A stretch of 64,000 nt of DNA from Actinomycetota bacterium (lineage in GTDB: Bacteria > Actinomycetota > Coriobacteriia > Anaerosomatales > UBA912): contig JAGXSC010000010.1 in NCBI GenBank assembly GCA_018334075.1, positions 37,102 to 101,101 on the forward strand. Reading direction: 5' to 3'. A program made the position numbers and the translations under genes. This document shows, in pieces, positions 1-64,000 of the stretch (position 1 is the stretch's first letter; each line of letters opens with the position of its first letter). Under the pieces are notes generated by a model. That model saw nothing but the letters and a program-made list of their open reading frames with translations. It did not search any database and was not told the DNA's origin.

Positions 1-79
1 TGAACAGACCGCTCTGTGTCTTTTCCTCGGCATCCGCCGGCTTGACGATCACGCGATCGCCCAACGGCTTCAAATTCAT
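1..79 (-). CDS. groES: Co-chaperonin GroES, 5' end only (gene runs off the left edge)
   Basis: Not in the ORF track. A minus-strand ATG at 79..77 is preceded by GGAGGG. My translation, [26 protein letters not shown], is a typical GroES N-terminus. A promoter and CIRCE operator lie upstream. Confidence 0.85.
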
Positions 80-199
80 GTGCTGCCCTCCTGTTTCGAT
101 ATCTGACATGACCAGAAAGCCCGGCAAGTCAGGTGAAGGTCGACTGGCGAGTTCCCGCCAGTTCATACCTCGAATTTTCGCACCCGAAAGCCGAACCTG

Positions 200-226
200 C
201 TAGCACTCTTTGTCTTTGAGTGCCAG
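200..226 (-). promoter_or_regulatory. CIRCE operator (HrcA binding site) for groES
   Basis: Inverted repeat CTAGCACTC-N9-GAGTGCCAG, compared with the consensus TTAGCACTC-N9-GAGTGCTAA. It lies 9 nt downstream of the -10 box and upstream of groES. Confidence 0.75.
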
Positions 227-235
227 CAGGAACGA

Positions 236-264
236 ATTATACCTTGCGCCGACGTGAGGTTCAA
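236..264 (-). promoter_or_regulatory. Sigma-70-type promoter for groES
   Basis: The minus strand reads TTGAAC-N17-TATAAT (-35 at 264..259, -10 at 241..236), directly followed by CIRCE. Confidence 0.65.
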
Positions 265-330
265 TACTCTTTACCAGCTACTTTGCAACTGATATTGAGT
301 CTGACGCGCTTAGATTATTGGTGGACGCTA

Positions 331-1875
331 CTAGTCTACATTCACCGTTTTCCACAGGTCACGGAATTGCTCGTAGGTATAGGCGCTGATGACTCCGGTG
401 CCGCCGATAACATAGCAGCCTGTGCCGTCCAAGCCCCAAGTGTTATGCCCTACACTTCCGCTTTCAGCAAAATACGCATTGACCTGCGGGTGCAACGATC
501 CACTCGGGGTCAGTAAAATCGGGGCGCCCGCCCAATATGCAAGTGACGCCGCAGCAAACCCATCGGCGAATGCATTGCCCGAGACAATGGTAGCCAAGCT
601 GTCAGTCATCCCTAGGTCATTGACCCCGTGTAGCGCAACATTTTTGGAAGTCTCGAATCTGTTTTCACCGGTGATTCGCGTTGCGCCAAACTCGGCATCA
701 AGTTGATCGAGCAACGCATCACTTATAACACCCGATCCACCTACAACCATCAAATTGGTGATTCCATTGTCACGCAACCAGGTGACGGTGGTGGTCGGCA
801 CCGAATCTTTATTTGTCATCAGAATCGGCGAGGAATCCCATCCGGCAACCGGCGCCGCCGAGAGGGCGTCCGGGTAGGCGTTCCCATTGACAATGTATGC
901 CGTTTGTGTGCCTATAAGGCTAGCCATCTCGTCAGCGATTGCTACCGCGGTATGGAAGCGATTGATGCCGCCAAGTCGCTTTACTGAGGTAACCCCCCTC
1001 ATCTCCTGCAGCTTGGAAAACACATCCTCGCTGACAGCTGATCTGCCGCCTATGACATACAGATCAAGCTCATCTTCATCCCAAAACAACGATTCTGTGA
1101 TGCGCGTTATCTCCGCTTTGGTTTCCCACGGCAGGGAGTCCCTGTGGGTCAGAAGTAAAACGCCGCCGCGCGATCCCGCCAGGGTCGCACCAGCGGACAT
1201 GTCTGCTGGGCTGTGTCCATTCGCAATAACAATCGTATTGGGGCCATATCCGGTACCATAGTAGGAGTTTTCCGTGTTGTCCCACTGCAGGCGAGATATT
1301 GCTGCTGCGGTGGCAAACCTGTTGGGTCCCGATATGCGTCGAGCATTGCCTAATGTGATGTGCAGCTCATACGCGAACGGATAGTCTGAGATGCCCTCGA
1401 TTCCCAGATAATAGGTACCGGGGAAAGTTGCCGGGTACCACAGTGATTCACTGTAGGTGGAGTCGAAATATGCATGATCGTCAACGGTTCCGAGAAGCAC
1501 CATATCCTCGTCGTAAAGCCTGAGATAAGTATCCGACCAGCCTGCCACATACATCGTCTCAACCCAAATTGGCGTGCCTGTCTCGGTAATGGTTATTTTG
1601 ACAAAATCAACTTCGTCCTCTTCAAGGTTGTTGGTGCCATGAAAGGTACGCTTCGACGAAAAAGTGTTGCCGTGAACAGTTGGGTTATAAACCATAGCCG
1701 TTTGTGTAGTATCGTCCGGTTCGAACCTGTCTTGATCGAACCGCGCGATCTGAGCCGTAACCCCTTGGCCGGAAACACCACCCTTGGCCGAAACTGCGGC
1801 TAACGGCAGTACGGCAACCATTACTAAAACCAGTACCATTAGAATGGAAACTTTCGAGCGTAAAGAGTAGTTCAT
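331..1875 (-). CDS. Secreted cell-wall-associated protein: signal peptide, PPC-like N-terminal domain, three CWB2-type cell-wall-binding repeats
   Basis: The ORF track extends to 1956. I prefer the internal ATG at 1875 because GGAGAGGAG lies upstream and it gives MNYSLRSKVSILMVLVLVMVAVLPLAAVSAKGG, a signal peptide. An FEPDD..A motif with YLRLYD suggests a pre-peptidase C-terminal-like fold. Repeats carrying NRFATAAAIS, NRFHTAVAIA and NRFETSKNVA resemble CWB2 (PF04122) modules. Confidence 0.7.
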   Translation of the reverse strand: MNYSLRSKVSILMVLVLVMVAVLPLAAVSAKGGVSGQGVTAQIARFDQDRFEPDDTTQTAMVYNPTVHGNTFSSKRTFHGTNNLEEDEVDFVKITITETGTPIWVETMYVAGWSDTYLRLYDEDMVLLGTVDDHAYFDSTYSESLWYPATFPGTYYLGIEGISDYPFAYELHITLGNARRISGPNRFATAAAISRLQWDNTENSYYGTGYGPNTIVIANGHSPADMSAGATLAGSRGGVLLLTHRDSLPWETKAEITRITESLFWDEDELDLYVIGGRSAVSEDVFSKLQEMRGVTSVKRLGGINRFHTAVAIADEMASLIGTQTAYIVNGNAYPDALSAAPVAGWDSSPILMTNKDSVPTTTVTWLRDNGITNLMVVGGSGVISDALLDQLDAEFGATRITGENRFETSKNVALHGVNDLGMTDSLATIVSGNAFADGFAAASLAYWAGAPILLTPSGSLHPQVNAYFAESGSVGHNTWGLDGTGCYVIGGTGVISAYTYEQFRDLWKTVNVD

Positions 1876-2005
1876 AAACCCCACTCCTCTCCCTCTAAGC
1901 AGGTGAACCTGCTTGGCTGAGAATGCCGATCCCTCACCCCGGCGCAATATCGACAATACTCCTGTAATGCATAGAATACAATGCCTTAAAGTGGCTTAAT
2001 TCGGC

Positions 2006-3562
2006 CTACCCCAACCTCATGTCAGGCATCACATCGGCGCTTAGTAAAAGCCTCTCGCCGCGCAAAAACCGAAATGTCCCCGCGACGCCTATCATCACCG
2101 CATTGTCAGTACACAAAGCCAGTGGCGGCACTGACACGGACACCCCTGCCCGGCCAAGCTCTTCGGAAAGGGCGTGGCGTAATTCCCGGTTCGCCGCGAC
2201 ACCGCCTCCCAGCACAAATCTCTTCACGTCATACTTTTTCACGGCCCGAAGGGTCTTGGCGACCTGCACGTCGTTGACGGCCGCCTGGAATGAGGCCGCC
2301 AAATCAGGCAGGTTCAGCTGACGACCAGCCTCCCTTTCATGGCGGACGTAATTGACCACCGCTGTCTTGAGCCCGGACAATGAAAACGAGTAGTTCTTTG
2401 AGTGCATCATCGCCCGGGGAAAATCGATAGCGTCCCGATCCCCTTCTTCGGCAAGCGCCGAGAGGATCGGCCCACCGGGATAGCCTAATCCAAGCAGCTT
2501 CGCCACCTTGTCGAAAGCCTCCCCCACGGCATCGTCAAGAGTCTCTCCTAAGATCTTGTAAGTACCCCATTTGGGAACATAGGCCAAAAAAGTGTGCCCA
2601 CCACTAAGCACCAGCGCGATAAATGGTGGCTCGATCTCCGAATCAGCCATTCGCGCGGCAAAAATATGTCCCTCGAGGTGATTGACGCCTACCATCGGCA
2701 CGCCGGAAGCAAGCGAAAGCCCCTTGGCGTATGCAAGGCCGACGACCAGCGCCCCAACAAGCCCCGGTCCCTGGGTGACAGCGATGGCATCGAGGTCCTT
2801 GTACGCGAGCTGCACTCCTATTCTCTCGCTTGCGAGCTTCATCGCCTCATCCACTGTCGAGACGATCGCCTCCGTGTGCTTGCGACTGGCAATCTCCGGA
2901 ACTACCCCGCCGAAACGTGAGTGAAACTCGGTCTGACTGGCAACCACACTGGATAGCACGGTGCTGCCAGAAGAGAGCACGGCAGCTGCGGTCTCGTCAC
3001 AAGATGTCTCAATCGCAAGCACGATGGGGCCGAGAATGTCCGGGAAAGCACCAAGCATGCTCAGCGTTGACTCCGCCTCACGCGCTAAAGCTTTAAAGCG
3101 AGTGGCCTCTTGAGATGAATCGAGTTCCCCTGACGACATAGTCAAAGCATCTTCTCCACTCTCGGAGTAATACTGCGGCCTGAGTCCTGCGACGATAAAA
3201 CCTGCCGACTCGCACAGGGCGATCGCCCCAGCGTTGCCCTCCCTGACCTCAAGGGTCATGCGATTGACTCCTCGCTGTGACATGACGCTGTATAACGCGG
3301 CTAGCAATGCCTTTGCGAGACCCCGTCTTCTCCAGTCGTGGGCCACGGCAAGATTGAGAATGTGCGACTCATACTCGGCAAAACACGCCCCGATGTAACC
3401 GGAGACGCGGCCGCTACATACCGCAACCAGCCATACCCTGTCATCCAGACAGAGTTCAGAGCGAAATATCCCACGGCTCCATGGGTGCGCAAAACTTCGC
3501 TCCTCGATGGCGAGCACGTCGTCTACGTCCGATGCAACCATGTTCCTTACGTAAGCGCTCAT
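2006..3562 (-). CDS. tsaD: Fusion protein: RimI-type N-acetyltransferase (N-terminal ~150 aa) plus tRNA N6-adenosine threonylcarbamoyltransferase TsaD
   Basis: The N-terminal GNAT region (RRRGLAKALL.., EVREGNAGAIALCESAGF) is followed by a ~40-aa linker and then TsaD (ILAIETSCDETAAAV, GVNHLEGH). A 4-nt overlap with tsaB supports the start. Confidence 0.85.
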   Translation of the reverse strand: MSAYVRNMVASDVDDVLAIEERSFAHPWSRGIFRSELCLDDRVWLVAVCSGRVSGYIGACFAEYESHILNLAVAHDWRRRGLAKALLAALYSVMSQRGVNRMTLEVREGNAGAIALCESAGFIVAGLRPQYYSESGEDALTMSSGELDSSQEATRFKALAREAESTLSMLGAFPDILGPIVLAIETSCDETAAAVLSSGSTVLSSVVASQTEFHSRFGGVVPEIASRKHTEAIVSTVDEAMKLASERIGVQLAYKDLDAIAVTQGPGLVGALVVGLAYAKGLSLASGVPMVGVNHLEGHIFAARMADSEIEPPFIALVLSGGHTFLAYVPKWGTYKILGETLDDAVGEAFDKVAKLLGLGYPGGPILSALAEEGDRDAIDFPRAMMHSKNYSFSLSGLKTAVVNYVRHEREAGRQLNLPDLAASFQAAVNDVQVAKTLRAVKKYDVKRFVLGGGVAANRELRHALSEELGRAGVSVSVPPLALCTDNAVMIGVAGTFRFLRGERLLLSADVMPDMRLG

Positions 3563-4332
3563 GCGGGATGCCCCCCGCCTGTACCGCCCGCTCGCCTGCG
3601 CGAGGCGCTGTTCCGCTCGTTTTCCTCGGCATCCGAGAGGCGCGTGTAGATCGGCAAGACTCCTGCTGCGTCGCCGTCCCCGATCTCTCCCGTCTCACAG
3701 TGCGCACTGTGCGCCATCAGCAAGGAGGCGCCTGAAGGAAGCCACAGATGCTCTTCGGCGATCCATGCCGAGGAGTTGAATTCTGCACGGAAAATATCGG
3801 CGTACTTTACCAGGCCGTTGCCGGTAAGAAGCACCGGTTTGCCGAGTGTGGCCCATCGCTTCGCAGCCACATCCGGCTTGCTGACAGTGTCGTGGTCCAG
3901 CCTGCGAACCTCAAGCGGTCCGACACGGAACAAGGCCGGATAAACCTCGCCCCGCATGGCATCGCCGACTACCCCGACCAGGGCATCCTCCGATGCAAGG
4001 GCAGCGATTCTCCACGCGACTGCATCGGCGGTACCGAGTTCATACAGCGGCACTCCAAGGGCACTCGCCAGCCCTTTTGCAAGCGCGACGCCGATGCGCA
4101 CGCCTGTAAAAGATCCAGGCCCCAAGCCAACGACAACTCGATCCACGTCGCCGAAGGATAATCCTGCCTGCTCAAGCAGCGCCGATACTCTAGGTGCACT
4201 CTCAGAGAGAGCCGCGCGAGGTGAGTAGGTATCATCGCTTGCAATGATATGCACTCGATTTTCTTGCATCTGCCCGACGCCGATAGCAACTACCTCGGTG
4301 GCGGTGTCGATTCCCAGCACCGTGCGCTTCAT
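3559..4332 (-). CDS. tsaB: tRNA t6A biosynthesis protein TsaB
   Basis: VLGIDTATEVVAIGV and GPGSFTGVRIG motifs. ATGA overlaps with tsaE upstream and rimI-tsaD downstream. Confidence 0.8.
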   Translation of the reverse strand: MKRTVLGIDTATEVVAIGVGQMQENRVHIIASDDTYSPRAALSESAPRVSALLEQAGLSFGDVDRVVVGLGPGSFTGVRIGVALAKGLASALGVPLYELGTADAVAWRIAALASEDALVGVVGDAMRGEVYPALFRVGPLEVRRLDHDTVSKPDVAAKRWATLGKPVLLTGNGLVKYADIFRAEFNSSAWIAEEHLWLPSGASLLMAHSAHCETGEIGDGDAAGVLPIYTRLSDAEENERNSASRRRAGGTGGGHPA

Positions 4333-4838
4333 CGATGCACCTCAACCCCGGACAGGCTGGAGCAGGCATCTACCCAGGACTCGATAATCGCCGCTCCCCT
4401 CGGGCCCCTGGCCATAAGTGACATCTCCCTGACTTCGTCTTCGATTATCCTTATATCGACAGCGACATAGGAGTCTGGCTGGCTCTCGGCAAAGCGATCT
4501 CCCCACTCGACAACGGCAACGCCGCCGGAGTCAAGGGCGTCGTAGTATCCAACATCTTCCAACTGCGCTGCAGAGTCCAACCTGTAAAGATCAATATGGT
4601 AGAGGGTGAGCCTGCCTTCATGAACCTTCATAACGTTGAAGGTCGGACTTGTCACTCCCTCGTCTACTCCCAGCCCTGCCGCGATCCCTTTTGCCAGCGC
4701 GGTCTTGCCCGCCCCAAGGTCGCCAGAGAGCAGTATCGTGTCGCCGGGAACCAGTAGCCCTGCCGCTGCCACTCCGACCGCATGCGTCGATCGCTCACTG
4801 TAAGTGTATATCTCGAAGCGATGCCCCTGGTCTCTCAT
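4329..4838 (-). CDS. tsaE: tRNA t6A biosynthesis ATPase TsaE
   Basis: Walker A GDLGAGKTALAKG. The ORF track starts at 4856. I prefer the ATG at 4838 because it forms an ATGA overlap with the stop of the upstream UDG gene. Confidence 0.8.
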   Translation of the reverse strand: MRDQGHRFEIYTYSERSTHAVGVAAAGLLVPGDTILLSGDLGAGKTALAKGIAAGLGVDEGVTSPTFNVMKVHEGRLTLYHIDLYRLDSAAQLEDVGYYDALDSGGVAVVEWGDRFAESQPDSYVAVDIRIIEDEVREMSLMARGPRGAAIIESWVDACSSLSGVEVHR

Positions 4839-5443
4839 TTGCGCAAGTCCCCACACCCATCTTCTTTATCGCTTGACGGTCGCTCGGCATTCAGCAATTC
4901 ACCAATCACCGAAAAATCAGCCAACAGTGTTTCCCGCTTGGTCACATCGTATATCGCTGCGGCGGGGTGATACACCGGAATCACTGTTAGAAACCCTTTG
5001 TGCTGCGGAATTCCTCGCTGCTTTGTAATGGTTTCAGTCGTCTTGAGGACAAATCGCGTCGAGAAGTTGCCGAGTGTAACGAGAATCTTCGGATGCACCA
5101 AAGCCACTTGCCGGCGAAGGAGGTTTGCGCACGCCGCTATCTCGGCCGGCGTCGGGTTCCTGTTGCCTGGCGGACGGCACTTGAGCAGGTTCGTGATGTA
5201 CACATCACTTCTATCCAGGTGAATAGAGCGCAGCAACTCATCGAAGAATTTCCCTGCGGCTCCCACGAAGGGTTCTCCGCGTAAATCCTCATTACGACCA
5301 GGGGCCTCGCCCACGAACATCAGGTTCGCGCAGGGATCACCAAACCCGAAAACCACACGATTCCTGGTAGTGCTCAAAGGGCACTCGCGACATTCTTCGG
5401 CTTGTCGGCGAAGCTCATCCAAGGTATCAAAAACAGTGCTCAC
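4835..5443 (-). CDS. Uracil-DNA glycosylase, family 4 (Fe-S type)
   Basis: CRECPL...VVFGFGDPCANLMFVGEAPGRNEDLRGEPFVGAAGK is the family-4 UDG signature. GTG start. Confidence 0.8.
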   Translation of the reverse strand: MSTVFDTLDELRRQAEECRECPLSTTRNRVVFGFGDPCANLMFVGEAPGRNEDLRGEPFVGAAGKFFDELLRSIHLDRSDVYITNLLKCRPPGNRNPTPAEIAACANLLRRQVALVHPKILVTLGNFSTRFVLKTTETITKQRGIPQHKGFLTVIPVYHPAAAIYDVTKRETLLADFSVIGELLNAERPSSDKEDGCGDLRK

Positions 5444-5447
5444 GACG

Positions 5448-5963
5448 CTACAGCCACACAGTCAGCTCGTCCACAGGCCTTCTTGCGGGACGCGCTGAAG
5501 ACTCTGCCGAGTAACCAATCGGCAATATGGCAACTGGAGTGATCGGTGCGGTTATATCGAGTGCGTCTCGAATGGCGCCCTCATCGAACGCCCCGATCCA
5601 GCATGACGACAGCCCCCTATCGACCGCGGCCAATAAGATGTTTTGGATTGCCGCGGCGGTATCCTGGATTGCGTAGAGCATCTCCCCTCGGCCACCGTAC
5701 CTTGCCGCACAGGGCCTGGGGTCCACTGAAACAACGATTATCACGGGCGCAGGCGCAACCCATCTCTGGCGCAGAGCCTCGATCAGGCGCTCCTTCGCCG
5801 CCGCACTTCGAACCACAGTGAAACGCCAAGGCTGGATGTTGCCCGCCGAAGGCGCTGTTATCGCAGCGGCCAGCAGCGCTTGAACATCATCATCGCTGAC
5901 AGCAACTTTGGTCTTGAAATGGCGAACGCTCCTGCGCTTGGCAAGAACATCGGTAAACTCCAT
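5448..5963 (-). CDS. Nitroreductase-family flavoprotein
   Basis: MEFTDVLAKRRSVRHF... and PSAGNIQPW motifs. The internal ATG at 5963 with a GGAAGGAAG SD is preferred over the track start at 5996. Confidence 0.75.
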   Translation of the reverse strand: MEFTDVLAKRRSVRHFKTKVAVSDDDVQALLAAAITAPSAGNIQPWRFTVVRSAAAKERLIEALRQRWVAPAPVIIVVSVDPRPCAARYGGRGEMLYAIQDTAAAIQNILLAAVDRGLSSCWIGAFDEGAIRDALDITAPITPVAILPIGYSAESSARPARRPVDELTVWL

Positions 5964-6090
5964 ATGCTTCCTTCCAGCTTGAGTTTTTCTGTACAAGCTA
6001 TTCTAGACCAGCAGCTCGAAATTCGGAGATCGGATAAAGGAAAATCGAATCGGTTGCCGAACTGATAGGTAAACCCAAGGAGGTAGCGCC

Positions 6091-6468
6091 ATGCCGATGA
6101 GACGCCCTGGCGTAACGAACGAAGATATCGGAATGCGAGCGTTTCAGATCCGCAAAGCCAAAGCGGTTGAACGGGCCATGGATCGCGTTCGCCACTCACA
6201 CAAAAAGGAGTGGCATTCGATAACCAGCTCGCAGGTAGAAGAGATCGAGTGGGTACTCGGTGAGTTATGGGCGTACGTCGCTCGTGACGAGTGGAACGAC
6301 CTGCGCTTTGGGCATCTTGGTATTCCCGATCTGCACGAGATATTGAAGCTAGGCCGAGAACTCCGCCAGCACTCTCGTAACGCGGTAGAGATATTGATGG
6401 ACGTCAACGCCATAATCGTCAGGAAGGGCAAAGAAGTGGCGCCGAGCGATTCCGCCACTGAAGACTAG
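6091..6468 (+). CDS. Hypothetical protein (125 aa), no family recognised
   Basis: A strong SD (AAGGAGG, 7 nt upstream of the ATG) and a clean ORF. It is the only plus-strand gene in the first 20 kb. Its stop overlaps the atpD stop (CTAG). Confidence 0.55.
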   Translation: MPMRRPGVTNEDIGMRAFQIRKAKAVERAMDRVRHSHKKEWHSITSSQVEEIEWVLGELWAYVARDEWNDLRFGHLGIPDLHEILKLGRELRQHSRNAVEILMDVNAIIVRKGKEVAPSDSATED

Positions 6469-7112
6469 GGCCGCTGCGAGGCTTTGGCTCGCTCGATCTT
6501 CTTCTTTACCTTCTTGAGCCTGAACAGATCTTCCCGAGCGCGCTCATCAAGCGTCTGGCGAATATATGTTACTTGCTCCCTGAGCTGCGGGATCGTCACT
6601 TGCTCAAGCGCATTGACCCTTCGATTCGTTTTCTGAATCTCATCGCCGAGTCGTTTGAGTCGGGTTTCTATATCGGCATACTCAATGATTACATCGAGTA
6701 TTCGCTCGAATCTGTCGGCGGTCTCGTCAACCCTGCTTGAGATCCCTGTAACCGAGTAGCCGCGAGTGAAAGAAGATCTGATCGGGCTCTCGCCCTTGGT
6801 CACCACGGGAACGGGTACGCCCATGATGCGGGTTCCTGACATCTCAACAACGACATCGCCTTTGGTTGCCATTCCTGCGGAACGCAACGCTACCGTGCCG
6901 TCAACCGCTTTTGCAACGGCAAGCGAATACTGCGCGTCCGAAACAGCCTTTTGTAAGGCTTCGGACAACCGTAAGGTTTCATCCATCACACCCATGAACT
7001 CGATGAGTAGGGCATCGCGCTTTTGCTTGAGCAGGTCCATGCCCTGCTCCGCCAGCTTGATTTGCCCTCGGCGTTCAAGAAGCTCAGAGCGCGTAGGTCG
7101 TACTTCTTCCAA
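6465..7112 (-). CDS. atpD: V/A-type ATP synthase subunit D
   Basis: PTRSELLERRGQIKLAEQGMDLLKQKRDALL is typical of V-type subunit D. It is the last gene of the operon. Confidence 0.9.
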   Translation of the reverse strand: MEEVRPTRSELLERRGQIKLAEQGMDLLKQKRDALLIEFMGVMDETLRLSEALQKAVSDAQYSLAVAKAVDGTVALRSAGMATKGDVVVEMSGTRIMGVPVPVVTKGESPIRSSFTRGYSVTGISSRVDETADRFERILDVIIEYADIETRLKRLGDEIQKTNRRVNALEQVTIPQLREQVTYIRQTLDERAREDLFRLKKVKKKIERAKASQRP

Positions 7113-7127
7113 GATACTCGCACCTCA

Positions 7128-8561
7128 CTATATGTCGCCCTTGACTTCAGGATTAGGATGATATTTCTCGATGAAGTCGCGTACTCGCTTGAGCTCGCTC
7201 ATTGGTAGCCCGCTCATCAGATCCCAGGCAATCTCCAAGGTCTCCTCCACGGATCGCCCTTCCTCGCCCTGTCCGACGATGCGCGACTCGAAGTCATCAG
7301 CAAAACGCAGGTAGCGTCTGTCGGTCTCGGACAATGCCTCCTCGCCAACGATCGCAACAAGCTTGCGAAGATCGCGTCCTTGAGCGTAGGCCGCGTAGAG
7401 CTGATTGGCTACTGCCCGATGATCTTCTCGGGTTTTCCCCTCACCGATACCTAAATTCATCAGTCGCGACAGGCAAGGAAGCGTATCAATCGGGGGATAG
7501 ATGCCGCGCCGGTGCAGATGCCTTGAGAGCACTATCTGCCCCTCAGTGATATATCCAGTTAGATCCGGGATGGGATGCGTGATGTCGTCATCGGGCATAG
7601 ACAGGATGGGAAGCTGCGTAACCGAACCTTTGCGGCCTTTAATCCTTCCCGCACGTTCGTAGATTGCTGCAAGATCGGTGTACATATATCCCGGAAATCC
7701 ACGGCGGCCCGGTACCTCTTCCCGCGCGGTAGAAACCTCCCGCAGCGCCTCACAGTAGTTTGTCATATCCGATAGAACCACAAGCACCTGCATGTCCTTC
7801 TCAAACGCGAGGAACTCGGCAACTGTGAGTGCGCACTTGGGGGTAAGGAGCCTCTCGACGGTAGGATCGTCGGCAAGATTCTGAAAGAAAACGACTCGAA
7901 CCAGCGCGCCCGTCTCCTCGAACTGCGACATGAAGAAGCTGGCCTCGCGATGCGTGATGCCCATCGCCCCGAAAACTATCGCGAACTCCTCACCGCTTTT
8001 TACTCGTGCCTGACGGATTATCTGTGCCGCCAACTCGTTTGCAGGCAGGCCGGATCCGGAAAAGATGGGAAGCTTCTGGCCTCGGACAAGTGTGTTCAAG
8101 CCATCTATGGCGCTAATCCCGGTTTCAATAAAGTCAGCAGGCTTTTCCCGAGAGTATGGGTTGATCGGCGAGCCCATTATGTCGAGACGAGCCTCGGGAA
8201 TGATCGGGGGGCCGCCATCGATCGGCTTTCCGGTCCCATTCAGGACTCTTCCGAGCATCTCGGTAGAGACATCGATCTTTGCAACCTCTTCGAGAAAGCG
8301 AATCTCCGTGGAACTGACGTCGATACCCTGTGTCCCCTCAAAGACCTGGATCACAGCGATGTCGCCCGATATCTCCAGGACCTGCCCGGTCCTGATCGCG
8401 CCATCCGGCATTCGAATGGTCACCATCTCGTTGTACGCGACATCCTGAACGCTATCCACAAATACCAGCGGTCCCGTGACATACGAAATTGTTCGGTAGT
8501 CCGTGGATACAAGCGATAGCTTCATCTTTTGCTCAGGCGCACCTGTCGTTGAGATCGTCAC
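7128..8561 (-). CDS. atpB: V/A-type ATP synthase subunit B
   Basis: [28 protein letters not shown] and [15 protein letters not shown] motifs. The GTG start lies 1 nt after the atpA stop and has a GAGGTG SD. Confidence 0.95.
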
Positions 8562-8562
8562 T

Positions 8563-10314
8563 TCAGTACACCTCGATTCCCGCGATATCTTCTACCAGTT
8601 GATCTGCAAACTTGGGTATCTGCTCAAGCGCTTCGTCGTGTGGCATCGTTTTCATTTGGGCGATTCGATCGCGAATGGGCATATCCAGCACTTGGCGAAG
8701 AGACACCCCCCTGTTTAGAGCTGCAACGGCAGCATCATAGAACGATAAGATGACTTTCAGCATTTCGTATGCTTTATTTGGAGGACAGTAGGCATCTACC
8801 TCGTCGAAAGCAAACTGCTGAAGGAAATCCTCCCTCAACATTCTAGCGACTTCCAATATAACCTTCTCTGACTCAGGAAGCGCATCGGGCCCAACGAGTT
8901 GCACAATCTCTTGCAGTTCTGTCTCTTTTTGCAAGATAAACATCGCCCTGTCCCGCTTCTCCTGCCAGTCCGATGCGACATTCTCTTCGTACCAACTACG
9001 AATCTGCGAGCCGTAAAGTGTGTAGGATTTAGTCCAGGAAATCGCCGGGAAGTGCCTGCGATGAGCCAACGATGTGTCAAGGGCCCAGAATGCCCCAGTG
9101 ACTCGCAGTGAGTTCTGGGTCATAGGCTCCGACATATCGCCGCCGGCCGGAGATACCGCTCCGACCATGGTGACTGAGCCAACCCTGCCGTCAGAACCCA
9201 AGGCCCTGACTCGACCGGATCGCTCATAGTAAGCGGCCAAGCGGGTCGCAAGATATGCTGGGTAACCCTCCTCGCCTGGCATTTCCTCAAGTCGACCAGA
9301 AACCTCTCGCAACGCCTCACCCCATCTGGATGTAGAGTCGGCCATCATTGCAACGTTGTATCCCATGTCTCGGTAATATTCAGCCAGAGTGGCCCCAACG
9401 TATATGGATGCCTCGCGAGCCGCTACCGGCATATTGGAGGTATTGGCCACAAGAATCGTTCTGTCCATAAGCGGGGCGCCGGTTCGAGGATCCTCGAGCT
9501 CAGGGAACTCCTCCAATACCTCGGTCATCTCGTTGCCGCGCTCACCGCAGCCCACGTAAACGATGATGTCAACATCGGCCCATTTGGCCAGTGACTGCTG
9601 GGTTACGGTCTTCCCGGTCCCGAAGCCTCCGGGGATGATGGCGTTACCTCCCAAGGCAATCGGGAAAAACGTATCCAGTATGCGCATGCCAGTAGTAAAT
9701 GGATGATCGGGGTCGAGCTTTATATCATAGGGACGGCCCTGGCGAACAGGCCATAACTGACTCATTCTTATTTCTGTTCCGCCCTCAAGCGTGGCAAGAA
9801 CGTCTTTTATTGTGTAGGCACCGCCAGGCTTCACGCTTTCAACAACACCTGACACATCCGGGGGAACCATTATCTTGTGAACGATAGTTTGCCCTTCTGG
9901 GACCGTTCCAACGACATCGCCAGGCTTCAGCGCGTGGCCAACTTCGACAGCAGGCGTGAAGTCCCAGGCGCGCTCGACATCAAGAGCCGCAGCAACCGTG
10001 CCTCGCTCAATGAAGTCTCCAATTTGGTCGGCAATCACCGGCAAGGGCCGCTGGACTCCGTCGTATATCGAGGAAAGCAATCCGGGGCCCAGCTCAATCA
10101 TCAATGGTCCCTCGGTAGACTCGGCAATATCGCCGACTTTCAGTCCGGATGTATCTTCATATACCTGAATTGTTGCGAGATCCGCCTCGAGGCGAATGAT
10201 CTCTCCCATTAGCCCTTCCTGGCCCACTCGCACTATGTCGTACATCTTGGCCCCGCGCATCCCTTGCGCTACAACAACCGGGCCTGTGATCTTGAGTATC
10301 GTTCCGAGTATCAT
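8563..10314 (-). CDS. atpA: V/A-type ATP synthase catalytic subunit A
   Basis: Walker A GGFGTGKT, plus the non-homologous insert typical of A subunits and [15 protein letters not shown]. Confidence 0.95.
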
Positions 10315-10646
10315 CAGCCTCGCCTCAATGTTATGTCGAATCCAATAGCTCTTCGTATAAGCCGTGCCAGATATGCCCGATGATCCTCTCCGACCTCAAG
10401 GTATTCCTTGATAGGCAACGAGATCACTATCGGACGGTATATCGAATCTATCTTGCGCTGGGTTCGCTCATCGATCTCTGCCATCAGTTTTTCGTTGACA
10501 GCTATAATGCCACTGGTCTCGTCATCCAACAGCGCGTTCAGTTGAGCTCTGGCCATTTCCGGCGTGTCTGCAACAACAACGCTGACCCCGGAAAGCCGAA
10601 ACCCGTCGGCGGTATCAGCGTCCGTGAGAACCACAAGGCTATACAA
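10314..10646 (-). CDS. atpF: V/A-type ATP synthase subunit F
   Basis: 110 aa, with a typical subunit F N-terminus ([16 protein letters not shown]). It sits between the C and A subunits. Confidence 0.8.
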
Positions 10647-11736
10647 GGATCAGCTCCTTTCTCACGCGCTCAATCGGCATGCCGACGGTCTTTCCTTTCG
10701 CAATGATCCGGATATTGGTAATCTCATTTTGCTTGGCCCAAAGGTAGGAGATGGTAACTCCGATTCCGAGCAAGTCCCCTCGCGCCAGGGATACTGCATG
10801 CCGAGCAAGCTTATCCTCTAGCGCACGTTCAAAGACAGAAATGCTGTTGTGCTCCAAGTAAAGCATGGCTACATCATTGAGAGCTGATCCATAGGGTGTT
10901 TTCTTGAGACGGCTCAAAACCTCATCGATATCCGACATCCTTGACAGTTCGTTATAGAGCTTCTGGCTTATAATCAAGCCACCGGGAAGGAAAAAGGATT
11001 CGGCTACAGGCGCATCGACATTGGCATATTGCAGCCGAAAAACCATGACCAAATTGCTTACGTCCATCTGTATGGCCAGAATCTTGCGTGCTGTCCTGAT
11101 GTTAGCTCGACGTTTGCGCAATCGCTGGCCAGCCCACGATGCATAGTACTTGTCCAGCGCGAGCTCCATTGCTGCAAGCTCACCCTTTTCAGTGAACTCA
11201 GCAAATCCCTCTCTGAGAGGGGCCGCGAAAGGGAGCTCCCAGGTCACAATGGTGTCGATTACCGCCTTCAAATCCTCGAGGCCAGCAAGTGCTCCAACAT
11301 CAATTGGCCCGAGCGATCCTACAGGAAGTACGCCCTGAAGAATGTCTTTCGCGTCAAGTCCGAGATGCTTGGCTCTGAGAATGGTCTTGATGTTAAAGAC
11401 ATCCCACCTTCCTAGCAAAGTCGCCACCAAGTAGCGAGCTTCAGGATTCAGAAAGTCAATAACCCTTCCATACGTCCGAACCATATTGTTTGTTAATGCA
11501 ATATCTACGTTGGTCGCATCCAGTCCGTGGATTGCAATCTCATTCAGATCGGGCCCATACTCAGTTCCGGACAGACTTTGAACAAGTCCTCTTATATCCG
11601 AAATACCTAAAAGGCCTTCGATGAATTGACGGCTGAGTAACCTTGAGTGCATAGCCCGGATTCGGGTGTTCCCATACCCGTAATCACCTGATCTGGGGGG
11701 ACGAATCGCTATTTTGGTGCGACCGAGCTGGATCAT
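10639..11736 (-). CDS. atpC: V/A-type ATP synthase subunit C (d-type)
   Basis: 365 aa. YGYGNTRIRAMHSRLL is the conserved N-terminal motif of bacterial and archaeal subunit C. Operon position agrees. Confidence 0.85.
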   Translation of the reverse strand: MIQLGRTKIAIRPPRSGDYGYGNTRIRAMHSRLLSRQFIEGLLGISDIRGLVQSLSGTEYGPDLNEIAIHGLDATNVDIALTNNMVRTYGRVIDFLNPEARYLVATLLGRWDVFNIKTILRAKHLGLDAKDILQGVLPVGSLGPIDVGALAGLEDLKAVIDTIVTWELPFAAPLREGFAEFTEKGELAAMELALDKYYASWAGQRLRKRRANIRTARKILAIQMDVSNLVMVFRLQYANVDAPVAESFFLPGGLIISQKLYNELSRMSDIDEVLSRLKKTPYGSALNDVAMLYLEHNSISVFERALEDKLARHAVSLARGDLLGIGVTISYLWAKQNEITNIRIIAKGKTVGMPIERVRKELILV

Positions 11737-12311
11737 GAGAACAGTATCTCCACAACTGTCGCCTGTGCCTGCTGTTTCGCCTTTTGCAATCGATCCTCTA
11801 CCGTGTTGCGTCGAAGAATCCGGCCATCCCCGAACACGACCATCACGCCGCCGTTCGTAGTAATTTCAGGCCGGATCTCCCCATCACGCCCACTCGCGTC
11901 AACTATCGTTTGCGCCAGCTCCCTGTCACGTGGATCGACAAGTATTGTTGGGATCCCCCTCGCTCCATCGAGAGCCTCCTCCAACAGCACCTTAAACAAC
12001 GTCTCATATCCATCGGCTTGACGTATTGAGCTCAGCTCGTTGGCAGCTTCCTCGAATACCCTTGTAATCGCGGCCTCCTTGGTCATCGCCAGACGCTTTT
12101 GTGCTGCAACCCTGGCTGCGTTGCGCTTTTTTGATGCGGCGACTCGCATATTTTGGCCTGCTGCTTCAACGCACTGGACGCAAATCGCCTTTTCCTGCTC
12201 TGCCGCCTCCCCGATAATAGAGTCCGCCTGAGCACCCGCTGTTTTCAAGAGCTCGTCGCAGTCGTTATTTGCCTGTTCCTCTAAAGCTCGGAAAATATCT
12301 TCTAGGGCCAT
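11733..12311 (-). CDS. atpE: V/A-type ATP synthase subunit E (peripheral stalk)
   Basis: 192 aa with an N-terminal coiled coil and a globular C-terminus. Operon position between K and C. Confidence 0.8.
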   Translation of the reverse strand: MALEDIFRALEEQANNDCDELLKTAGAQADSIIGEAAEQEKAICVQCVEAAGQNMRVAASKKRNAARVAAQKRLAMTKEAAITRVFEEAANELSSIRQADGYETLFKVLLEEALDGARGIPTILVDPRDRELAQTIVDASGRDGEIRPEITTNGGVMVVFGDGRILRRNTVEDRLQKAKQQAQATVVEILFS

Positions 12312-12354
12312 ATGCCAGACCTCTCTACGGGTAATCCACCTGCTTTTCTGCTAT

Positions 12355-12690
12355 TTATTGAGCAGGAGGCGGTACCGGCATATTCACGATCATGATTGAA
12401 GCGACAAAGCCCAGAAGTACGATGATCTCCGGGAGTGCCTGGAGAACGACAACCCAGACCGCAGCATCAGGCCGTTCGGCCAACGTCCCTGCACCTGCAA
12501 CACCGATCTTTGACTGTGCATATCCCGCGGCAACAGCAGAAACACTCATTGCCACACATGCGGCAATGGCCTTGGCGACGTGAGCTTCTACCTCACCCCC
12601 GGGCTCGGCAGCGAATGCTGCTGCCGGAATCGACAACACAAGCAAGAACGTTAGGCTAAAAACCCTTTTTGCAAGCCTACTGTTGATCAT
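12355..12690 (-). CDS. atpK: V/A-type ATP synthase proteolipid subunit K (c), two-helix type with a signal-peptide-like N-terminus
   Basis: Hairpin ...AAGYAQSKIGVAGAGTLAERPD...LQALPEIIVLLGFVASIMIV with the ion-binding Glu. The start is supported by an ATGA overlap with the atpI stop. Confidence 0.8.
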   Translation of the reverse strand: MINSRLAKRVFSLTFLLVLSIPAAAFAAEPGGEVEAHVAKAIAACVAMSVSAVAAGYAQSKIGVAGAGTLAERPDAAVWVVVLQALPEIIVLLGFVASIMIVNMPVPPPAQ

Positions 12691-14687
12691 GCGCTCTTTC
12701 CTCCTCCAGTTTTTGTGAACGGACTATACGGCTGCTTGCCTGTTTCGTAAAACTTGCCGAAAAACTCGAGCAAGTTTAGACGCAAAGCATGAATAAGGGG
12801 ACTGAAGGCGGCGATGACTACATGAACGCCATGAAGTATAACCCCCATCAATATGCCGATAATCGGATGCCCCATAACAGTCATCATATGATTGATCGCG
12901 TCGGCAAAGAGGGCCCCCGCCAACCCTACAGCCATAATACGTATATAGCTTGCCATATGAGCCACGGTCTCAAGGGTTTCGATGACGCCCATGACTCCAC
13001 CACCCTTGATTGCGTACACCAGTCCGCCAATGGCGATAGCCGCAATGACAAACTGGGTTACCATCTGCCCTGTTTCGCCTATCGTTTCGGGCACAATAGC
13101 AAGTTGACCGATGCCAACTATGGCCAATATAGCCAGAATCATTGTCAAAATACCGCCGCGTTCGTAAGCGTGCTTCTTGTGCTTCGTTTTTATAGCGTTG
13201 ATGATCCCCAGAGTAATTCCAAAGAGTATATGGATCACGCCGACGGCTATAGCTATGATCATATAAGGCACGATTTCGTCTACTCGATGGAAGATCGGTA
13301 TGACGCCGAACCACTCATAAACACCAGTGGCATAATCCTTGGCTACCCATCCCGCACGCAGGGGCATATCTCCAAATCCCTCGCCATACATAAAGCCAAA
13401 CACTATTACCATGGTTGCGGCAGGGCCCAGGATGGTTGTGGCGACCTGAATTAATTCGACTTCTCGAAACTTGAATCGAAGCCAAACCACCACGGCCAGG
13501 ATGATTGCTCCATACCCAAAGTCACCGACTATCATCCCGTAGAGCAAAGGGAAAAAGATGAAGAGCAGCCATGTGGGATCAAGGGTTCCATACTTCGGAA
13601 CGCCCCTCACGTTAGCTAGCAGCCCAAATGGAGCCACCAGTCTGGTGTTCTGAACCGCCACCGGGGTCTCGGCGAACATGTCCTCACGGATATCAATTTT
13701 GGTTACAATGATCTCGTTTCCCCACCTCTGCCGGATCTCACGATCCAGCTCATCAAACTCTTTCTCCGGAATCCATCCCCCAACTACGAATGCATACTCT
13801 GTGCGACCAAACTTTGGAATCGCTCCCAGCTCAGCAATCCGATCAGCCAGCACGTCCCGGATTGCAACCAGGCGCGTCTCCCACAACAAAGACATCCGCT
13901 CCAGCTCAGCAACAACCATTTTTAGTTCATCTGGAAGACTCCGGCGCCTGCTTGTCAGCTCCTCATAGGCGATATCGAACGGCATATCCTCAAAAGTGCT
14001 CGGGAGTCTGATCTGATTGACGTTCTCAACAGCGAGAAACTTGTGAACTGGATCCGAATAGACTTTGTTGAACACAATTATTGCCGCGGTTGTATCCTCG
14101 TCGATATCCGTAGAGACTATCTCGCACTGCTTATGGGTAATCTTGTCGAGCTCAGTGTTCAACTGCTCCAAAGCGCTTTTGTATCGACGCTCAACGAGTA
14201 GCGCGACAGACGCATATGCGCCTGTCGTTACAATCTGCTTCGCAAGGGGCTGGATTTTCTGCAAGATTGGCTCATAGCGAGCGAGCAAGGCCATTTCGCT
14301 CTCGAGAGAGGCGTGCTGCGCCGCCAAAGAGGCGGTTTTTTCCTCGACCTCCTCTACCACTTTCTCTATCTCGCGAGCCAGCTGCTCTGCATCAAGTGCG
14401 TAAAGCTGCTCATATTCCTTGCATTTTTCGGCATCGTCGATCCGTACTTCACCTTTGTTCATCGCCTGCAGTATCGCGCGCACCCTGATGAGAAGCTCTT
14501 CCATCCTCTCAAGATCAGCCTGTTGTCGCTGATGCAACTCCATGCACTCCAGGGGAACCTCGCCCGCCTCGATCTTGCTGGTCAAATCCTCGATGTGAAG
14601 GCGTCCATGCTCGTGAATCATGCTCACTACGTCGAAAAACAAGTTCTTCGGACCGATTATCTCGACCTTGGTCATTGGAACAAGCAC
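12687..14687 (-). CDS. atpI: V/A-type ATP synthase subunit I (a)
   Basis: 666 aa: a soluble N-terminal half plus a polytopic C-terminal half containing the conserved Arg region (YIRIMAVGLAG). Confidence 0.9.
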   Translation of the reverse strand: MLVPMTKVEIIGPKNLFFDVVSMIHEHGRLHIEDLTSKIEAGEVPLECMELHQRQQADLERMEELLIRVRAILQAMNKGEVRIDDAEKCKEYEQLYALDAEQLAREIEKVVEEVEEKTASLAAQHASLESEMALLARYEPILQKIQPLAKQIVTTGAYASVALLVERRYKSALEQLNTELDKITHKQCEIVSTDIDEDTTAAIIVFNKVYSDPVHKFLAVENVNQIRLPSTFEDMPFDIAYEELTSRRRSLPDELKMVVAELERMSLLWETRLVAIRDVLADRIAELGAIPKFGRTEYAFVVGGWIPEKEFDELDREIRQRWGNEIIVTKIDIREDMFAETPVAVQNTRLVAPFGLLANVRGVPKYGTLDPTWLLFIFFPLLYGMIVGDFGYGAIILAVVVWLRFKFREVELIQVATTILGPAATMVIVFGFMYGEGFGDMPLRAGWVAKDYATGVYEWFGVIPIFHRVDEIVPYMIIAIAVGVIHILFGITLGIINAIKTKHKKHAYERGGILTMILAILAIVGIGQLAIVPETIGETGQMVTQFVIAAIAIGGLVYAIKGGGVMGVIETLETVAHMASYIRIMAVGLAGALFADAINHMMTVMGHPIIGILMGVILHGVHVVIAAFSPLIHALRLNLLEFFGKFYETGKQPYSPFTKTGGGKSA

Positions 14688-14725
14688 TCTTCACACCCCC
14701 AATACTTAACTCTACGGTAAAATCG

Positions 14726-15094
14726 CTAAACTTTTGTCAGCGCCTTTACTACAAAATCAACAGCATCATCAATACGCTCAGCAACCCTTGCCTCCAGTGC
14801 CTCAACCTCTGCCGCTGTCTGCTCCTCAATCGCGGCAATCTCGGACTCGAGCTCTTTCTGCACGGCTTTTTCATGTTCTTTGGCCATCTTCTGACCCTGG
14901 GCCTCGGCAAGGCGCCTTATCTCGGCTGCCCTCTTCCGAGCATCAGCGACTATCTCCTCGGCGTGCTTTCTTGTTGCGAGGATTCTTCCGGATATCTCCA
15001 GCTCCTTCTCGCGAATGAGGTACAGCGGGGAGTTCGTCTCCGGCCCGACGATCTGCTGATGAAATTTGAGTTCCTGCAAAACCTTGTCATCCAC
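14726..15094 (-). CDS. Probable V/A-type ATP synthase subunit G/H-like peripheral-stalk protein
   Basis: Ala/Glu/Lys-rich coiled coil (EEIVADARKRAAEIRRLAEAQGQKMAKEHEKAVQKELE...) immediately upstream of atpI, as in ntpF/atpG positions. The track ORF starts at TTG 15208. I prefer GTG 15094 (GGGGGA upstream), but the start is uncertain. Confidence 0.5.
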   Translation of the reverse strand: MDDKVLQELKFHQQIVGPETNSPLYLIREKELEISGRILATRKHAEEIVADARKRAAEIRRLAEAQGQKMAKEHEKAVQKELESEIAAIEEQTAAEVEALEARVAERIDDAVDFVVKALTKV

Positions 15095-15229
15095 GTTCTT
15101 GGTCCCCCGTCCTGAACAGGCTCCCGCCTCACAGACGCGTTGAACAACGATAAACTGCTGGTAAACTTCGACGACTGTGATGGGTGCTCCTGCTAAAATT
15201 TTCCCCAATACTTCAGAATTCTAAAAAGC

Positions 15230-16345
15230 TTACACGTACCGCCGAGGAAGTCGCAGCCCGAAAGCACAAGCAAGTTCATAGTTGATCGTTTCCGCGGAGT
15301 GAGCTAGCTCCTCCATGTCTATGCGCTCATCCCCCTGTACTCCGACGATTACAACCTCGTCGCCGATAGCTGCGCCACTCCCCCGGGGCAGCGCTACCAT
15401 CATTTGATCCATGCAGATACGGCCGACTTGAGGGCATCTTGCCGAGGCAAGAAGCACCTGCATCTTGTCTGAGGCCGCTCTGTGAACCCCATCGGCGTAT
15501 CCCAGTGGCAGCGTAACGATCGTACTCGGCTCAACAGCTCGCCAGGTAAAACCATAGCTCACACCTTCGCCCATGCCGATCCGCTTGACAAACGACACCT
15601 TCGCCCGCACCGACATCGCGGGTGAAAGCTTCACTACCTCACGCGCTTGGGGTGAGGGATACATCCCGAAAATACCTAGCCCACACCTGACCATTCCGAA
15701 GTGAGACTCTGGTTGAAAGATAGTTGCTGCGCTGTTTGCAGCGTGCACGATTCCCGGATCAATACCTTCGTCACGGAGCGACTCCAGTGCATCTAAAAAC
15801 CGGCGCATCTGCCTTTGAAAGTCCCAGTCTTCAGGTATATCCGCAGTGGCGAAGTGCGTGAATACGCCCTCCATGCTCAACCCAGGAAAATCCGAGAGCG
15901 ACCGAAGAAACTCCGCGGACTCCTCGGCGCGCACACCGATGCGATTCATCCCGGTATCTATCTCCAAATGGTATCTGGCTTTCCGACCCGCCGAGGCTGC
16001 CTCCATGCCGAGCTTGACCGCAAAATCCCTGGTGGTCACCGTAGGTATCAACTCGTACTTGAGTAGATCAGGCACCGCGGATTGAGGTGGCTCGGACAGA
16101 ATATGGATCTCCTGGTCGATCTCCGCCGTACGCAGCGAGATTGCCTCCTCGACAGTGGCAACTCCGAGGCGATCCGCCCCGGCATCGATCGCTCGTCTGG
16201 CAACCGGAACCGCGCCGTGCCCGTAAGCGTCACTCTTTACGACCGCCATAAATAGCGTGCCTGGAGCGGTAAGACCCTTCAGCGTGGAAACATTATGGGC
16301 TATCGCCGAGAGATCCACCGTAACCCAGGCGCCGCGCTGGTACAT
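15230..16345 (-). CDS. alr: Alanine racemase
   Basis: PLP-lysine motif AVVKSDAYGHG; full-length similarity pattern to Alr. Confidence 0.9.
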   Translation of the reverse strand: MYQRGAWVTVDLSAIAHNVSTLKGLTAPGTLFMAVVKSDAYGHGAVPVARRAIDAGADRLGVATVEEAISLRTAEIDQEIHILSEPPQSAVPDLLKYELIPTVTTRDFAVKLGMEAASAGRKARYHLEIDTGMNRIGVRAEESAEFLRSLSDFPGLSMEGVFTHFATADIPEDWDFQRQMRRFLDALESLRDEGIDPGIVHAANSAATIFQPESHFGMVRCGLGIFGMYPSPQAREVVKLSPAMSVRAKVSFVKRIGMGEGVSYGFTWRAVEPSTIVTLPLGYADGVHRAASDKMQVLLASARCPQVGRICMDQMMVALPRGSGAAIGDEVVIVGVQGDERIDMEELAHSAETINYELACAFGLRLPRRYV

Positions 16346-16354
16346 TACCCGACC

Positions 16355-16819
16355 TCACTCCTGCTCAAGCAGTAACGATCGTACGACATCGGATTTGCTG
16401 ATTATTCCAACCAGGCGGTCTCCGTCGAGCACCGGAAGGCGACTGACGTCCTTTTCAACCAGCAAGGTCGCGACTTCCTCCAGGGAAGCGTCTACCCGTA
16501 CCGTAACGGGATTTTCCGTCATCACGGCTCGAACGTTAGCTGCTACCGCCTTCTTTAGCTCACTTTCGAACCTAGCGGTCGCGGGCGGGTACATAATGAA
16601 TCCATCGAGAAGATGAAGATAGGTCGGAAACTCCAGCTTGACGTCTTGCATGATCAGATCGCCTTCGGTGACTATCCCGATAAGCTTGCCGTTCTCGATC
16701 ACTGGCAGCGCCCCTATGCGCTCCTCGACCATTAACCTAGCCGCATCGGTCACCGAGGCATCAGGGGCTATCGTCAAAGGATCTTTCGACATCACGTTGG
16801 CTACAGTAAGTTCAGACAT
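16355..16819 (-). CDS. CBS-pair domain protein
   Basis: Two CBS repeats (VANVMSKDPLTI..., VRAVMTENPVTV...). ATG 16819 with a GAGGAG SD is preferred over the track's GTG 16840. Confidence 0.75.
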   Translation of the reverse strand: MSELTVANVMSKDPLTIAPDASVTDAARLMVEERIGALPVIENGKLIGIVTEGDLIMQDVKLEFPTYLHLLDGFIMYPPATARFESELKKAVAANVRAVMTENPVTVRVDASLEEVATLLVEKDVSRLPVLDGDRLVGIISKSDVVRSLLLEQE

Positions 16820-16839
16820 TATGGTGCTCCTCTCATGCA

Positions 16840-18399
16840 CTAAAACTCGATAGTATCTGATTGTGTATTACTTCCGCCGAGCAACTCAGCGAACGCTTTC
16901 GGGAGAAAGCAGAAGATATCCTCGGCTCTCATGCACCTTTCGGTCAACTCTCTTGCGCCGAGAACGGCAGCTCGTCCATGTAAGTATGCCCCAAGTGCGC
17001 CGGCATTCAATGGCTCAACTTTCTGTGCGAGCAGCGTGCCGGCTATACCAGCAAGAATGTCTCCCGTCCCAGCGGTTGCAAGCTCAGGCCCACCGGGCAG
17101 GTTTAGAACCTGCCTGCCGTTGCAGCTTGTCACCGTTCTAGCCCCTTTAAGTACACAAGCGGTGTGGGCGCTGGCCAACTTTGCGGCAAAGCCGGGTCTG
17201 TCGGCCTGGATTTGGGAAGGCGTCACCCGAAGCAACCTTGCGAGCTCGCCGGGATGCGGAGTAATGACCTTCGGCGTCTGGAGGTGCTCCAGGAGATGAG
17301 CCTCATCCACCAAGATATTGAGCCCATCGGCATCGATCACCATCGGCATGTCAAGTGAGGTGAGCAATCGCTTTGTCAGAAGCGCGGCGCCACGGGAAAC
17401 CGTCATCCCAGGCCCGATGACCACAGAGTCGAACTCTCTTACCATCTCCACTATTTCGGCCTCGGCTTTTGGGGAAAACGTCTTCGATCCCTCTTCGGCG
17501 ACTCCGGCCACGACAATCGAAGGAGACATCACCTGCGCGATCGGGAGTATCGATTCGGGAACGATCAACAGCACATATCCCGCACCTGCCCGCTGTGCAG
17601 CGGCAGCCGCAAGAACCGCGGCCCCAGGATACGCCCCCGAGCCGGCGATGACTGCCACTCTTCCTCGGCTGTTCTTGTGCGTGTCCCAGCCATAGACCGG
17701 CAAGACCGCCGCATAATCCTGCACGTCCCACACTTCCATGGATTGGCGCAAGGCTTCCCCACTGACGGGAACACCAATATCGCATGTGAGCACAGTGCCA
17801 GAGCAGGCGGCGCCGGGATAAACGAGCGAGCCGATCTTGGGCGTGCCGAGAGCAATCGTAGTGTCCGCCTTGACCGCTTCCGCAGCAACCGCTCCGGTAT
17901 CCGCGTCGACGCCAGAGGCTATATCCACTGCGATCACGGGCGCCGGCGAATCATTGATAGCGGCAATCCATGATCTGTAAGGCTCGGATATCTGCCCTGC
18001 CCGATAGCCGATTCCAAAGATCGCATCGACCAGCACGCTAGCGCTGCTGGCCGCCGATAAATCCACCCCAACGTCAGCCACAACGCTACGTACGCCCTCC
18101 GCGCAAGCCCTTCGCGCCGCCTCGCCGGCGATGCCCTGTAGCGAAGCCGGATCCGCCGAGCAATAAACCGTCACGTCCCGGCCAGTCGCAACGAGATGTC
18201 GGGCTGCAACCCAACCGTCACCGCCATTATTTCCGGCGCCTGCAAAAACTATCACCGAGCCTTCGGGAGAAAATGCTGTAACCTCGGATGCCACTGCAGC
18301 TCCCGCGCGCTCCATAAGAGCGGACAGCGAGACTCCTTTGGCACGCACCGCTTCCTCCTCGGCGAAGAGCACCCCTTTGCGAGTCAACGCAAACCGCAC
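16840..18399 (-). CDS. nnr: Bifunctional NAD(P)H-hydrate repair enzyme Nnr (epimerase plus ADP-dependent dehydratase)
   Basis: The N-terminal YjeF_N region (GAGNNGGDG) and the C-terminal carbohydrate-kinase-like dehydratase region (GTGDILAG). Confidence 0.85.
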   Translation of the reverse strand: MRFALTRKGVLFAEEEAVRAKGVSLSALMERAGAAVASEVTAFSPEGSVIVFAGAGNNGGDGWVAARHLVATGRDVTVYCSADPASLQGIAGEAARRACAEGVRSVVADVGVDLSAASSASVLVDAIFGIGYRAGQISEPYRSWIAAINDSPAPVIAVDIASGVDADTGAVAAEAVKADTTIALGTPKIGSLVYPGAACSGTVLTCDIGVPVSGEALRQSMEVWDVQDYAAVLPVYGWDTHKNSRGRVAVIAGSGAYPGAAVLAAAAAQRAGAGYVLLIVPESILPIAQVMSPSIVVAGVAEEGSKTFSPKAEAEIVEMVREFDSVVIGPGMTVSRGAALLTKRLLTSLDMPMVIDADGLNILVDEAHLLEHLQTPKVITPHPGELARLLRVTPSQIQADRPGFAAKLASAHTACVLKGARTVTSCNGRQVLNLPGGPELATAGTGDILAGIAGTLLAQKVEPLNAGALGAYLHGRAAVLGARELTERCMRAEDIFCFLPKAFAELLGGSNTQSDTIEF

Positions 18400-18411
18400 C
18401 GATGTGCCCCC

Positions 18412-19017
18412 TTATGAATCGTCTGGCCTAGCTCCAATGAAAGCTTCTTCGTTGAGCGGGGCGTCATCTGTCTCGTCATCCTCGCTGTCAGCCAGACTCA
18501 TCTCGTGAAGCATCAGGCGCGCCTCCCGAAACGAGGCCTCCAGCCGGGCCCGGGGATCGATCGGTGGACTCTCGGGCTTCGGGCGATGGGCGCCGGTGAT
18601 AGCAACTGCCGAGGCAACAGCGGTGCTATGCGTAAACGACAGTGACAGGTGCAGCTCTATCACACCACTCTCAGCCGCCACCTCGGCGGCCCTGCCATGC
18701 AGTACGGGCTCGGGGCGCCCGTGCTTGTCCCTGACGACCTCCACATCGCAAAAGCGCATCCCGCTAAAACCAGTGCCGATCGCCTTGAGGACGGCCTCTT
18801 TCGCGGCAAATCGCATGGCGTAGTGGATTTCAGGCCTGTTGCGCTTCTCGCAGTAGTCCCTCTCGGCTTCCGAAAACAGTCTTTCCTTCAGCCTTGGCCT
18901 GCGAGCCAACGCTTGCCGCATGCGGTCGATCTCGACGATGTCAACACCCAGGCCTCGAACCCCCGATGGCGCAGGCTGAATATCAGTCGATCCCATGGGA
19001 AGGGCCTTTCCTTCCAC
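18412..19017 (-). CDS. acpS: Holo-[acyl-carrier-protein] synthase with ~60-aa acidic C-terminal tail
   Basis: GLGVDIVEIDR...FAAKEAVLKA... is the AcpS core. The start could be the second Met (MGSTD). Confidence 0.8.
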   Translation of the reverse strand: MEGKALPMGSTDIQPAPSGVRGLGVDIVEIDRMRQALARRPRLKERLFSEAERDYCEKRNRPEIHYAMRFAAKEAVLKAIGTGFSGMRFCDVEVVRDKHGRPEPVLHGRAAEVAAESGVIELHLSLSFTHSTAVASAVAITGAHRPKPESPPIDPRARLEASFREARLMLHEMSLADSEDDETDDAPLNEEAFIGARPDDS

Positions 19018-19020
19018 GAT

Positions 19021-20844
19021 TCACTCTACCGTTACGGATTTAGCTAGGTTGCGGGGCTGATCGACATTGCAGCCACGCATCTTTGCTATGCGATAAGAGA
19101 GTAGCTGCATCGGAATTATCGCCGGAATCGCCGAGAGAACCTCTGACGTGGCCGGGATGTAAAACACGTGCTCGGCATGCTTGGCGATCTCCGAGTCACC
19201 ATGGGTTGCCACGGCAATCACTTCCGCGCCGCGAGCCCGAACCTCTTCGACATTGCTGACTACCTTCTCGTAGGTGTGTCCCTGAGTAGCCACTGCAACC
19301 ACCGGTACCTCATCGCTGATCAGCGCGATCGGGCCGTGCTTCATCTCGCCTGCCGGGTAGGCCTCGGCGTGAATGTAGCTTATCTCTTTTAGCTTGAGCG
19401 CCCCCTCCATCGCTACGGGAACGCCCATTCCTCTTCCGAGGAAAAGCGTCGAATAGACGCCATTATACGCAGCGGCGCACTCCTCGATCGCGCTCAGGTC
19501 CTCAAGGATAGCCTCGATGATATCGGGAATGTTCGAGAGCTCCAGCCAGAGCGCTTCGACTCTTTCCGAAGACAAGGTTCCCTTGACTTGCGCAAGCTTG
19601 AGGGCAAATACCGTCAGAACCGCGATCTGCGAGGTGAAGGTTTTGGTGGCAGCGACGCCCACCTCGGGTCCTGCGTGCGTATAAAGAACGCCATCGGATT
19701 CCCTGGTGATTCTTGAACCGACAACATTGGTGACAGCAATGACCTTGGCACCTCTTTCGCGTGCCTCGCGAACGCCCGCAAGCGTATCAGCGGTCTCGCC
19801 CGACTGAGTGATTGCGACAACTATTGTTTGCTCATCAACGATAGGGTCAGAGTAGCGAAACTCACTTGAGACCTGAACTTCCACCGGCAGGCGGGCCCAC
19901 TTCTCGATCAATAGCTTGGCGACTATACCTGCATGGTAGCTTGTTCCACAGGCTATGATGAAAACCCTGTCGACCGCGACTACCTGCTGGTCGGTCATTC
20001 CGAGCTCAGGCATGCTTATCTCGCCTTCGCTCATTCGCCCACTCAGGGTCTGTCGAATAGCTTTCGGCTGCTCATAGATCTCCTTGAGCATGAAATCTTC
20101 GAACCCGCCCTTTTCGGCAGCTTCAAGATCCCACTCCACATAGAGTCTTTCGGGCTCTACCCGAACTCCAGATCCGTTCGTGACGACAACGTCTTCACTC
20201 GTTATGGTAGCGATCTGGCCGTCAGACAGGACGATGACGTCCCTCGTGTACTCAAGCACCGCACAGATATCACTGGCCAGTATGTTCTCTCCCTCGCCAA
20301 TACCGATGATAAGTGGCGAATCCTGTCGGGCAGCCACGAGTACATTCGGCTCGTCGAGGTGCACACAACCAAGCGCGTAGGCGCCGTGCAGTCTGGCAAT
20401 CGCTTTAGCCATAGCCTCAGCAAGATCACCTTGGTAGTAGGCCTCCACAAGATGAGCTACGACCTCGGTATCAGTTTCACTGCGGAGTATGTGGCCGTTT
20501 TGCGCGAGCTCTTCGCGTAGCTGCGAGTAGTTCTCGATAATCCCGTTGTGAACAACGGCTATCCGGCCCGTGCAGTCCTTGTGCGGATGAGCATTCTCCT
20601 CACTTGGCCGACCGTGAGTTGCCCAGCGCGTATGCCCGATTCCAACTTGGCCGACAACAGGACGGCCTGCCAGAGCCTCAGCGAGATTTACGAGCTTTCC
20701 TACTCGGCGCGTTATATTGACTTTTCCATTGTCGATCACCGCTATACCAGCCGAATCATACCCCCGATACTCCAGCCGAGCCAATCCTCCGAGCAACACA
20801 TCACTTGCTTGACGAACTCCTGTATATCCTACGATTCCACACAT
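19021..20844 (-). CDS. glmS: Glutamine--fructose-6-phosphate aminotransferase
   Basis: MCGIVGY N-terminal nucleophile, two SIS domains, C-terminal ...KSVTVE. Confidence 0.95.
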   Translation of the reverse strand: MCGIVGYTGVRQASDVLLGGLARLEYRGYDSAGIAVIDNGKVNITRRVGKLVNLAEALAGRPVVGQVGIGHTRWATHGRPSEENAHPHKDCTGRIAVVHNGIIENYSQLREELAQNGHILRSETDTEVVAHLVEAYYQGDLAEAMAKAIARLHGAYALGCVHLDEPNVLVAARQDSPLIIGIGEGENILASDICAVLEYTRDVIVLSDGQIATITSEDVVVTNGSGVRVEPERLYVEWDLEAAEKGGFEDFMLKEIYEQPKAIRQTLSGRMSEGEISMPELGMTDQQVVAVDRVFIIACGTSYHAGIVAKLLIEKWARLPVEVQVSSEFRYSDPIVDEQTIVVAITQSGETADTLAGVREARERGAKVIAVTNVVGSRITRESDGVLYTHAGPEVGVAATKTFTSQIAVLTVFALKLAQVKGTLSSERVEALWLELSNIPDIIEAILEDLSAIEECAAAYNGVYSTLFLGRGMGVPVAMEGALKLKEISYIHAEAYPAGEMKHGPIALISDEVPVVAVATQGHTYEKVVSNVEEVRARGAEVIAVATHGDSEIAKHAEHVFYIPATSEVLSAIPAIIPMQLLSYRIAKMRGCNVDQPRNLAKSVTVE

Positions 20845-20916
20845 TCTCTTATCAGAACCTTTCTCAAAAATTGACCACCGCCCGCGCTGGCAGGCACATA
20901 TGGTTTCCGATTAGTG

Positions 20917-20925
20917 ATTATACCA
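20917..20925 (-). promoter_or_regulatory. Extended -10 element (TGGTATAAT), candidate glmS promoter
   Basis: The minus strand reads gcTGGTATAATcac about 72 nt upstream of the glmS ATG. No convincing -35. Confidence 0.4.
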
Positions 20926-21114
20926 GCTGCCCCTTGATGTAATGCCCTGAGGCGAAATATCACAATACCTCTATGTAGAATAGCCCAGGTATGGTATCCT
21001 TTCAAACTGGTGGGTCATAAGGACTCATGAAGATCGCGGCTTTGGGATTTCACAGTAAGTGATATCCGGCGTCGCACTGTTTTTGCCCCAGTAGGGGTGG
21101 AAGGATGGATTAGC

Positions 21115-21318
21115 ATGGCAGAAGGTACGGTAAAGTGGTTCAATGCAGAAAAAGGTTATGGCTTCATCGAGCGCGAGGGTGGAGACGACCTCTTCGTGCA
21201 CTTCTCGGAGATCCAATCTGACGGATTCAAGACTCTCGATGAAGGTCAGGCAGTAACATTCGAGGAGGCCACTGGCCGCAACGGTAAGCCGCAGGCTACA
21301 AAGGTCTACGCTCGTTAG
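21115..21318 (+). CDS. cspA: Cold-shock protein (CspA family)
   Basis: [33 protein letters not shown] carries the RNP1/RNP2 motifs. ATG 21115 with a GGAAGGA SD is preferred over track start 21097. Confidence 0.9.
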
Positions 21319-21340
21319 ATCTTGACCGCTCAAAAAAATT

Positions 21341-21367
21341 GCGGCGGCTCCATTTCGGGGCCGCCGC
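21341..21367. terminator. Bidirectional rho-independent terminator between csp (+) and glmM (-)
   Basis: The GCGGCGGC...GCCGCCGC stem is flanked by an A-run on the left and ATATTT on the right. Read on the minus strand, the stem is followed by AATTTTTTTG. Confidence 0.6.
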
Positions 21368-21374
21368 AAAATAT

Positions 21375-22709
21375 TTAACCCAGCTCGTTCTTCACGATCC
21401 TGGCGAGATGATCCGCGGTTCTTAGCGCCACGTCCTCATCGGCCGCTTCAACCATAACGCGCACCAGAGGCTCAGTCCCTGAAGCTCGAACCAAAACTCG
21501 GCCTTCCTCGCCCATCTCCCTAGTCGCAACAGCGATGGCATCACTGAGGGCAACACTGGTAGACATCAAAGCCTTGTCCTTGACCCGCACGTTTTTCAAC
21601 ACCTGCGGGTAGCGGGTCATGATAGCAGCCAAGCTCGACAGCGGCTGCCGACTTTGCTTTATCACCGAGGCGAGTTGCAGCGCGGCGATAAGGCCATCGC
21701 CGGTAGTGTTGTGCTGCATAAAGATGATATGCCCCGACTGCTCACCGCCCAAAACCGCCCCGCTAGCCTGCATCTGCTCCAGTACATACCTGTCCCCAAC
21801 TTTGGTCCTTATGACCTGTATTCCGGAGTGCTTCATTGCTACATCAAAGCCAAGGTTGCTCATCACTGTGCCAACCACAGTGGCGTTCGGCAAATCCCCG
21901 CGAGAGTGCAAGTGCGCTGCGCAGATAGCTATTATGGTATCGCCATCGATTGTTTCCCCTTTTTCATCGAGCACCAGCACCCGATCTGCATCACCATCGT
22001 GCGCAACGCCGAAGTCAACATCGTGGCTAAGCACAAGCTCTCTGAGTTGCGATAGATCCGTCGAGCCACACTTGACGTTTATCTTCGCGCCATCGAAATC
22101 ACAGTTCAGTGGAATCACCTTCGCGCCGAGCTCTTTTAGCGCGGTTATGGTGGTAACCGATGCGGCGCCGTGGCCGCAGTCGACCGCTATCGTCATGCCC
22201 TCAAGATCAACCTCAATGGTATCCACGGCATGAGAGATATAACGGGCGTTCGCATCATCTACCCGCCGAACCACACCTATCGCCGATCCCGTAGGTCGAC
22301 TCCAGCCCCCGCCTCCCTTGACGTACTCCTCGATTTCATCCTCAAGCTCATCGGTAAGCTTGAAGCCATCTCTGCTGAAAAATTTGACGCCGTTGTACTC
22401 TGGTGGATTATGAGAAGCGCTAATAACTACACCGCCATCGGCATCCATGGCCTTAGTAAGGTAGGCCACCGCCGGGGTCGGCACAACTCCACATACAAAA
22501 GCATCCGCCCCACCGGAGCAGATTCCTGCAACCAGAGCAGCTTCAAGCATATCGCCGCTAAGTCTGGAGTCCCTACCAACAACCAGTCTGCCGCGTCCCT
22601 TGTCTGCAAGAAAATGCCCGGCTGCTTCCCCTAACCGAAACACTAACTCAGGCGTAAGCTCACTATTTGCGACTCCACGAACTCCGTCGGTTCCAAACAG
22701 TCGACCCAT
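21375..22709 (-). CDS. glmM: Phosphoglucosamine mutase
   Basis: MGRLFGTDGVRG start and the active-site motif SASHNPPEYNG. An internal ATG is preferred because the track's 5' extension overlaps the rpsI terminator hairpin. Confidence 0.9.
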   Translation of the reverse strand: MGRLFGTDGVRGVANSELTPELVFRLGEAAGHFLADKGRGRLVVGRDSRLSGDMLEAALVAGICSGGADAFVCGVVPTPAVAYLTKAMDADGGVVISASHNPPEYNGVKFFSRDGFKLTDELEDEIEEYVKGGGGWSRPTGSAIGVVRRVDDANARYISHAVDTIEVDLEGMTIAVDCGHGAASVTTITALKELGAKVIPLNCDFDGAKINVKCGSTDLSQLRELVLSHDVDFGVAHDGDADRVLVLDEKGETIDGDTIIAICAAHLHSRGDLPNATVVGTVMSNLGFDVAMKHSGIQVIRTKVGDRYVLEQMQASGAVLGGEQSGHIIFMQHNTTGDGLIAALQLASVIKQSRQPLSSLAAIMTRYPQVLKNVRVKDKALMSTSVALSDAIAVATREMGEEGRVLVRASGTEPLVRVMVEAADEDVALRTADHLARIVKNELG

Positions 22710-22727
22710 ATTTACCTCGATCCGTTC

Positions 22728-22771
22728 TCGCAAAACAACACACAAGACCCGCCCAAGGATAGGCGGGTCTT
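22728..22771 (-). terminator. Rho-independent terminator after rpsI
   Basis: Minus strand: AAGACCCGCC-loop-GGCGGGTCTT followed by GTGTGTTGTTTTGCG. Confidence 0.55.
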
Positions 22772-22797
22772 GATTTGATCGAAAAACTCCCTGCGGC

Positions 22798-23199
22798 CTA
22801 GCGCTTGGAGAACTGTGGACGCTTACGGGCTTTCTTCAAGCCGTACTTCTTGCGCTCAACCATTCTCGGATCACGTCGCAGATGACCAGCTCGCTTCAGC
22901 TCGCCTCTGTACTCCTCGCCAGCGTCGAGCAGGGCGCGAGCGATACCATGACGAAGCGCGCCGGCCTGGCCGCTAATTCCGCCACCGTGGATCTTTGCGA
23001 TGACATCGAATCGATCGCTTGTCTCGGTAGTCTTGAAGGGCGCCTGGACGAAGGTGATTAGCGCCTCGCGGCCAAAGTATTCAATGCCAGGGCGGCCATT
23101 TACAGTTATAACCCCGGTCCCCGGGATCAACATGACGCGGGCGACTGAAGTTTTGCGCCTGCCTGTCCCACGATAAACTGCCTTGGTGTTATCAGCCAT
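22798..23199 (-). CDS. rpsI: 30S ribosomal protein S9
   Basis: [22 protein letters not shown]...[15 protein letters not shown] 23199 with a GGAGGG SD overlaps the rplM stop (ATGGCTGA). Confidence 0.92.
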
Positions 23200-23638
23200 T
23201 GATTCGACCCTCCAGCGTAATCTGGCGCGGATTCTGGGCCGCATGGGGATGTTCGGGTCCTGCATAAACCTTCAACTTCTTGCCCATCGCTCGCCCGAGG
23301 GTGTTCTTGGGCAGCATGCCCTTGACCGCACGCGTTATGACCCTGTCGGGGTGACGCTCAAGCATGCGAGATATCGGGGTGGCTTTCAGGCCACTATTAT
23401 ATCCGCTGTGCCTGTAGGCGATCTTTGTCGCCATCTTGTTTCCGGTGAGCTGAATCTTCTCAGCGTTGATGACAACGACGAAATCGCCGGTGTCAACATG
23501 GGGAGTGTACTGCGGCTTGTTCTTGCCTTTCAGGATCTGAGCGATCTGACTTGCAAGACGACCCAGCACCATGTCTTTGGCGTCGACGAGCAGCCACTCG
23601 CGCTCAATCTCCCCCGGTTTGGCATGGTAGGTCTTCAC
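23192..23638 (-). CDS. rplM: 50S ribosomal protein L13
   Basis: (M)[19 protein letters not shown]... GTG 23638 lies 5 nt after GGAGG. The track start at 23686 is probably over-extended. Confidence 0.9.
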
Positions 23639-23724
23639 TTGTCCTCCAATTTCAAATAATTTCAATTTCGAATAACGCTCGGTCACTGTTCGTATAAGAT
23701 CACGGGGCTCAAACGAACCCCTAA

Positions 23725-23753
23725 ACTATAGCCATCGACCTAGGCCGAGTCAA
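23725..23753 (-). promoter_or_regulatory. Sigma-70-type promoter for rplM-rpsI
   Basis: Minus strand TTGACT-N17-TATAGT, followed by a short hairpin (GGGGTTCgtttGAGCCCC) in the leader. Confidence 0.5.
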
Positions 23754-23800
23754 TAACCGAAGTGCCTCAAAGTTGCCTATGCCTGCAAACGGCTATGCGC

Positions 23801-24589
23801 TCAGAGCGAATCCTCCAGCCAGCAACTCGAAGGGTACTCGACGCGCCACAAAGTAAGACCGTGCGGCGGGGCGGTCGGACCAGCAGCCGCGCGGTCACGA
23901 CTTGCCAGCACCTTATGCAACCAATCAACGTCTCGCCGACCCAACCCTGTCTCGACCAGACTTCCCACAAGTATCCTCACCATCGAGTGCAAGAATGCGT
24001 CTCCGACGACCCTTATGGTCACCTCTCGCTCCTCCCGGAAGCACTCCTCGGTAATCTCCACAACCTCAAGCGCCCTGTGAGTGTTTATGCCAATCGCCGA
24101 ATCTCTGACACAGAAGGCCGAGAAATCGTGCTCGCCGAGGAGCGCCAGTGCGGCCTCCTGCATTACGCCAAGGTCAAGCTCCTTCTTTACCCACCAAGCG
24201 TATCCAGAGCTGAAGAGCGGCGGGACCGGGCCTGTGCAAATGGCATAACGGTACTCGCGAGTGTGCGCATCGAATCTTGCCGAGAACCCCTTGGCGCAGC
24301 GCCTTGCGCCCCGGATAACGATACCGGGTCCACACAAAGCGTTCAGGGACCTGGTCAAGCGCATTAGATCCGGAGCCGAAGAAACCGGCGTATCGAAGCT
24401 TACGACCTGACCCAAAGCGTGAACTCCAGCGTCTGTCCTGCCTGCGCCGGTGGTTCCGACAGCGGTCCCGAATATCGTGTGCAGCGCCGATTCGATGGTT
24501 CCCTGGATCGTCGGTATGCCAGGTTGACGCGCAAAGCCGTGAAAGTCGGATCCGTCGTAAGACACCAGCAAGGCGATGCAATCGCTCAT
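23801..24589 (-). CDS. truA: tRNA pseudouridine(38-40) synthase TruA
   Basis: YDGSDFHGFARQP...GAGRTDAGVHALGQV, with the catalytic Asp motif. Confidence 0.88.
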   Translation of the reverse strand: MSDCIALLVSYDGSDFHGFARQPGIPTIQGTIESALHTIFGTAVGTTGAGRTDAGVHALGQVVSFDTPVSSAPDLMRLTRSLNALCGPGIVIRGARRCAKGFSARFDAHTREYRYAICTGPVPPLFSSGYAWWVKKELDLGVMQEAALALLGEHDFSAFCVRDSAIGINTHRALEVVEITEECFREEREVTIRVVGDAFLHSMVRILVGSLVETGLGRRDVDWLHKVLASRDRAAAGPTAPPHGLTLWRVEYPSSCWLEDSL

Positions 24590-24611
24590 CGAAAGCCTCC
24601 ATCACGATTGA

Positions 24612-25418
24612 TCACAGTGTCACTCCTACAGCAAGCAGAAGAGTGCCGACTGACACCATGACGATCATATCCCTTACGCCAAGCCGACTTTCATTGAGCC
24701 GCGTGCGCCCATGTCCACCGTGATAGCACCTGGCCTCCATTGCGACAGCGAGTTCCTCGGAGCGCTTGAATAGACCGACAAACAGCGGTATCAGAACGGG
24801 AATATACGCCCGAGCTCGTGCCAGCGGCCAGCGCTGATCAAATCTAGCGCCGCGGGCGATCTGGGCGACGACGATCTTCTCGGCTTCCTCGGCGGTTGTG
24901 GGTATAAATCGCAGCGCGATCGTCAATATCATAGCGATTTCCCCCACTGGGACCCGGATCCGTTCGAGTGGGCGCATCAGGCGAGTCAAGCCATCGGTCA
25001 ACTCCACTGGCGAGGTCGTGAGAGTCAAAAGCGAACTGCCTATCACCAGCAACATAATGCGCGCCGAGAAGAAGATGCCTCTGCCGAGTCCGTCAGGGTC
25101 GACGGCCAAAGGGCCTACCCGAATCAGCGCCACAGTTGCCGGCTCCCAGCGCAACGAATGCGCCAACAAGGTGAACAGCAGCAACAGCGTCACGGCCTTC
25201 AGGCCGCGCACGACGATCCGCCAGGAAACCTTAGAGAGCACAACGGCGATAACAGCGAGTGCCCCAATGAGCACCAGGCCAGAGAATCGCTCGATCATAA
25301 AGAGCACGATCGCAAAGACAAATATCAGGATCATTTTTGCTCGCGCCTCGAGCGTATGGATAGGCGAATCCACCGGCACATACTGACCAAATGGCACTGG
25401 CGGTCTCACGGTGACCAC
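24612..25418 (-). CDS. ecfT: ECF transporter transmembrane (T) component
   Basis: Polytopic protein with the EcfT coupling motifs (ARxxR-type: AMEARCYHG, QIARGARF). Follows two ECF ATPase genes. Confidence 0.85.
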   Translation of the reverse strand: MVTVRPPVPFGQYVPVDSPIHTLEARAKMILIFVFAIVLFMIERFSGLVLIGALAVIAVVLSKVSWRIVVRGLKAVTLLLLFTLLAHSLRWEPATVALIRVGPLAVDPDGLGRGIFFSARIMLLVIGSSLLTLTTSPVELTDGLTRLMRPLERIRVPVGEIAMILTIALRFIPTTAEEAEKIVVAQIARGARFDQRWPLARARAYIPVLIPLFVGLFKRSEELAVAMEARCYHGGHGRTRLNESRLGVRDMIVMVSVGTLLLAVGVTL

Positions 25419-26266
25419 ACCTGATCCCGGCCCCGACGCACGGCGTCAAAGATGATCTCCGCAGCGCGAATCGGGTCCAACGTAAACTCGCCCAATCGAT
25501 AACCCGCCGCAACTGCCGCAAGCTGCGTTCTTAGCACCTCTGGGGGCAAAATACCCGCTTTGGCGAAGTATTGGGGGTCTTGGACCAGCGCGGCTGCTTC
25601 GCCGTAATACACGGCCTTGCCCTGATCGAGCAGAAGCGCCTTGTCGGCTATGCCGAGGAACTCCTCGGCGTCGTGGGTTACGATTAGAAGCGCACACTCT
25701 TGCTTCACCTCGCCGATAATGCGTCGCATAACCCGGCGACCATCGATATCGAGTCCAGCAGTGGGTTCGTCCAGGAGTAGATACCGAGGTTGCATAGCAA
25801 GAACGCCGGCCAGCGCGACCCGTCGAGCCTCTCCGCCGGATAGCGTAAACGGCGATCTGTGCGCAAACTGCTCGGTGAAAAGGCCGACCGACTCAAGCGC
25901 ACTGCGCGCCAGGTCGATGGCTTCGGGGTGCGAGAAACCTTGGTTCATAGGGCCAAAGGCCACGTCGTCCAGCACGCTATCGGCAAAAAGCTGGGTCTCT
26001 GGATTCTGAAACACCAGGCCCAGCCGACCCGAGCTACCAAACATCGGGCCGGTCACAGGACGGCCCTCGATCTCTATCGATCCCTCAGTAGGTGGAAGTA
26101 AGCCAGCTATCATGCGCAGCAGCGTTGACTTTCCAGAACCCGTCGGGCCAAGAACCACAAGACTCTCTCCTCGGTCGACCTCAAAGGAGACACCCTCAAG
26201 CGCGCGATGGGCGAAGCTCATTCCGCTGGCGTATACGTATCCCGCGCCATCTACCCGCAGGCTCAT
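25406..26266 (-). CDS. ecfA2: ECF transporter ATPase component A2
   Basis: Walker A GPTGSGKST, signature LSGGEARRVA, Walker B LLLDEP. Confidence 0.85.
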   Translation of the reverse strand: MSLRVDGAGYVYASGMSFAHRALEGVSFEVDRGESLVVLGPTGSGKSTLLRMIAGLLPPTEGSIEIEGRPVTGPMFGSSGRLGLVFQNPETQLFADSVLDDVAFGPMNQGFSHPEAIDLARSALESVGLFTEQFAHRSPFTLSGGEARRVALAGVLAMQPRYLLLDEPTAGLDIDGRRVMRRIIGEVKQECALLIVTHDAEEFLGIADKALLLDQGKAVYYGEAAALVQDPQYFAKAGILPPEVLRTQLAAVAAGYRLGEFTLDPIRAAEIIFDAVRRGRDQVWSP

Positions 26267-27069
26267 AGGACGCTCACGACCGCATCGGCATCCATTGCCA
26301 GCGCAGGAACCGGCAGGCCCAGGTGCCTGAGCCTCGATGTCATCTCGTACACGGGCGGAACTGTCAGCCCAAAACTCTCAAGCAAGCCCTCTTCTTCCAA
26401 GAGCTTGGAGGGAGTACCAAGAAAGGCGATTCGCCCATCACGAAGAACGAGAACCCTATCGGCAGCCGAGAGGTCAGAAACGTGATGTGTAATGTGAACA
26501 ACGCCAGTACCCTCATCCCGAAGCCTGGCGATAATCTCCAACACATCGCTTCGGCCAGATGGATCGAGCATCGCTGTCGGCTCATCCAGAATGATATACC
26601 TGGGTTGCAGTGCGAGTACTCCGGCGATCGCCAACCTCTGCTTCTGCCCCCCTGACAGCAGATGCGGCTCCCTTCTCTCCAGCCCCGACAATCCCACACT
26701 CTGCAGTGCCGCATCGACGCGCACCCGCAGCTCCTCGGGTGGAACGCCGAGATTTTCAGGACCGAAAGCAACATCCTCCTCCACCACGGTGCCCACGATC
26801 TGTGCGTCCGGATTTTGAAAAACAACACCCACCCGGCTGCGAACCTCCCATATTGACGCGGGATCTGCAGCAGAGAGCCCATCGACGACGACAGAGCCCT
26901 CATCCGGAAGCAAAAGGCCATTCATGAGCAACGCCAACGTTGATTTCCCGGAGCCATTGGGGCCAAAGACTGCAAGCGTCTGCCCGGGAAAAATTTCCAG
27001 GGTTACCTCACTGATGGCCTGTCGAATTGAGCCAGGATAAGTAAAGCTGATTTCTCTAAGGCTGATCAC
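26263..27069 (-). CDS. ecfA1: ECF transporter ATPase component A1
   Basis: GPNGSGKST, LSGGQKQRLA, IILDEP. GTG start with a GGAGG SD. Confidence 0.85.
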   Translation of the reverse strand: MISLREISFTYPGSIRQAISEVTLEIFPGQTLAVFGPNGSGKSTLALLMNGLLLPDEGSVVVDGLSAADPASIWEVRSRVGVVFQNPDAQIVGTVVEEDVAFGPENLGVPPEELRVRVDAALQSVGLSGLERREPHLLSGGQKQRLAIAGVLALQPRYIILDEPTAMLDPSGRSDVLEIIARLRDEGTGVVHITHHVSDLSAADRVLVLRDGRIAFLGTPSKLLEEEGLLESFGLTVPPVYEMTSRLRHLGLPVPALAMDADAVVSVL

Positions 27070-27112
27070 AGCGCCTCCATGCTAACCAGGCAGATATCCG
27101 ACTCTCACGCAA

Positions 27113-27139
27113 AGAGCCTCGCAAGAAGTGCGAGGCTCT
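27113..27139 (-). terminator. Perfect 11-bp hairpin after rplQ (weak terminator or attenuator)
   Basis: AGAGCCTCGCA-5 nt-TGCGAGGCTCT. On the minus strand only TTGCG follows, so termination is probably partial. Confidence 0.4.
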
Positions 27140-27187
27140 CTCGATAGCTTGTACCAGGCTTGAAAGCCCTCCTGCCGTCATGCCGAA

Positions 27188-27541
27188 TTAATCGACAAGC
27201 TCCATTATCACCATCGGCGCAGAGTCGCCTTTCCTGGGGCCCAACTTCAGTATCCTTGTGTACCCGCCGTTCCTGTTTTCAAAACGAGGGGCTATATCGG
27301 CGAAAACTTTGTGCACGAGCTCCTTGTCGCCAAGCTTGCCCATAGCGAGCCTTCTCGAGTGCACGTCACCTTTTTTGCCCCACGTGATGATGCCCTCTAC
27401 CAACGACCGAACTTCCTTCGCCTTTGCCTCGGTAGTCTTTATTCTCTCATTGATAAACAGGGCGGTTGCAAGGTTCTTCAGGATGGCGTCAGTATGACTT
27501 GCATCCGTGCCAAGCTTACGACCCTTCTTCTGATGTCTCAT
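27188..27541 (-). CDS. rplQ: 50S ribosomal protein L17
   Basis: MRHQKKGRKLGTDASHTDA... follows rpoA. Confidence 0.93.
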   Translation of the reverse strand: MRHQKKGRKLGTDASHTDAILKNLATALFINERIKTTEAKAKEVRSLVEGIITWGKKGDVHSRRLAMGKLGDKELVHKVFADIAPRFENRNGGYTRILKLGPRKGDSAPMVIMELVD

Positions 27542-27554
27542 GATTTACTGTCTC

Positions 27555-28493
27555 CTACGCTTTCAGGCCGAGGCCTACTTGTTGCAGCTTGTCCTTTACC
27601 TCTTCAATCGACTTCGCACCAAAGTTGCGAATATTGAGAAGGTCATTCTCGCTGCACTCGGTTAGTTGACCAATGGTGTTGACCCCTTGGCGCCTAAGGC
27701 AATTGTATGAGCGAACCGAAAGATCCAGGTCCTCGATTGGCCTGTCGAGATCACCTTCGGAGTCATCCTCCGATACACGGAAGATTCCCTCATCCGGTAG
27801 CGCGGATACCGCCTGATCGGCAAATACCAGCATGTGCTCATTGATTATCTGCCCTGCACGGGCCACAGCATCACTCGGCTCTATCGCACCGTTGGTCTCA
27901 ACTTCCAAAATAAGCTTGTCGTAGTCGGTTCGCTGTCCGACTCGAGTGTTCTCTACCACATATGTGCACCGCGAAACTGGAGAGAATAGTGAATCGATCA
28001 GGATGGTATCTACGGAGTCGTCCACTGGCCTGTTCTTGTCGGCGGCAATATAACCGCGCCCGACACGAATGCCGACTCTCATTTCCAGAGTCGCACCTTT
28101 CGCCAGATGGGCGATAACAGCATCTGGATTCACGATATCAAACTCTGCGGGAATCTCGAGGTCGGCAGCTGTGACAACACCCGGTCCGGATTTCACAAGA
28201 GTAGCAACCGCGCTATCGCCCTCGATGCCTGTCGACCGAAATATCAGCGACTTCACGTTGAGTACGATATCAGTGACATCCTCACGAACTCCATCCAGGG
28301 AAGCAAACTCATGATGGACTCCGGAGATCCGTATGGAGCAGGCAGCAGCTCCCTGTAGGGAAGACAAGAGCGTGCGGCGCATGCAGTTCCCGAGCGTGTA
28401 ACCAAAGCCTCTCTCGAGGGGCTCCATGGTATATCGAGCTAGGCAGTCGCCGATCTGCTCTACATTGACACTTGGTCTCATAAACTCTGTCAC
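27555..28493 (-). CDS. rpoA: DNA-directed RNA polymerase subunit alpha
   Basis: Full-length RpoA with a C-terminal HhH domain (LSVRSYNCLRR...NFGAKSIEEV). Confidence 0.96.
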   Translation of the reverse strand: MTEFMRPSVNVEQIGDCLARYTMEPLERGFGYTLGNCMRRTLLSSLQGAAACSIRISGVHHEFASLDGVREDVTDIVLNVKSLIFRSTGIEGDSAVATLVKSGPGVVTAADLEIPAEFDIVNPDAVIAHLAKGATLEMRVGIRVGRGYIAADKNRPVDDSVDTILIDSLFSPVSRCTYVVENTRVGQRTDYDKLILEVETNGAIEPSDAVARAGQIINEHMLVFADQAVSALPDEGIFRVSEDDSEGDLDRPIEDLDLSVRSYNCLRRQGVNTIGQLTECSENDLLNIRNFGAKSIEEVKDKLQQVGLGLKA

Positions 28494-28525
28494 TTTTTTA
28501 GCCCTCCTCGGCTAGTCCATCTGCC

Positions 28526-29152
28526 CTACTTCGAGTACAACTCAACGATGAGCTGCTCGCGGACGGGGGCATCAATCTGATCACGCACAGGCAGTGATAG
28601 CACTTTCCCGGACAGTTTCTCGATGTCAACCTCAAGCCAACCTGGAACTTCGACTCTTTCAGACGAGATCAGCGAAGTCTTGATAACCAACAGATCCCTG
28701 GACTTCGAGGCAACGGCGATCGTATCGCCGGTCCGAACCCTGTAGGATGGAATGTTAACCCTGCGACCGTTGACCGTGATATGTCCGTGACGAACAACCT
28801 GACGGGCCTCATCTCGGGACTTCGCAAAACCCAGCCTGTAGACAACGTTGTCCAGGCGGCTCTCCAGCAACCGGAGCAAGTTCTCGCCGGTCACTCCAAG
28901 CTGCCTCGTAGCAAGAGCGTAATAGCCCCTGAACTGCTTTTCCAAAAGGCCATACATCCTCTTGGTCTTTTGCTTCTCGCGAAGCTGGATTCGATACTCG
29001 GAATCACGTGGACGGCGCTTGCCGGCCATTCCGGGAGCGTACGGACGGCGCTCGATTGCGCACTTGTCCGAATAGCACCTATCGCCCTTCAGAAATAATT
29101 TAGTACCTTCGCGGCGGCACAATCTGCAGTCCGCACCGGTATAGCGAGCCAT
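28526..29152 (-). CDS. rpsD: 30S ribosomal protein S4
   Basis: [26 protein letters not shown]... Confidence 0.95.
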
Positions 29153-29172
29153 AATCTATTTCCTTCCGTAAA

Positions 29173-29574
29173 CTAAACTCGGCGGCGCTTGCGCGGCCGA
29201 CAGCCATTGTGCGGGACCGGTGTGCAATCCTGGATAGCAGCGATCTCCAGGCCTGCGGCCTGCAGCGAACGCACTGCTGTCTCTCTGCCTGAACCGGGGC
29301 CTTTCACAAACACGGATACCTTACGCATGCCATGCTCCATGGCTGCCCGGGCACAAGCCTCAGCAGCCATCTGGGCGGCAAAGGGGGTAGACTTGCGAGA
29401 CCCCTTGAATCCCACGGTTCCGGCTGACTGCCAGGCAATCACGTTTCCTTGTGGGTCAGTGATCGTTATAACCGTGTTATTGAATGTGCTCTTGATGTGC
29501 GCCTGCCCAACAGCAATATTTTTGCGTTCGGAGCGACGCACCCGAGTTGTAACGTTCTTCTTCTTGGCGACCAT
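29173..29574 (-). CDS. rpsK: 30S ribosomal protein S11
   Basis: ...[18 protein letters not shown]...[14 protein letters not shown]... Confidence 0.95.
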
Positions 29575-29577
29575 GTA

Positions 29578-29952
29578 CTACTTGCCCTTCTTCTTGGCGC
29601 CGATTTGACGACGGGGGCCCTTACGAGTGCGCGCGTTGGTGTGAGTCCTCTGCCCGCGCACGGGAAGGCCACGACGATGGCGCAATCCACGGTAGCAACC
29701 TATCTCCATAAGACGCTTGATATTCTGGCTGACCTCTCTTCGAAGATCACCCTCTATGCTCAGGGTCTTGTCGATATACTCTCTGAGCTTTACGACCTCC
29801 TCCTCAGTAAGGTCGCGAACCCGAGTGTCACCCGAGATCCCAGTATCTCGCAGGATCAACTGGCTAGTCGTCAAACCTATACCGAAAATGTAGGTCAGGC
29901 CCGTCTCGACACGCTTTTCGCGCGGTAAGTCGATACCTGCAATTCTGGCCAC
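29578..29952 (-). CDS. rpsM: 30S ribosomal protein S13
   Basis: [25 protein letters not shown]... Confidence 0.95.
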
Positions 29953-29966
29953 TCGCCGTACCTCCT

Positions 29967-30080
29967 CTAACCTTGTCGCTGCTTGTGGCGCGGGTTCTCA
30001 CATATAACAAGGACCCTGCCGTGACGGCGAATAATTTTACATTTGTCACACATCTGCTTGACGGAAGGTCTTACCTTCAT
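29967..30080 (-). CDS. rpmJ: 50S ribosomal protein L36 (Zn-binding C+ form)
   Basis: Below the ORF-track length cutoff. My minus-strand translation from ATG 30080 is [37 protein letters not shown], ending at a stop codon. It lies between infA and rpsM. Confidence 0.9.
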
Positions 30081-30138
30081 CGCTCTCCCTTTCGGTAATA
30101 CACATCTATATTCACGCCCAGCCGCAGGCGCGTACTTT

Positions 30139-30360
30139 CTACTTATACCTGTAAGTGATTCTGCCTCGTGTCAGATCGTAGGGCGAAAGCTCTACTACGA
30201 CTCGATCACCTGGGAGAATACGGATGTAGTGCATTCTCATCTTCCCGGAAATATGCGCTAAAACCTTGTGCCCATTGTCTAGCTCAACCCGGAACATAGC
30301 GTTTGGCAGCGGCTCACTAACCGTACCTTCCATCTCTATGGACTCTTCACGCTTCGCCAC
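30139..30360 (-). CDS. infA: Translation initiation factor IF-1
   Basis: (M)[41 protein letters not shown]... GTG start. Confidence 0.95.
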
Positions 30361-30401
30361 CAGCTATAATCTCCTCACCTCGGCTTCAGCCGCAAATGGT
30401 C

Positions 30402-30430
30402 AGTATACCTATTTCTTTTATAGTAGTCCA
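30402..30430 (-). promoter_or_regulatory. Candidate internal promoter upstream of infA
   Basis: Minus strand TGGACT-N17-TATACT in an AT-rich 87-bp spacer. Confidence 0.35.
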
Positions 30431-30447
30431 CATCATTTTTATATCTT

Positions 30448-31194
30448 TCAGGGAAGTGTAAGAATCAACGGGCCATCTCGATGTATGGCGATTGTATGCT
30501 CAAAGTGTGCCGATAAGGAGCGGTCGAGAGTTGAAACTGTCCAGCCATCCGAGAGTCCCTCGACCTCAGCTCCGCCGGCATTGACCATTGGCTCGATAGC
30601 TAGCACCATGCCCTCGGCAAGAGTAGGGCCTTTTCCTGCAACTCCAAAGTTCGGGACCTGCGGCTCTTCATGCATAGAGCGTCCGATCCCATGCCCTACA
30701 TACTCTCTGACGACTCCAAATCCGGCCTCATCTGCCGCGCCTTGAATGGCCGCCGATATGTCCGAAACCCTGCCTCCGACAACCGCCTTGGATATCCCAA
30801 GATCGAGTGAGCGCCTGGTGACCTTTATTAGCTCTTCGGCCAACGCACTGACCTCACCAACTGGAAAGGTCATGGCGCTGTCCGCGTAGTATCCCTCAAC
30901 GATCGCACCTACATCGACAGAGAGTATGTCTCCCTGCTCCAGTCTACGGGATGACGGAATGCCGTGTACGACCTCATGATTTATGGATGCACAGATAGTA
31001 GCAGGAAACCCATGGTAGCCCTTGAAGGCTGGCATTGCTCCCGCGGTGCGAATAAGCTCCTCGGCTATGGCGTCGAGCCTTAGCGTTGTAACCCCTGGGC
31101 GGACGTGCTCACCAATCGCCTGCAGCGCCTGTGCGGTTATCCTTCCCGCTTGGCGCATGATTTCGATTTCTGTGGATGACTTCCTTATGATCAC
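30448..31194 (-). CDS. map: Type I methionine aminopeptidase
   Basis: Metal-ligand motifs (DVGAIVEGYYAD, GHGIGRSMHE, EPMV) and operon position. Confidence 0.92.
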   Translation of the reverse strand: MIIRKSSTEIEIMRQAGRITAQALQAIGEHVRPGVTTLRLDAIAEELIRTAGAMPAFKGYHGFPATICASINHEVVHGIPSSRRLEQGDILSVDVGAIVEGYYADSAMTFPVGEVSALAEELIKVTRRSLDLGISKAVVGGRVSDISAAIQGAADEAGFGVVREYVGHGIGRSMHEEPQVPNFGVAGKGPTLAEGMVLAIEPMVNAGGAEVEGLSDGWTVSTLDRSLSAHFEHTIAIHRDGPLILTLP

Positions 31195-31203
31195 GGTAAA
31201 AAG

Positions 31204-31836
31204 CTATTTTCCGAGAGCGGATTTGATGCTCTCCCAAACTTCGTTTACCGATCTAGAACCATCGATCTCCCTAAGGACTCCGCGCGAGCGGTAGTAGTTG
31301 ATGAGCGGGGCGGTGGCTCTGTCATACACTGCGAGACGGTTTCTTACGGTTGCCTCGTTGTCGTCTGAGCGCTGAATAAGGGCGGCCCCGCATGAGACAC
31401 AGTTGCTACCCTCGGATGCGCTCGTAATCCTTCCGCACGCTTCGCAAGCACGTCGCGTCGTCAAGCGCTGGACAATTAGATCCCGCGGCACGTCGATATT
31501 GATCACCGCGTCCAGAGACACGCCCATATCTTCCAACTCTCGATCGAGAGCTGCGGCCTGACTTTCATTGCGAGGAAAGCCGTCGAGAACGAACCCCTTG
31601 CTCATGCCCGATTCCATAATCCGAGATTTCACAAGTCCAATTACTATGAAGTCCGGAACGAGTTCGCCTGAATCCATATAGCTCTTGGCCTGCACTCCCA
31701 AAGGAGTCTCAGCAGCAACCGCCTGGCGCAATATGTCTCCGGTGGAGATATGCGCCAGGCCCCACTCTGAAACAATCCTGGCCGACTGGGTGCCTTTTCC
31801 AACTCCCGGAGCGCCGAGCAATACGGTGTTCATCAT
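31204..31836 (-). CDS. adk: Adenylate kinase (Zn-lid type)
   Basis: GAPGVGKGTQ P-loop. The lid carries CEACG...CVSCG. Confidence 0.92.
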   Translation of the reverse strand: MMNTVLLGAPGVGKGTQSARIVSEWGLAHISTGDILRQAVAAETPLGVQAKSYMDSGELVPDFIVIGLVKSRIMESGMSKGFVLDGFPRNESQAAALDRELEDMGVSLDAVINIDVPRDLIVQRLTTRRACEACGRITSASEGSNCVSCGAALIQRSDDNEATVRNRLAVYDRATAPLINYYRSRGVLREIDGSRSVNEVWESIKSALGK

Positions 31837-31872
31837 CCCTCTTTCCTAAAATCCGTCTGTTTCAAATATCAC

Positions 31873-33126
31873 TTACTTGAAAAACCCATCGTAGTGACGC
31901 ATCTTCAGCTGACTCTCCAGCTGAGTCATTGTCTCCAAAGCAACTCCGACCATGATCAATATCGATGCCCCGCCGAACTGCTCCAGAACAGTCATATCAG
32001 TTGCCCGGAAAAGTATCGTTGGGAGAATTGCGATACCTGCAAGGAATACCGCCCCTGGCAAGGTGATGCGATTCATCACGCCCTCAATATAGCTGACAGT
32101 CGCCTTCCCGGGGCGCACCCCTGGGATGAAGCCTCCGTTCTTGCGAAGGTTGTCTCCAAGATCGATCGGATTGAACACCAGAGCCGAGTAGAAGTACGCA
32201 AAGAATACGATCAATACCGAGAAGAACGCGTAATACAACCAGCCCTCGGATAGAGCATTGCCGACTCCGGTAAGAAACGCATTCCCCGTCATCGTCGCGA
32301 GCTGAGCGGGAAAGAATAACACCGCCGAGGCGAAAATTATGGGGATTACGCCCGATCCGTTCACCTTCAAGGGAATATACGTGCCGGATCCGCCATAAAC
32401 CTTGCGGCCTATAACGCGCTTGGCGTACTGAACGGGAATCCTGCGCTGCCCCCGCTCCATCATCACCACGAAAGCAACGACTGCCAGGAAGATCACGATG
32501 GTCACCACGAACATGAGCACATTCCCAAGCTGGAGGGCTTGCCACATCGCCACAGGAAAGCGCGCAACGATACTGGCAAAGATGATCAAAGACATCCCGT
32601 TACCGATACCTCTTTGAGTAATGAGCTCGCCCATCCACATGACCAAAATCGCACCGGCCACAAGTGAGATAACGATTACCGCGTTTGTGACCACTCCAAA
32701 GCCAACACCCGATCCGGCAAGCGCGTCTCTGAACACCGTAAGCAATCCAAGGGCGTTCAGCACGGCAATACCGAGCGTTAGGTAGCGAGTCCATTGTGTA
32801 ATCTTTCGCTGTCCCGTCTCGCCCTCTTTCGACCAGCGCTCCAGCGTCGGGACCACCGCTCTCAAGAGCTGCATAATGATCGAGGCGGTAATGTATGGCA
32901 TGATGCCGAGAGAAAACACTGCAAACGTCTCGAGTGCGCCACCGGAAAACAGGTTGAGCAGCCCAAGCACTGCCTGCCCTTCGACAAGGGCTCTAACCGC
33001 CTCAATATCGACTCCTGGCACAGGAATATGCGCGCCGATCCGGTATAGCCCAAGCACAACCAGAGTGAAGATGATCTTTCGCCTTAGCTCGGGAACGCGC
33101 AAAGCGTTGGCGATTGCGGTAATCAC
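31873..33126 (-). CDS. secY: Preprotein translocase subunit SecY
   Basis: 417-aa polytopic protein with typical SecY motifs. Lies between rplO and adk. Confidence 0.95.
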   Translation of the reverse strand: MITAIANALRVPELRRKIIFTLVVLGLYRIGAHIPVPGVDIEAVRALVEGQAVLGLLNLFSGGALETFAVFSLGIMPYITASIIMQLLRAVVPTLERWSKEGETGQRKITQWTRYLTLGIAVLNALGLLTVFRDALAGSGVGFGVVTNAVIVISLVAGAILVMWMGELITQRGIGNGMSLIIFASIVARFPVAMWQALQLGNVLMFVVTIVIFLAVVAFVVMMERGQRRIPVQYAKRVIGRKVYGGSGTYIPLKVNGSGVIPIIFASAVLFFPAQLATMTGNAFLTGVGNALSEGWLYYAFFSVLIVFFAYFYSALVFNPIDLGDNLRKNGGFIPGVRPGKATVSYIEGVMNRITLPGAVFLAGIAILPTILFRATDMTVLEQFGGASILIMVGVALETMTQLESQLKMRHYDGFFK

Positions 33127-33569
33127 GGGGTTTCTACCTTTCCGCCGGCTGCAGCGATCTTGGTTGCAGCAGCAGCAGAGACCTTGTCGACCTTGACCGT
33201 CAAGGCTTTGGTGATTTCACCGTCTCCGAGTACTTTGACCGCCACTTGTCTTGACTTAATCATTCCGCTGGCAAACAAGGCATCGACATCAACGACATCT
33301 CCCGCCGAGAATTTCTCATCCAGACGTCCGACATTCACCACAGCATATGCTATGCGGAAGGGGTTTTTGAATCCCGGCAACTTCGGCAGTCGCATATGTA
33401 GCGGGTTCTGACCACCCTCGAAGCCGGGGCCCTTGCCGCCGCCCGCACGCGACAGCTGACCCTTGTTACCCTTGCCCGATCGTCCGCCGTGCCCACTGCC
33501 GTGACCGCGCCCGACTCTCTTGCGGTTCTTGCGCGACCCAGGGGCCGGAAACAGATCATGAATCTGCAT
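33123..33569 (-). CDS. rplO: 50S ribosomal protein L15
   Basis: MQIHDLFPAPGSRKNRKRVGRGHGSGHG... ATG 33569 with an AGGAG SD. Track start 33599 is over-extended. Confidence 0.92.
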   Translation of the reverse strand: MQIHDLFPAPGSRKNRKRVGRGHGSGHGGRSGKGNKGQLSRAGGGKGPGFEGGQNPLHMRLPKLPGFKNPFRIAYAVVNVGRLDEKFSAGDVVDVDALFASGMIKSRQVAVKVLGDGEITKALTVKVDKVSAAAATKIAAAGGKVETP

Positions 33570-33610
33570 TCTAATTCTCCTTCGTCCTTGTTGGCACAAG
33601 GTTTTGTTCG

Positions 33611-33793
33611 TTAAAATTCCTCAACCTTGAGCAGGTGTTTCACCTTGAATATCATACCGCGGATTACGGGTGTATCATCGTGCTCAACAACATGATTGAG
33701 CCTTTTCAGTCCTAACGCCTTGACTGTGGACTTTTGATCCTGTGCAAAACCAATTGTGCTACGTACCTGGGTGACTCTAAGCCTCTTGGCCAT
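33611..33793 (-). CDS. rpmD: 50S ribosomal protein L30
   Basis: [29 protein letters not shown]... Confidence 0.9.
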
Positions 33794-33799
33794 TGGATA

Positions 33800-34309
33800 C
33801 TAATCCTCCAAACCATATATCTGACCGACGGATTTTCCGCGCTTACGAGCGACTTCCTCGGCGCTGGTAAGCGACTTCAATCCTTCGGCTGCAGCCTTGA
33901 CCATATTCAAGGCATTGTTTGTCCCGAGCGACTTCGAGAGCACATCACTGACACCCGCCAGAACCAGCAGTGCTCGGACCGGACCACCTGCGATCACACC
34001 GGTACCAGGGGCAGCGGGTTTGAGGAGAACCTGTCCTGCGCCATAGTTACCAATTATCGCGTGCGGTATTGTGCCATTGGTCAGCGGAACCTTGAACATA
34101 TTTTTCTTGGCGTCTTCGATGCCCTTCTTGATCGCGATCGGAACCTCCTGGGACTTACCCATTCCGATTCCCACGTTCCCAGCGCCATCTCCAACCACTA
34201 CCAGCGCAGTCAGAGCAAAACGCCGGCCACCTTTGACCACCTTGGAAACCCTGTTGATAAAGACTACCTTTTCTTGCAGCTCCGAAACCGGAGCCTCCCT
34301 ACGCGCCAT
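33800..34309 (-). CDS. rpsE: 30S ribosomal protein S5
   Basis: ...[28 protein letters not shown]... Confidence 0.95.
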
Positions 34310-34319
34310 ACTTGGCCTC

Positions 34320-34688
34320 CTAAAACTTCAGTCCGGCGCTTCTAGCGCCTTCAGCCAGCGACTTGACCCGGCCATGATACAAACGTCCCGAACGATCGAA
34401 CACAACTTCCGATATACCTTTTTCAAGAGCTCGCCGGCCGAGAAGCTCCCCTATGATCCTGGCTGCATCGACGTTTCCGCCGCCCTTCAGCGATATGCTG
34501 ACCTGGTTGTCCAGAGATGAGCAGGCGACTAGAGTCTGTCCGGCGACATCGTCGATCAGCTGAGCGTAAATATGCATATTGGTACGCGTCACGCATAGAC
34601 GGGGCCTCTGCGCCGTTCCTGAAACCTTCCCGCGCACCCGAGTCTTCCTCCTGGCGAGTCCGGCTCGCTTTGTTTTTAGCCTATCCAT
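34320..34688 (-). CDS. rplR: 50S ribosomal protein L18
   Basis: ...[20 protein letters not shown]...[20 protein letters not shown].. Confidence 0.92.
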
Positions 34689-34735
34689 GGCTCACTGCAC
34701 TCCTTGAGATTGATATGCCCATCATAATTTCAGTT

Positions 34736-35272
34736 TTACTTAGCCGTCTTGCCCAGTTTGCGGCGAACCCGCTCGCCTTCATACCTGATTCCTTTGCCCT
34801 TATACGGCTCCGGCGAACGCCACCGTCGAATTTCTGCAGCAATCTGCCCGACTCGCTGCTTGTCGATTCCACGAACGGTAATTCTGGTCGGGGTCGGAAC
34901 CTCAAAAGATATGTTCTCCTCGGCCTTTACGATAACCGGGTGCGAAAACCCAAGCTGCATCTCAAGATCCTCGCCGTTCATCGCTGCACGATATCCGACA
35001 CCTACAATCTCGAGATTCTTGGAAAAGCCTTCCGAGACACCAGCCACCATGTTCGCGACAAGCGTACGCGTAAGGCCATGCAGCGCGCGGTTATCCCTCG
35101 TGTCATCAGGACGGGAGACGGTAACTACGCCCTCCTCGACCTCTATAATCAGAGCCTCGTTGAACTGCTGCGAGAGCTGACCTTTAGGACCCTTGACCGT
35201 AACCCTGTTGTTTTCATTCTTTACCTCTACCCCGGAAGGGACCGGGATGGGCTGTTTGCCGATACGAGACAC
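34736..35272 (-). CDS. rplF: 50S ribosomal protein L6
   Basis: [17 protein letters not shown]... Confidence 0.95.
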
Positions 35273-35304
35273 GGCGATGCTCCTTTCCTTTCAGTCCAGT
35301 CCGA

Positions 35305-35703
35305 CTACCAGATGTAAGCGATGACTTCTCCGCCAACGCCCGCTTTACGGGCCTCGCGATCGGTCATCACTCCGCTTGACGTTGAAACCACGGCAATACC
35401 AAGACCGCCGAGAACCCTCGGAAGATCTTCCTTTTTCGCGTACACGCGCAATCCGGGCTTCGATATTCTGCGAATACCGGTGATTGTACGCTGCCTTCTG
35501 GGTCCATACTTTAACGCTATCTCAAGCGTGTCCTGCGGATCGCCCGACACGACAGTATAGTCGTCGATGTATCCCTCATGCTTCATAACCCTTGCTATCT
35601 CTACCAACTTCTTAGAAGCCGGCATCGTCACCGAGGATTTAAACGCCGAGTTAGCGTTTCTCACCCTCGTCAACATGTCTGCTATTGGATCCGTCATGCT
35701 CAT
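35305..35703 (-). CDS. rpsH: 30S ribosomal protein S8
   Basis: [20 protein letters not shown]... Confidence 0.95.
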
Positions 35704-35797
35704 TATTTCAACCTCCTATGGTTCAAATCCATTCCTCGCGCCGGTTCGCACTCACCCGTGGTGAATGCGCCTTCTCGCCAGGTCCTTCACACAAAAG

Positions 35798-35983
35798 CTA
35801 CCAGCTAGCCTTGCGAACTCCGGGTAGCTCACCGCGACTTGCAAGCACTCTCAGGCATATCCTGCACAATCCAAACTGTCTGTAGAAACCTCTTGGGCGT
35901 CCGCAGCGCATACAACGATTCACGGCACGAACTGCAAACCGCGGTGTCCTCTTGGCTTTGGCTATCATAGACTTCTTGGCCAC
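35798..35983 (-). CDS. rpsZ: 30S ribosomal protein S14, short type-Z zinc form
   Basis: 61 aa, with [20 protein letters not shown]. Confidence 0.9.
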
Positions 35984-36013
35984 TACTAACCTCCTTGTGG
36001 GCGACGAGGCGCC

Positions 36014-36568
36014 TTACATTCCCTTTTTTCTCTTGAACGGAAAGGCGAATGCCTGAAGCAAGGCCCTCGCCTCATCATCACTGCTTGCAGTGGTGACAAA
36101 GGTGATATCCATTCCTCTAACCCTATCGATCTTGTCGTAGTCGATCTCAGGGAAAACCAGCTGCTCAGTCAATCCCATGGAGTAGTTGCCGGAACCGTCA
36201 AAGGAGTTTGGATTTAGTCCGCGAAAGTCCCTGACCCGCGGTATAGCCGTGGTCACGAGGCGATCAAAAAACTCCCACATTCTGGCTCCGCGCAGGGTAA
36301 CCTTTGCACCGATCGGCATTCCCTGGCGAATCTTGAAGCCAGCGATCGATTTTCTGGCCCGATTGAGCTTGGGCTTCTGACCGGTGATGATCGCGAGATC
36401 CCGCATTGCCGCATCGAGTGCCTTGGCATCTTGGGCCGCCTCGCCAACACCCATGTTAACTACGATCTTCTCGAGTCTGGGGACCTGATGAATATTGCTG
36501 TACCCAAGCTCACTCATCAGCTTGCCGGCGACTTCTTCCCTGTACCTGGTCTTGAATCTTGGTTCCAT
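36014..36568 (-). CDS. rplE: 50S ribosomal protein L5
   Basis: ...[20 protein letters not shown]... Confidence 0.95.
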
Positions 36569-36641
36569 CTAAAACTTCCTCCGTGTCGTGTTTATGCGCA
36601 GGATTTCCGACCCCACGCAATCACCTTTAGACCCCTGCGGG

Positions 36642-36965
36642 TCACTTGTCTATATCTGCGCCACACTTCTTGCAAACCCGAATTCGCTTTCCTTCATCCC
36701 GGCGCCGTCCAGCCCTTGTAGCCTGAGAGCAACTGGGGCAAATCAGCATAATATTGCTTATGTGGATGGTGCCTTCCATTTCAAGGATGCCCCCCTGGGG
36801 CTGAGTCCTCGTAGGGCGGCGATGCTTCTTGATCATATTCACATGCTCAACGACAAGTCGACGCTTCTCCGGGTTTACAGCCAGCACACGGCTTTCCTTG
36901 CCTTTATCCTTGCCGGCTATAACCTTTACCTTGTCGCCTTTGCGAACAAACAATGAGCGGGACAT
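36642..36965 (-). CDS. rplX: 50S ribosomal protein L24 (with C-terminal CxxC...CxxC)
   Basis: KGDKVKVIAGKDKGKE KOW motif. The C-terminus reads CPSCSQATRAG...RVCKKCG. Confidence 0.9.
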   Translation of the reverse strand: MSRSLFVRKGDKVKVIAGKDKGKESRVLAVNPEKRRLVVEHVNMIKKHRRPTRTQPQGGILEMEGTIHISNIMLICPSCSQATRAGRRRDEGKRIRVCKKCGADIDK

Positions 36966-36978
36966 TCTTACTCTCCTT

Positions 36979-37347
36979 CTATAGAACCTCAGGGGCGAGC
37001 GACACTATTTTCATATAACGCCGATCGCGCAGCTCACGAGCGACCGGGCCGAAAATACGTGTGCCCCTCGGGTTACCCTGATGATCGATGACTACAGCGG
37101 CGTTCTCATCAAACTTGATGTAGCTGCCATCCTTGCGCCGGATCTCCTTCTTTGTGCGAACCACAACGGCGCGAACTACATCTCCCTTTTTGACTGTTCC
37201 ATTGGGAATCGCCTCTTTTACAGCACAGACGATCACATCGCCCACATACGCATAGCGACGCTTGGATCCACCCAGGACCTTGATGCACGCCACTTTGCGG
37301 GCTCCCGAGTTGTCAGCTACCTTTAATCGCGTTTCTGCCTGAATCAT
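36979..37347 (-). CDS. rplN: 50S ribosomal protein L14
   Basis: [27 protein letters not shown]... Confidence 0.96.
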
Positions 37348-37420
37348 TTACTTCCTCCGTCGGCATACGGCAAACCAGAGGTGCGAAAGCCAGCGGCATC
37401 GCACATACTTTGCCAGGTTA

Positions 37421-37696
37421 CTAACGTGCCTTCTCTACAATCTCGACCAAACGCCATCTCTTCAACCTAGACAGCGGACGGGTCTCCATGATCAGAACGG
37501 TGTCGCCGATTGCGCACTCATTGTTCTCATCATGGGCGTGATATTTCTTGCTACGGGTGATCATCTTTCCATAAAGCGGATGCCGCTTTCTGTCCGAGAT
37601 ACTCACGACGCAAGTCTTATCACCGGATGCGGAGACTACCACTCCCTGCCGCACCTTTCTGCTGTTGCGCTCTTCTGTCACCTTATCCTCCAACAT
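37421..37696 (-). CDS. rpsQ: 30S ribosomal protein S17
   Basis: ...[21 protein letters not shown]...[25 protein letters not shown]. Confidence 0.9.
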
Positions 37697-37699
37697 CTC

Positions 37700-37915
37700 T
37701 TACGAGGCGGCGCTCTCGCGCTGGGCGCGGAGCTCCCTCATACGAAGCTCAGTATGCAAGCGCGCGATCTCCCTCTTAATGGTCTTGATCCGCGCAGGAT
37801 TATCCAGTCTTCCTGTGGCCAGCTGAAATCTCAGGTTGAACAGTTCGGTCCTGGTCTCCTTGATCTTTTCAGCAACCTCCGAGTCGGACATTTTTGTTAT
37901 CTCAGTAACCTTCAT
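37700..37915 (-). CDS. rpmC: 50S ribosomal protein L29
   Basis: ...[29 protein letters not shown]. Confidence 0.9.
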
Positions 37916-38341
37916 CTATCTCTCACCACCAGTATCAGCGCGCGCGACAAATTTGGTCTTGATGGGAAGCTTGTGCCGCGCAAGACGAATCGCTTCTCGC
38001 GCAATCTCCTCGGAAACGCCTGACAGCTCAAACATCACCCTGCCGGGCTTTACCACAGCAACCCACTTCTCCGGATTCCCTTTCCCTGAGCCCATACGTG
38101 TCTCGGCGGGCTTCTGGGTTATGGGCTTGTCCGGAAAGATGTTGATCCAGACCTTACCTCCACGCTTCATGTAACGTGTCATCGCGATACGGGCGGATTC
38201 GATCTGGCGATTGGTGATCCAGCCGGCCTCTAGGGCCTTGATCCCGTAATCGCCGAAGTTGATCTCCGTGCCACCCTTTGCGAAGCCCTTTCGTGAGCCC
38301 CGCTGCACCTTGCGATGTTTGACTCTTTTTGGCAGAAGCAT
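37916..38341 (-). CDS. rplP: 50S ribosomal protein L16
   Basis: [22 protein letters not shown]... Confidence 0.95.
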
Positions 38342-39046
38342 CTAGCGCCTCCTTTGGCCTTCGTTACGAGCAGGCCTGGAAGGACGGCCACGCTCATTCA
38401 AGGGCTCCTGTCGAGATTGACCCGGAAGCACCTCGTACCTGTATATCCAAACCTTGACGCCGATAACACCCATCGTTGTGTGTGCCTCGGCGATGCCGTA
38501 ATCAATCTTGGCTCTAAGTGTGTGCAACGGAACCCGGCCCTCGCGGTACCACTCTCGACGGCTCATCTCAGCGCCGCCGAGGCATCCCGAACACTGAATA
38601 CGAATACCGAGCGCGCCGCCCTTCATGGCGGAAGTAACCGCCTTGCGCATCGCGCGGCGGAATGCGACTCTACCCACGAGCTGCTCGGCAACGCCCTGGG
38701 CAACAAGCACTGCGTCGAGCTCCGGTCGGGTGATTTCAACGATATTGACAGCGACCTGTCCACCCGTGATCTGCTCGATATCCTTTCTCAAGGTATCTAC
38801 TTCCGTGCCTTTTTTACCGATCACGATTCCTGGGCGCGCTGTCCACAAAGTCACTGCGGATTTGTCGCCTTTGCGCTCTATCTCGACACGCGACAAGGCC
38901 GCTCGGCGCAAGCGCTTGAACAGCAGTTCGCGAATCTTGAGATCCTGGGCAAGCGTCTCACTGTAGCCCTTGCCCTGGTACCACCTTGAACGCCAGTCCT
39001 CGGTAATCCCAAGCCTAATTCCGATAGGATATACCTTCTGTCCCAT
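38342..39046 (-). CDS. rpsC: 30S ribosomal protein S3
   Basis: [23 protein letters not shown]... Confidence 0.95.
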
Positions 39047-39049
39047 GCC

Positions 39050-39391
39050 CTACGCCTCCTTTCCTTGCTTGAGAATGATTGTTACGTGACTTGTACGCTT
39101 GTTGATACGAAAAGCACGACCCCGAGCACGAGGGCTTACTCTTTTCAGCGTTGGGCCCTCATCAACATAGGTAGCCGCAACGTACAAGCCATCCGCCTTG
39201 AGCTTAAGATTCTTCTCGGCGTTCGCTACGGCGCTATTCAGCAATTTCTCGACGACTTCCGCAGCGGCGCGCGGAGTAAACTTTAGAATTGCGGCCGCAT
39301 CTGCGACTGACTTGCCGCGAATCAAGTCCACCACGAGTCGAGCCTTACGCGGACTTACCCGCACATATCGTGCAACAGCTCTTGCTTCCAT
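39050..39391 (-). CDS. rplV: 50S ribosomal protein L22
   Basis: [27 protein letters not shown]... Confidence 0.92.
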
Positions 39392-39396
39392 CTTTC

Positions 39397-39672
39397 CTAC
39401 CTCTTGCCTTTCTTGTCGGCCGCATGGCCGCGGAACGTGCGGGTCGGGGAGAATTCGCCGAGCTTATGTCCCACCATCGACTCAGTAACATACACGGGGA
39501 CGTGCTTGCGCCCATCGTGTACCGCAATGGTGTGGCCGACCATCTCGGGAAATATGGTCGAAGCGCGCGACCAGGTCTTGACGACCCTCTTCTCGCCGGT
39601 CTCGTTCATCTGCTGTATTCGAGCGAGCAAGCGTGCTTGCACGAATGGGCCCTTCTTGAGACTCCTGCTCAT
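39397..39672 (-). CDS. rpsS: 30S ribosomal protein S19
   Basis: [11 protein letters not shown]...[34 protein letters not shown]. Confidence 0.95.
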
Positions 39673-39702
39673 GATCTTCTTTCAGCTCCCTTGCGCTAAT
39701 CG

Positions 39703-40533
39703 TTATTTCTTGCGCCGACGAATGATAAGGCGATTGGATAACTTGCCTTTCGCACGCGTGCGATGACCTTTGGTCGGAACGCCCCAGGGTGATACCGGGT
39801 GACGCCCTGCGGTTTTGTTCTTGCCTTCACCACCACCGTGAGGGTGATCGACAGGGTTCATTGCGGTGCCTCTGACCGTGGGACGAATACCCTTCCAGCG
39901 AGCTCTTCCGGCCTTGCCTACAGTGATATTGCCATGATCCGAGTTGCCGACCTCACCAACGGTGGCGCGACAAATAAGGAGCACGCGGCGCATTTCGCTA
40001 GAGGGCATGCGCAATATTGCATAGTCGCCCTCCTTGCCCATCAACTGGATGGATGTCCCCGCCGAACGAGCCATGGCGGCACCCTTGCCCGGATGAAGCT
40101 CCACAGCGTGAACCACGGTTCCGGTCGGAATATCCTTGAGCATCAATGCGTTACCGGGCTTGATATCAGCTTCCGGACCACTGACCACAGTAGTGCCGAC
40201 CTGAAGGCCCTTCGGCGCGAGAATATAGCGCTTCTCGCCATCGGCGTAGTGAAGCAGCGCAATACGAGCCGAGCGATTCGGGTCATACTCGATAGACGCC
40301 ACTCGCGAAGGAACGCTGTCCTTCGATCGCTTGAAGTCAATTCTGCGATACCGACGCTTGTGTCCACCGCCCTGATGGCGTGTCGTAATACGTCCATAGT
40401 TGTTTCGACCGCCCTTTTTGTGCAGCGGCTCCAGCAACGACTTCTCCGGCTCCGACTTGGTTATCTCGGAAAAGTCCGATACCGACTGGAATCGGCGGCC
40501 CGGTGATGTCGGTCTGTATTTCTTTATTCCCAT
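39703..40533 (-). CDS. rplB: 50S ribosomal protein L2
   Basis: [15 protein letters not shown]...HPHGGGEG... Confidence 0.96.
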
Positions 40534-40674
40534 CGTTTCTCCTTCCAGTCCGATTGCCGCTACTGCTTGTGACCGTCGAGTTGAACCTCGACTGACAGTA
40601 TCGACGCCGGACTACCACGGTGCCGGGCGGCTCCATTGCTGGCCCGGAACCACTAATAGCACTTTCAGTGACGC

Positions 40675-40962
40675 CTAGGGCGCCGCGAAAAACTCTATCG
40701 TGTCGCCCTCTTTGAGAGTGACGATCGCCTTCTTCCACGAACGGGTAAGCCCCTTGCGATTACGCAACCGACGAGGCTTGCCAGAGACATTCATGGTATT
40801 CACACTCAAAACGGTAACGCCAAAAACCTCTGTTACCGCAGTAGCAATCTGCGGTTTTGTCGCAGTTTTGGCAACCTCGAAAGAATACCTGTTATCGGCG
40901 ATCATTTCATATGATTTCTCAGAAACAATCGGCCTGATGATGACACTGTGAGAGATCGGCAT
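40675..40962 (-). CDS. rplW: 50S ribosomal protein L23
   Basis: ...VIIRPIVSEKSYEM...FEVAK.ATKPQI... Confidence 0.9.
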   Translation of the reverse strand: MPISHSVIIRPIVSEKSYEMIADNRYSFEVAKTATKPQIATAVTEVFGVTVLSVNTMNVSGKPRRLRNRKGLTRSWKKAIVTLKEGDTIEFFAAP

Positions 40963-41586
40963 TTACAAAAGCACCCCCTCGAGTGAGCTCAAAGTGTTGC
41001 TGTCTATCAGCACGGCATTATTGTTTACAAGATCGTAGGTGTTTGCCTGTCCCACGGTTATCACCTGAACTTTGGGAATATTGCGAAAAGACAGAGCAGT
41101 TTCAAAATCGTCGTTGGCTACAACAACGGTTACGCGACCCTCTATACCTAAGTTCCTAAGGGTCTCTGCGGCTCTCTTGGTAGATGGCTCAGCAAAGCCA
41201 AAATTCTCGACTACCACAAGTGCACCCTCGGCAGTTTTTGCAGAAAGCGCACTGCGCATAGCAAGTTTTATCATCTTACCGGGAATCCTGAATGCGTAGC
41301 TGCGCGGAGTGGGGCCGAAGACGACTCCTCCGCCTTTCCACTGGGGCGCCCTTATGGTTCCTTGACGAGCACGTCCCGTACCCTTCTGGCGCCAAGGCTT
41401 GCTTCCACCGCCGGAAACCTCACTGCGGCCTTTTGTGCTGTGAGTTCCAGAGCGCCATGCGGCCCGCTGGCTTCGCACCACCTGGTGCATCGCGAAAGTA
41501 TGCGGCTCGATAGCGAAAACGCCGTCCGCCACATCTTTTACACCAACCTTCTTTCCAGATATGTCTTTGATGTCTATCGTTGCCAT
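40963..41586 (-). CDS. rplD: 50S ribosomal protein L4
   Basis: MATIDIKDISGKKVG...GGGSKPWRQKGTGRARQGTIRAPQW.GGG. ATG 41586 with a GAGGAG SD. Track start 41616 is over-extended. Confidence 0.92.
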   Translation of the reverse strand: MATIDIKDISGKKVGVKDVADGVFAIEPHTFAMHQVVRSQRAAWRSGTHSTKGRSEVSGGGSKPWRQKGTGRARQGTIRAPQWKGGGVVFGPTPRSYAFRIPGKMIKLAMRSALSAKTAEGALVVVENFGFAEPSTKRAAETLRNLGIEGRVTVVVANDDFETALSFRNIPKVQVITVGQANTYDLVNNNAVLIDSNTLSSLEGVLL

Positions 41587-41645
41587 CGTCTTAGCACTCC
41601 TCGTGTATGCAATCAAACCGCTGCCAGGCGGCTACCGCCTGCTGG

Positions 41646-42263
41646 TTACGCCTTGCGAATCGTCAACAATGCGCCTTTTCCACCAGGAACAGCGCCTTTT
41701 ACGATCAATAGATTTCGCTCTGGATCAATACGAACGATCTCCAGATTACGAACGGTCACACTCTCTCCACCCATCCGCCCGGGCATCTTGGTTCCTTTGA
41801 GAACGCGAGCTGGGGTAGCGCACATTCCTATGGAGCCCGGGGCACGATGGAAGTGTGAGCCATGTCCACCTGGACCACCGCGGAAGTTGTGCCGCTTCAT
41901 GACTCCGGCAAATCCTTTACCCTTGCTCGTGCCGCTCACATGAACACTCTGGCCCGCTTCGAAGCTCTCAACCGTGAGCACATCGCCAGCCTTGACCGAG
42001 TGGCCTTCATCGAGAGCGACTTCGGCTAGATGGCGCTTGGGCTCAACCTTGGCCTTTTCAAAGTGGCCTTTCATTGGCTTGTTGACAGCAGACTCCTTGA
42101 TATGACCAAAGGCGATTTGCGCCGCCGAATAGCCATCATTCTGCGGTGTCTTTACCTGGACTACCGCACAGGGACCAGCCTCAATGACAGTCACGGGAAT
42201 GAGATTATCGCTCTCACTCCAGAGCTGGGTCATCCCCAGTTTTCTACCTAAAATTGTGTTCAT
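41646..42263 (-). CDS. rplC: 50S ribosomal protein L3
   Basis: [15 protein letters not shown]... The start is ambiguous among three closely spaced codons (42263, 42269, 42272). Confidence 0.92.
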
Positions 42264-42366
42264 ACTCATCAAGCTCCACTTCTACTCGCAGTCTTGGGGC
42301 CTCAGTGCACACCTTTTGTGCATCTTCCAGAGGACTGCACCACAGCCGGAAATACCGGCATCTGAC

Positions 42367-42675
42367 CTATAATTTAATCTCAATATCAACTCCGGCGGGC
42401 AGATCCAGCCTCATCAACGAATCGACCGTCTTTGCTGTAGGCTCAAGGATGTCGATTAGCCGCTTGTGGGTCTTCATCTCAAAGTGCTCACGGCTGTCCT
42501 TGTTGACGTGCGGCGAGCGGATCACGCAGTAAAGGTTACGCTCGGTTGGCAAAGGTATCGGACCAGAAACCTTTGCACCCGTTTTCTGGGCCGTGTCAAC
42601 GATCATCTTTGTCGACTGATCTACGATCTCATGATCGTAACCCTTCAGTCGAATTCTTATCTTTTGGTTCTGCAA
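42367..42675 (-). CDS. rpsJ: 30S ribosomal protein S10
   Basis: [21 protein letters not shown]... Confidence 0.95.
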
Positions 42676-42714
42676 CTCTCTGCCCTCCGTCGTAAACGAG
42701 AGATCTGATCTCGG

Positions 42715-43905
42715 CTAAATCTACTTCAAAATCTTTGTTACTCGTCCCGAGCCTACGGTTCTTCCGCCTTCGCGGATGGCAAATCTCAAGCCATCCTCCA
42801 TCGCGATCGGAGCGATGAGCTCGCCGCGGATCTCCACGTTGTCACCGGGCATTACCATCTCGGTGCCCTCGGGCAGGTGAGCGATGCCGGTCACGTCTGT
42901 GGTACGGAAGTAAAACTGCGGGCGATATCCATCGAAAAACGGAGTGTGACGTCCGCCTTCTTCTTTGGTAAGCACGTAGACTTGGCCTAGGAACTCGGTG
43001 TGAGGGGTGATCGAGCCGGGCTTGCAAAGCACCTGGCCGCGCTCGATATCGGTACGCGAGACACCGCGCAAAAGCACGCCCACGTTATCTCCGGCCTGAG
43101 CCTCATCGAGGAGCTTGCGAAACATCTCCACACCGGTAACGACGGTCTTGTGGGTATCGCGGATACCGACTATCTCGACGTCGTCTCCGACCTTTACCAC
43201 GCCTCTTTCAACGCGGCCTGTGGCTACCGTACCGCGACCTGTGATGGTAAAGACGTCCTCTACCGCCATGAGGAATGGCTTGTCGATCTCGCGTACGGGA
43301 ATCGGAACGTGGCTGTCTACCGCTGCGATAAGCTCAAAGATCGCTTCTTTGGCCGACTCGTCGCCCTCTAGCGCCTTTAGTGCCGAGCCCTTGATTACAG
43401 GTGTGTCATCGCCCGGAAACTCGTACTCGTTTAGCAGCTCGCGAATCTCAAGCTCTACAAGCTCGAGAAGTTCGGGATCATCGACCATGTCAACCTTGTT
43501 CAAGAAGACCACGATGTGCGGAACGCCAACCTGACGGGCGAGCAGGATATGCTCGCGTGTCTGGGGCATAGGGCCATCCGCTGCCGAGACAACTAGGATA
43601 GCGCCGTCCATCTGCGCGGCACCGGTGATCATGTTCTTGACGTAGTCAGCGTGACCCGGGCAGTCGACGTGAGCGTAGTGACGAGATTCGGACTCGTACT
43701 CTACGTGTGCGATAGCGATAGTGATACCGCGCTCACGCTCTTCGGGGGCTTTATCGATCTGGTCGAAGGGGGTGAAATCAGCCCACCCTTTTTCGGCAAG
43801 TGTCTTGGTGATAGCGGCAGTCAGCGTGGTCTTACCATGGTCGACGTGACCGATAGTGCCGATGTTGACGTGCGGCTTGGTGCGCTCAAACTTTTTCTTG
43901 GCCAT
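42715..43905 (-). repeat. tuf repeat copy A (~1.19 kb, direct repeat of 61732..62922)
   Basis: My base-by-base comparison found about 24 single-nucleotide differences across the 1191-bp shared repeat (CDS plus 6 nt beyond the stop). The flanks then diverge. Confidence 0.9.
42721..43905 (-). CDS. tuf: Elongation factor Tu (copy 1, in the str operon)
   Basis: [18 protein letters not shown] and NKVD motifs. Follows fusA. Confidence 0.97.
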
Positions 43906-43910
43906 GATTC

Positions 43911-46010
43911 CTATCCTCGGCTCACTTCGCCGCCAACTTTGGCGACGATCTCTTCGGCTACGGACTTGGGTACCTGCTCATAAGCGTGGAACTGCATTGT
44001 GTACGACGCGCGGCCCTGGGTGCGACTGCGAAGGTCCGTCGCATAGCCGAACATCTCAGACAAAGGCACTTTGGCACGTACTATCTGGGCTCCTCCGCGA
44101 GGCTCTATGCCTTCGATCTGGCCTCGACGACTCGAGAGATCGCCCATGACATCTCCCATGAAGTCTTCCGGTGTGGCGACCTCTACCGCCATCATCGGCT
44201 CAAGAAGTTTGGGGGTTGCCTTGCGCAGCCCATCTTTGATCGCCATGGAGCCGGCTATTTTGAAGGCCATCTCCGAGGAGTCAACCTCGTGATAGGAGCC
44301 GTCTACAAGCTCAACCTTGACATCAACTACTGGGTATCCGGCAAGAACGCCTGAGCCAAGGGCCTCCTGGATGCCCTTGTCAACTGCGGGAATGTACTCT
44401 TTTGGAACAGCGCCGCCGACGATTTTGCTCGCAAACTCGTATCCGACTCCAGCCTCTTGCGGCACAACATTTATGACTACGTGACCATACTGACCTCGCC
44501 CGCCCGTTTGCCGAGCGAATTTCATGTCGACACCGTCGACCCGCTTGCCGACTGTCTCGCGATACGCGACTTGCGGCTTACCGACGTTGGCCTCGACCTT
44601 GAATTCACGCAACAGTCTGTCGACAATGACCTCTAGGTGCAACTCGCCCATCCCGGCGATGATGGTCTGGCCTGTCTCCTCATCGGAGCGCACCCTGAAT
44701 GTGGGATCCTCCTCAGCGAGCCTGGCCAGAGACTGACCGAGCTTCTCCTGGTCCACCTTGGTCTTGGGCTCAATTGCGATATCGATAACCGGGTCAGGAA
44801 ACTCCATCGACTCAAGCACAACTGGTTGGCTATCCGAGCAAAGCGTGTCACCGGTCGTCGTGTTCTTCAATCCGACCGCAGCAACGATATCACCCGCCGA
44901 GACATCGGTGATGTCTTCGCGGTGATTGGCATGCATCTCGAGCAGGCGGCCGATACGCTCCTTGTGTCCCTTGGTAGAGTTGAGAACATACGATCCTGCG
45001 GACATGGAGCCCGAATAAACTCGGAAGTAGGTCAGCTTACCAACGTATGGATCGGTCATGACCTTGAATGCGAGAGCGGCAAATGGTGCTTTCCCATCGG
45101 CCTCACGAACGATTTCCTCATCTGTGCGGACATCTTTGCCCCGGATGGCAGGAATGTCTACGGGAGATGGAAGATAGTCGATGATCGCATCGAGTAGCGC
45201 CTGAACTCCCTTGTTCTTGAAGGAGGCCCCGCAGACAACAGGCGTAATCGCACAGTCAATAGTGGCCTGACGGAGTGCGGCCTGCAGTTCGCCGATTTCG
45301 ATATCCTCTTCGGCGAGGAACTTTTCGAGAAGCGCGTCGTCGTACTCGGCAGCAGCCTCAACCAGCTCAGCCCTGTAAAGCTCCGCATCATCAGCAAGCT
45401 CGGCAGGAATCTCGCCGGTGGAAGGATTGATACCTTTGTCATCTTCATTGAAGAAGATCGCATTCATCGCCAGCAAATCGATAATCCCGGTAAAGCGGTC
45501 CTCTGAGCCAATGGGCAGCTGCAGTAGCACCGGGCGTGTATTCAGGCGATCCTTCATCATCCGAATAACATTGAAGAAGTCTGCACCGGTCCGGTCCATC
45601 TTGTTGATGTAAGCCATACGGGGAACCTTGTAGTTGTCAGCCTGGCGCCAGACGGTCTCGGACTGTGGCTCGACACCCCCTACCGCACAGAATACAGCGC
45701 AGGCGCCGTCGAGCACCCTCAGCGAGCGTTCCACCTCAACGGTAAAGTCCACGTGCCCGGGAGTATCGATAATCTGAATGCGATGATCTCTCCAAAAACA
45801 CGTGGTCGCAGCGGATGTGATTGTGATACCGCGCTCCTGCTCCTGGATCATCCAGTCCATGGCGGCAGCACCATCATGGACCTCACCGATCTTGTGAGAC
45901 TTTCCGGTATAGAACAAAATCCGCTCGGTAGTGGTCGTCTTCCCGGCGTCTATGTGGGCCATGATCCCGATGTTTCGGGTCTTGGATATTGGGTATTTCT
46001 TCTGAGCCAT
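43911..46010 (-). CDS. fusA: Elongation factor G
   Basis: [20 protein letters not shown]. 699 aa. Confidence 0.97.
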
Positions 46011-46099
46011 GAACTGTACTTTCCTCTACTATCCTCGTGTTTTACCCATCGTCTCTTGGCAAAGTGTTCTAAGGTTCGATCGGCAGAAACTTGCGCTGG

Positions 46100-46570
46100 C
46101 TACCAACGGTAATGGCTAAAGGCCCTGTTGGACTCGGCCATCTTGTAAAGATCCTCACGCTTCTTGACCGATGCGCCAGTTCCGTTAGAGGCATCGAGTA
46201 TCTCATTGGCAATGCGCTCGGACATCGTCTTCTCTCTCCTCTTGCGGGCAAAGTTGACCATCCAGCGAATCGCTAGTGTAGTGGAGCGTCGTGAGTTCAC
46301 TTCGATAGGAACCTGGTATGTGGCACCGCCAACCCGCTTTGGACGAACCTCAAGGGTGGGCCGCACATTGTCCATGGCCTTCTTGAACGTGGCCAAAGGA
46401 TCGGCTCCGGACCGGCTCTCAATGAGCGCAAATGCGTCATACACCATGCGCTCGGCAATAGAGCGCTTGCCGTGGAGGAGAACCTTGTTGATCAACTGGG
46501 TGATCAACTTGTTGTTGTATTGTATGTCCCCGACTATTTCACGTCGGGTTGCTGCAGCACGCCTTGGCAT
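46100..46570 (-). CDS. rpsG: 30S ribosomal protein S7
   Basis: [16 protein letters not shown]...LINK....GKRS.AE... Confidence 0.95.
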
Positions 46571-46637
46571 TCTTCACTCCTCGGGTTGTAGCAAACCGCG
46601 AAAGACACTCTCCCGCGATCAGCTTTCCATCCATCGA

Positions 46638-47009
46638 CTATTTCGGCTTCTTGGCTCCATACCGGGACCTTGCCTGAACCCTGTTATTGACACCCGCAGC
46701 GTCAAGCGTTCCCCGAATTACCTTGTACCTGACTCCAGGAAGATCTTTTACGCGGCCACCCCGAACCAGGACTATGGAGTGCTCCTGAAGGTTGTGTCCG
46801 ATTCCCGGAATGTACGCCGTGATCTCCATCTGATTGACCAGGCGGACCCTGGCAACCTTTCTCAAAGCCGAGTTAGGCTTCTTGGGCGTGGTTGTATAAA
46901 CACGAGTGCAAACCCCACGCTTTTGGGGATTTCCCTTGAGGGCCGGAGTAGAGCTTTTCGTAGCTTTGGCCTTACGGCCCTTGCGGACCAGCTGATTGAT
47001 AGTGGGCAA
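46638..47009 (-). CDS. rpsL: 30S ribosomal protein S12
   Basis: [13 protein letters not shown]...[16 protein letters not shown]... Confidence 0.96.
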
Positions 47010-47083
47010 CGCTTCTCTCCTTCATTCGTACGATATTTATGGCTACTGGCGCAATCTGACACCAAGTAAAACCACAACTGGGG

Positions 47084-47112
47084 ACTGTATCAGTCGACAC
47101 TAAGGATGTCAA
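47084..47112 (-). promoter_or_regulatory. Sigma-70-type promoter for the rpsL (str) operon
   Basis: Minus strand TTGACA-N17-TACAGT, about 75 nt upstream of the rpsL ATG. Confidence 0.5.
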
Positions 47113-47156
47113 ACGCCACGTACCCGGGCGTGTCCATGCTTGTCTCCTGAAGCAAA

Positions 47157-47196
47157 CCGCAAAAGCCGGCACCGCAGGGTCTCTGCGACGCCGGCT
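47157..47196 (-). terminator. Rho-independent terminator after rpoC
   Basis: Minus strand GCCGGCgtCGCAGagaccCTGCGgtGCCGGC followed by TTTTGCGGTTTG. It begins 7 nt after the rpoC stop. Confidence 0.65.
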
Positions 47197-47202
47197 CCTA
47201 AA

Positions 47203-50200
47203 TCACGCGAGGGTATGTCCTGCCGACTCGAGTCGAGCGCGTATCTCGCTTATAGACTTTGCTCCCAGTCCTTCAATTGAGAGCAGGCCGTTGCTTCCCT
47301 TGTTCAGAAGCTCGCCGATGCTCATTACTCCAGCGCTGATCAAAGCTCTTTCAACTCTGACCGGAAGGCCAAGCTCTATAACCCCGGCATCTGTTGAAAG
47401 CGCCTCCTGGCCATCCGACTGAGGTATGGGGCTGTCATCGGCCTCAGGATTCGGGCTCACCTCCATGGCATCAAGGGGCTGTGAGGCACCCTCTTCGGCA
47501 CTTTGGCCTTTACCCTCGTCCTCGACCTCGGGCTCAAATACTTTATCCGAGAAACCCGACACATCGGCAAAAATATCATCGCCGCCAGCGCTGTCAAAGT
47601 CAGCGAAGAACTGTGATGTGTCTCCTCCGAGGAGCTCTGCACTCTCTGACCGCAACGACGGCTTGGGAAGCATGGCATGTAGCTCGCGAAGGTCATCGGG
47701 GGCAAACTGTGGTAGCGGATCTTCGGTAGCAGCATCCCACTCTGCCTTTTGGCCCTTATAGGTAAGAGTTACGCCTCGATACCGCTTCATTCCAGTCGCG
47801 GCCGGAATAAGCTTCCCGATAATCACGTTCTCTTTCAATCCGAGCAGGCTATCCTCTTTACCCGCAATGGCTGCGTCGGTAAGAACCCGAGTCGTCTCCT
47901 GGAAAGAAGCAGCTGACAGATAGCTATCCGTTGCAAGAGAGGCCTTGGTAATCCCAAGGAGAACGGGAGAAGCTGCGCCGGGAGTCCCTCCGTTTGCCAT
48001 CACCCCTCGGTTCGCCGTCTCAAAGATAAAGCGATCGACAAGCTGTCCAGGCAGGAACTCTGTGTCGCCTGCTTCAATAACAGTGACTCTCTTCAGCATC
48101 TGGCGGGCGATCACCTCAATATGCTTATCATTGATATCGACTCCCTGGCTACGATAGACCGCCTGCACCTCATCGACCAGGTAACGAAGCACATCTCCGG
48201 ATCCCTTTAGGCGAAGCAGCTCATGAATGTTGACGGCGCCCTCCGTGAGCCTGTCACCAACTGCAACTTTAGATCCCGTAACCAATCCATGACGTATACG
48301 AGCCCTGGGAACCTGATAGCTTTCCAGGCGCGAACCATCTTGCTTGGTGGTGTCGAGGATGATCAACCTGCAGATGTCGCCTTCTTGCTCGACACTCAAC
48401 TCACCGGCGACAGATGACAGAACCGCTGCACCCTTGGGATTCTTCCGGGCCTCGAACAACTCTGTCACGCGAGGGAGTCCGTGAGCAGCGCCTTCCTTGT
48501 AGTACAGAACGGCTCCCTGCCACTCCAACATATTGCGCTCGGCGCCCGTTATGTCTTTTTCGCCTAATCCTCCAGTATGGAACGTTCTCATGGTCAACTG
48601 CGTGCCCGGCTCGCCGATAGACTGAGCAGCTATGATTCCAACTGCGGTACCGATTTCGACCGGAGCACTGCTTGCCAGATCCCATCCGTAGCACTTCTGG
48701 CATATGCCGTGCTTCGCGTGACACGTCATCACTGCTCTGACTTCTACGGCCTCTACACCTGCGGCCATAATGGCATCAACATCACTCGGGCGGAGATAGT
48801 CTCCACTATCCGCTATGATCTCGCCGGTTGCCGGATCAGCAACTGGACGCAGCAGGCAGCGGCCAACCAGATTACTATCGCCTCGGGCTTCATCCGACTC
48901 GAGTTCGAGCGCGATTACAAGCCCTTCATCTGTACCGCAATCTGTCTCCCGGACGATTACGTCTTGTGCTACATCAACGAGCTTCCTTGTTAGATAACCT
49001 GAGTCCGCGGTTCTGAGTGCGGTATCGGCCAATCCCTTTCTGGCACCATGCGCAGACAGGTAGTACTCCAGGACCGGCAGTCCCTCTCGGAAGTTGGAAG
49101 CAATCGGTCGTTCGACGATAAATCCATTGGATTTGGCCATCAATCCCCGCATTCCAGCAAGCTGACGAATCTGCTTGATGTTTCCGCGGGCTCCAGAGTT
49201 AGCCATCATATAGATTGGATTGAACCTGTCGAAACTGGCGGCCATCGCTTCGCCGACATCATCAGTGGCCATCGTCCATATCTCGACGATTTGCCGGTGT
49301 CTCTCTCCGCCGGTTATCAATCCTCGATCATACTTTTGGTTGATGTCCTCTACTTTGGAGCGGGCCTTATCAAGAATACCCTGCTTTGCATCGGGTATCT
49401 TGGCGTCGTAAACAGAAACGGTCAGTCCCGCACGAGTCGCGTAGTGGAAGCCCAGGCGCTTGAGTTCATCGAGTATGCCAACCATGATATTGGTGGAGTA
49501 CCGGTTCGCGCAGCCTTCAACTATCTTGGAGATGGCCTTCTTGTCTACATCGTAGTTGATGAAGGGGTGATCCTCGGGCAAGGCGCGGTTGAAGAACACC
49601 CGACCCACAGAGGTCTCAAGCCGCTCCCCCGCCTTACGCTCGAAAGCGACGATCTGCTTGCCTTCCCTGCGCTCCTCGACAACGTCTCTGCGCAAACGGA
49701 CTGAGATCGAGGCCTGCAAATCAAGGCCACTGCGTGCGTCATAGGCCAAAGTGGCCTCGTGCGGACTTGCAAATACCCTGCCTTCCCCAGGCATGCCTTC
49801 CCTGGTAGACGTAAGGTAAAAAAGTCCGATGATCATATCTTGCGTAGGCGTGACCACTGGCCGCCCAGTAGCAGGCGACTTGATATTGTTGGTTGACAGC
49901 ATGAGCACTCTTGCCTCCGCCTGTGCCTCGGCGGAGATGGGCACATGAACCGCCATCTGATCACCGTCGAAGTCAGCGTTGAATGCAGTACAAACCATCG
50001 GGTGAATTCTTATAGCCTTGCCCTCCACCAGTACAGGCTCGAATGCCTGTATGCCGAGGCGGTGCAGGGTTGGTGCACGGTTGAGCATGACCGGATGGTC
50101 CCGGATCACCTCTTCGAGGACATCCCAAATTACGGGCCTGCCTCTATCCACCATGCGCTTCGCGCTCTTGATATTCTGCGCATAGTCCAGATCGACAAGA

Positions 50201-51618
50201 CGCTTCATGACGAAGGGCTTGAATAGTTCGAGTGCCATGGTCTTCGGCAAGCCGCATTGGTGCAACTTCAGTTCGGGACCGACAACAATAACCGAGCGGC
50301 CAGAATAGTCGACCCTCTTTCCGAGAAGGTTTTGCCTAAAGCGCCCTTGCTTGCCCTTGAGCATATCGGCAATCGACTTCAGCGGACGGTTGCCTGGACC
50401 GGTTACGGGACGGCCGCGGCGACCATTGTCGAAAAGCGCGTCTACCGCTTCTTGCAACATCCTCTTCTCGTTGTTGACGATGATCTCAGGTGCACCCAAA
50501 TCAAGGAGGCGCTTGAGACGATTGTTGCGGTTTATAACCCTACGATACAGGTCGTTCAGGTCACTTGTAGCGAAACGGCCGCCATCGAGCTGAACCATGG
50601 GCCTGAGATCCGGTGGGATAACTGGAATCGCATCCAGTATCATCCAGCTTGGATGATTGCTTGAGCCCTTCAGGGCGGCAACCACCTTGAGCCTTTTGGT
50701 TGCCCTCTCTTTTGCTTGGCCCTTACCTTCCGCGATTATCGTGCGCAGTCCGGCAGCCAACTCCTCCAGATTGATCTGATCGAGGAGATCTCTGATAGCC
50801 TCAGCGCCCATTCCCCCACGGAAGTAGTCACCATAACGGGACTTCATCTCCCTATACAATGCCTCGTTTGGAATTAGCATCTTTGGGGTCAACTTCTGGA
50901 ACGTCTCGAAAGCCTTGCTGTAAAGGTCGCGACGATCCTCGTAGTCCTCGGTAATGTCGCGAATCTCCTGCTCGCACTCTTTTTCAAGCTTTTTGATGCT
51001 ATCAGCGCCAAGAGGTTCGCCGTCAACATGATCGCCATCCTCGGGATCAACCTCTCCCTTGGCTCTGGCAATCATTTTGTCCCGGTTTTCAATCGTGGCT
51101 GCAATTTCCTGTTGCATCTCAGCCTCAAGGCTATCCATATCCGCCGCGAGCTCGTCCCTGAGAACGGGCATGTCAGCCTCACGGTCATCTTCATTTACGC
51201 TCGTGATGATGGAGGCAGCGAAATAGAGAACCTTCTCAAGATCCTTAGGAGCTATATCGAGCAAGTAGCCGAGCCTGCTCGGCACGCCTTTGAAGTACCA
51301 GATATGGCTTACCGGAGCCGCAAGCTCAATGTGGCCCATCCGATCTCTACGAACCTTCGCCCTTGTGACCTCGACGCCGCAGCGCTCGCACACGATGCCC
51401 TTGAAGCGCACGCGCTTATACTTGCCGCAGTGGCACTCCCAGTCCTTAGTGGGACCAAATATCTTTTCGCAAAACAGTCCGTCCTTTTCGGGCTTGAGCG
51501 TGCGATAGTTGATAGTTTCGGCCTTTTTGACCTCGCCTTTCGACCACTGCCGGACCTTTTTTGACGATGCCAGTCCAATCCGTAAACGGTCGAAGTTGTT
51601 CACGTCTATATCAAGCAC
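47203..51618 (-). CDS. rpoC: DNA-directed RNA polymerase subunit beta-prime, with ~180-aa C-terminal extension
   Basis: NADFDGD catalytic motif, Zn-binding CHCGKY...CERCG, and a coiled-coil lineage insert near residues 140-230. GTG start 3 nt after the rpoB stop. Confidence 0.97.
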
Positions 51619-51621
51619 GTG

Positions 51622-54600
51622 CTACTCCTCCTCAGTGAGGTCGTCGGGCAAATCCAGTGCACAAACGTCACTCTCGATCAGTCTCTCCAGATCCACAGTG
51701 GAAATCTGTTCCGCCTCAAGCGGGTCCTCGGTTCCCAAATCAAGTCCAAGCTCCTGTGCAGTCTGGAAGATATCGTCCGTATCCTCTTTCAGCCCAATCG
51801 CTCCGCCGTCCTCTGACAGAACCTCGACGTCAAGACAGAGTGACTGCATCTCTTTCACAAGCACCTTGAAGGACTCGGGTATCCCGGGTTCGGGTATATT
51901 GTCGCCCTTCACTATGCTCTCGTATGCTTTCACCCTACCAAGCACGTCATCAGATTTGATGGTGAGTATCTCCTGCAAGAGGTAGGCCGCGCCATACGCG
52001 TACAGCGCCCAAACTTCCATCTCGCCAAAGCGCTGTCCGCCGAATTGCGCCTTACCTCCGAGAGGCTGCTGCGTTATCAGGGAGTATGGGCCCGTAGAAC
52101 GAGCGTGAATCTTGTCATCTACCAGGTGCAGCAGCTTGAGAATATAAATCTGACCTACGGTTACAGGCTCCCTGAACGGCTCTCCTGTTCGACCGTCAAA
52201 GAGGGGCGCCTTGCCCTCTGGAGTCAAGCGAGGAACTGAGCTCTCGATGACCTTGTCGCCATAGCGAGCCTTGGCTTTCATCAGCATGTTGTTATTGGCC
52301 GCTCCTAGAACCCTCGATATCTCTTCTTCTTTTGCCCCGTCGAAAACCGGAGTAGAAACGAAGTTCGGGCCCTCTACCGGCTCCTTCTGCTTTTCGTCAT
52401 CGGACCAGCCCACAAACGAAGCCCACCCAAGGTGGGTTTCGAGTAGCTGCCCGATGTTCATTCGGCTAGGCACACCCAGCGGATTGAGGATGACATCCAC
52501 TGGCGTTCCGTCCGCAAGGAAAGGCATATCTTCCACCGGGAGTATCTTCGAGATTACACCTTTGTTGCCGTGTCGACCGGCGAGCTTGTCGCCCTCGGAG
52601 ATCTTTCGCTTCTGGGCGACCTTGACACGGACTAGCTCGTTTACGCCAGGCGACAGATCATCTCCGGCAGCACGACTGAACTTCCTGATACCGATTACAC
52701 GCCCAGTCTCGCCGTGCGGTACTCGAAGTGAGGTGTCCCTGACTTCACGTGCTTTTTCGCCGAAAATCGCTCGAAGCAGCCGCTCCTCGGCGGTAAGCTC
52801 CGTGTCACCCTTCGGCGTGACCTTACCTACAAGTACATCTCCGGGGAATACCTCCGCGCCGATGCGGATGACCCCATCCTCATCGAGATCTGCAAGAATC
52901 TCTTCGCCCACGTTGGGGATTTCCCGAGTGATGTCCTCGGGTCCCAACTTGGTATCGCGCGCTTCGACCTCGTACTCCTCTATATGGATGGAGGTCAGGA
53001 GATCCTCTTTCACCAAGCGCTCAGAGAGAATAATGGCATCTTCGTAGTTGTACCCCTCCCAGGGCATAAACGCCACGAGAAGGTTCTGTCCCAAGGCTAG
53101 CTCGCCCTGATCACTTGATGGTCCGTCAGCCAATACCTCGCCCGCCGAGACCGTCTGTCCCTCGGCGACTATAGGCCGATGATTGATGCAGGTACCCTGG
53201 TTTGAGCGAACGAACTTCGGCATGAAGTACTCGTCGGCGCCCTTGCCATCAGCGGCACGAACAACAATCTTATTGGCGTCGGCATACTCCACAACGCCAT
53301 CCCGGTGAGCCAGCAGAACCTCGCCGGTGTCAGTCAGGGCGCGATGCTCAAGGCCGGTGCCGACCAGCGGCGCCGAGGTGCGTAGCAGTGGAACGGCTTG
53401 ACGCTGCATGTTCGAGCCCATGAGCGCTCTGTTTGCGTCGTCGTGCTCCAAAAACGGAATCAGCGCCGTCGCCACCGAGACCATCTGCCTAGGCGAGACG
53501 TCCATATACTGGACGTTGGCGGGCTCGACCTCTTCCGGGTCACCGCCCCGCATACGGCAAAGAACCCTGGCGCCGAAGAACTTGCCCGTCTTCGGATCAA
53601 ATCGCTCGCTTGCCTGGGCGATTACGAACTTTTCCTCGATGTCCGCGGTCAAATACTCAATCTCATCTGTAACCTTGCCGTTCACAACCTTGCGATACGG
53701 AGTTTCGATGAATCCGTACGCATTGATGCGAGCAAACGTTGCCAGTGAGCCTATAAGACCGATGTTCGGTCCTTCAGGAGTCTCGATCGGGCACATCCGC
53801 CCATAGTGGCTGGGGTGGACGTCCCTGACCTCAAATCCGGCTCGCTCACGCGTAAGTCCCTTCGGGCCAAGGGCCGAGAGTCTGCGCTTATGAGTCAAGC
53901 CAGCAAGCGGGTTGGTCTGATCCATGAACTGCGAAAGCTGCGATGAGCCGAAGAATTCCTTTATGGCCGCAACGATGGGCCGTATGTTGACCAGTGATTG
54001 CGGGGTGATTTCCTCCACGTTTTGAGTGGTCATGCGCTCCCGAATGACACGCTCCATTCGAGCCAACCCGATCTTGAATTGATTCTGAATCAGCTCACCC
54101 ACACTGCGAATACGTCGATTGCCAAAGTGATCGACATCGTCAACGTAGTAGCCCTCTTCTCCCTCAAGGAGCTTAACGAGGTACTGCGTGGCGGCCAAAA
54201 TATCATCGTTTGTAAGAGTTGACTGGGTATCAGGCAGATCCAGTCCCAGCTTCTTGTTGATCTTGTATCGGCCAACCTTGCCAAGATCATACTTTTGCGG
54301 ATTGAAGAACAGCTCGTGCAAAAGATCTTGACCGGCCTTTGCCGTTGACTGCTCGCCTGGCCGCAGCTTTTCGTGTATTGCCTTCAATGCCTCTTCCCGA
54401 GTATCCGGCGGACGCTTACCCTTGTCCAGGGTGCGAAGGATGCACTCCGAGTTGTCGAACAGCTCGAGAATCTCTTCGCGAGTCTCGGCGATTCCCAAAG
54501 CCTTGATTAGCAACGTCGCAGACATTCTGTGCTTGCGGTCTATGCGAACCAGGATGTCCTTGTGCCTGCGATTGCCCTCCAGCTCGAGCCACGCACCCCT

Positions 54601-55152
54601 CACGGGGATTACCTTGGTGCTGTAGCGGATTCGATCGGCAGGGCTCGTGTAGTCGGCGGGCTTGGTTCGACTGGAAGATGATGTGAAGTCCTTGACGGCG
54701 CCAGCATAGTATATGCCGGGCGAGCGAAGTAGCGACGAAACCACAACTCGCTCAGTGCCATTAATGACGAAGGTTCCGCGATCGGACATCAGCGGAATGT
54801 CGCCCATGAACACCTGCTGCTCTTTTACCTCACCGGTATCTTTGTTGATGAGTTGGATCTCAACGAAAAGAGGCGCCTGATATGAGAGATCCTTGTCCTT
54901 GCACTCTTCGACTGAGTACTTAGGATCACCAAACTCATGACCGACAAACCTGACGGCCAACGTGCCAGTGAAGTCTTCGATCGGCGAAATCTCCGCGAAT
55001 GCGTCCCTCAATCCATCCTCAAGGAACCAATCAAAGCTGTGTTTCTGAATCGCTATCAAATTCGGAAGTTCCAGCACCTCTGGAATTTTTGCAAACGTAC
55101 GGCGCTGGCGTTTACCAACATTACCGGCGAGGGAACCTTGTCCGCTGAGCAC
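51622..55152 (-). CDS. rpoB: DNA-directed RNA polymerase subunit beta
   Basis: 1176 aa, colinear RpoB motifs throughout. GTG start with a GGAGG SD. Confidence 0.97.
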
Positions 55153-55204
55153 CAGGCAATTCCTCCTTCAAGGATGAGCTTGTGACAAATAATCGCAAAC
55201 TACG

Positions 55205-55233
55205 ATATTACCTAAGGTGTATTAGATATGCAA
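55205..55233 (-). promoter_or_regulatory. Candidate promoter for rpoBC in the rplL-rpoB spacer
   Basis: Minus strand TTGCAT-N17-TAATAT inside an AT-rich stretch. Confidence 0.45.
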
Positions 55234-55261
55234 TAAGAAAGTTGGATTATTCTCAATTTCT

Positions 55262-55308
55262 TCCGAAAGCAAAGAACGGCTGGTCCGTGAGTTGGATGCC
55301 AGCCGTTC
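55262..55308 (-). terminator. Terminator/attenuator hairpin between rplL and rpoB
   Basis: Minus strand GAACGGCTGG-15 nt-CCAGCCGTTC followed by TTTGCTTTCGG. It occupies the same position as the known partial terminator in E. coli rplL-rpoB. Confidence 0.55.
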
Positions 55309-55363
55309 TCGTACCTCCCAAAAAATGGCTCTCGGAGAAAAAGAGACTCCTAAACCTGAGGTG

Positions 55364-55753
55364 CTAGGCAAGCTCTACAGTGGCTCCAGCCTCTTCGAGC
55401 TTGGCTTTGGCCTCATCGGCACGCTCTTTGTTCACTCCGGACAGAACTGCCTTCGGAGCCGAATCAACGACCTCCTTGGCCTCTTTCAGGCCGAGGCTAC
55501 CGTCAAGCTCACGTACTACCTTGATTACCTGGATCTTCTTGTCGCCAGCGTGGGTGAGGACAACGTCGAAGCTGTCCTTCTCCTCGGCGACGGCTTCACC
55601 ACCAGCTGGCGCAGCGACCATGGCCGCTACGGGAGCTGCCGCAGAAACCCCAAAAACGTCTTCCATCTCTTTTACCAGCTCAGCGAGCTCGAGCGCCGGA
55701 GCGTTCTTTACCCACTCCAATACTTCTTCACGAGTAATGTTTGACATCTTCAA
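55364..55753 (-). CDS. rplL: 50S ribosomal protein L7/L12
   Basis: ...Ala-rich hinge...[10 protein letters not shown]...LGLKEAKE.V... Confidence 0.95.
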
Positions 55754-55828
55754 CTGTCTCCTTCTTCTCTTTCACTTCGGCGTCCGCCGAGAAGCGGCGC
55801 CCCCAATACCAACATTTTCACTTCAAAA

Positions 55829-56350
55829 TCACGCAGCGGCCTTTTGATCGGCGACTGCCTTGATAACGCGCGCAAACGCGCCGGCCGGTGCATTTGCCAT
55901 GGCCATAAAGCCACGAACCGGGCTGACCATCGCGCCCATCAGCTTTGCAATCAGCTCTTCGCGAGAAGGCAACATAGCAATCGCCATGATCCCGCTTGCA
56001 TCCATCAATGCGTTCTGAACAAATCCGCCCTTGATCTCCAGCGCGGCGTGGGCCTTCGCGAATTCGGATAGAGCTTTAGCAGGGGCGGCCGGATCCGCGT
56101 CAACGAACACAAGAACGGTAGGTCCGGACAGAAGATCACTCATGTCCGGAAACGCGATTTCTCGCATTGCGATCTCCGTCAGTGTGTTTTTGAACACTTT
56201 CACCTGGGCACCAGAGGCGTTCACCTTTATACGCAGCTCTTGCATCTCCTTGACCGACAGGCCTCGGTAGTCAGCCATTATGACTCCAGTTGAGTCGGTT
56301 AGCCTCTCTTTGATCTCGGCTACCGCAAGTGTCTTTGGTCCTTTGGGCAT
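55829..56350 (-). CDS. rplJ: 50S ribosomal protein L10
   Basis: ...ADYRGLSVKEMQELR... precedes rplL. Confidence 0.95.
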   Translation of the reverse strand: MPKGPKTLAVAEIKERLTDSTGVIMADYRGLSVKEMQELRIKVNASGAQVKVFKNTLTEIAMREIAFPDMSDLLSGPTVLVFVDADPAAPAKALSEFAKAHAALEIKGGFVQNALMDASGIMAIAMLPSREELIAKLMGAMVSPVRGFMAMANAPAGAFARVIKAVADQKAAA

Positions 56351-56442
56351 CTACTTCCCTCCTTTCATGGTGCGCGCAATCATACTCGCGCGGACCATGC
56401 AGTTATAAATAAGCATGGCCCCCGCCAAAATCAGCGGAGGCC
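56351..56442 (-). promoter_or_regulatory. Structured 5' leader of rplJ (possible L10-leader-type autoregulatory element)
   Basis: Two strong minus-strand hairpins: GGCCTCCGC-7 nt-GCGGGGGCC (56417..56442) followed by a U-rich run, and CATGGTCCGCGC...GCGCGCACCATG (56366..56399) abutting the SD. I cannot verify the family assignment by eye. Confidence 0.3.
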
Positions 56443-56662
56443 ACGAAAACTCGGATACTTGTCGCACCGAATCAATGTCACTCGTAGGCTTCCACCTCGG
56501 CAGGCGGATCAATATTCAATCGATCCATTAGGCGAAAAAGTTGCACCTGCTGTCTTGGGCGGTCTAAGTTGCACACACATATATAGTTTTGAAGCTCCGA
56601 CAGTATCGGGCAGGGAGCGAAGAAATGCAAGTATCGTTTATGGTTCGGGTACAATAAAGGAC

Positions 56663-57361
56663 ATGGAACTCGATGTACCGCCTCATGGTAAATCGGCTCG
56701 CTCCGAAGATATATCGGAGGTCAGAGCCGCTCTCGACAACGCTCTACTCTCTCGCGATCGGGCCACTGCGCTTGCGGTCACAGCTGAAGCTCTAGACCGA
56801 GGTACGATTTCCATTCCCGAGCTTTACACACTCGTGCTCGGGCCTCTGATGACCGACACTGGCACTGCATGGCAGTCCGGCATCACTCGTATCTGGGAGG
56901 AGCATTATGCATCGGCGATTGTGCGCACTATCGTCGAATCCTTGGCCACCCGTGTCCTGACAGAGGCTGCCTGCAGGCCTAGCAAGGGCGAAACCGTGCT
57001 ACTGGCATGCCCGCCCGACGAATACCACGACCTTGGGCTGAGGATGTTTCTGGATCGCATGCTTCTCGCCGGATACGATGCGCACTTCCTCGGCGCGGAC
57101 ACACCGATCGCCGAGATACTCGATGCCGCCGTACGTCTCAACACGTCCCTCGTCATCCTTTCGGTCTCGACCCACTTTCATCGTGTGAGATTGCGTGAAA
57201 CTATCGCCGTACTATCCAAGAGCCTGCCTGCTGGAACTCGCATTGCCGTAGGTGGACCCGCCTGCGCGAAAAATGCATCGGGCATCGAAGCCTACCTGCT
57301 CGACGAGGCTAAACTCGGCTTGGAGGAAGTTCGAGGAGGACCGCCGGAATGCTCTCCCTGA
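56663..57361 (+). CDS. Stand-alone cobalamin (B12)-binding domain protein, CarH/LitR-sensor-like, without a DNA-binding domain
   Basis: Four-helix cap motif GTAWQSGITRIWEEHYASAIV (B12-binding_2-like), followed by a Rossmann module with ExHxxG (DEYHDLGLRM) and FLGADTP...LSVS. ATG 56663 with an AAAGGA SD. The track's 5' extension runs into the rplJ leader. Confidence 0.7.
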   Translation: MELDVPPHGKSARSEDISEVRAALDNALLSRDRATALAVTAEALDRGTISIPELYTLVLGPLMTDTGTAWQSGITRIWEEHYASAIVRTIVESLATRVLTEAACRPSKGETVLLACPPDEYHDLGLRMFLDRMLLAGYDAHFLGADTPIAEILDAAVRLNTSLVILSVSTHFHRVRLRETIAVLSKSLPAGTRIAVGGPACAKNASGIEAYLLDEAKLGLEEVRGGPPECSP

Positions 57362-58488
57362 GAATTGCGGTCCGCTTTCTACGCACAAGCCCCGTCCAGT
57401 CTGCGCTCATAGTGGCTGGGATCGCTGTCGGCATCGCCACACAGGTCTTTGTGGGCTCGCTCATAACAAGCTTGCAGACCAACCTCGTGAACACGACTAT
57501 TGGATCAAGCCCACATATTACAATCAGCGCTCGAGAAGACGAAGAACCGGTCGTTTTCAGTGAGCAGCTTAGCTCGCTAATAACCAAAGACGCGCGAGTT
57601 GAGCCCGGAACGGTTGTGCCCGTACGAACATCCTCGGCGCTCTTCACCGACGGCGAAAGCAGTGCGCCTCTAAGCTTAACTGCTGGCCGCCTTGGCGAGC
57701 TCGATCGTATCTACGCCCTAACCGAGCGTACGCAGAGTGGAGTCCCAAGCCTTGATACAGGTGAGGCCATCGTTGGTATTGACTTTGCGAAGAATAACGG
57801 TCTTTCACCGGATGATTACATCTCTATTGTCTTCGCCGAAGGAGGCGGGGCTCGCCTTAAAGTTACCGCGTTCGTCGATTTGGGATCTGCAGCTGCAAAC
57901 GAGCGGACAGCATTCATAGGGCCCGGACTCTTGCGCGACCTGAAGGGATGGTCATCTGACGAGTACTCGGTCGTTCAAGTCCAGGTGCTCGAGCCCTTCG
58001 ACGCCGCTACGGTAGCCTCCGAATGGCGCAGAGCACTACCTGGGGTCTCAATATCGGATTGGCAGGCAGAAAACGCTGACCTTCTCACAGCTTTGCAGAG
58101 TCAATCAGCATCCTCCTACATGATCCAAGCATTTGTTCTCGTCGCGGTAGCGCTTGGAATCGCTTCGACGCTGGCAATCAGCGCCGTGCAAAAGACGCGA
58201 CAGATTGGCATCTTGAAAGCGATGGGACTTTCCGACAGGCGCTCCGGAAACATCTTCCTTTGGCAAGCAGCAATACTCGGGTTGAGCGGAACAGCTAGCG
58301 GCGTCGCTTCGGGGTATGCGCTAATCTGGGGCTTCTCCTTTGCCCCTGTGCCATTTAGCATCACGCCGGAACCCGGGTTCATCGCGCTATCCTCATCGAT
58401 AGGCGTTCTGGTGGCACTGCTATCCTCGATCATCCCAACGCGCAAGACATCGCGTCTCGATCCAATCGAGGTGATCCAAAGTGGCTGA
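57349..58488 (+). CDS. ABC transporter permease, MacB/LolCE (FtsX-domain) family
   Basis: MLSLRIAVRFLR... N-terminal TM helix, a large extracytoplasmic domain and a C-terminal FtsX-type 3-TM bundle. It overlaps the upstream gene by 13 nt. Confidence 0.8.
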   Translation: MLSLRIAVRFLRTSPVQSALIVAGIAVGIATQVFVGSLITSLQTNLVNTTIGSSPHITISAREDEEPVVFSEQLSSLITKDARVEPGTVVPVRTSSALFTDGESSAPLSLTAGRLGELDRIYALTERTQSGVPSLDTGEAIVGIDFAKNNGLSPDDYISIVFAEGGGARLKVTAFVDLGSAAANERTAFIGPGLLRDLKGWSSDEYSVVQVQVLEPFDAATVASEWRRALPGVSISDWQAENADLLTALQSQSASSYMIQAFVLVAVALGIASTLAISAVQKTRQIGILKAMGLSDRRSGNIFLWQAAILGLSGTASGVASGYALIWGFSFAPVPFSITPEPGFIALSSSIGVLVALLSSIIPTRKTSRLDPIEVIQSG

Positions 58489-59185
58489 TCGGCTCCTTCT
58501 CGCCGAAGGGCTAAGCAAGGTTTACGGCAGCGGCGAAGCCTCCACAAGGGCGCTCGATGACGTGTCTTTCGAGTTTAGCGAGGGCGAGTTTGCTGCAATC
58601 ATCGGTCAATCGGGTTCGGGGAAATCCACCCTTTTAAACCTACTCGGCCTTCTTGACACGCCAACATCAGGTAAGGTGCGCTACCGAGATCACGAAACAG
58701 GGTCGCTCGGCGCAAAAGCCCGCGCCGAACTGCGAAACGAGCTGATCGGCTTCGTCTTCCAATTCCATCACCTGCTACCGGAGTTCACTGTTTTCGAGAA
58801 CATTGCCATGCCCGCACTCATTCGCGGCAAGCTATCCATCGCTGACATCCGGGAACGCGCCGAGGAGACACTCGGCCTCCTCGGACTCTCAGGCGTTGAA
58901 GAGAAGAGCGCAAACGCTCTGTCGGGAGGCCAGAAGCAACGCGTGGCTATCGCGCGAGCACTCATGAACCGCCCGGCGTTAGTGCTAGCCGACGAGCCGA
59001 CCGGCAATCTCGATACGACCAACACCGAGCTCGTCTATGAGCTCTTCAGGAAGGTAAGCTCCGAGACGGGCACCGCGTTCCTCATTGTGACACACGATCG
59101 AAAAGTCGCCCAACGCACCGACCGGATCCTCGAGGTGCTCGACGGCAAACTAGTGTCAGACGAGCGCAACCTGTATCTGGACTGA
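58481..59185 (+). CDS. ABC transporter ATP-binding protein, MacB/LolD-type
   Basis: GQSGSGKSTLLN, LSGGQKQRVAIARAL, VLADEPTGNLD. Overlaps the permease by 8 nt. Confidence 0.9.
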   Translation: MADRLLLAEGLSKVYGSGEASTRALDDVSFEFSEGEFAAIIGQSGSGKSTLLNLLGLLDTPTSGKVRYRDHETGSLGAKARAELRNELIGFVFQFHHLLPEFTVFENIAMPALIRGKLSIADIRERAEETLGLLGLSGVEEKSANALSGGQKQRVAIARALMNRPALVLADEPTGNLDTTNTELVYELFRKVSSETGTAFLIVTHDRKVAQRTDRILEVLDGKLVSDERNLYLD

Positions 59186-59186
59186 G

Positions 59187-59900
59187 TTAGTCCTGATCCT
59201 CTTCGGTGAGGTTTTTTGTCTTACTCGTGTCCACCTTGATTCCAGGACCCATCGTAGAAGATATTGTTATCGACTTCAGATACCTGCCCTTTGCAACGGC
59301 CGGCTTCGCCCGAAGAATCTCATCGAGCACTGCCGCATAGTTTTCCACCAAGGCAGAAACCTCAAAGCTGGCCTTGCCGATACCAACATGCGCAATACCG
59401 AATTTATCGGCGCGGTATTCTACGCGACCGGCCTTGAGCTCACCGACTACACGTCCAACATCCATCGTGACGGTTCCCAGTTTTGGGTTGGGCATAAGGC
59501 CACGAGTACCAAGTATCTTGCCTAGTCTTCCGACCTTACCCATCATATCCGGCGTGGCGATCGTCGCATCAAAGTCGAGAAAGCCCCCTTGAATCTTCTC
59601 GATGAGGTCATCGCTTCCTACAAATTCGGCCCCTGCAGCCTCGGCCTCGCGAGCCTTATCGCCTTCGGCGAAAACCAGCACACGAACCACCTTTCCGGTG
59701 CCGTGCGGCAAAGAGACACTGCCCCTTACCTGCTGATCAGCTTGGCGAGTATCGACACCTAACCGGAAGTGAGCCTCGACTGTCTCATCAAACTTCGCGG
59801 TACTCAACTCTTTCGCCAACCCCACTGCCGCCATAGGGCTGTACAACTTTGAGCGATCAACCGCTGTGGCCGCCTCTTGCATACGCTTGCTTCTTTTCAT
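59187..59900 (-). CDS. rplA: 50S ribosomal protein L1
   Basis: ...[23 protein letters not shown]... Confidence 0.95.
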
Positions 59901-59979
59901 AGTTCCTCCTTGTGGTCACTGGGTCCATTCAGAACCCTCCCACGCCTGGGTAAGCCTCTCGCCGAGATAAGTTGCGAGG

Positions 59980-60405
59980 CTATTCCTCTACAGTCACGCC
60001 CATCGAGCGCGCTGTACCTTCAACGATCTTCATCGCCGCATCTATGTCATTAGCGTTGAGATCCACCATCTTGGTCTGGGCTATGTCTCTGAGCTGCGCA
60101 CGAGACAGCTCGGCTACCTTGGTGCGATTAGGGGTCGCCGAGCCAGACTGTATGCCAACCGCCTGCTTGATAAGAACTGCGGCCGGAGGAGTTTTGAGGA
60201 CATAGGTAAAACTCCGATCCTCATATACGGTAATTTCAACAGGGATAATCGTGCCGACCTTATCCTGGGTATCAGCATTAAAGGCCTGACAGAATTGCAT
60301 GATGTTCACCTGATGCTGACCTAGTGCAGGTCCAACAGGGGGGGCAGGATTGGCCTGTCCGCCCGTGATTTGCAACTTTATGAAACCAACGACTTTTTTA
60401 GGCAT
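59980..60405 (-). CDS. rplK: 50S ribosomal protein L11
   Basis: [38 protein letters not shown]. Confidence 0.96.
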
Positions 60406-60477
60406 TTGTTCTCGTCACGTCCTTACTTTTACAACAATAGCTCTAGCAAAATGGTCGAGTGCGTCTCGCAAAAACCG

Positions 60478-61008
60478 TTACACCTTGGATACCTGATCGA
60501 AACCAAGCTCTACCGGAGTCTCCCGACCAAAGATCGAAACCATTACCTTGATTTTTGCCTGATCGACGTTGACCTCGGAGATGACCCCATCAAACTCGGC
60601 AAGGGGTCCGCTATTCACCTTCACTGTCATTCCAGCCGCAAAATCGGTTGAAGTCTTCGGCTTGACCCCAGCTTCGGTTCGCTTGACGATCCGACGGTAT
60701 TCGTCGCGTGAAAGTGCGACTGGCTTACCCTCGGACCCGACAAACCCAGTGACCCCGGGAGTGTTCCTGACCGCATACCAAGAGTCGTCGGTCAGTTCCA
60801 TCTCAACCAATATATATCCCGGAAAGACCTTCTTCTCGCTGGTTACTCGCCTTCCACCTTCTTTGATATCGGTTACTGTCTCCTTTGGGATGAGGACCTG
60901 AAATATCCTGTCCTCCATGCCCATGGAATTAATGCGATGCTCAAGATTGGTTTTGACTTTGTTCTCATACCCGGAATAGGTGTGGATGACATACCATTTC
61001 TTCGTCAT
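60478..61008 (-). CDS. nusG: Transcription termination/antitermination factor NusG
   Basis: [17 protein letters not shown], with a C-terminal KOW domain. Confidence 0.95.
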
Positions 61009-61010
61009 TC

Positions 61011-61241
61011 TCAGCCGCCTAACCTGGCAATAAGTGATACAACGTACACGGAAGCCTGATCAACCAAAAACGTAAATGCCACGAAGAAAAGAAGTGTGAC
61101 GATTACGACCATGCTCAGGTTCATGACCTCAGGACGAGTCGGCCAAACAACGCGCTTGAGCTCACCGATTACGTCACCAAAGTAACCAGATATGCGCTGA
61201 AAGATATTGCGTTTAGCTTTCTTTTCTTTGGACTTGGCCAT
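61011..61241 (-). CDS. secE: Preprotein translocase subunit SecE
   Basis: 76 aa. ...EL.RV.WPTR.E........VI... single TM helix. Located between tRNA-Trp and nusG. Confidence 0.85.
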
Positions 61242-61317
61242 CTACTACTTCCCAACCGCTACGTGACATTCACTGACTGTTAAACCGGGTCTACATAAAT
61301 ATGGGCCCGCTGGATTC

Positions 61318-61395
61318 TGGCAGGCCAGGAGGGACTCGAACCCCCAACATCCGGTTTTGGAGACCGGCGCTCTAACCAATTGGAGCTACTGGCCT
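61318..61395 (-). tRNA. tRNA-Trp (anticodon CCA), CCA end encoded
   Basis: I folded it by hand: acceptor AGGCCAG/CTGGCCT, D stem GCTC/GAGC, anticodon stem CCGGT/ACCGG with loop CTCCAAA, T loop TTCGAGT. Confidence 0.9.
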
Positions 61396-61418
61396 GAATC
61401 ACCTTTACGCCCTTAAGG

Positions 61419-61568
61419 CTACCTCGTCTCCTTGTGCATAGTGTGAGTCCTGCACCACTTGCAGTATTTCTTGAATTCAATCCGCTCGGGATTGTTCTGC
61501 TTGTTCTTTTTTGTCGTGTAATTTCGGCGTTTACACTCAGCGCACGCCAGTGTTACCAAAGTTCTCAT
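61419..61568 (-). CDS. rpmG: 50S ribosomal protein L33 (Zn-ribbon C+ form)
   Basis: Below the ORF-track cutoff. My translation from ATG 61568 (GGAGG SD) is [49 protein letters not shown], ending at a stop codon. Confidence 0.9.
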
Positions 61569-61623
61569 TATTCCTCCTACCGGCTACTCGCCAGGCAGAT
61601 CAGACGCCAGGATGCGGGAGGGT

Positions 61624-61653
61624 AATGTAGCACCCTGGTTTCCGCAATGTCAA
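61624..61653 (-). promoter_or_regulatory. Candidate promoter for rpmG-tRNA-Trp-secE-nusG
   Basis: Minus strand TTGACA-N18-TACATT. Confidence 0.45.
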
Positions 61654-61682
61654 TGTGGTTACACATCCAGCTCACACCAGAC

Positions 61683-61714
61683 GGGGCCTGGGGATAAAAC
61701 GGTTCCCAGACCCC
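61683..61714 (-). terminator. GC-rich hairpin after tuf copy 2 (terminator-like, no clear U-tract)
   Basis: Minus strand GGGGTCTGGG-12 nt-CCCAGGCCCC (one G-U pair), followed by GTCTGGTGTG. Confidence 0.3.
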
Positions 61715-61731
61715 GGCCGGGTCAAATAGTA

Positions 61732-62922
61732 CTAAATCTACTTCAAAATCTTTGTTACTCGTCCCGAGCCTACGGTTCTTCCGCCTTCGCGGATCGCAAA
61801 TCTCAAGCCATCCTCCATCGCGATCGGGGCGATAAGCTCGCCGCGGATCTCCACGTTGTCACCGGGCATTACCATCTCAGTGCCCTCAGGCAGGTGAGCG
61901 ATACCGGTCACGTCTGTAGTACGGAAGTAAAACTGCGGGCGATACCCATCGAAAAACGGAGTGTGACGTCCGCCTTCTTCTTTGGTAAGCACGTAGACTT
62001 GGCCTAGGAACTCGGTGTGAGGAGTGATCGAGCCGGGCTTGCAAAGTACCTGGCCGCGCTCGATATCGGTGCGCGAGACGCCGCGCAAAAGCACGCCCAC
62101 GTTATCTCCGGCCTGAGCCTCATCGAGGAGCTTGCGAAACATCTCCACACCGGTAACGACGGTCTTGTGGGTATCGCGGATACCGACTATCTCGACGTCG
62201 TCTCCGACCTTTACCACGCCTCTTTCAACGCGGCCTGTAGCTACCGTACCGCGACCTGTGATGGTAAAGACGTCCTCTACCGCCATGAGGAATGGCTTGT
62301 CGATCTCGCGTACGGGAATCGGAACGTGGCTGTCTACCGCTGCGATAAGCTCAAAGATCGCCTCTTTGGCCGACTCGTCGCCCTCTAGCGCCTTTAGTGC
62401 CGAGCCCTTGATGACGGGTGTGTCATCGCCAGGAAACTCGTACTCGTTTAGCAGCTCGCGAATCTCAAGCTCTACAAGCTCGAGAAGTTCGGGATCATCG
62501 ACCATGTCTACCTTGTTCAAGAAGACCACGATGTGCGGAACGCCAACCTGACGGGCGAGCAGGATATGCTCGCGTGTCTGGGGCATGGGGCCATCCGCTG
62601 CCGAGACAACTAAGATAGCGCCGTCCATCTGCGCGGCACCGGTGATCATGTTCTTGACATAGTCAGCGTGACCCGGGCAGTCAACGTGAGCGTAGTGACG
62701 GGATTCAGACTCGTACTCTACGTGTGCGATAGCGATAGTGATACCGCGCTCACGCTCTTCGGGGGCTTTATCGATCTGGTCGAAGGGGGTGAAATCAGCC
62801 CACCCTTTTTCGGCAAGTGTCTTGGTGATAGCGGCAGTCAGCGTGGTCTTACCATGGTCGACGTGACCGATAGTGCCGATGTTGACGTGCGGCTTGGTGC
62901 GCTCAAACTTTTTCTTGGCCAT
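61732..62922 (-). repeat. tuf repeat copy B (direct repeat of 42715..43905)
   Basis: See copy A. Both copies are in the same orientation, about 19 kb apart. Confidence 0.9.
61738..62922 (-). CDS. tuf: Elongation factor Tu (copy 2)
   Basis: The ORF-track protein is identical, residue for residue, to the copy at 42721..43905. It lies between the tRNA cluster and rpmG. Confidence 0.97.
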
Positions 62923-63052
62923 TCAAGTCCTCCTAACGAGACTCGTCGCGGACGCCTGCCGAACCATCCGACAGTATACCGCTGCTTTCAAACCAATCCT
63001 TGGCTTCCATTACAACATACATCCAACGCGTATAACCGCGTATTGAGCTTCC

Positions 63053-63129
63053 TGGTAGCGGTGGCTGGACTCGAACCAGCGACTCCACGGGTATGAACCG
63101 TGTGCTCTAACCAGCTGAGCTACACCGCC
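63053..63129 (-). tRNA. tRNA-Met (anticodon CAT; elongator-type, but tRNA-Ile2 not excluded), CCA encoded
   Basis: Cloverleaf: GGCGGTG/CACCGCT acceptor (G1-U72), anticodon stem CACGG/CCGTG with loop TTCATAC. It lacks the initiator features (no 3 G-C pairs in the anticodon stem). Confidence 0.8.
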
Positions 63130-63156
63130 GTTATCGTCGGAAAACAACGATATTCA

Positions 63157-63232
<76 letters not shown>

Positions 63233-63271
63233 AGACTGCAGGCCAGGTCTCCCTGGCGAAAACCTGATGTG

Positions 63272-63356
63272 TGGTGGGGGCGCCAGGATTCGAACCTGGG
63301 TAGGCGTAGCCAACGGGTTTACAGCCCGTCCCCTTTAGCCACTCGGGCACACCCCC
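63272..63356 (-). tRNA. tRNA-Tyr (anticodon GTA), long variable arm, CCA encoded
   Basis: Cloverleaf: GGGGGTG/CGCCCCC acceptor, anticodon loop CTGTAAA, long extra arm. 85 nt. Confidence 0.9.
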
Positions 63357-63444
63357 ACAAAAAAATAAGCCCTCTTGTACTCTTTTCAAGTTGCGAAAGT
63401 CATACATTCAGGGCAGGCATAAGTATCCCGCCTGAAGCACTCGG

Positions 63445-63474
63445 ATAATACTGTATCGGTTTCTCAAGTGTCAA
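63445..63474 (-). promoter_or_regulatory. Candidate promoter for the tRNA-Tyr/Thr/Met-tuf unit
   Basis: Minus strand TTGACA-N18-TATTAT, about 90 nt upstream of tRNA-Tyr. Confidence 0.4.
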
Positions 63475-63550
63475 TGACAACAACGGTGCCGGGAGTATCT
63501 ATTCCCGCCGCAACCATGAAGCGAAGGCGCGGTAATCTAACTCTTTAGTA

Positions 63551-64000
63551 CTATGTATTCCCCTTTGCTCTCGAAAATACAGGTGAGACTGTTGTCACGG
63601 AGGCAATGGCGCTACTTACCTCCACTCGTGGGATAAGTCGAAACCACGCCGAATGATCTCCGCTTGCCACCGGCCGAGGCGTAAAAGATTCGAAGTTTTC
63701 TTCAAACCATCGGCGCAGCTCTAAAAGGGGCAATATGTGCAGCTCGTCTCTTTCAACCTGAAGTTCGGAAAAAAATACTTCGTCTGGCTCCGTGTAAAGG
63801 GCCGATATCTCCTGCTCCGTCTGAGCGAGAGCTACGAAGTAGTAATACAGCTGATCCGCCTGTGAGTTGAACATCCAGCCCGGCTCACGGGTTAAATTGT
63901 TCGATATCGCCTCAAACGCATAGTGCGACGCATCGGGTCGATAAAAACTCAGCGACCTGTCGATGATCTTTACAGGATCTACACCGAAGTAAGGATCCGG
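63551..64000 (-). CDS. Hypothetical protein, C-terminal part (ORF is open to the right edge)
   Basis: The track lists 63551..63874. My translation of the same frame upstream (PDPYFGVDPVKIIDRSLSFYRPDASHYAFEAISNNLTREPGW-MFNSQ...) has no stop up to position 64000, so the gene probably starts outside the window. No family recognised. Confidence 0.5.
   Translation of the reverse strand, partial: PDPYFGVDPVKIIDRSLSFYRPDASHYAFEAISNNLTREPGWMFNSQADQLYYYFVALAQTEQEISALYTEPDEVFFSELQVERDELHILPLLELRRWFEENFESFTPRPVASGDHSAWFRLIPRVEVSSAIASVTTVSPVFSRAKGNT

Follow-up and report, generated by a model that had tools for sequence, protein, structure and literature searches.

An alpha-CTD-like domain at the C-terminus of the RNA polymerase beta-prime subunit of Coriobacteriia, a candidate third DNA-contacting module

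In bacterial promoter architecture, the two C-terminal domains of the alpha subunits (alpha-CTDs) are the only known mobile modules of the core RNA polymerase that contact DNA and activators, at UP elements and in class I/II activation. Each is carried on a tether of roughly 15-25 aa; acidic residues around positions 259/261 contact region 4 of sigma-70, and residues 287, 315 and 317 form part of the CAP-contact set. In the E. coli alpha-CTD, R265 and N294 reach into the minor groove, and phosphates are bound by K291 and K298 (PMC7822876; PMC5101437).

In the gamma-proteobacteria, the acidic-repeat domains AR1 and AR2 of NusA are lineage-specific helix-hairpin-helix (HhH) domains joined by a flexible acidic link to the C-terminus of a core transcription protein, much like the arrangement described below. 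AR2 binds the alpha-CTD and auto-inhibits RNA binding by NusA, rather than binding DNA. Members of the alpha-CTD family itself (Pfam PF03118, RNA_pol_A_CTD) also occur outside the alpha subunit (RpoA), in tandem arrays and in fusions to SNF2/ResIII helicases, where the domain, fused in multiple copies, serves as a portable module on enzymes acting on DNA. These proteins resemble the present case in using the same domain family as such a module, but carry 3-13 tandem copies on unrelated carriers. The C-terminal domain of Rpb1 in Pol II offers an analogy only, as another long flexible C-terminal extension of the homologous largest subunit, leaving the enzyme at the clamp base, close to the omega/Rpb6 site. 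However, it has no sequence or fold kinship with the domain described here; instead of folding as an HhH, the Pol II tail consists of phosphorylated heptad repeats to which factors are recruited.

The locus lies in a 64,000-nt stretch of a genome of the Actinomycetota class Coriobacteriia, order Anaerosomatales (contig JAGXSC010000010.1; hereafter the window), whose rpoC occupies 47203..51618 on the minus strand as an uninterrupted ORF of 1471 aa with a TGA stop at 47203..47205. The product is a bacterial beta-prime by domain order, catalytic motif and equivalog score: Pfam places Rpb1 domains 1-5 in order (PF04997, PF00623, PF04983, PF05000, PF04998), the translation contains the NADFDGD motif, and TIGR02386 and NF011498 match at 1702 bits (cutoff 963.5) and 2084 bits (cutoff 1437) respectively. 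The gene order rpoB-rpoC-rpsL-rpsG-fusA-tuf also matches expectation. The TIGR02386 alignment stops at residue 1281, and the ORF together with the Pfam and TIGR02386 matches sets the canonical protein at residues 1-1283 (47770..51618, minus strand). Beyond this lies a tail of 188 aa (47206..47769) in three parts; an earlier note on this DNA had recognised the extension but, starting its count six residues later, gave it about 182 aa. By sequence inspection, a terminator-like hairpin with a T-run (47160..47200, minus strand) begins 3 nt past the stop, indicating that this is the true 3' end of rpoC. Further context is given by a sigma-70-like promoter upstream of rpsL on the same strand (47084..47112; TTGACA-17-TACAGT, 10/12 consensus positions), with no UP-like A/T tract upstream of it in the window, where the sequence is G+C-rich.

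The third part of the tail, residues 1406-1471 (47206..47403, minus strand), is an alpha-CTD-like HhH domain. PF03118, whose gathering cutoff is 23.8 bits, matches residues 1409-1464 (47227..47394, minus strand), scoring 38.5 bits on the whole beta-prime and 44.5 bits (E 1.2e-11) on the last 65 aa taken alone, while the generic HhH model HHH_5 (PF14520) reaches 11.4-18.8 bits, below its gathering threshold of 27; the alpha-CTD model therefore fits better than a generic HhH. In BLASTP against the RpoA encoded in the window, 22 of 53 positions are identical (42%) without a gap (E 2e-9), which bears out the earlier note's proposal that the last ~60 aa align position for position with the RpoA CTD; the two sequences it quoted are right and do have the GAKSI pentapeptide in common. 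A sequence search of the PDB with the tail returned RpoA for all of the best 51 matches, with the NusA AR domains, on a different carrier protein, showing far weaker similarity (E 0.6-0.7). The AlphaFold2 model of the domain (pLDDT 94.3) has four helices, and the top 50 Foldseek matches of this predicted fold in the PDB are all alpha-CTDs, with TM scores of 0.85-0.91 and rmsd of 0.8-1.2 Å over ~62 residues. Among the crystal structures superposed on it are the alpha-CTDs of E. coli and B. subtilis, so that the profile match and the modelled fold (TM ~0.9, rmsd ~1 Å) agree with the likeness noticed earlier.

The domain is not part of an RpoA protein, since it forms the end of beta-prime and a separate complete rpoA exists (27555..28493), whose alpha-CTD spans residues ~251-312 of 312 aa (27558..27743, minus strand); against the RpoA equivalog models it gives local matches only, far below cutoff. 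The window's RpoA CTD is itself intact, with the equivalents of R265, N268, C269, N294, G296, K298 and S299 all kept, and the beta-prime domain is hence an addition and not a replacement. It differs from the alpha-CTDs in lying outside the context of the alpha N-terminal dimerisation domain and in being present once per enzyme beside the two alpha copies. With a profile built on the beta-prime CTD, the best domains of the multi-repeat PF03118 proteins score 55-61 bits and the window's RpoA CTD 42, a comparison biased by the pre-selection of the repeat proteins as top matches. None of the multi-repeat proteins found contains beta-prime sequence, and with ~60 residues the origin of the domain is beyond resolution.

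The tail is translated as part of beta-prime and is under selection. Compared with a 92%-identical relative (L002), the domain shows one nonsynonymous and six synonymous changes (pN/pS 0.06), and a protein identical over all 1471 aa is found again in independent assemblies from Logan, ENA, JGI and NCBI. Ten near-identical proteins from independent assemblies stay in frame despite indels in the linker, and cluster members range from 1441 to 1485 aa with these indels in frame and the domain kept. No stop or frameshift thus separates the tail from rpoC, the frame being continuous across independent assemblies. An origin of the tail by mis-assembly, by a frameshift that hides a stop or from a separate small gene is effectively refuted, and we regard it as extremely improbable. 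Short, seemingly stand-alone PF03118 proteins do appear in the protein database, and a protein search with the CTD profile returned only proteins of 50-123 aa. However, these are contig-end fragments, adapter artefacts (some with adapter-derived MCIRDS starts) and calls from frameshift-ridden assemblies with broken rpoB and rpoC; around one such protein, on a 128-kb NCBI contig, the rpoB-rpoC region is broken into eight pieces. Stand-alone CTD genes were rejected on these grounds. Moreover, selection acts in the rpoC frame, and the rpoC tail has no nucleotide similarity to the CTD-coding stretch of rpoA, which argues against a chimeric join. Mis-assembly and recent rpoA duplication were both rejected on this lack of similarity and on the many independent assemblies that carry the fusion.

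Judging from the rpoC genes sampled, the domain is conserved throughout the class Coriobacteriia. It is present in frame in all 21 complete Coriobacteriia-type genes, with carriers in Anaerosomatales, UBA7524 and Eggerthellaceae and including Enteroscipio rubneri and an Adlercreutzia isolate chromosome, and isolate genomes show the same uninterrupted architecture. PF03118 scored above cutoff in each of the six Coriobacteriia tails tested (25.6-41.1 bits). The domain is absent from 57 rpoC genes of other phyla and other Actinomycetota. The fusion is ancient and has been kept by purifying selection across the Coriobacteriia. In one further sequence (L007), a Cys-rich motif replaces the domain. 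A homologue search with a 198-aa tail gave a single match, the word-indexed search being dominated by the low-complexity linker. An exhaustive search of representatives recovered Coriobacteriia beta-prime as fragments only, together with multi-repeat PF03118 proteins, and is silent on fusions outside the class, full-length beta-prime having probably been collapsed into clusters represented otherwise.

The fusion was already implicit in databases, in precomputed Pfam annotation and in the NCBIfam model NF011498, which spans the domain. Full-text literature searches found no study of a fusion between beta-prime and an alpha-CTD; in a recent survey of the architectures of beta and beta-prime, terminal extensions were masked (PMC11515920). 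The suggestion that the architecture is uncharacterised thus appears to be true, whereas it is neither uncatalogued nor peculiar to this genome, being class-wide.

The two parts of the tail that precede the domain are unlike each other. Residues 1284-1325 (47644..47769, minus strand), delimited by alignment, pN/pS and predicted structure, form a 42-aa segment common to all Coriobacteriia-type beta-prime sampled. Its pN/pS against L002 is 0.05, and it is modelled as a beta-hairpin and a helix (E15-28, H40-49) at modest confidence (pLDDT ~60-66); the segment is probably structured and under purifying selection. Residues 1326-1405 (47404..47643, minus strand), delimited by composition, pLDDT and pN/pS, form an acidic linker of ~80 aa with 22 D/E against 2 K/R (pI 4.05). 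The linker is predicted to be disordered (pLDDT <50 and no secondary structure in the model over residues ~1320-1397). The first ~120 aa of the tail had been described in the earlier note as an acidic, low-complexity linker, which holds for these ~80 aa but not for the conserved 42 aa before them. In comparison with L002, the linker has 16 nonsynonymous and 6 synonymous changes. The linker that leads to the domain in the Eggerthellaceae is rich in G, S and Y instead of being acidic, and in that family an extra, highly conserved acidic segment of ~100 aa lies past the domain. The domain is itself about neutral in net charge (pI 5.7). An acidic chain tied to such a near-neutral domain could mask a DNA-binding face, which would speak against a role of the domain as a DNA anchor.

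Given the abundance of acidic residues, the tail might act mainly through its polyanionic disordered chain, as a DNA/RNA mimic or electrostatic regulator with the HhH as its intramolecular partner, in the manner of the acidic tail of the Bacillus delta subunit or of region 1.1 of sigma-70. The tail would then be auto-inhibited and would affect recycling or specificity, not promoter contact. The composition and predicted disorder of the linker agree with this, as does the acidic stretch always adjoining the domain, which it precedes in basal lineages and follows in Eggerthellaceae. An acidic tail likewise closes rpoB in this genome, and rpoB and rpoC in many Gram-positive bacteria. However, the linker sequence is close to neutral in its evolution (pN/pS 0.74), with lengths that differ by 28-44 aa among close relatives, whereas the folded domain is strongly constrained. 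As acidic tails with no such domain are common elsewhere, class-wide retention of the HhH would be left unexplained, and a primary role for the chain seems quite improbable.

The residues of the domain were compared in a gapless alignment of 23 sequences with residues 257-314 of the E. coli alpha-CTD. In the window's beta-prime, R1421 corresponds to R265, R1424 to N268, G1450 to N294, G1452 to G296, K1454 to K298, S1455 to S299 and E1458 to E302. The equivalents of R265, G296, K298 and E302 are invariant (23/23), a further likeness to the alpha-CTD. Position 268 is Asn in 18 of the 23 and position 269 Lys in 19. For the window, the earlier reading that the arginine of the VR pair (R265) and the equivalents of G296, K298 and S299 are kept, with Arg in place of N268, was correct. 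At position 299, 21 of the 23 sequences have Ala. The equivalents of N294 and E261 are Gly in every sequence, and positions 287, 315 and 317 are variable or absent. With N294 always replaced by Gly and S299 mostly by Ala, the alpha-CTD DNA-reading set is incomplete. By sequence comparison, the core of the DNA-contact set thus appears to be kept and one minor-groove reader (N294) lost. The beta-prime domain also differs from the alpha-CTD in that the sigma (261) and CAP (287) contact residues are not conserved.

The reading that we consider probable, with some reserve, is that the domain is a third DNA-contacting module on the core enzyme, held on a long tether; as the enzyme also retains its two ordinary alpha-CTDs, it has three such modules. 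The conserved ~40-aa segment would probably pack on the enzyme surface, and the ~80-aa acidic disordered tether would carry the domain, at ~80-120 aa in beta-prime against about 25 aa in the window's own RpoA; both modules share a flexible tether to the core. Most likely, the beta-prime module would bind double-stranded DNA by the same face as the alpha-CTD: R1421 would enter the minor groove, while G1450, G1452 and K1454 of the G-h-G-x-K hairpin would contact the phosphate backbone. Such binding is supported by the invariant equivalents of R265, G296, K298 and E302, and by the fusion of this domain type to SNF2/ResIII helicases. With the end of beta-prime placed relative to the promoter by general structural knowledge, the long tether would let the module reach promoter-upstream or other nearby DNA. 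With Gly at the equivalents of both N294 and E261, this contact is probably less A/T-specific than that of the alpha-CTD and independent of sigma region 4. The module would thereby give the polymerase one more DNA anchor, of a largely non-specific kind, on which regulators might also dock, and would not simply duplicate the UP-element reader.

Since the alpha-CTD is also a protein hub and the NusA AR domains bind protein, conservation of R and K alone is no proof of DNA binding. It is possible, if unlikely, that the domain serves mainly in protein docking, as a third alpha-CTD-like handle that recruits or is bound by a transcription factor, a sigma or anti-sigma factor, a NusA-like factor or a repair protein. 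The fold matches include solved structures of the alpha-CTD bound to CAP, Spx, Rob or RpaA, in keeping with its role as an activator hub, and the next-best PDB sequence matches are the protein-binding NusA AR domains. Docking would also suit a domain that is not basic, the short conserved linker motifs FFADFD and DVSGF..VFEPE, which are typical of docking motifs, and the conserved acidic segment after the domain in Eggerthellaceae. However, the surface positions that never vary belong to the DNA-contact face (the equivalents of R265, G296 and K298), the protein-contact sets of the alpha-CTD are lost, with Gly at 261 of the sigma set throughout and 287, 315 and 317 of the CAP set not retained, and no partner is known.

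Returning to the DNA-contacting module, a more far-reaching version of this reading can be put forward only tentatively, and we hold it to be rather unlikely: the module would be a third, sigma-independent contact for nucleic acid or activators, which on its ~80-120-aa leash would reach DNA far up- or downstream, beyond the range of the alpha-CTDs. If true, the core enzyme of the whole class, gut species such as Eggerthella included, would engage promoters or stay on DNA in a way without known parallel in studied bacteria.

The fusion is a clean natural case of domain shuffling between polymerase subunits, and can serve as a class-level molecular marker. A whole class of Actinomycetota, which includes cultivable and medically relevant gut bacteria (Eggerthellaceae), has a third module of the alpha-CTD type, on another subunit and on a much longer leash. 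Should DNA or regulators prove to be the targets of this module, a clade-specific extension would be needed in models of promoter recognition, of activator geometry and perhaps of elongation or retention on DNA.

The rpoC open reading frame (47203..51618, minus strand) encodes an uninterrupted beta-prime subunit of 1471 aa with the five Rpb1 domains in beta-prime order (Pfam), and lies between rpoB upstream and rpsL-rpsG-fusA-tuf downstream. A terminator-like hairpin begins 3 nt past its TGA stop, and rpsL is preceded by a good sigma-70-like promoter. Since the alignment to TIGR02386, the general NCBIfam rpoC model, ends at residue 1281, residues 1284-1471 (47206..47769) constitute a C-terminal extension. 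This begins with a conserved segment (residues 1284-1325; 47644..47769, minus strand), present in every Coriobacteriia-type beta-prime sampled and modelled with modest confidence as a beta-hairpin plus helix. An acidic linker follows (residues 1326-1405; 47404..47643, minus strand; 22 D/E, 2 K/R), modelled at pLDDT below 50 and free of secondary structure; two short motifs in it, FFADFD and DVSGF..VFEPE, are conserved. The protein ends in a folded domain resembling the RNA polymerase alpha subunit's C-terminal domain (alpha-CTD) by Pfam match, model and fold search (residues 1406-1471; 47206..47403, minus strand). The acidic linker of ~120 aa described in the earlier note is thus retained for ~80 aa, the preceding ~40 aa belonging to the conserved segment. 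The last ~70 aa of rpoB (51622..51834, minus strand) are also acidic (24 D/E, 2 K/R), with a pattern, LDLG...ALE.LIE.D(I/V)SALD, conserved among deep-branching Coriobacteriia-type loci, the window lineage included; it looks ordinary, since acidic tails on rpoB occur commonly across the Gram-positive loci sampled. Elsewhere in the window, tuf (EF-Tu, 394 aa) is present twice (42721..43905 and 61738..62922, both minus strand), with 24 nt differences between the copies and none between their proteins, and three plus-strand genes (56459..59185; B12-binding-domain protein, FtsX-like permease and ABC ATPase) between rplJ and rplA break the opposite-strand rplKAJL cluster.

The similarity of the tail to alpha-CTD is genuine. 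PF03118 (RNA_pol_A_CTD; curated cutoff 23.8 bits) matches residues 1409-1464 with 38.5 bits in the whole protein and the isolated 65-aa tail with 44.5 bits (E 1.2e-11), whereas the generic Pfam model HHH_5 scores under its own cutoff on this tail. The alpha subunit (RpoA) of the same window (27555..28493, 312 aa) aligns to it with 22/53 identities and zero gaps (E 2e-9). Among all PDB sequences the best 51 matches are RpoA chains, headed by the B. subtilis alpha-CTD (E 6e-7), followed weakly by the acidic-repeat (AR) HhH domains of NusA. AlphaFold2 predicts four helices for the 65-aa tail (pLDDT 94.3), and the top 50 Foldseek matches of this predicted model in the PDB are all alpha-CTD (TM 0.85-0.91, rmsd ~1.0 Å over ~62 residues), including crystal structures from E. 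coli (3K4G, 1LB2, 3N4M) and B. subtilis (1Z3E, 3GFK). By profile and predicted fold, the domain is assigned to the PF03118 family, confirming what the earlier note had read from the sequence and supporting its interpretation as an alpha-CTD-like module on beta-prime.

The residues kept and lost were compared in an alignment of E. coli alpha-CTD (an exact match to PDB chain residues 249-329), the window RpoA and 23 beta-prime domains, gap-free over E. coli 257-314. The equivalents of R265 (window R1421), G296 (G1452), K298 (K1454) and E302 (E1458) are identical in 23/23 beta-prime domains, and E261 (G1417) and N294 (G1450) are replaced by Gly in all 23. N268 is Asn in 18/23 (R1424 in the window), C269 is Lys in 19/23 (Ala in the window) and S299 is Ala in 21/23 (S1455 in the window). 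The beta-prime hairpin therefore reads G-h-G-x-K, which we take to be the classical HhH form, and the equivalents of positions around 287, 315 and 317, presumably the CAP-contact set, are variable or missing. Unlike RpoA, the domain sits on a different carrier and has no acidic residue-261 equivalent, and so is not an RpoA. Since the window RpoA has all of the R265, N268, C269, N294, G296, K298 and S299 equivalents, the beta-prime domain comes on top of an intact alpha-CTD and does not make up for a degraded one.

NCBI lists this 1471-aa protein as MBS3973690.1 (from a MAG, 'Actinobacteria bacterium'), and it recurs unchanged in Logan, ENA and JGI assemblies; its 90%-identity cluster holds ten members of 1441-1485 aa, with in-frame linker indels and a nearly unchanged domain, which supports frame continuity. 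Compared with a 92%-identical relative (L002, an ENA contig), nonsynonymous and synonymous counts, all small, are 1 and 6 in the folded domain (pN/pS 0.06), 1 and 6 in the conserved segment (0.05), and 16 and 6 in the linker (0.74). Activity may reside in the acidic chain itself, the domain being its intramolecular partner, although the chain's near-neutral evolution and length variation oppose it as the main selected element. Small counts notwithstanding, a folded domain that is translated and tethered by a disordered chain would be expected to show this substitution pattern. Between the CTD-coding parts of rpoC and rpoA no DNA similarity was found, and the rpoC part has the base composition of the remainder of the gene. 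Recurrence, in-frame indels, selection and the lack of rpoA DNA similarity together reject an artefact. Database entries that look like short 'stand-alone' PF03118 proteins proved to be fragments from contig ends or frameshifts. In one locus (L083; GCA_015471965.1, contig BNJU01001469.1) assembly frameshifts have evidently broken rpoB and rpoC up into eight gene calls, and a database protein of 110 aa that seems to be a free-standing alpha-CTD (P0013) comes from there.

The distribution of the domain was surveyed in one genome per GTDB species, using the last 420 aa as query and extracting rpoC 3' ends. It is in frame in all complete Coriobacteriia-type loci (L003-L006 and L009-L025), spanning, after a check of the taxonomy, UBA7524, Anaerosomatales and several Eggerthellaceae genera and including Enteroscipio rubneri ResAG-96 as well as the chromosome of Adlercreutzia sp. 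Marseille-QA1605; 6/6 of such tails tested pass PF03118. One further locus (L008) shows the domain start, the remainder being lost at the contig end. Another (L007; Actinomycetota MAG MFD04716.bin.2.67, 4877-5092) has the conserved segment and acidic linker as in the window, with a Cys-rich motif (CKAMKGDGEQCTNKARPGSDYCGVH; zinc-finger/DUF5763 matches sub-threshold only) in place of the domain; here the module at the end of the tether may have been swapped. The domain is absent in 57/57 other loci (L026-L082), labelled mostly Bacillota and Eremiobacterota, with Solirubrobacteraceae, other Actinomycetota and a few other or generic labels. A different conserved beta-prime C-terminal extension of ~110 aa (..YEGEY(D/E)..TQY..KGINPEDL), without alpha-CTD similarity, occurs in L031, L034, L045, L052, L053, L060 and L062, mostly Eremiobacterota/WPS-2. 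The domain forms the extreme C-terminus in deep branches, among them the window lineage. In Eggerthellaceae (L009-L024) it is internal, preceded by a G/S/Y-rich linker and followed by a near-invariant acidic segment of ~100 aa (..MSQLLDMVFSPDDTILIGGDEP..LPPRSYQRNLEELDALLG..) with no family match. A 'VF(E/S)P(E/D)'-like motif lies after the domain in Eggerthellaceae and before it in the window (DKVFEPEVE, about 47530..47556). Identity to the nearest species representatives reaches just ~57% in the query region, which places the window organism on a branch that is deep and poorly sampled.

PF03118 also occurs outside RpoA: exhaustive searching with a profile yielded proteins with up to 11-13 tandem copies and SNF2/ResIII helicases with three or four C-terminal copies (both kinds among P0036, P0037-P0040, P0100, P0107, P0141 and P0149), with no beta-prime sequence among these multi-copy proteins. 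Single domains of other repeat proteins from this search (P0142, P0123, P0067) score 57-61 bits against the beta-prime-CTD profile, compared with 42 for the window RpoA CTD. The best model for the whole protein is NCBIfam NF011498 (PRK14906, 1459 positions), to which the window domain aligns at 1317-1368, and the protein's precomputed Pfam annotation already includes PF03118; the long form is therefore catalogued, though only as plain 'subunit beta-prime'. No paper on a beta-prime/alpha-CTD fusion was found in a search light on subscription journals, where an earlier mention is possible. Extensions at the N- and C-terminus were explicitly masked in a 2024 survey of how beta and beta-prime domains are arranged (PMC11515920). 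The Coriobacteriia beta-prime extension appears uncharacterised.

A plausible function, which we infer from the residues kept, is that the domain would bind duplex DNA through its alpha-CTD face, the Arg entering the minor groove while hairpin and Lys contact the backbone. A/T specificity is probably reduced because N294 is lost, and contact with sigma region 4 is probably absent because the equivalent of residue 261, which we take to be the sigma contact, is Gly. The beta-prime C-terminus adjoins omega at the clamp base in bacterial RNA polymerase and Pol II structures, and a disordered chain of 80 aa starting there could extend to upstream promoter DNA and probably to other DNA nearby. The domain may instead be a protein-docking handle, since protein binding is known for both alpha-CTD and the AR domains of NusA, and short motifs in the tail are conserved. 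The beta-prime of Coriobacteriia bears a conserved, selected domain of alpha-CTD fold on a disordered tether, a variant of the bacterial enzyme that is shared across the class.
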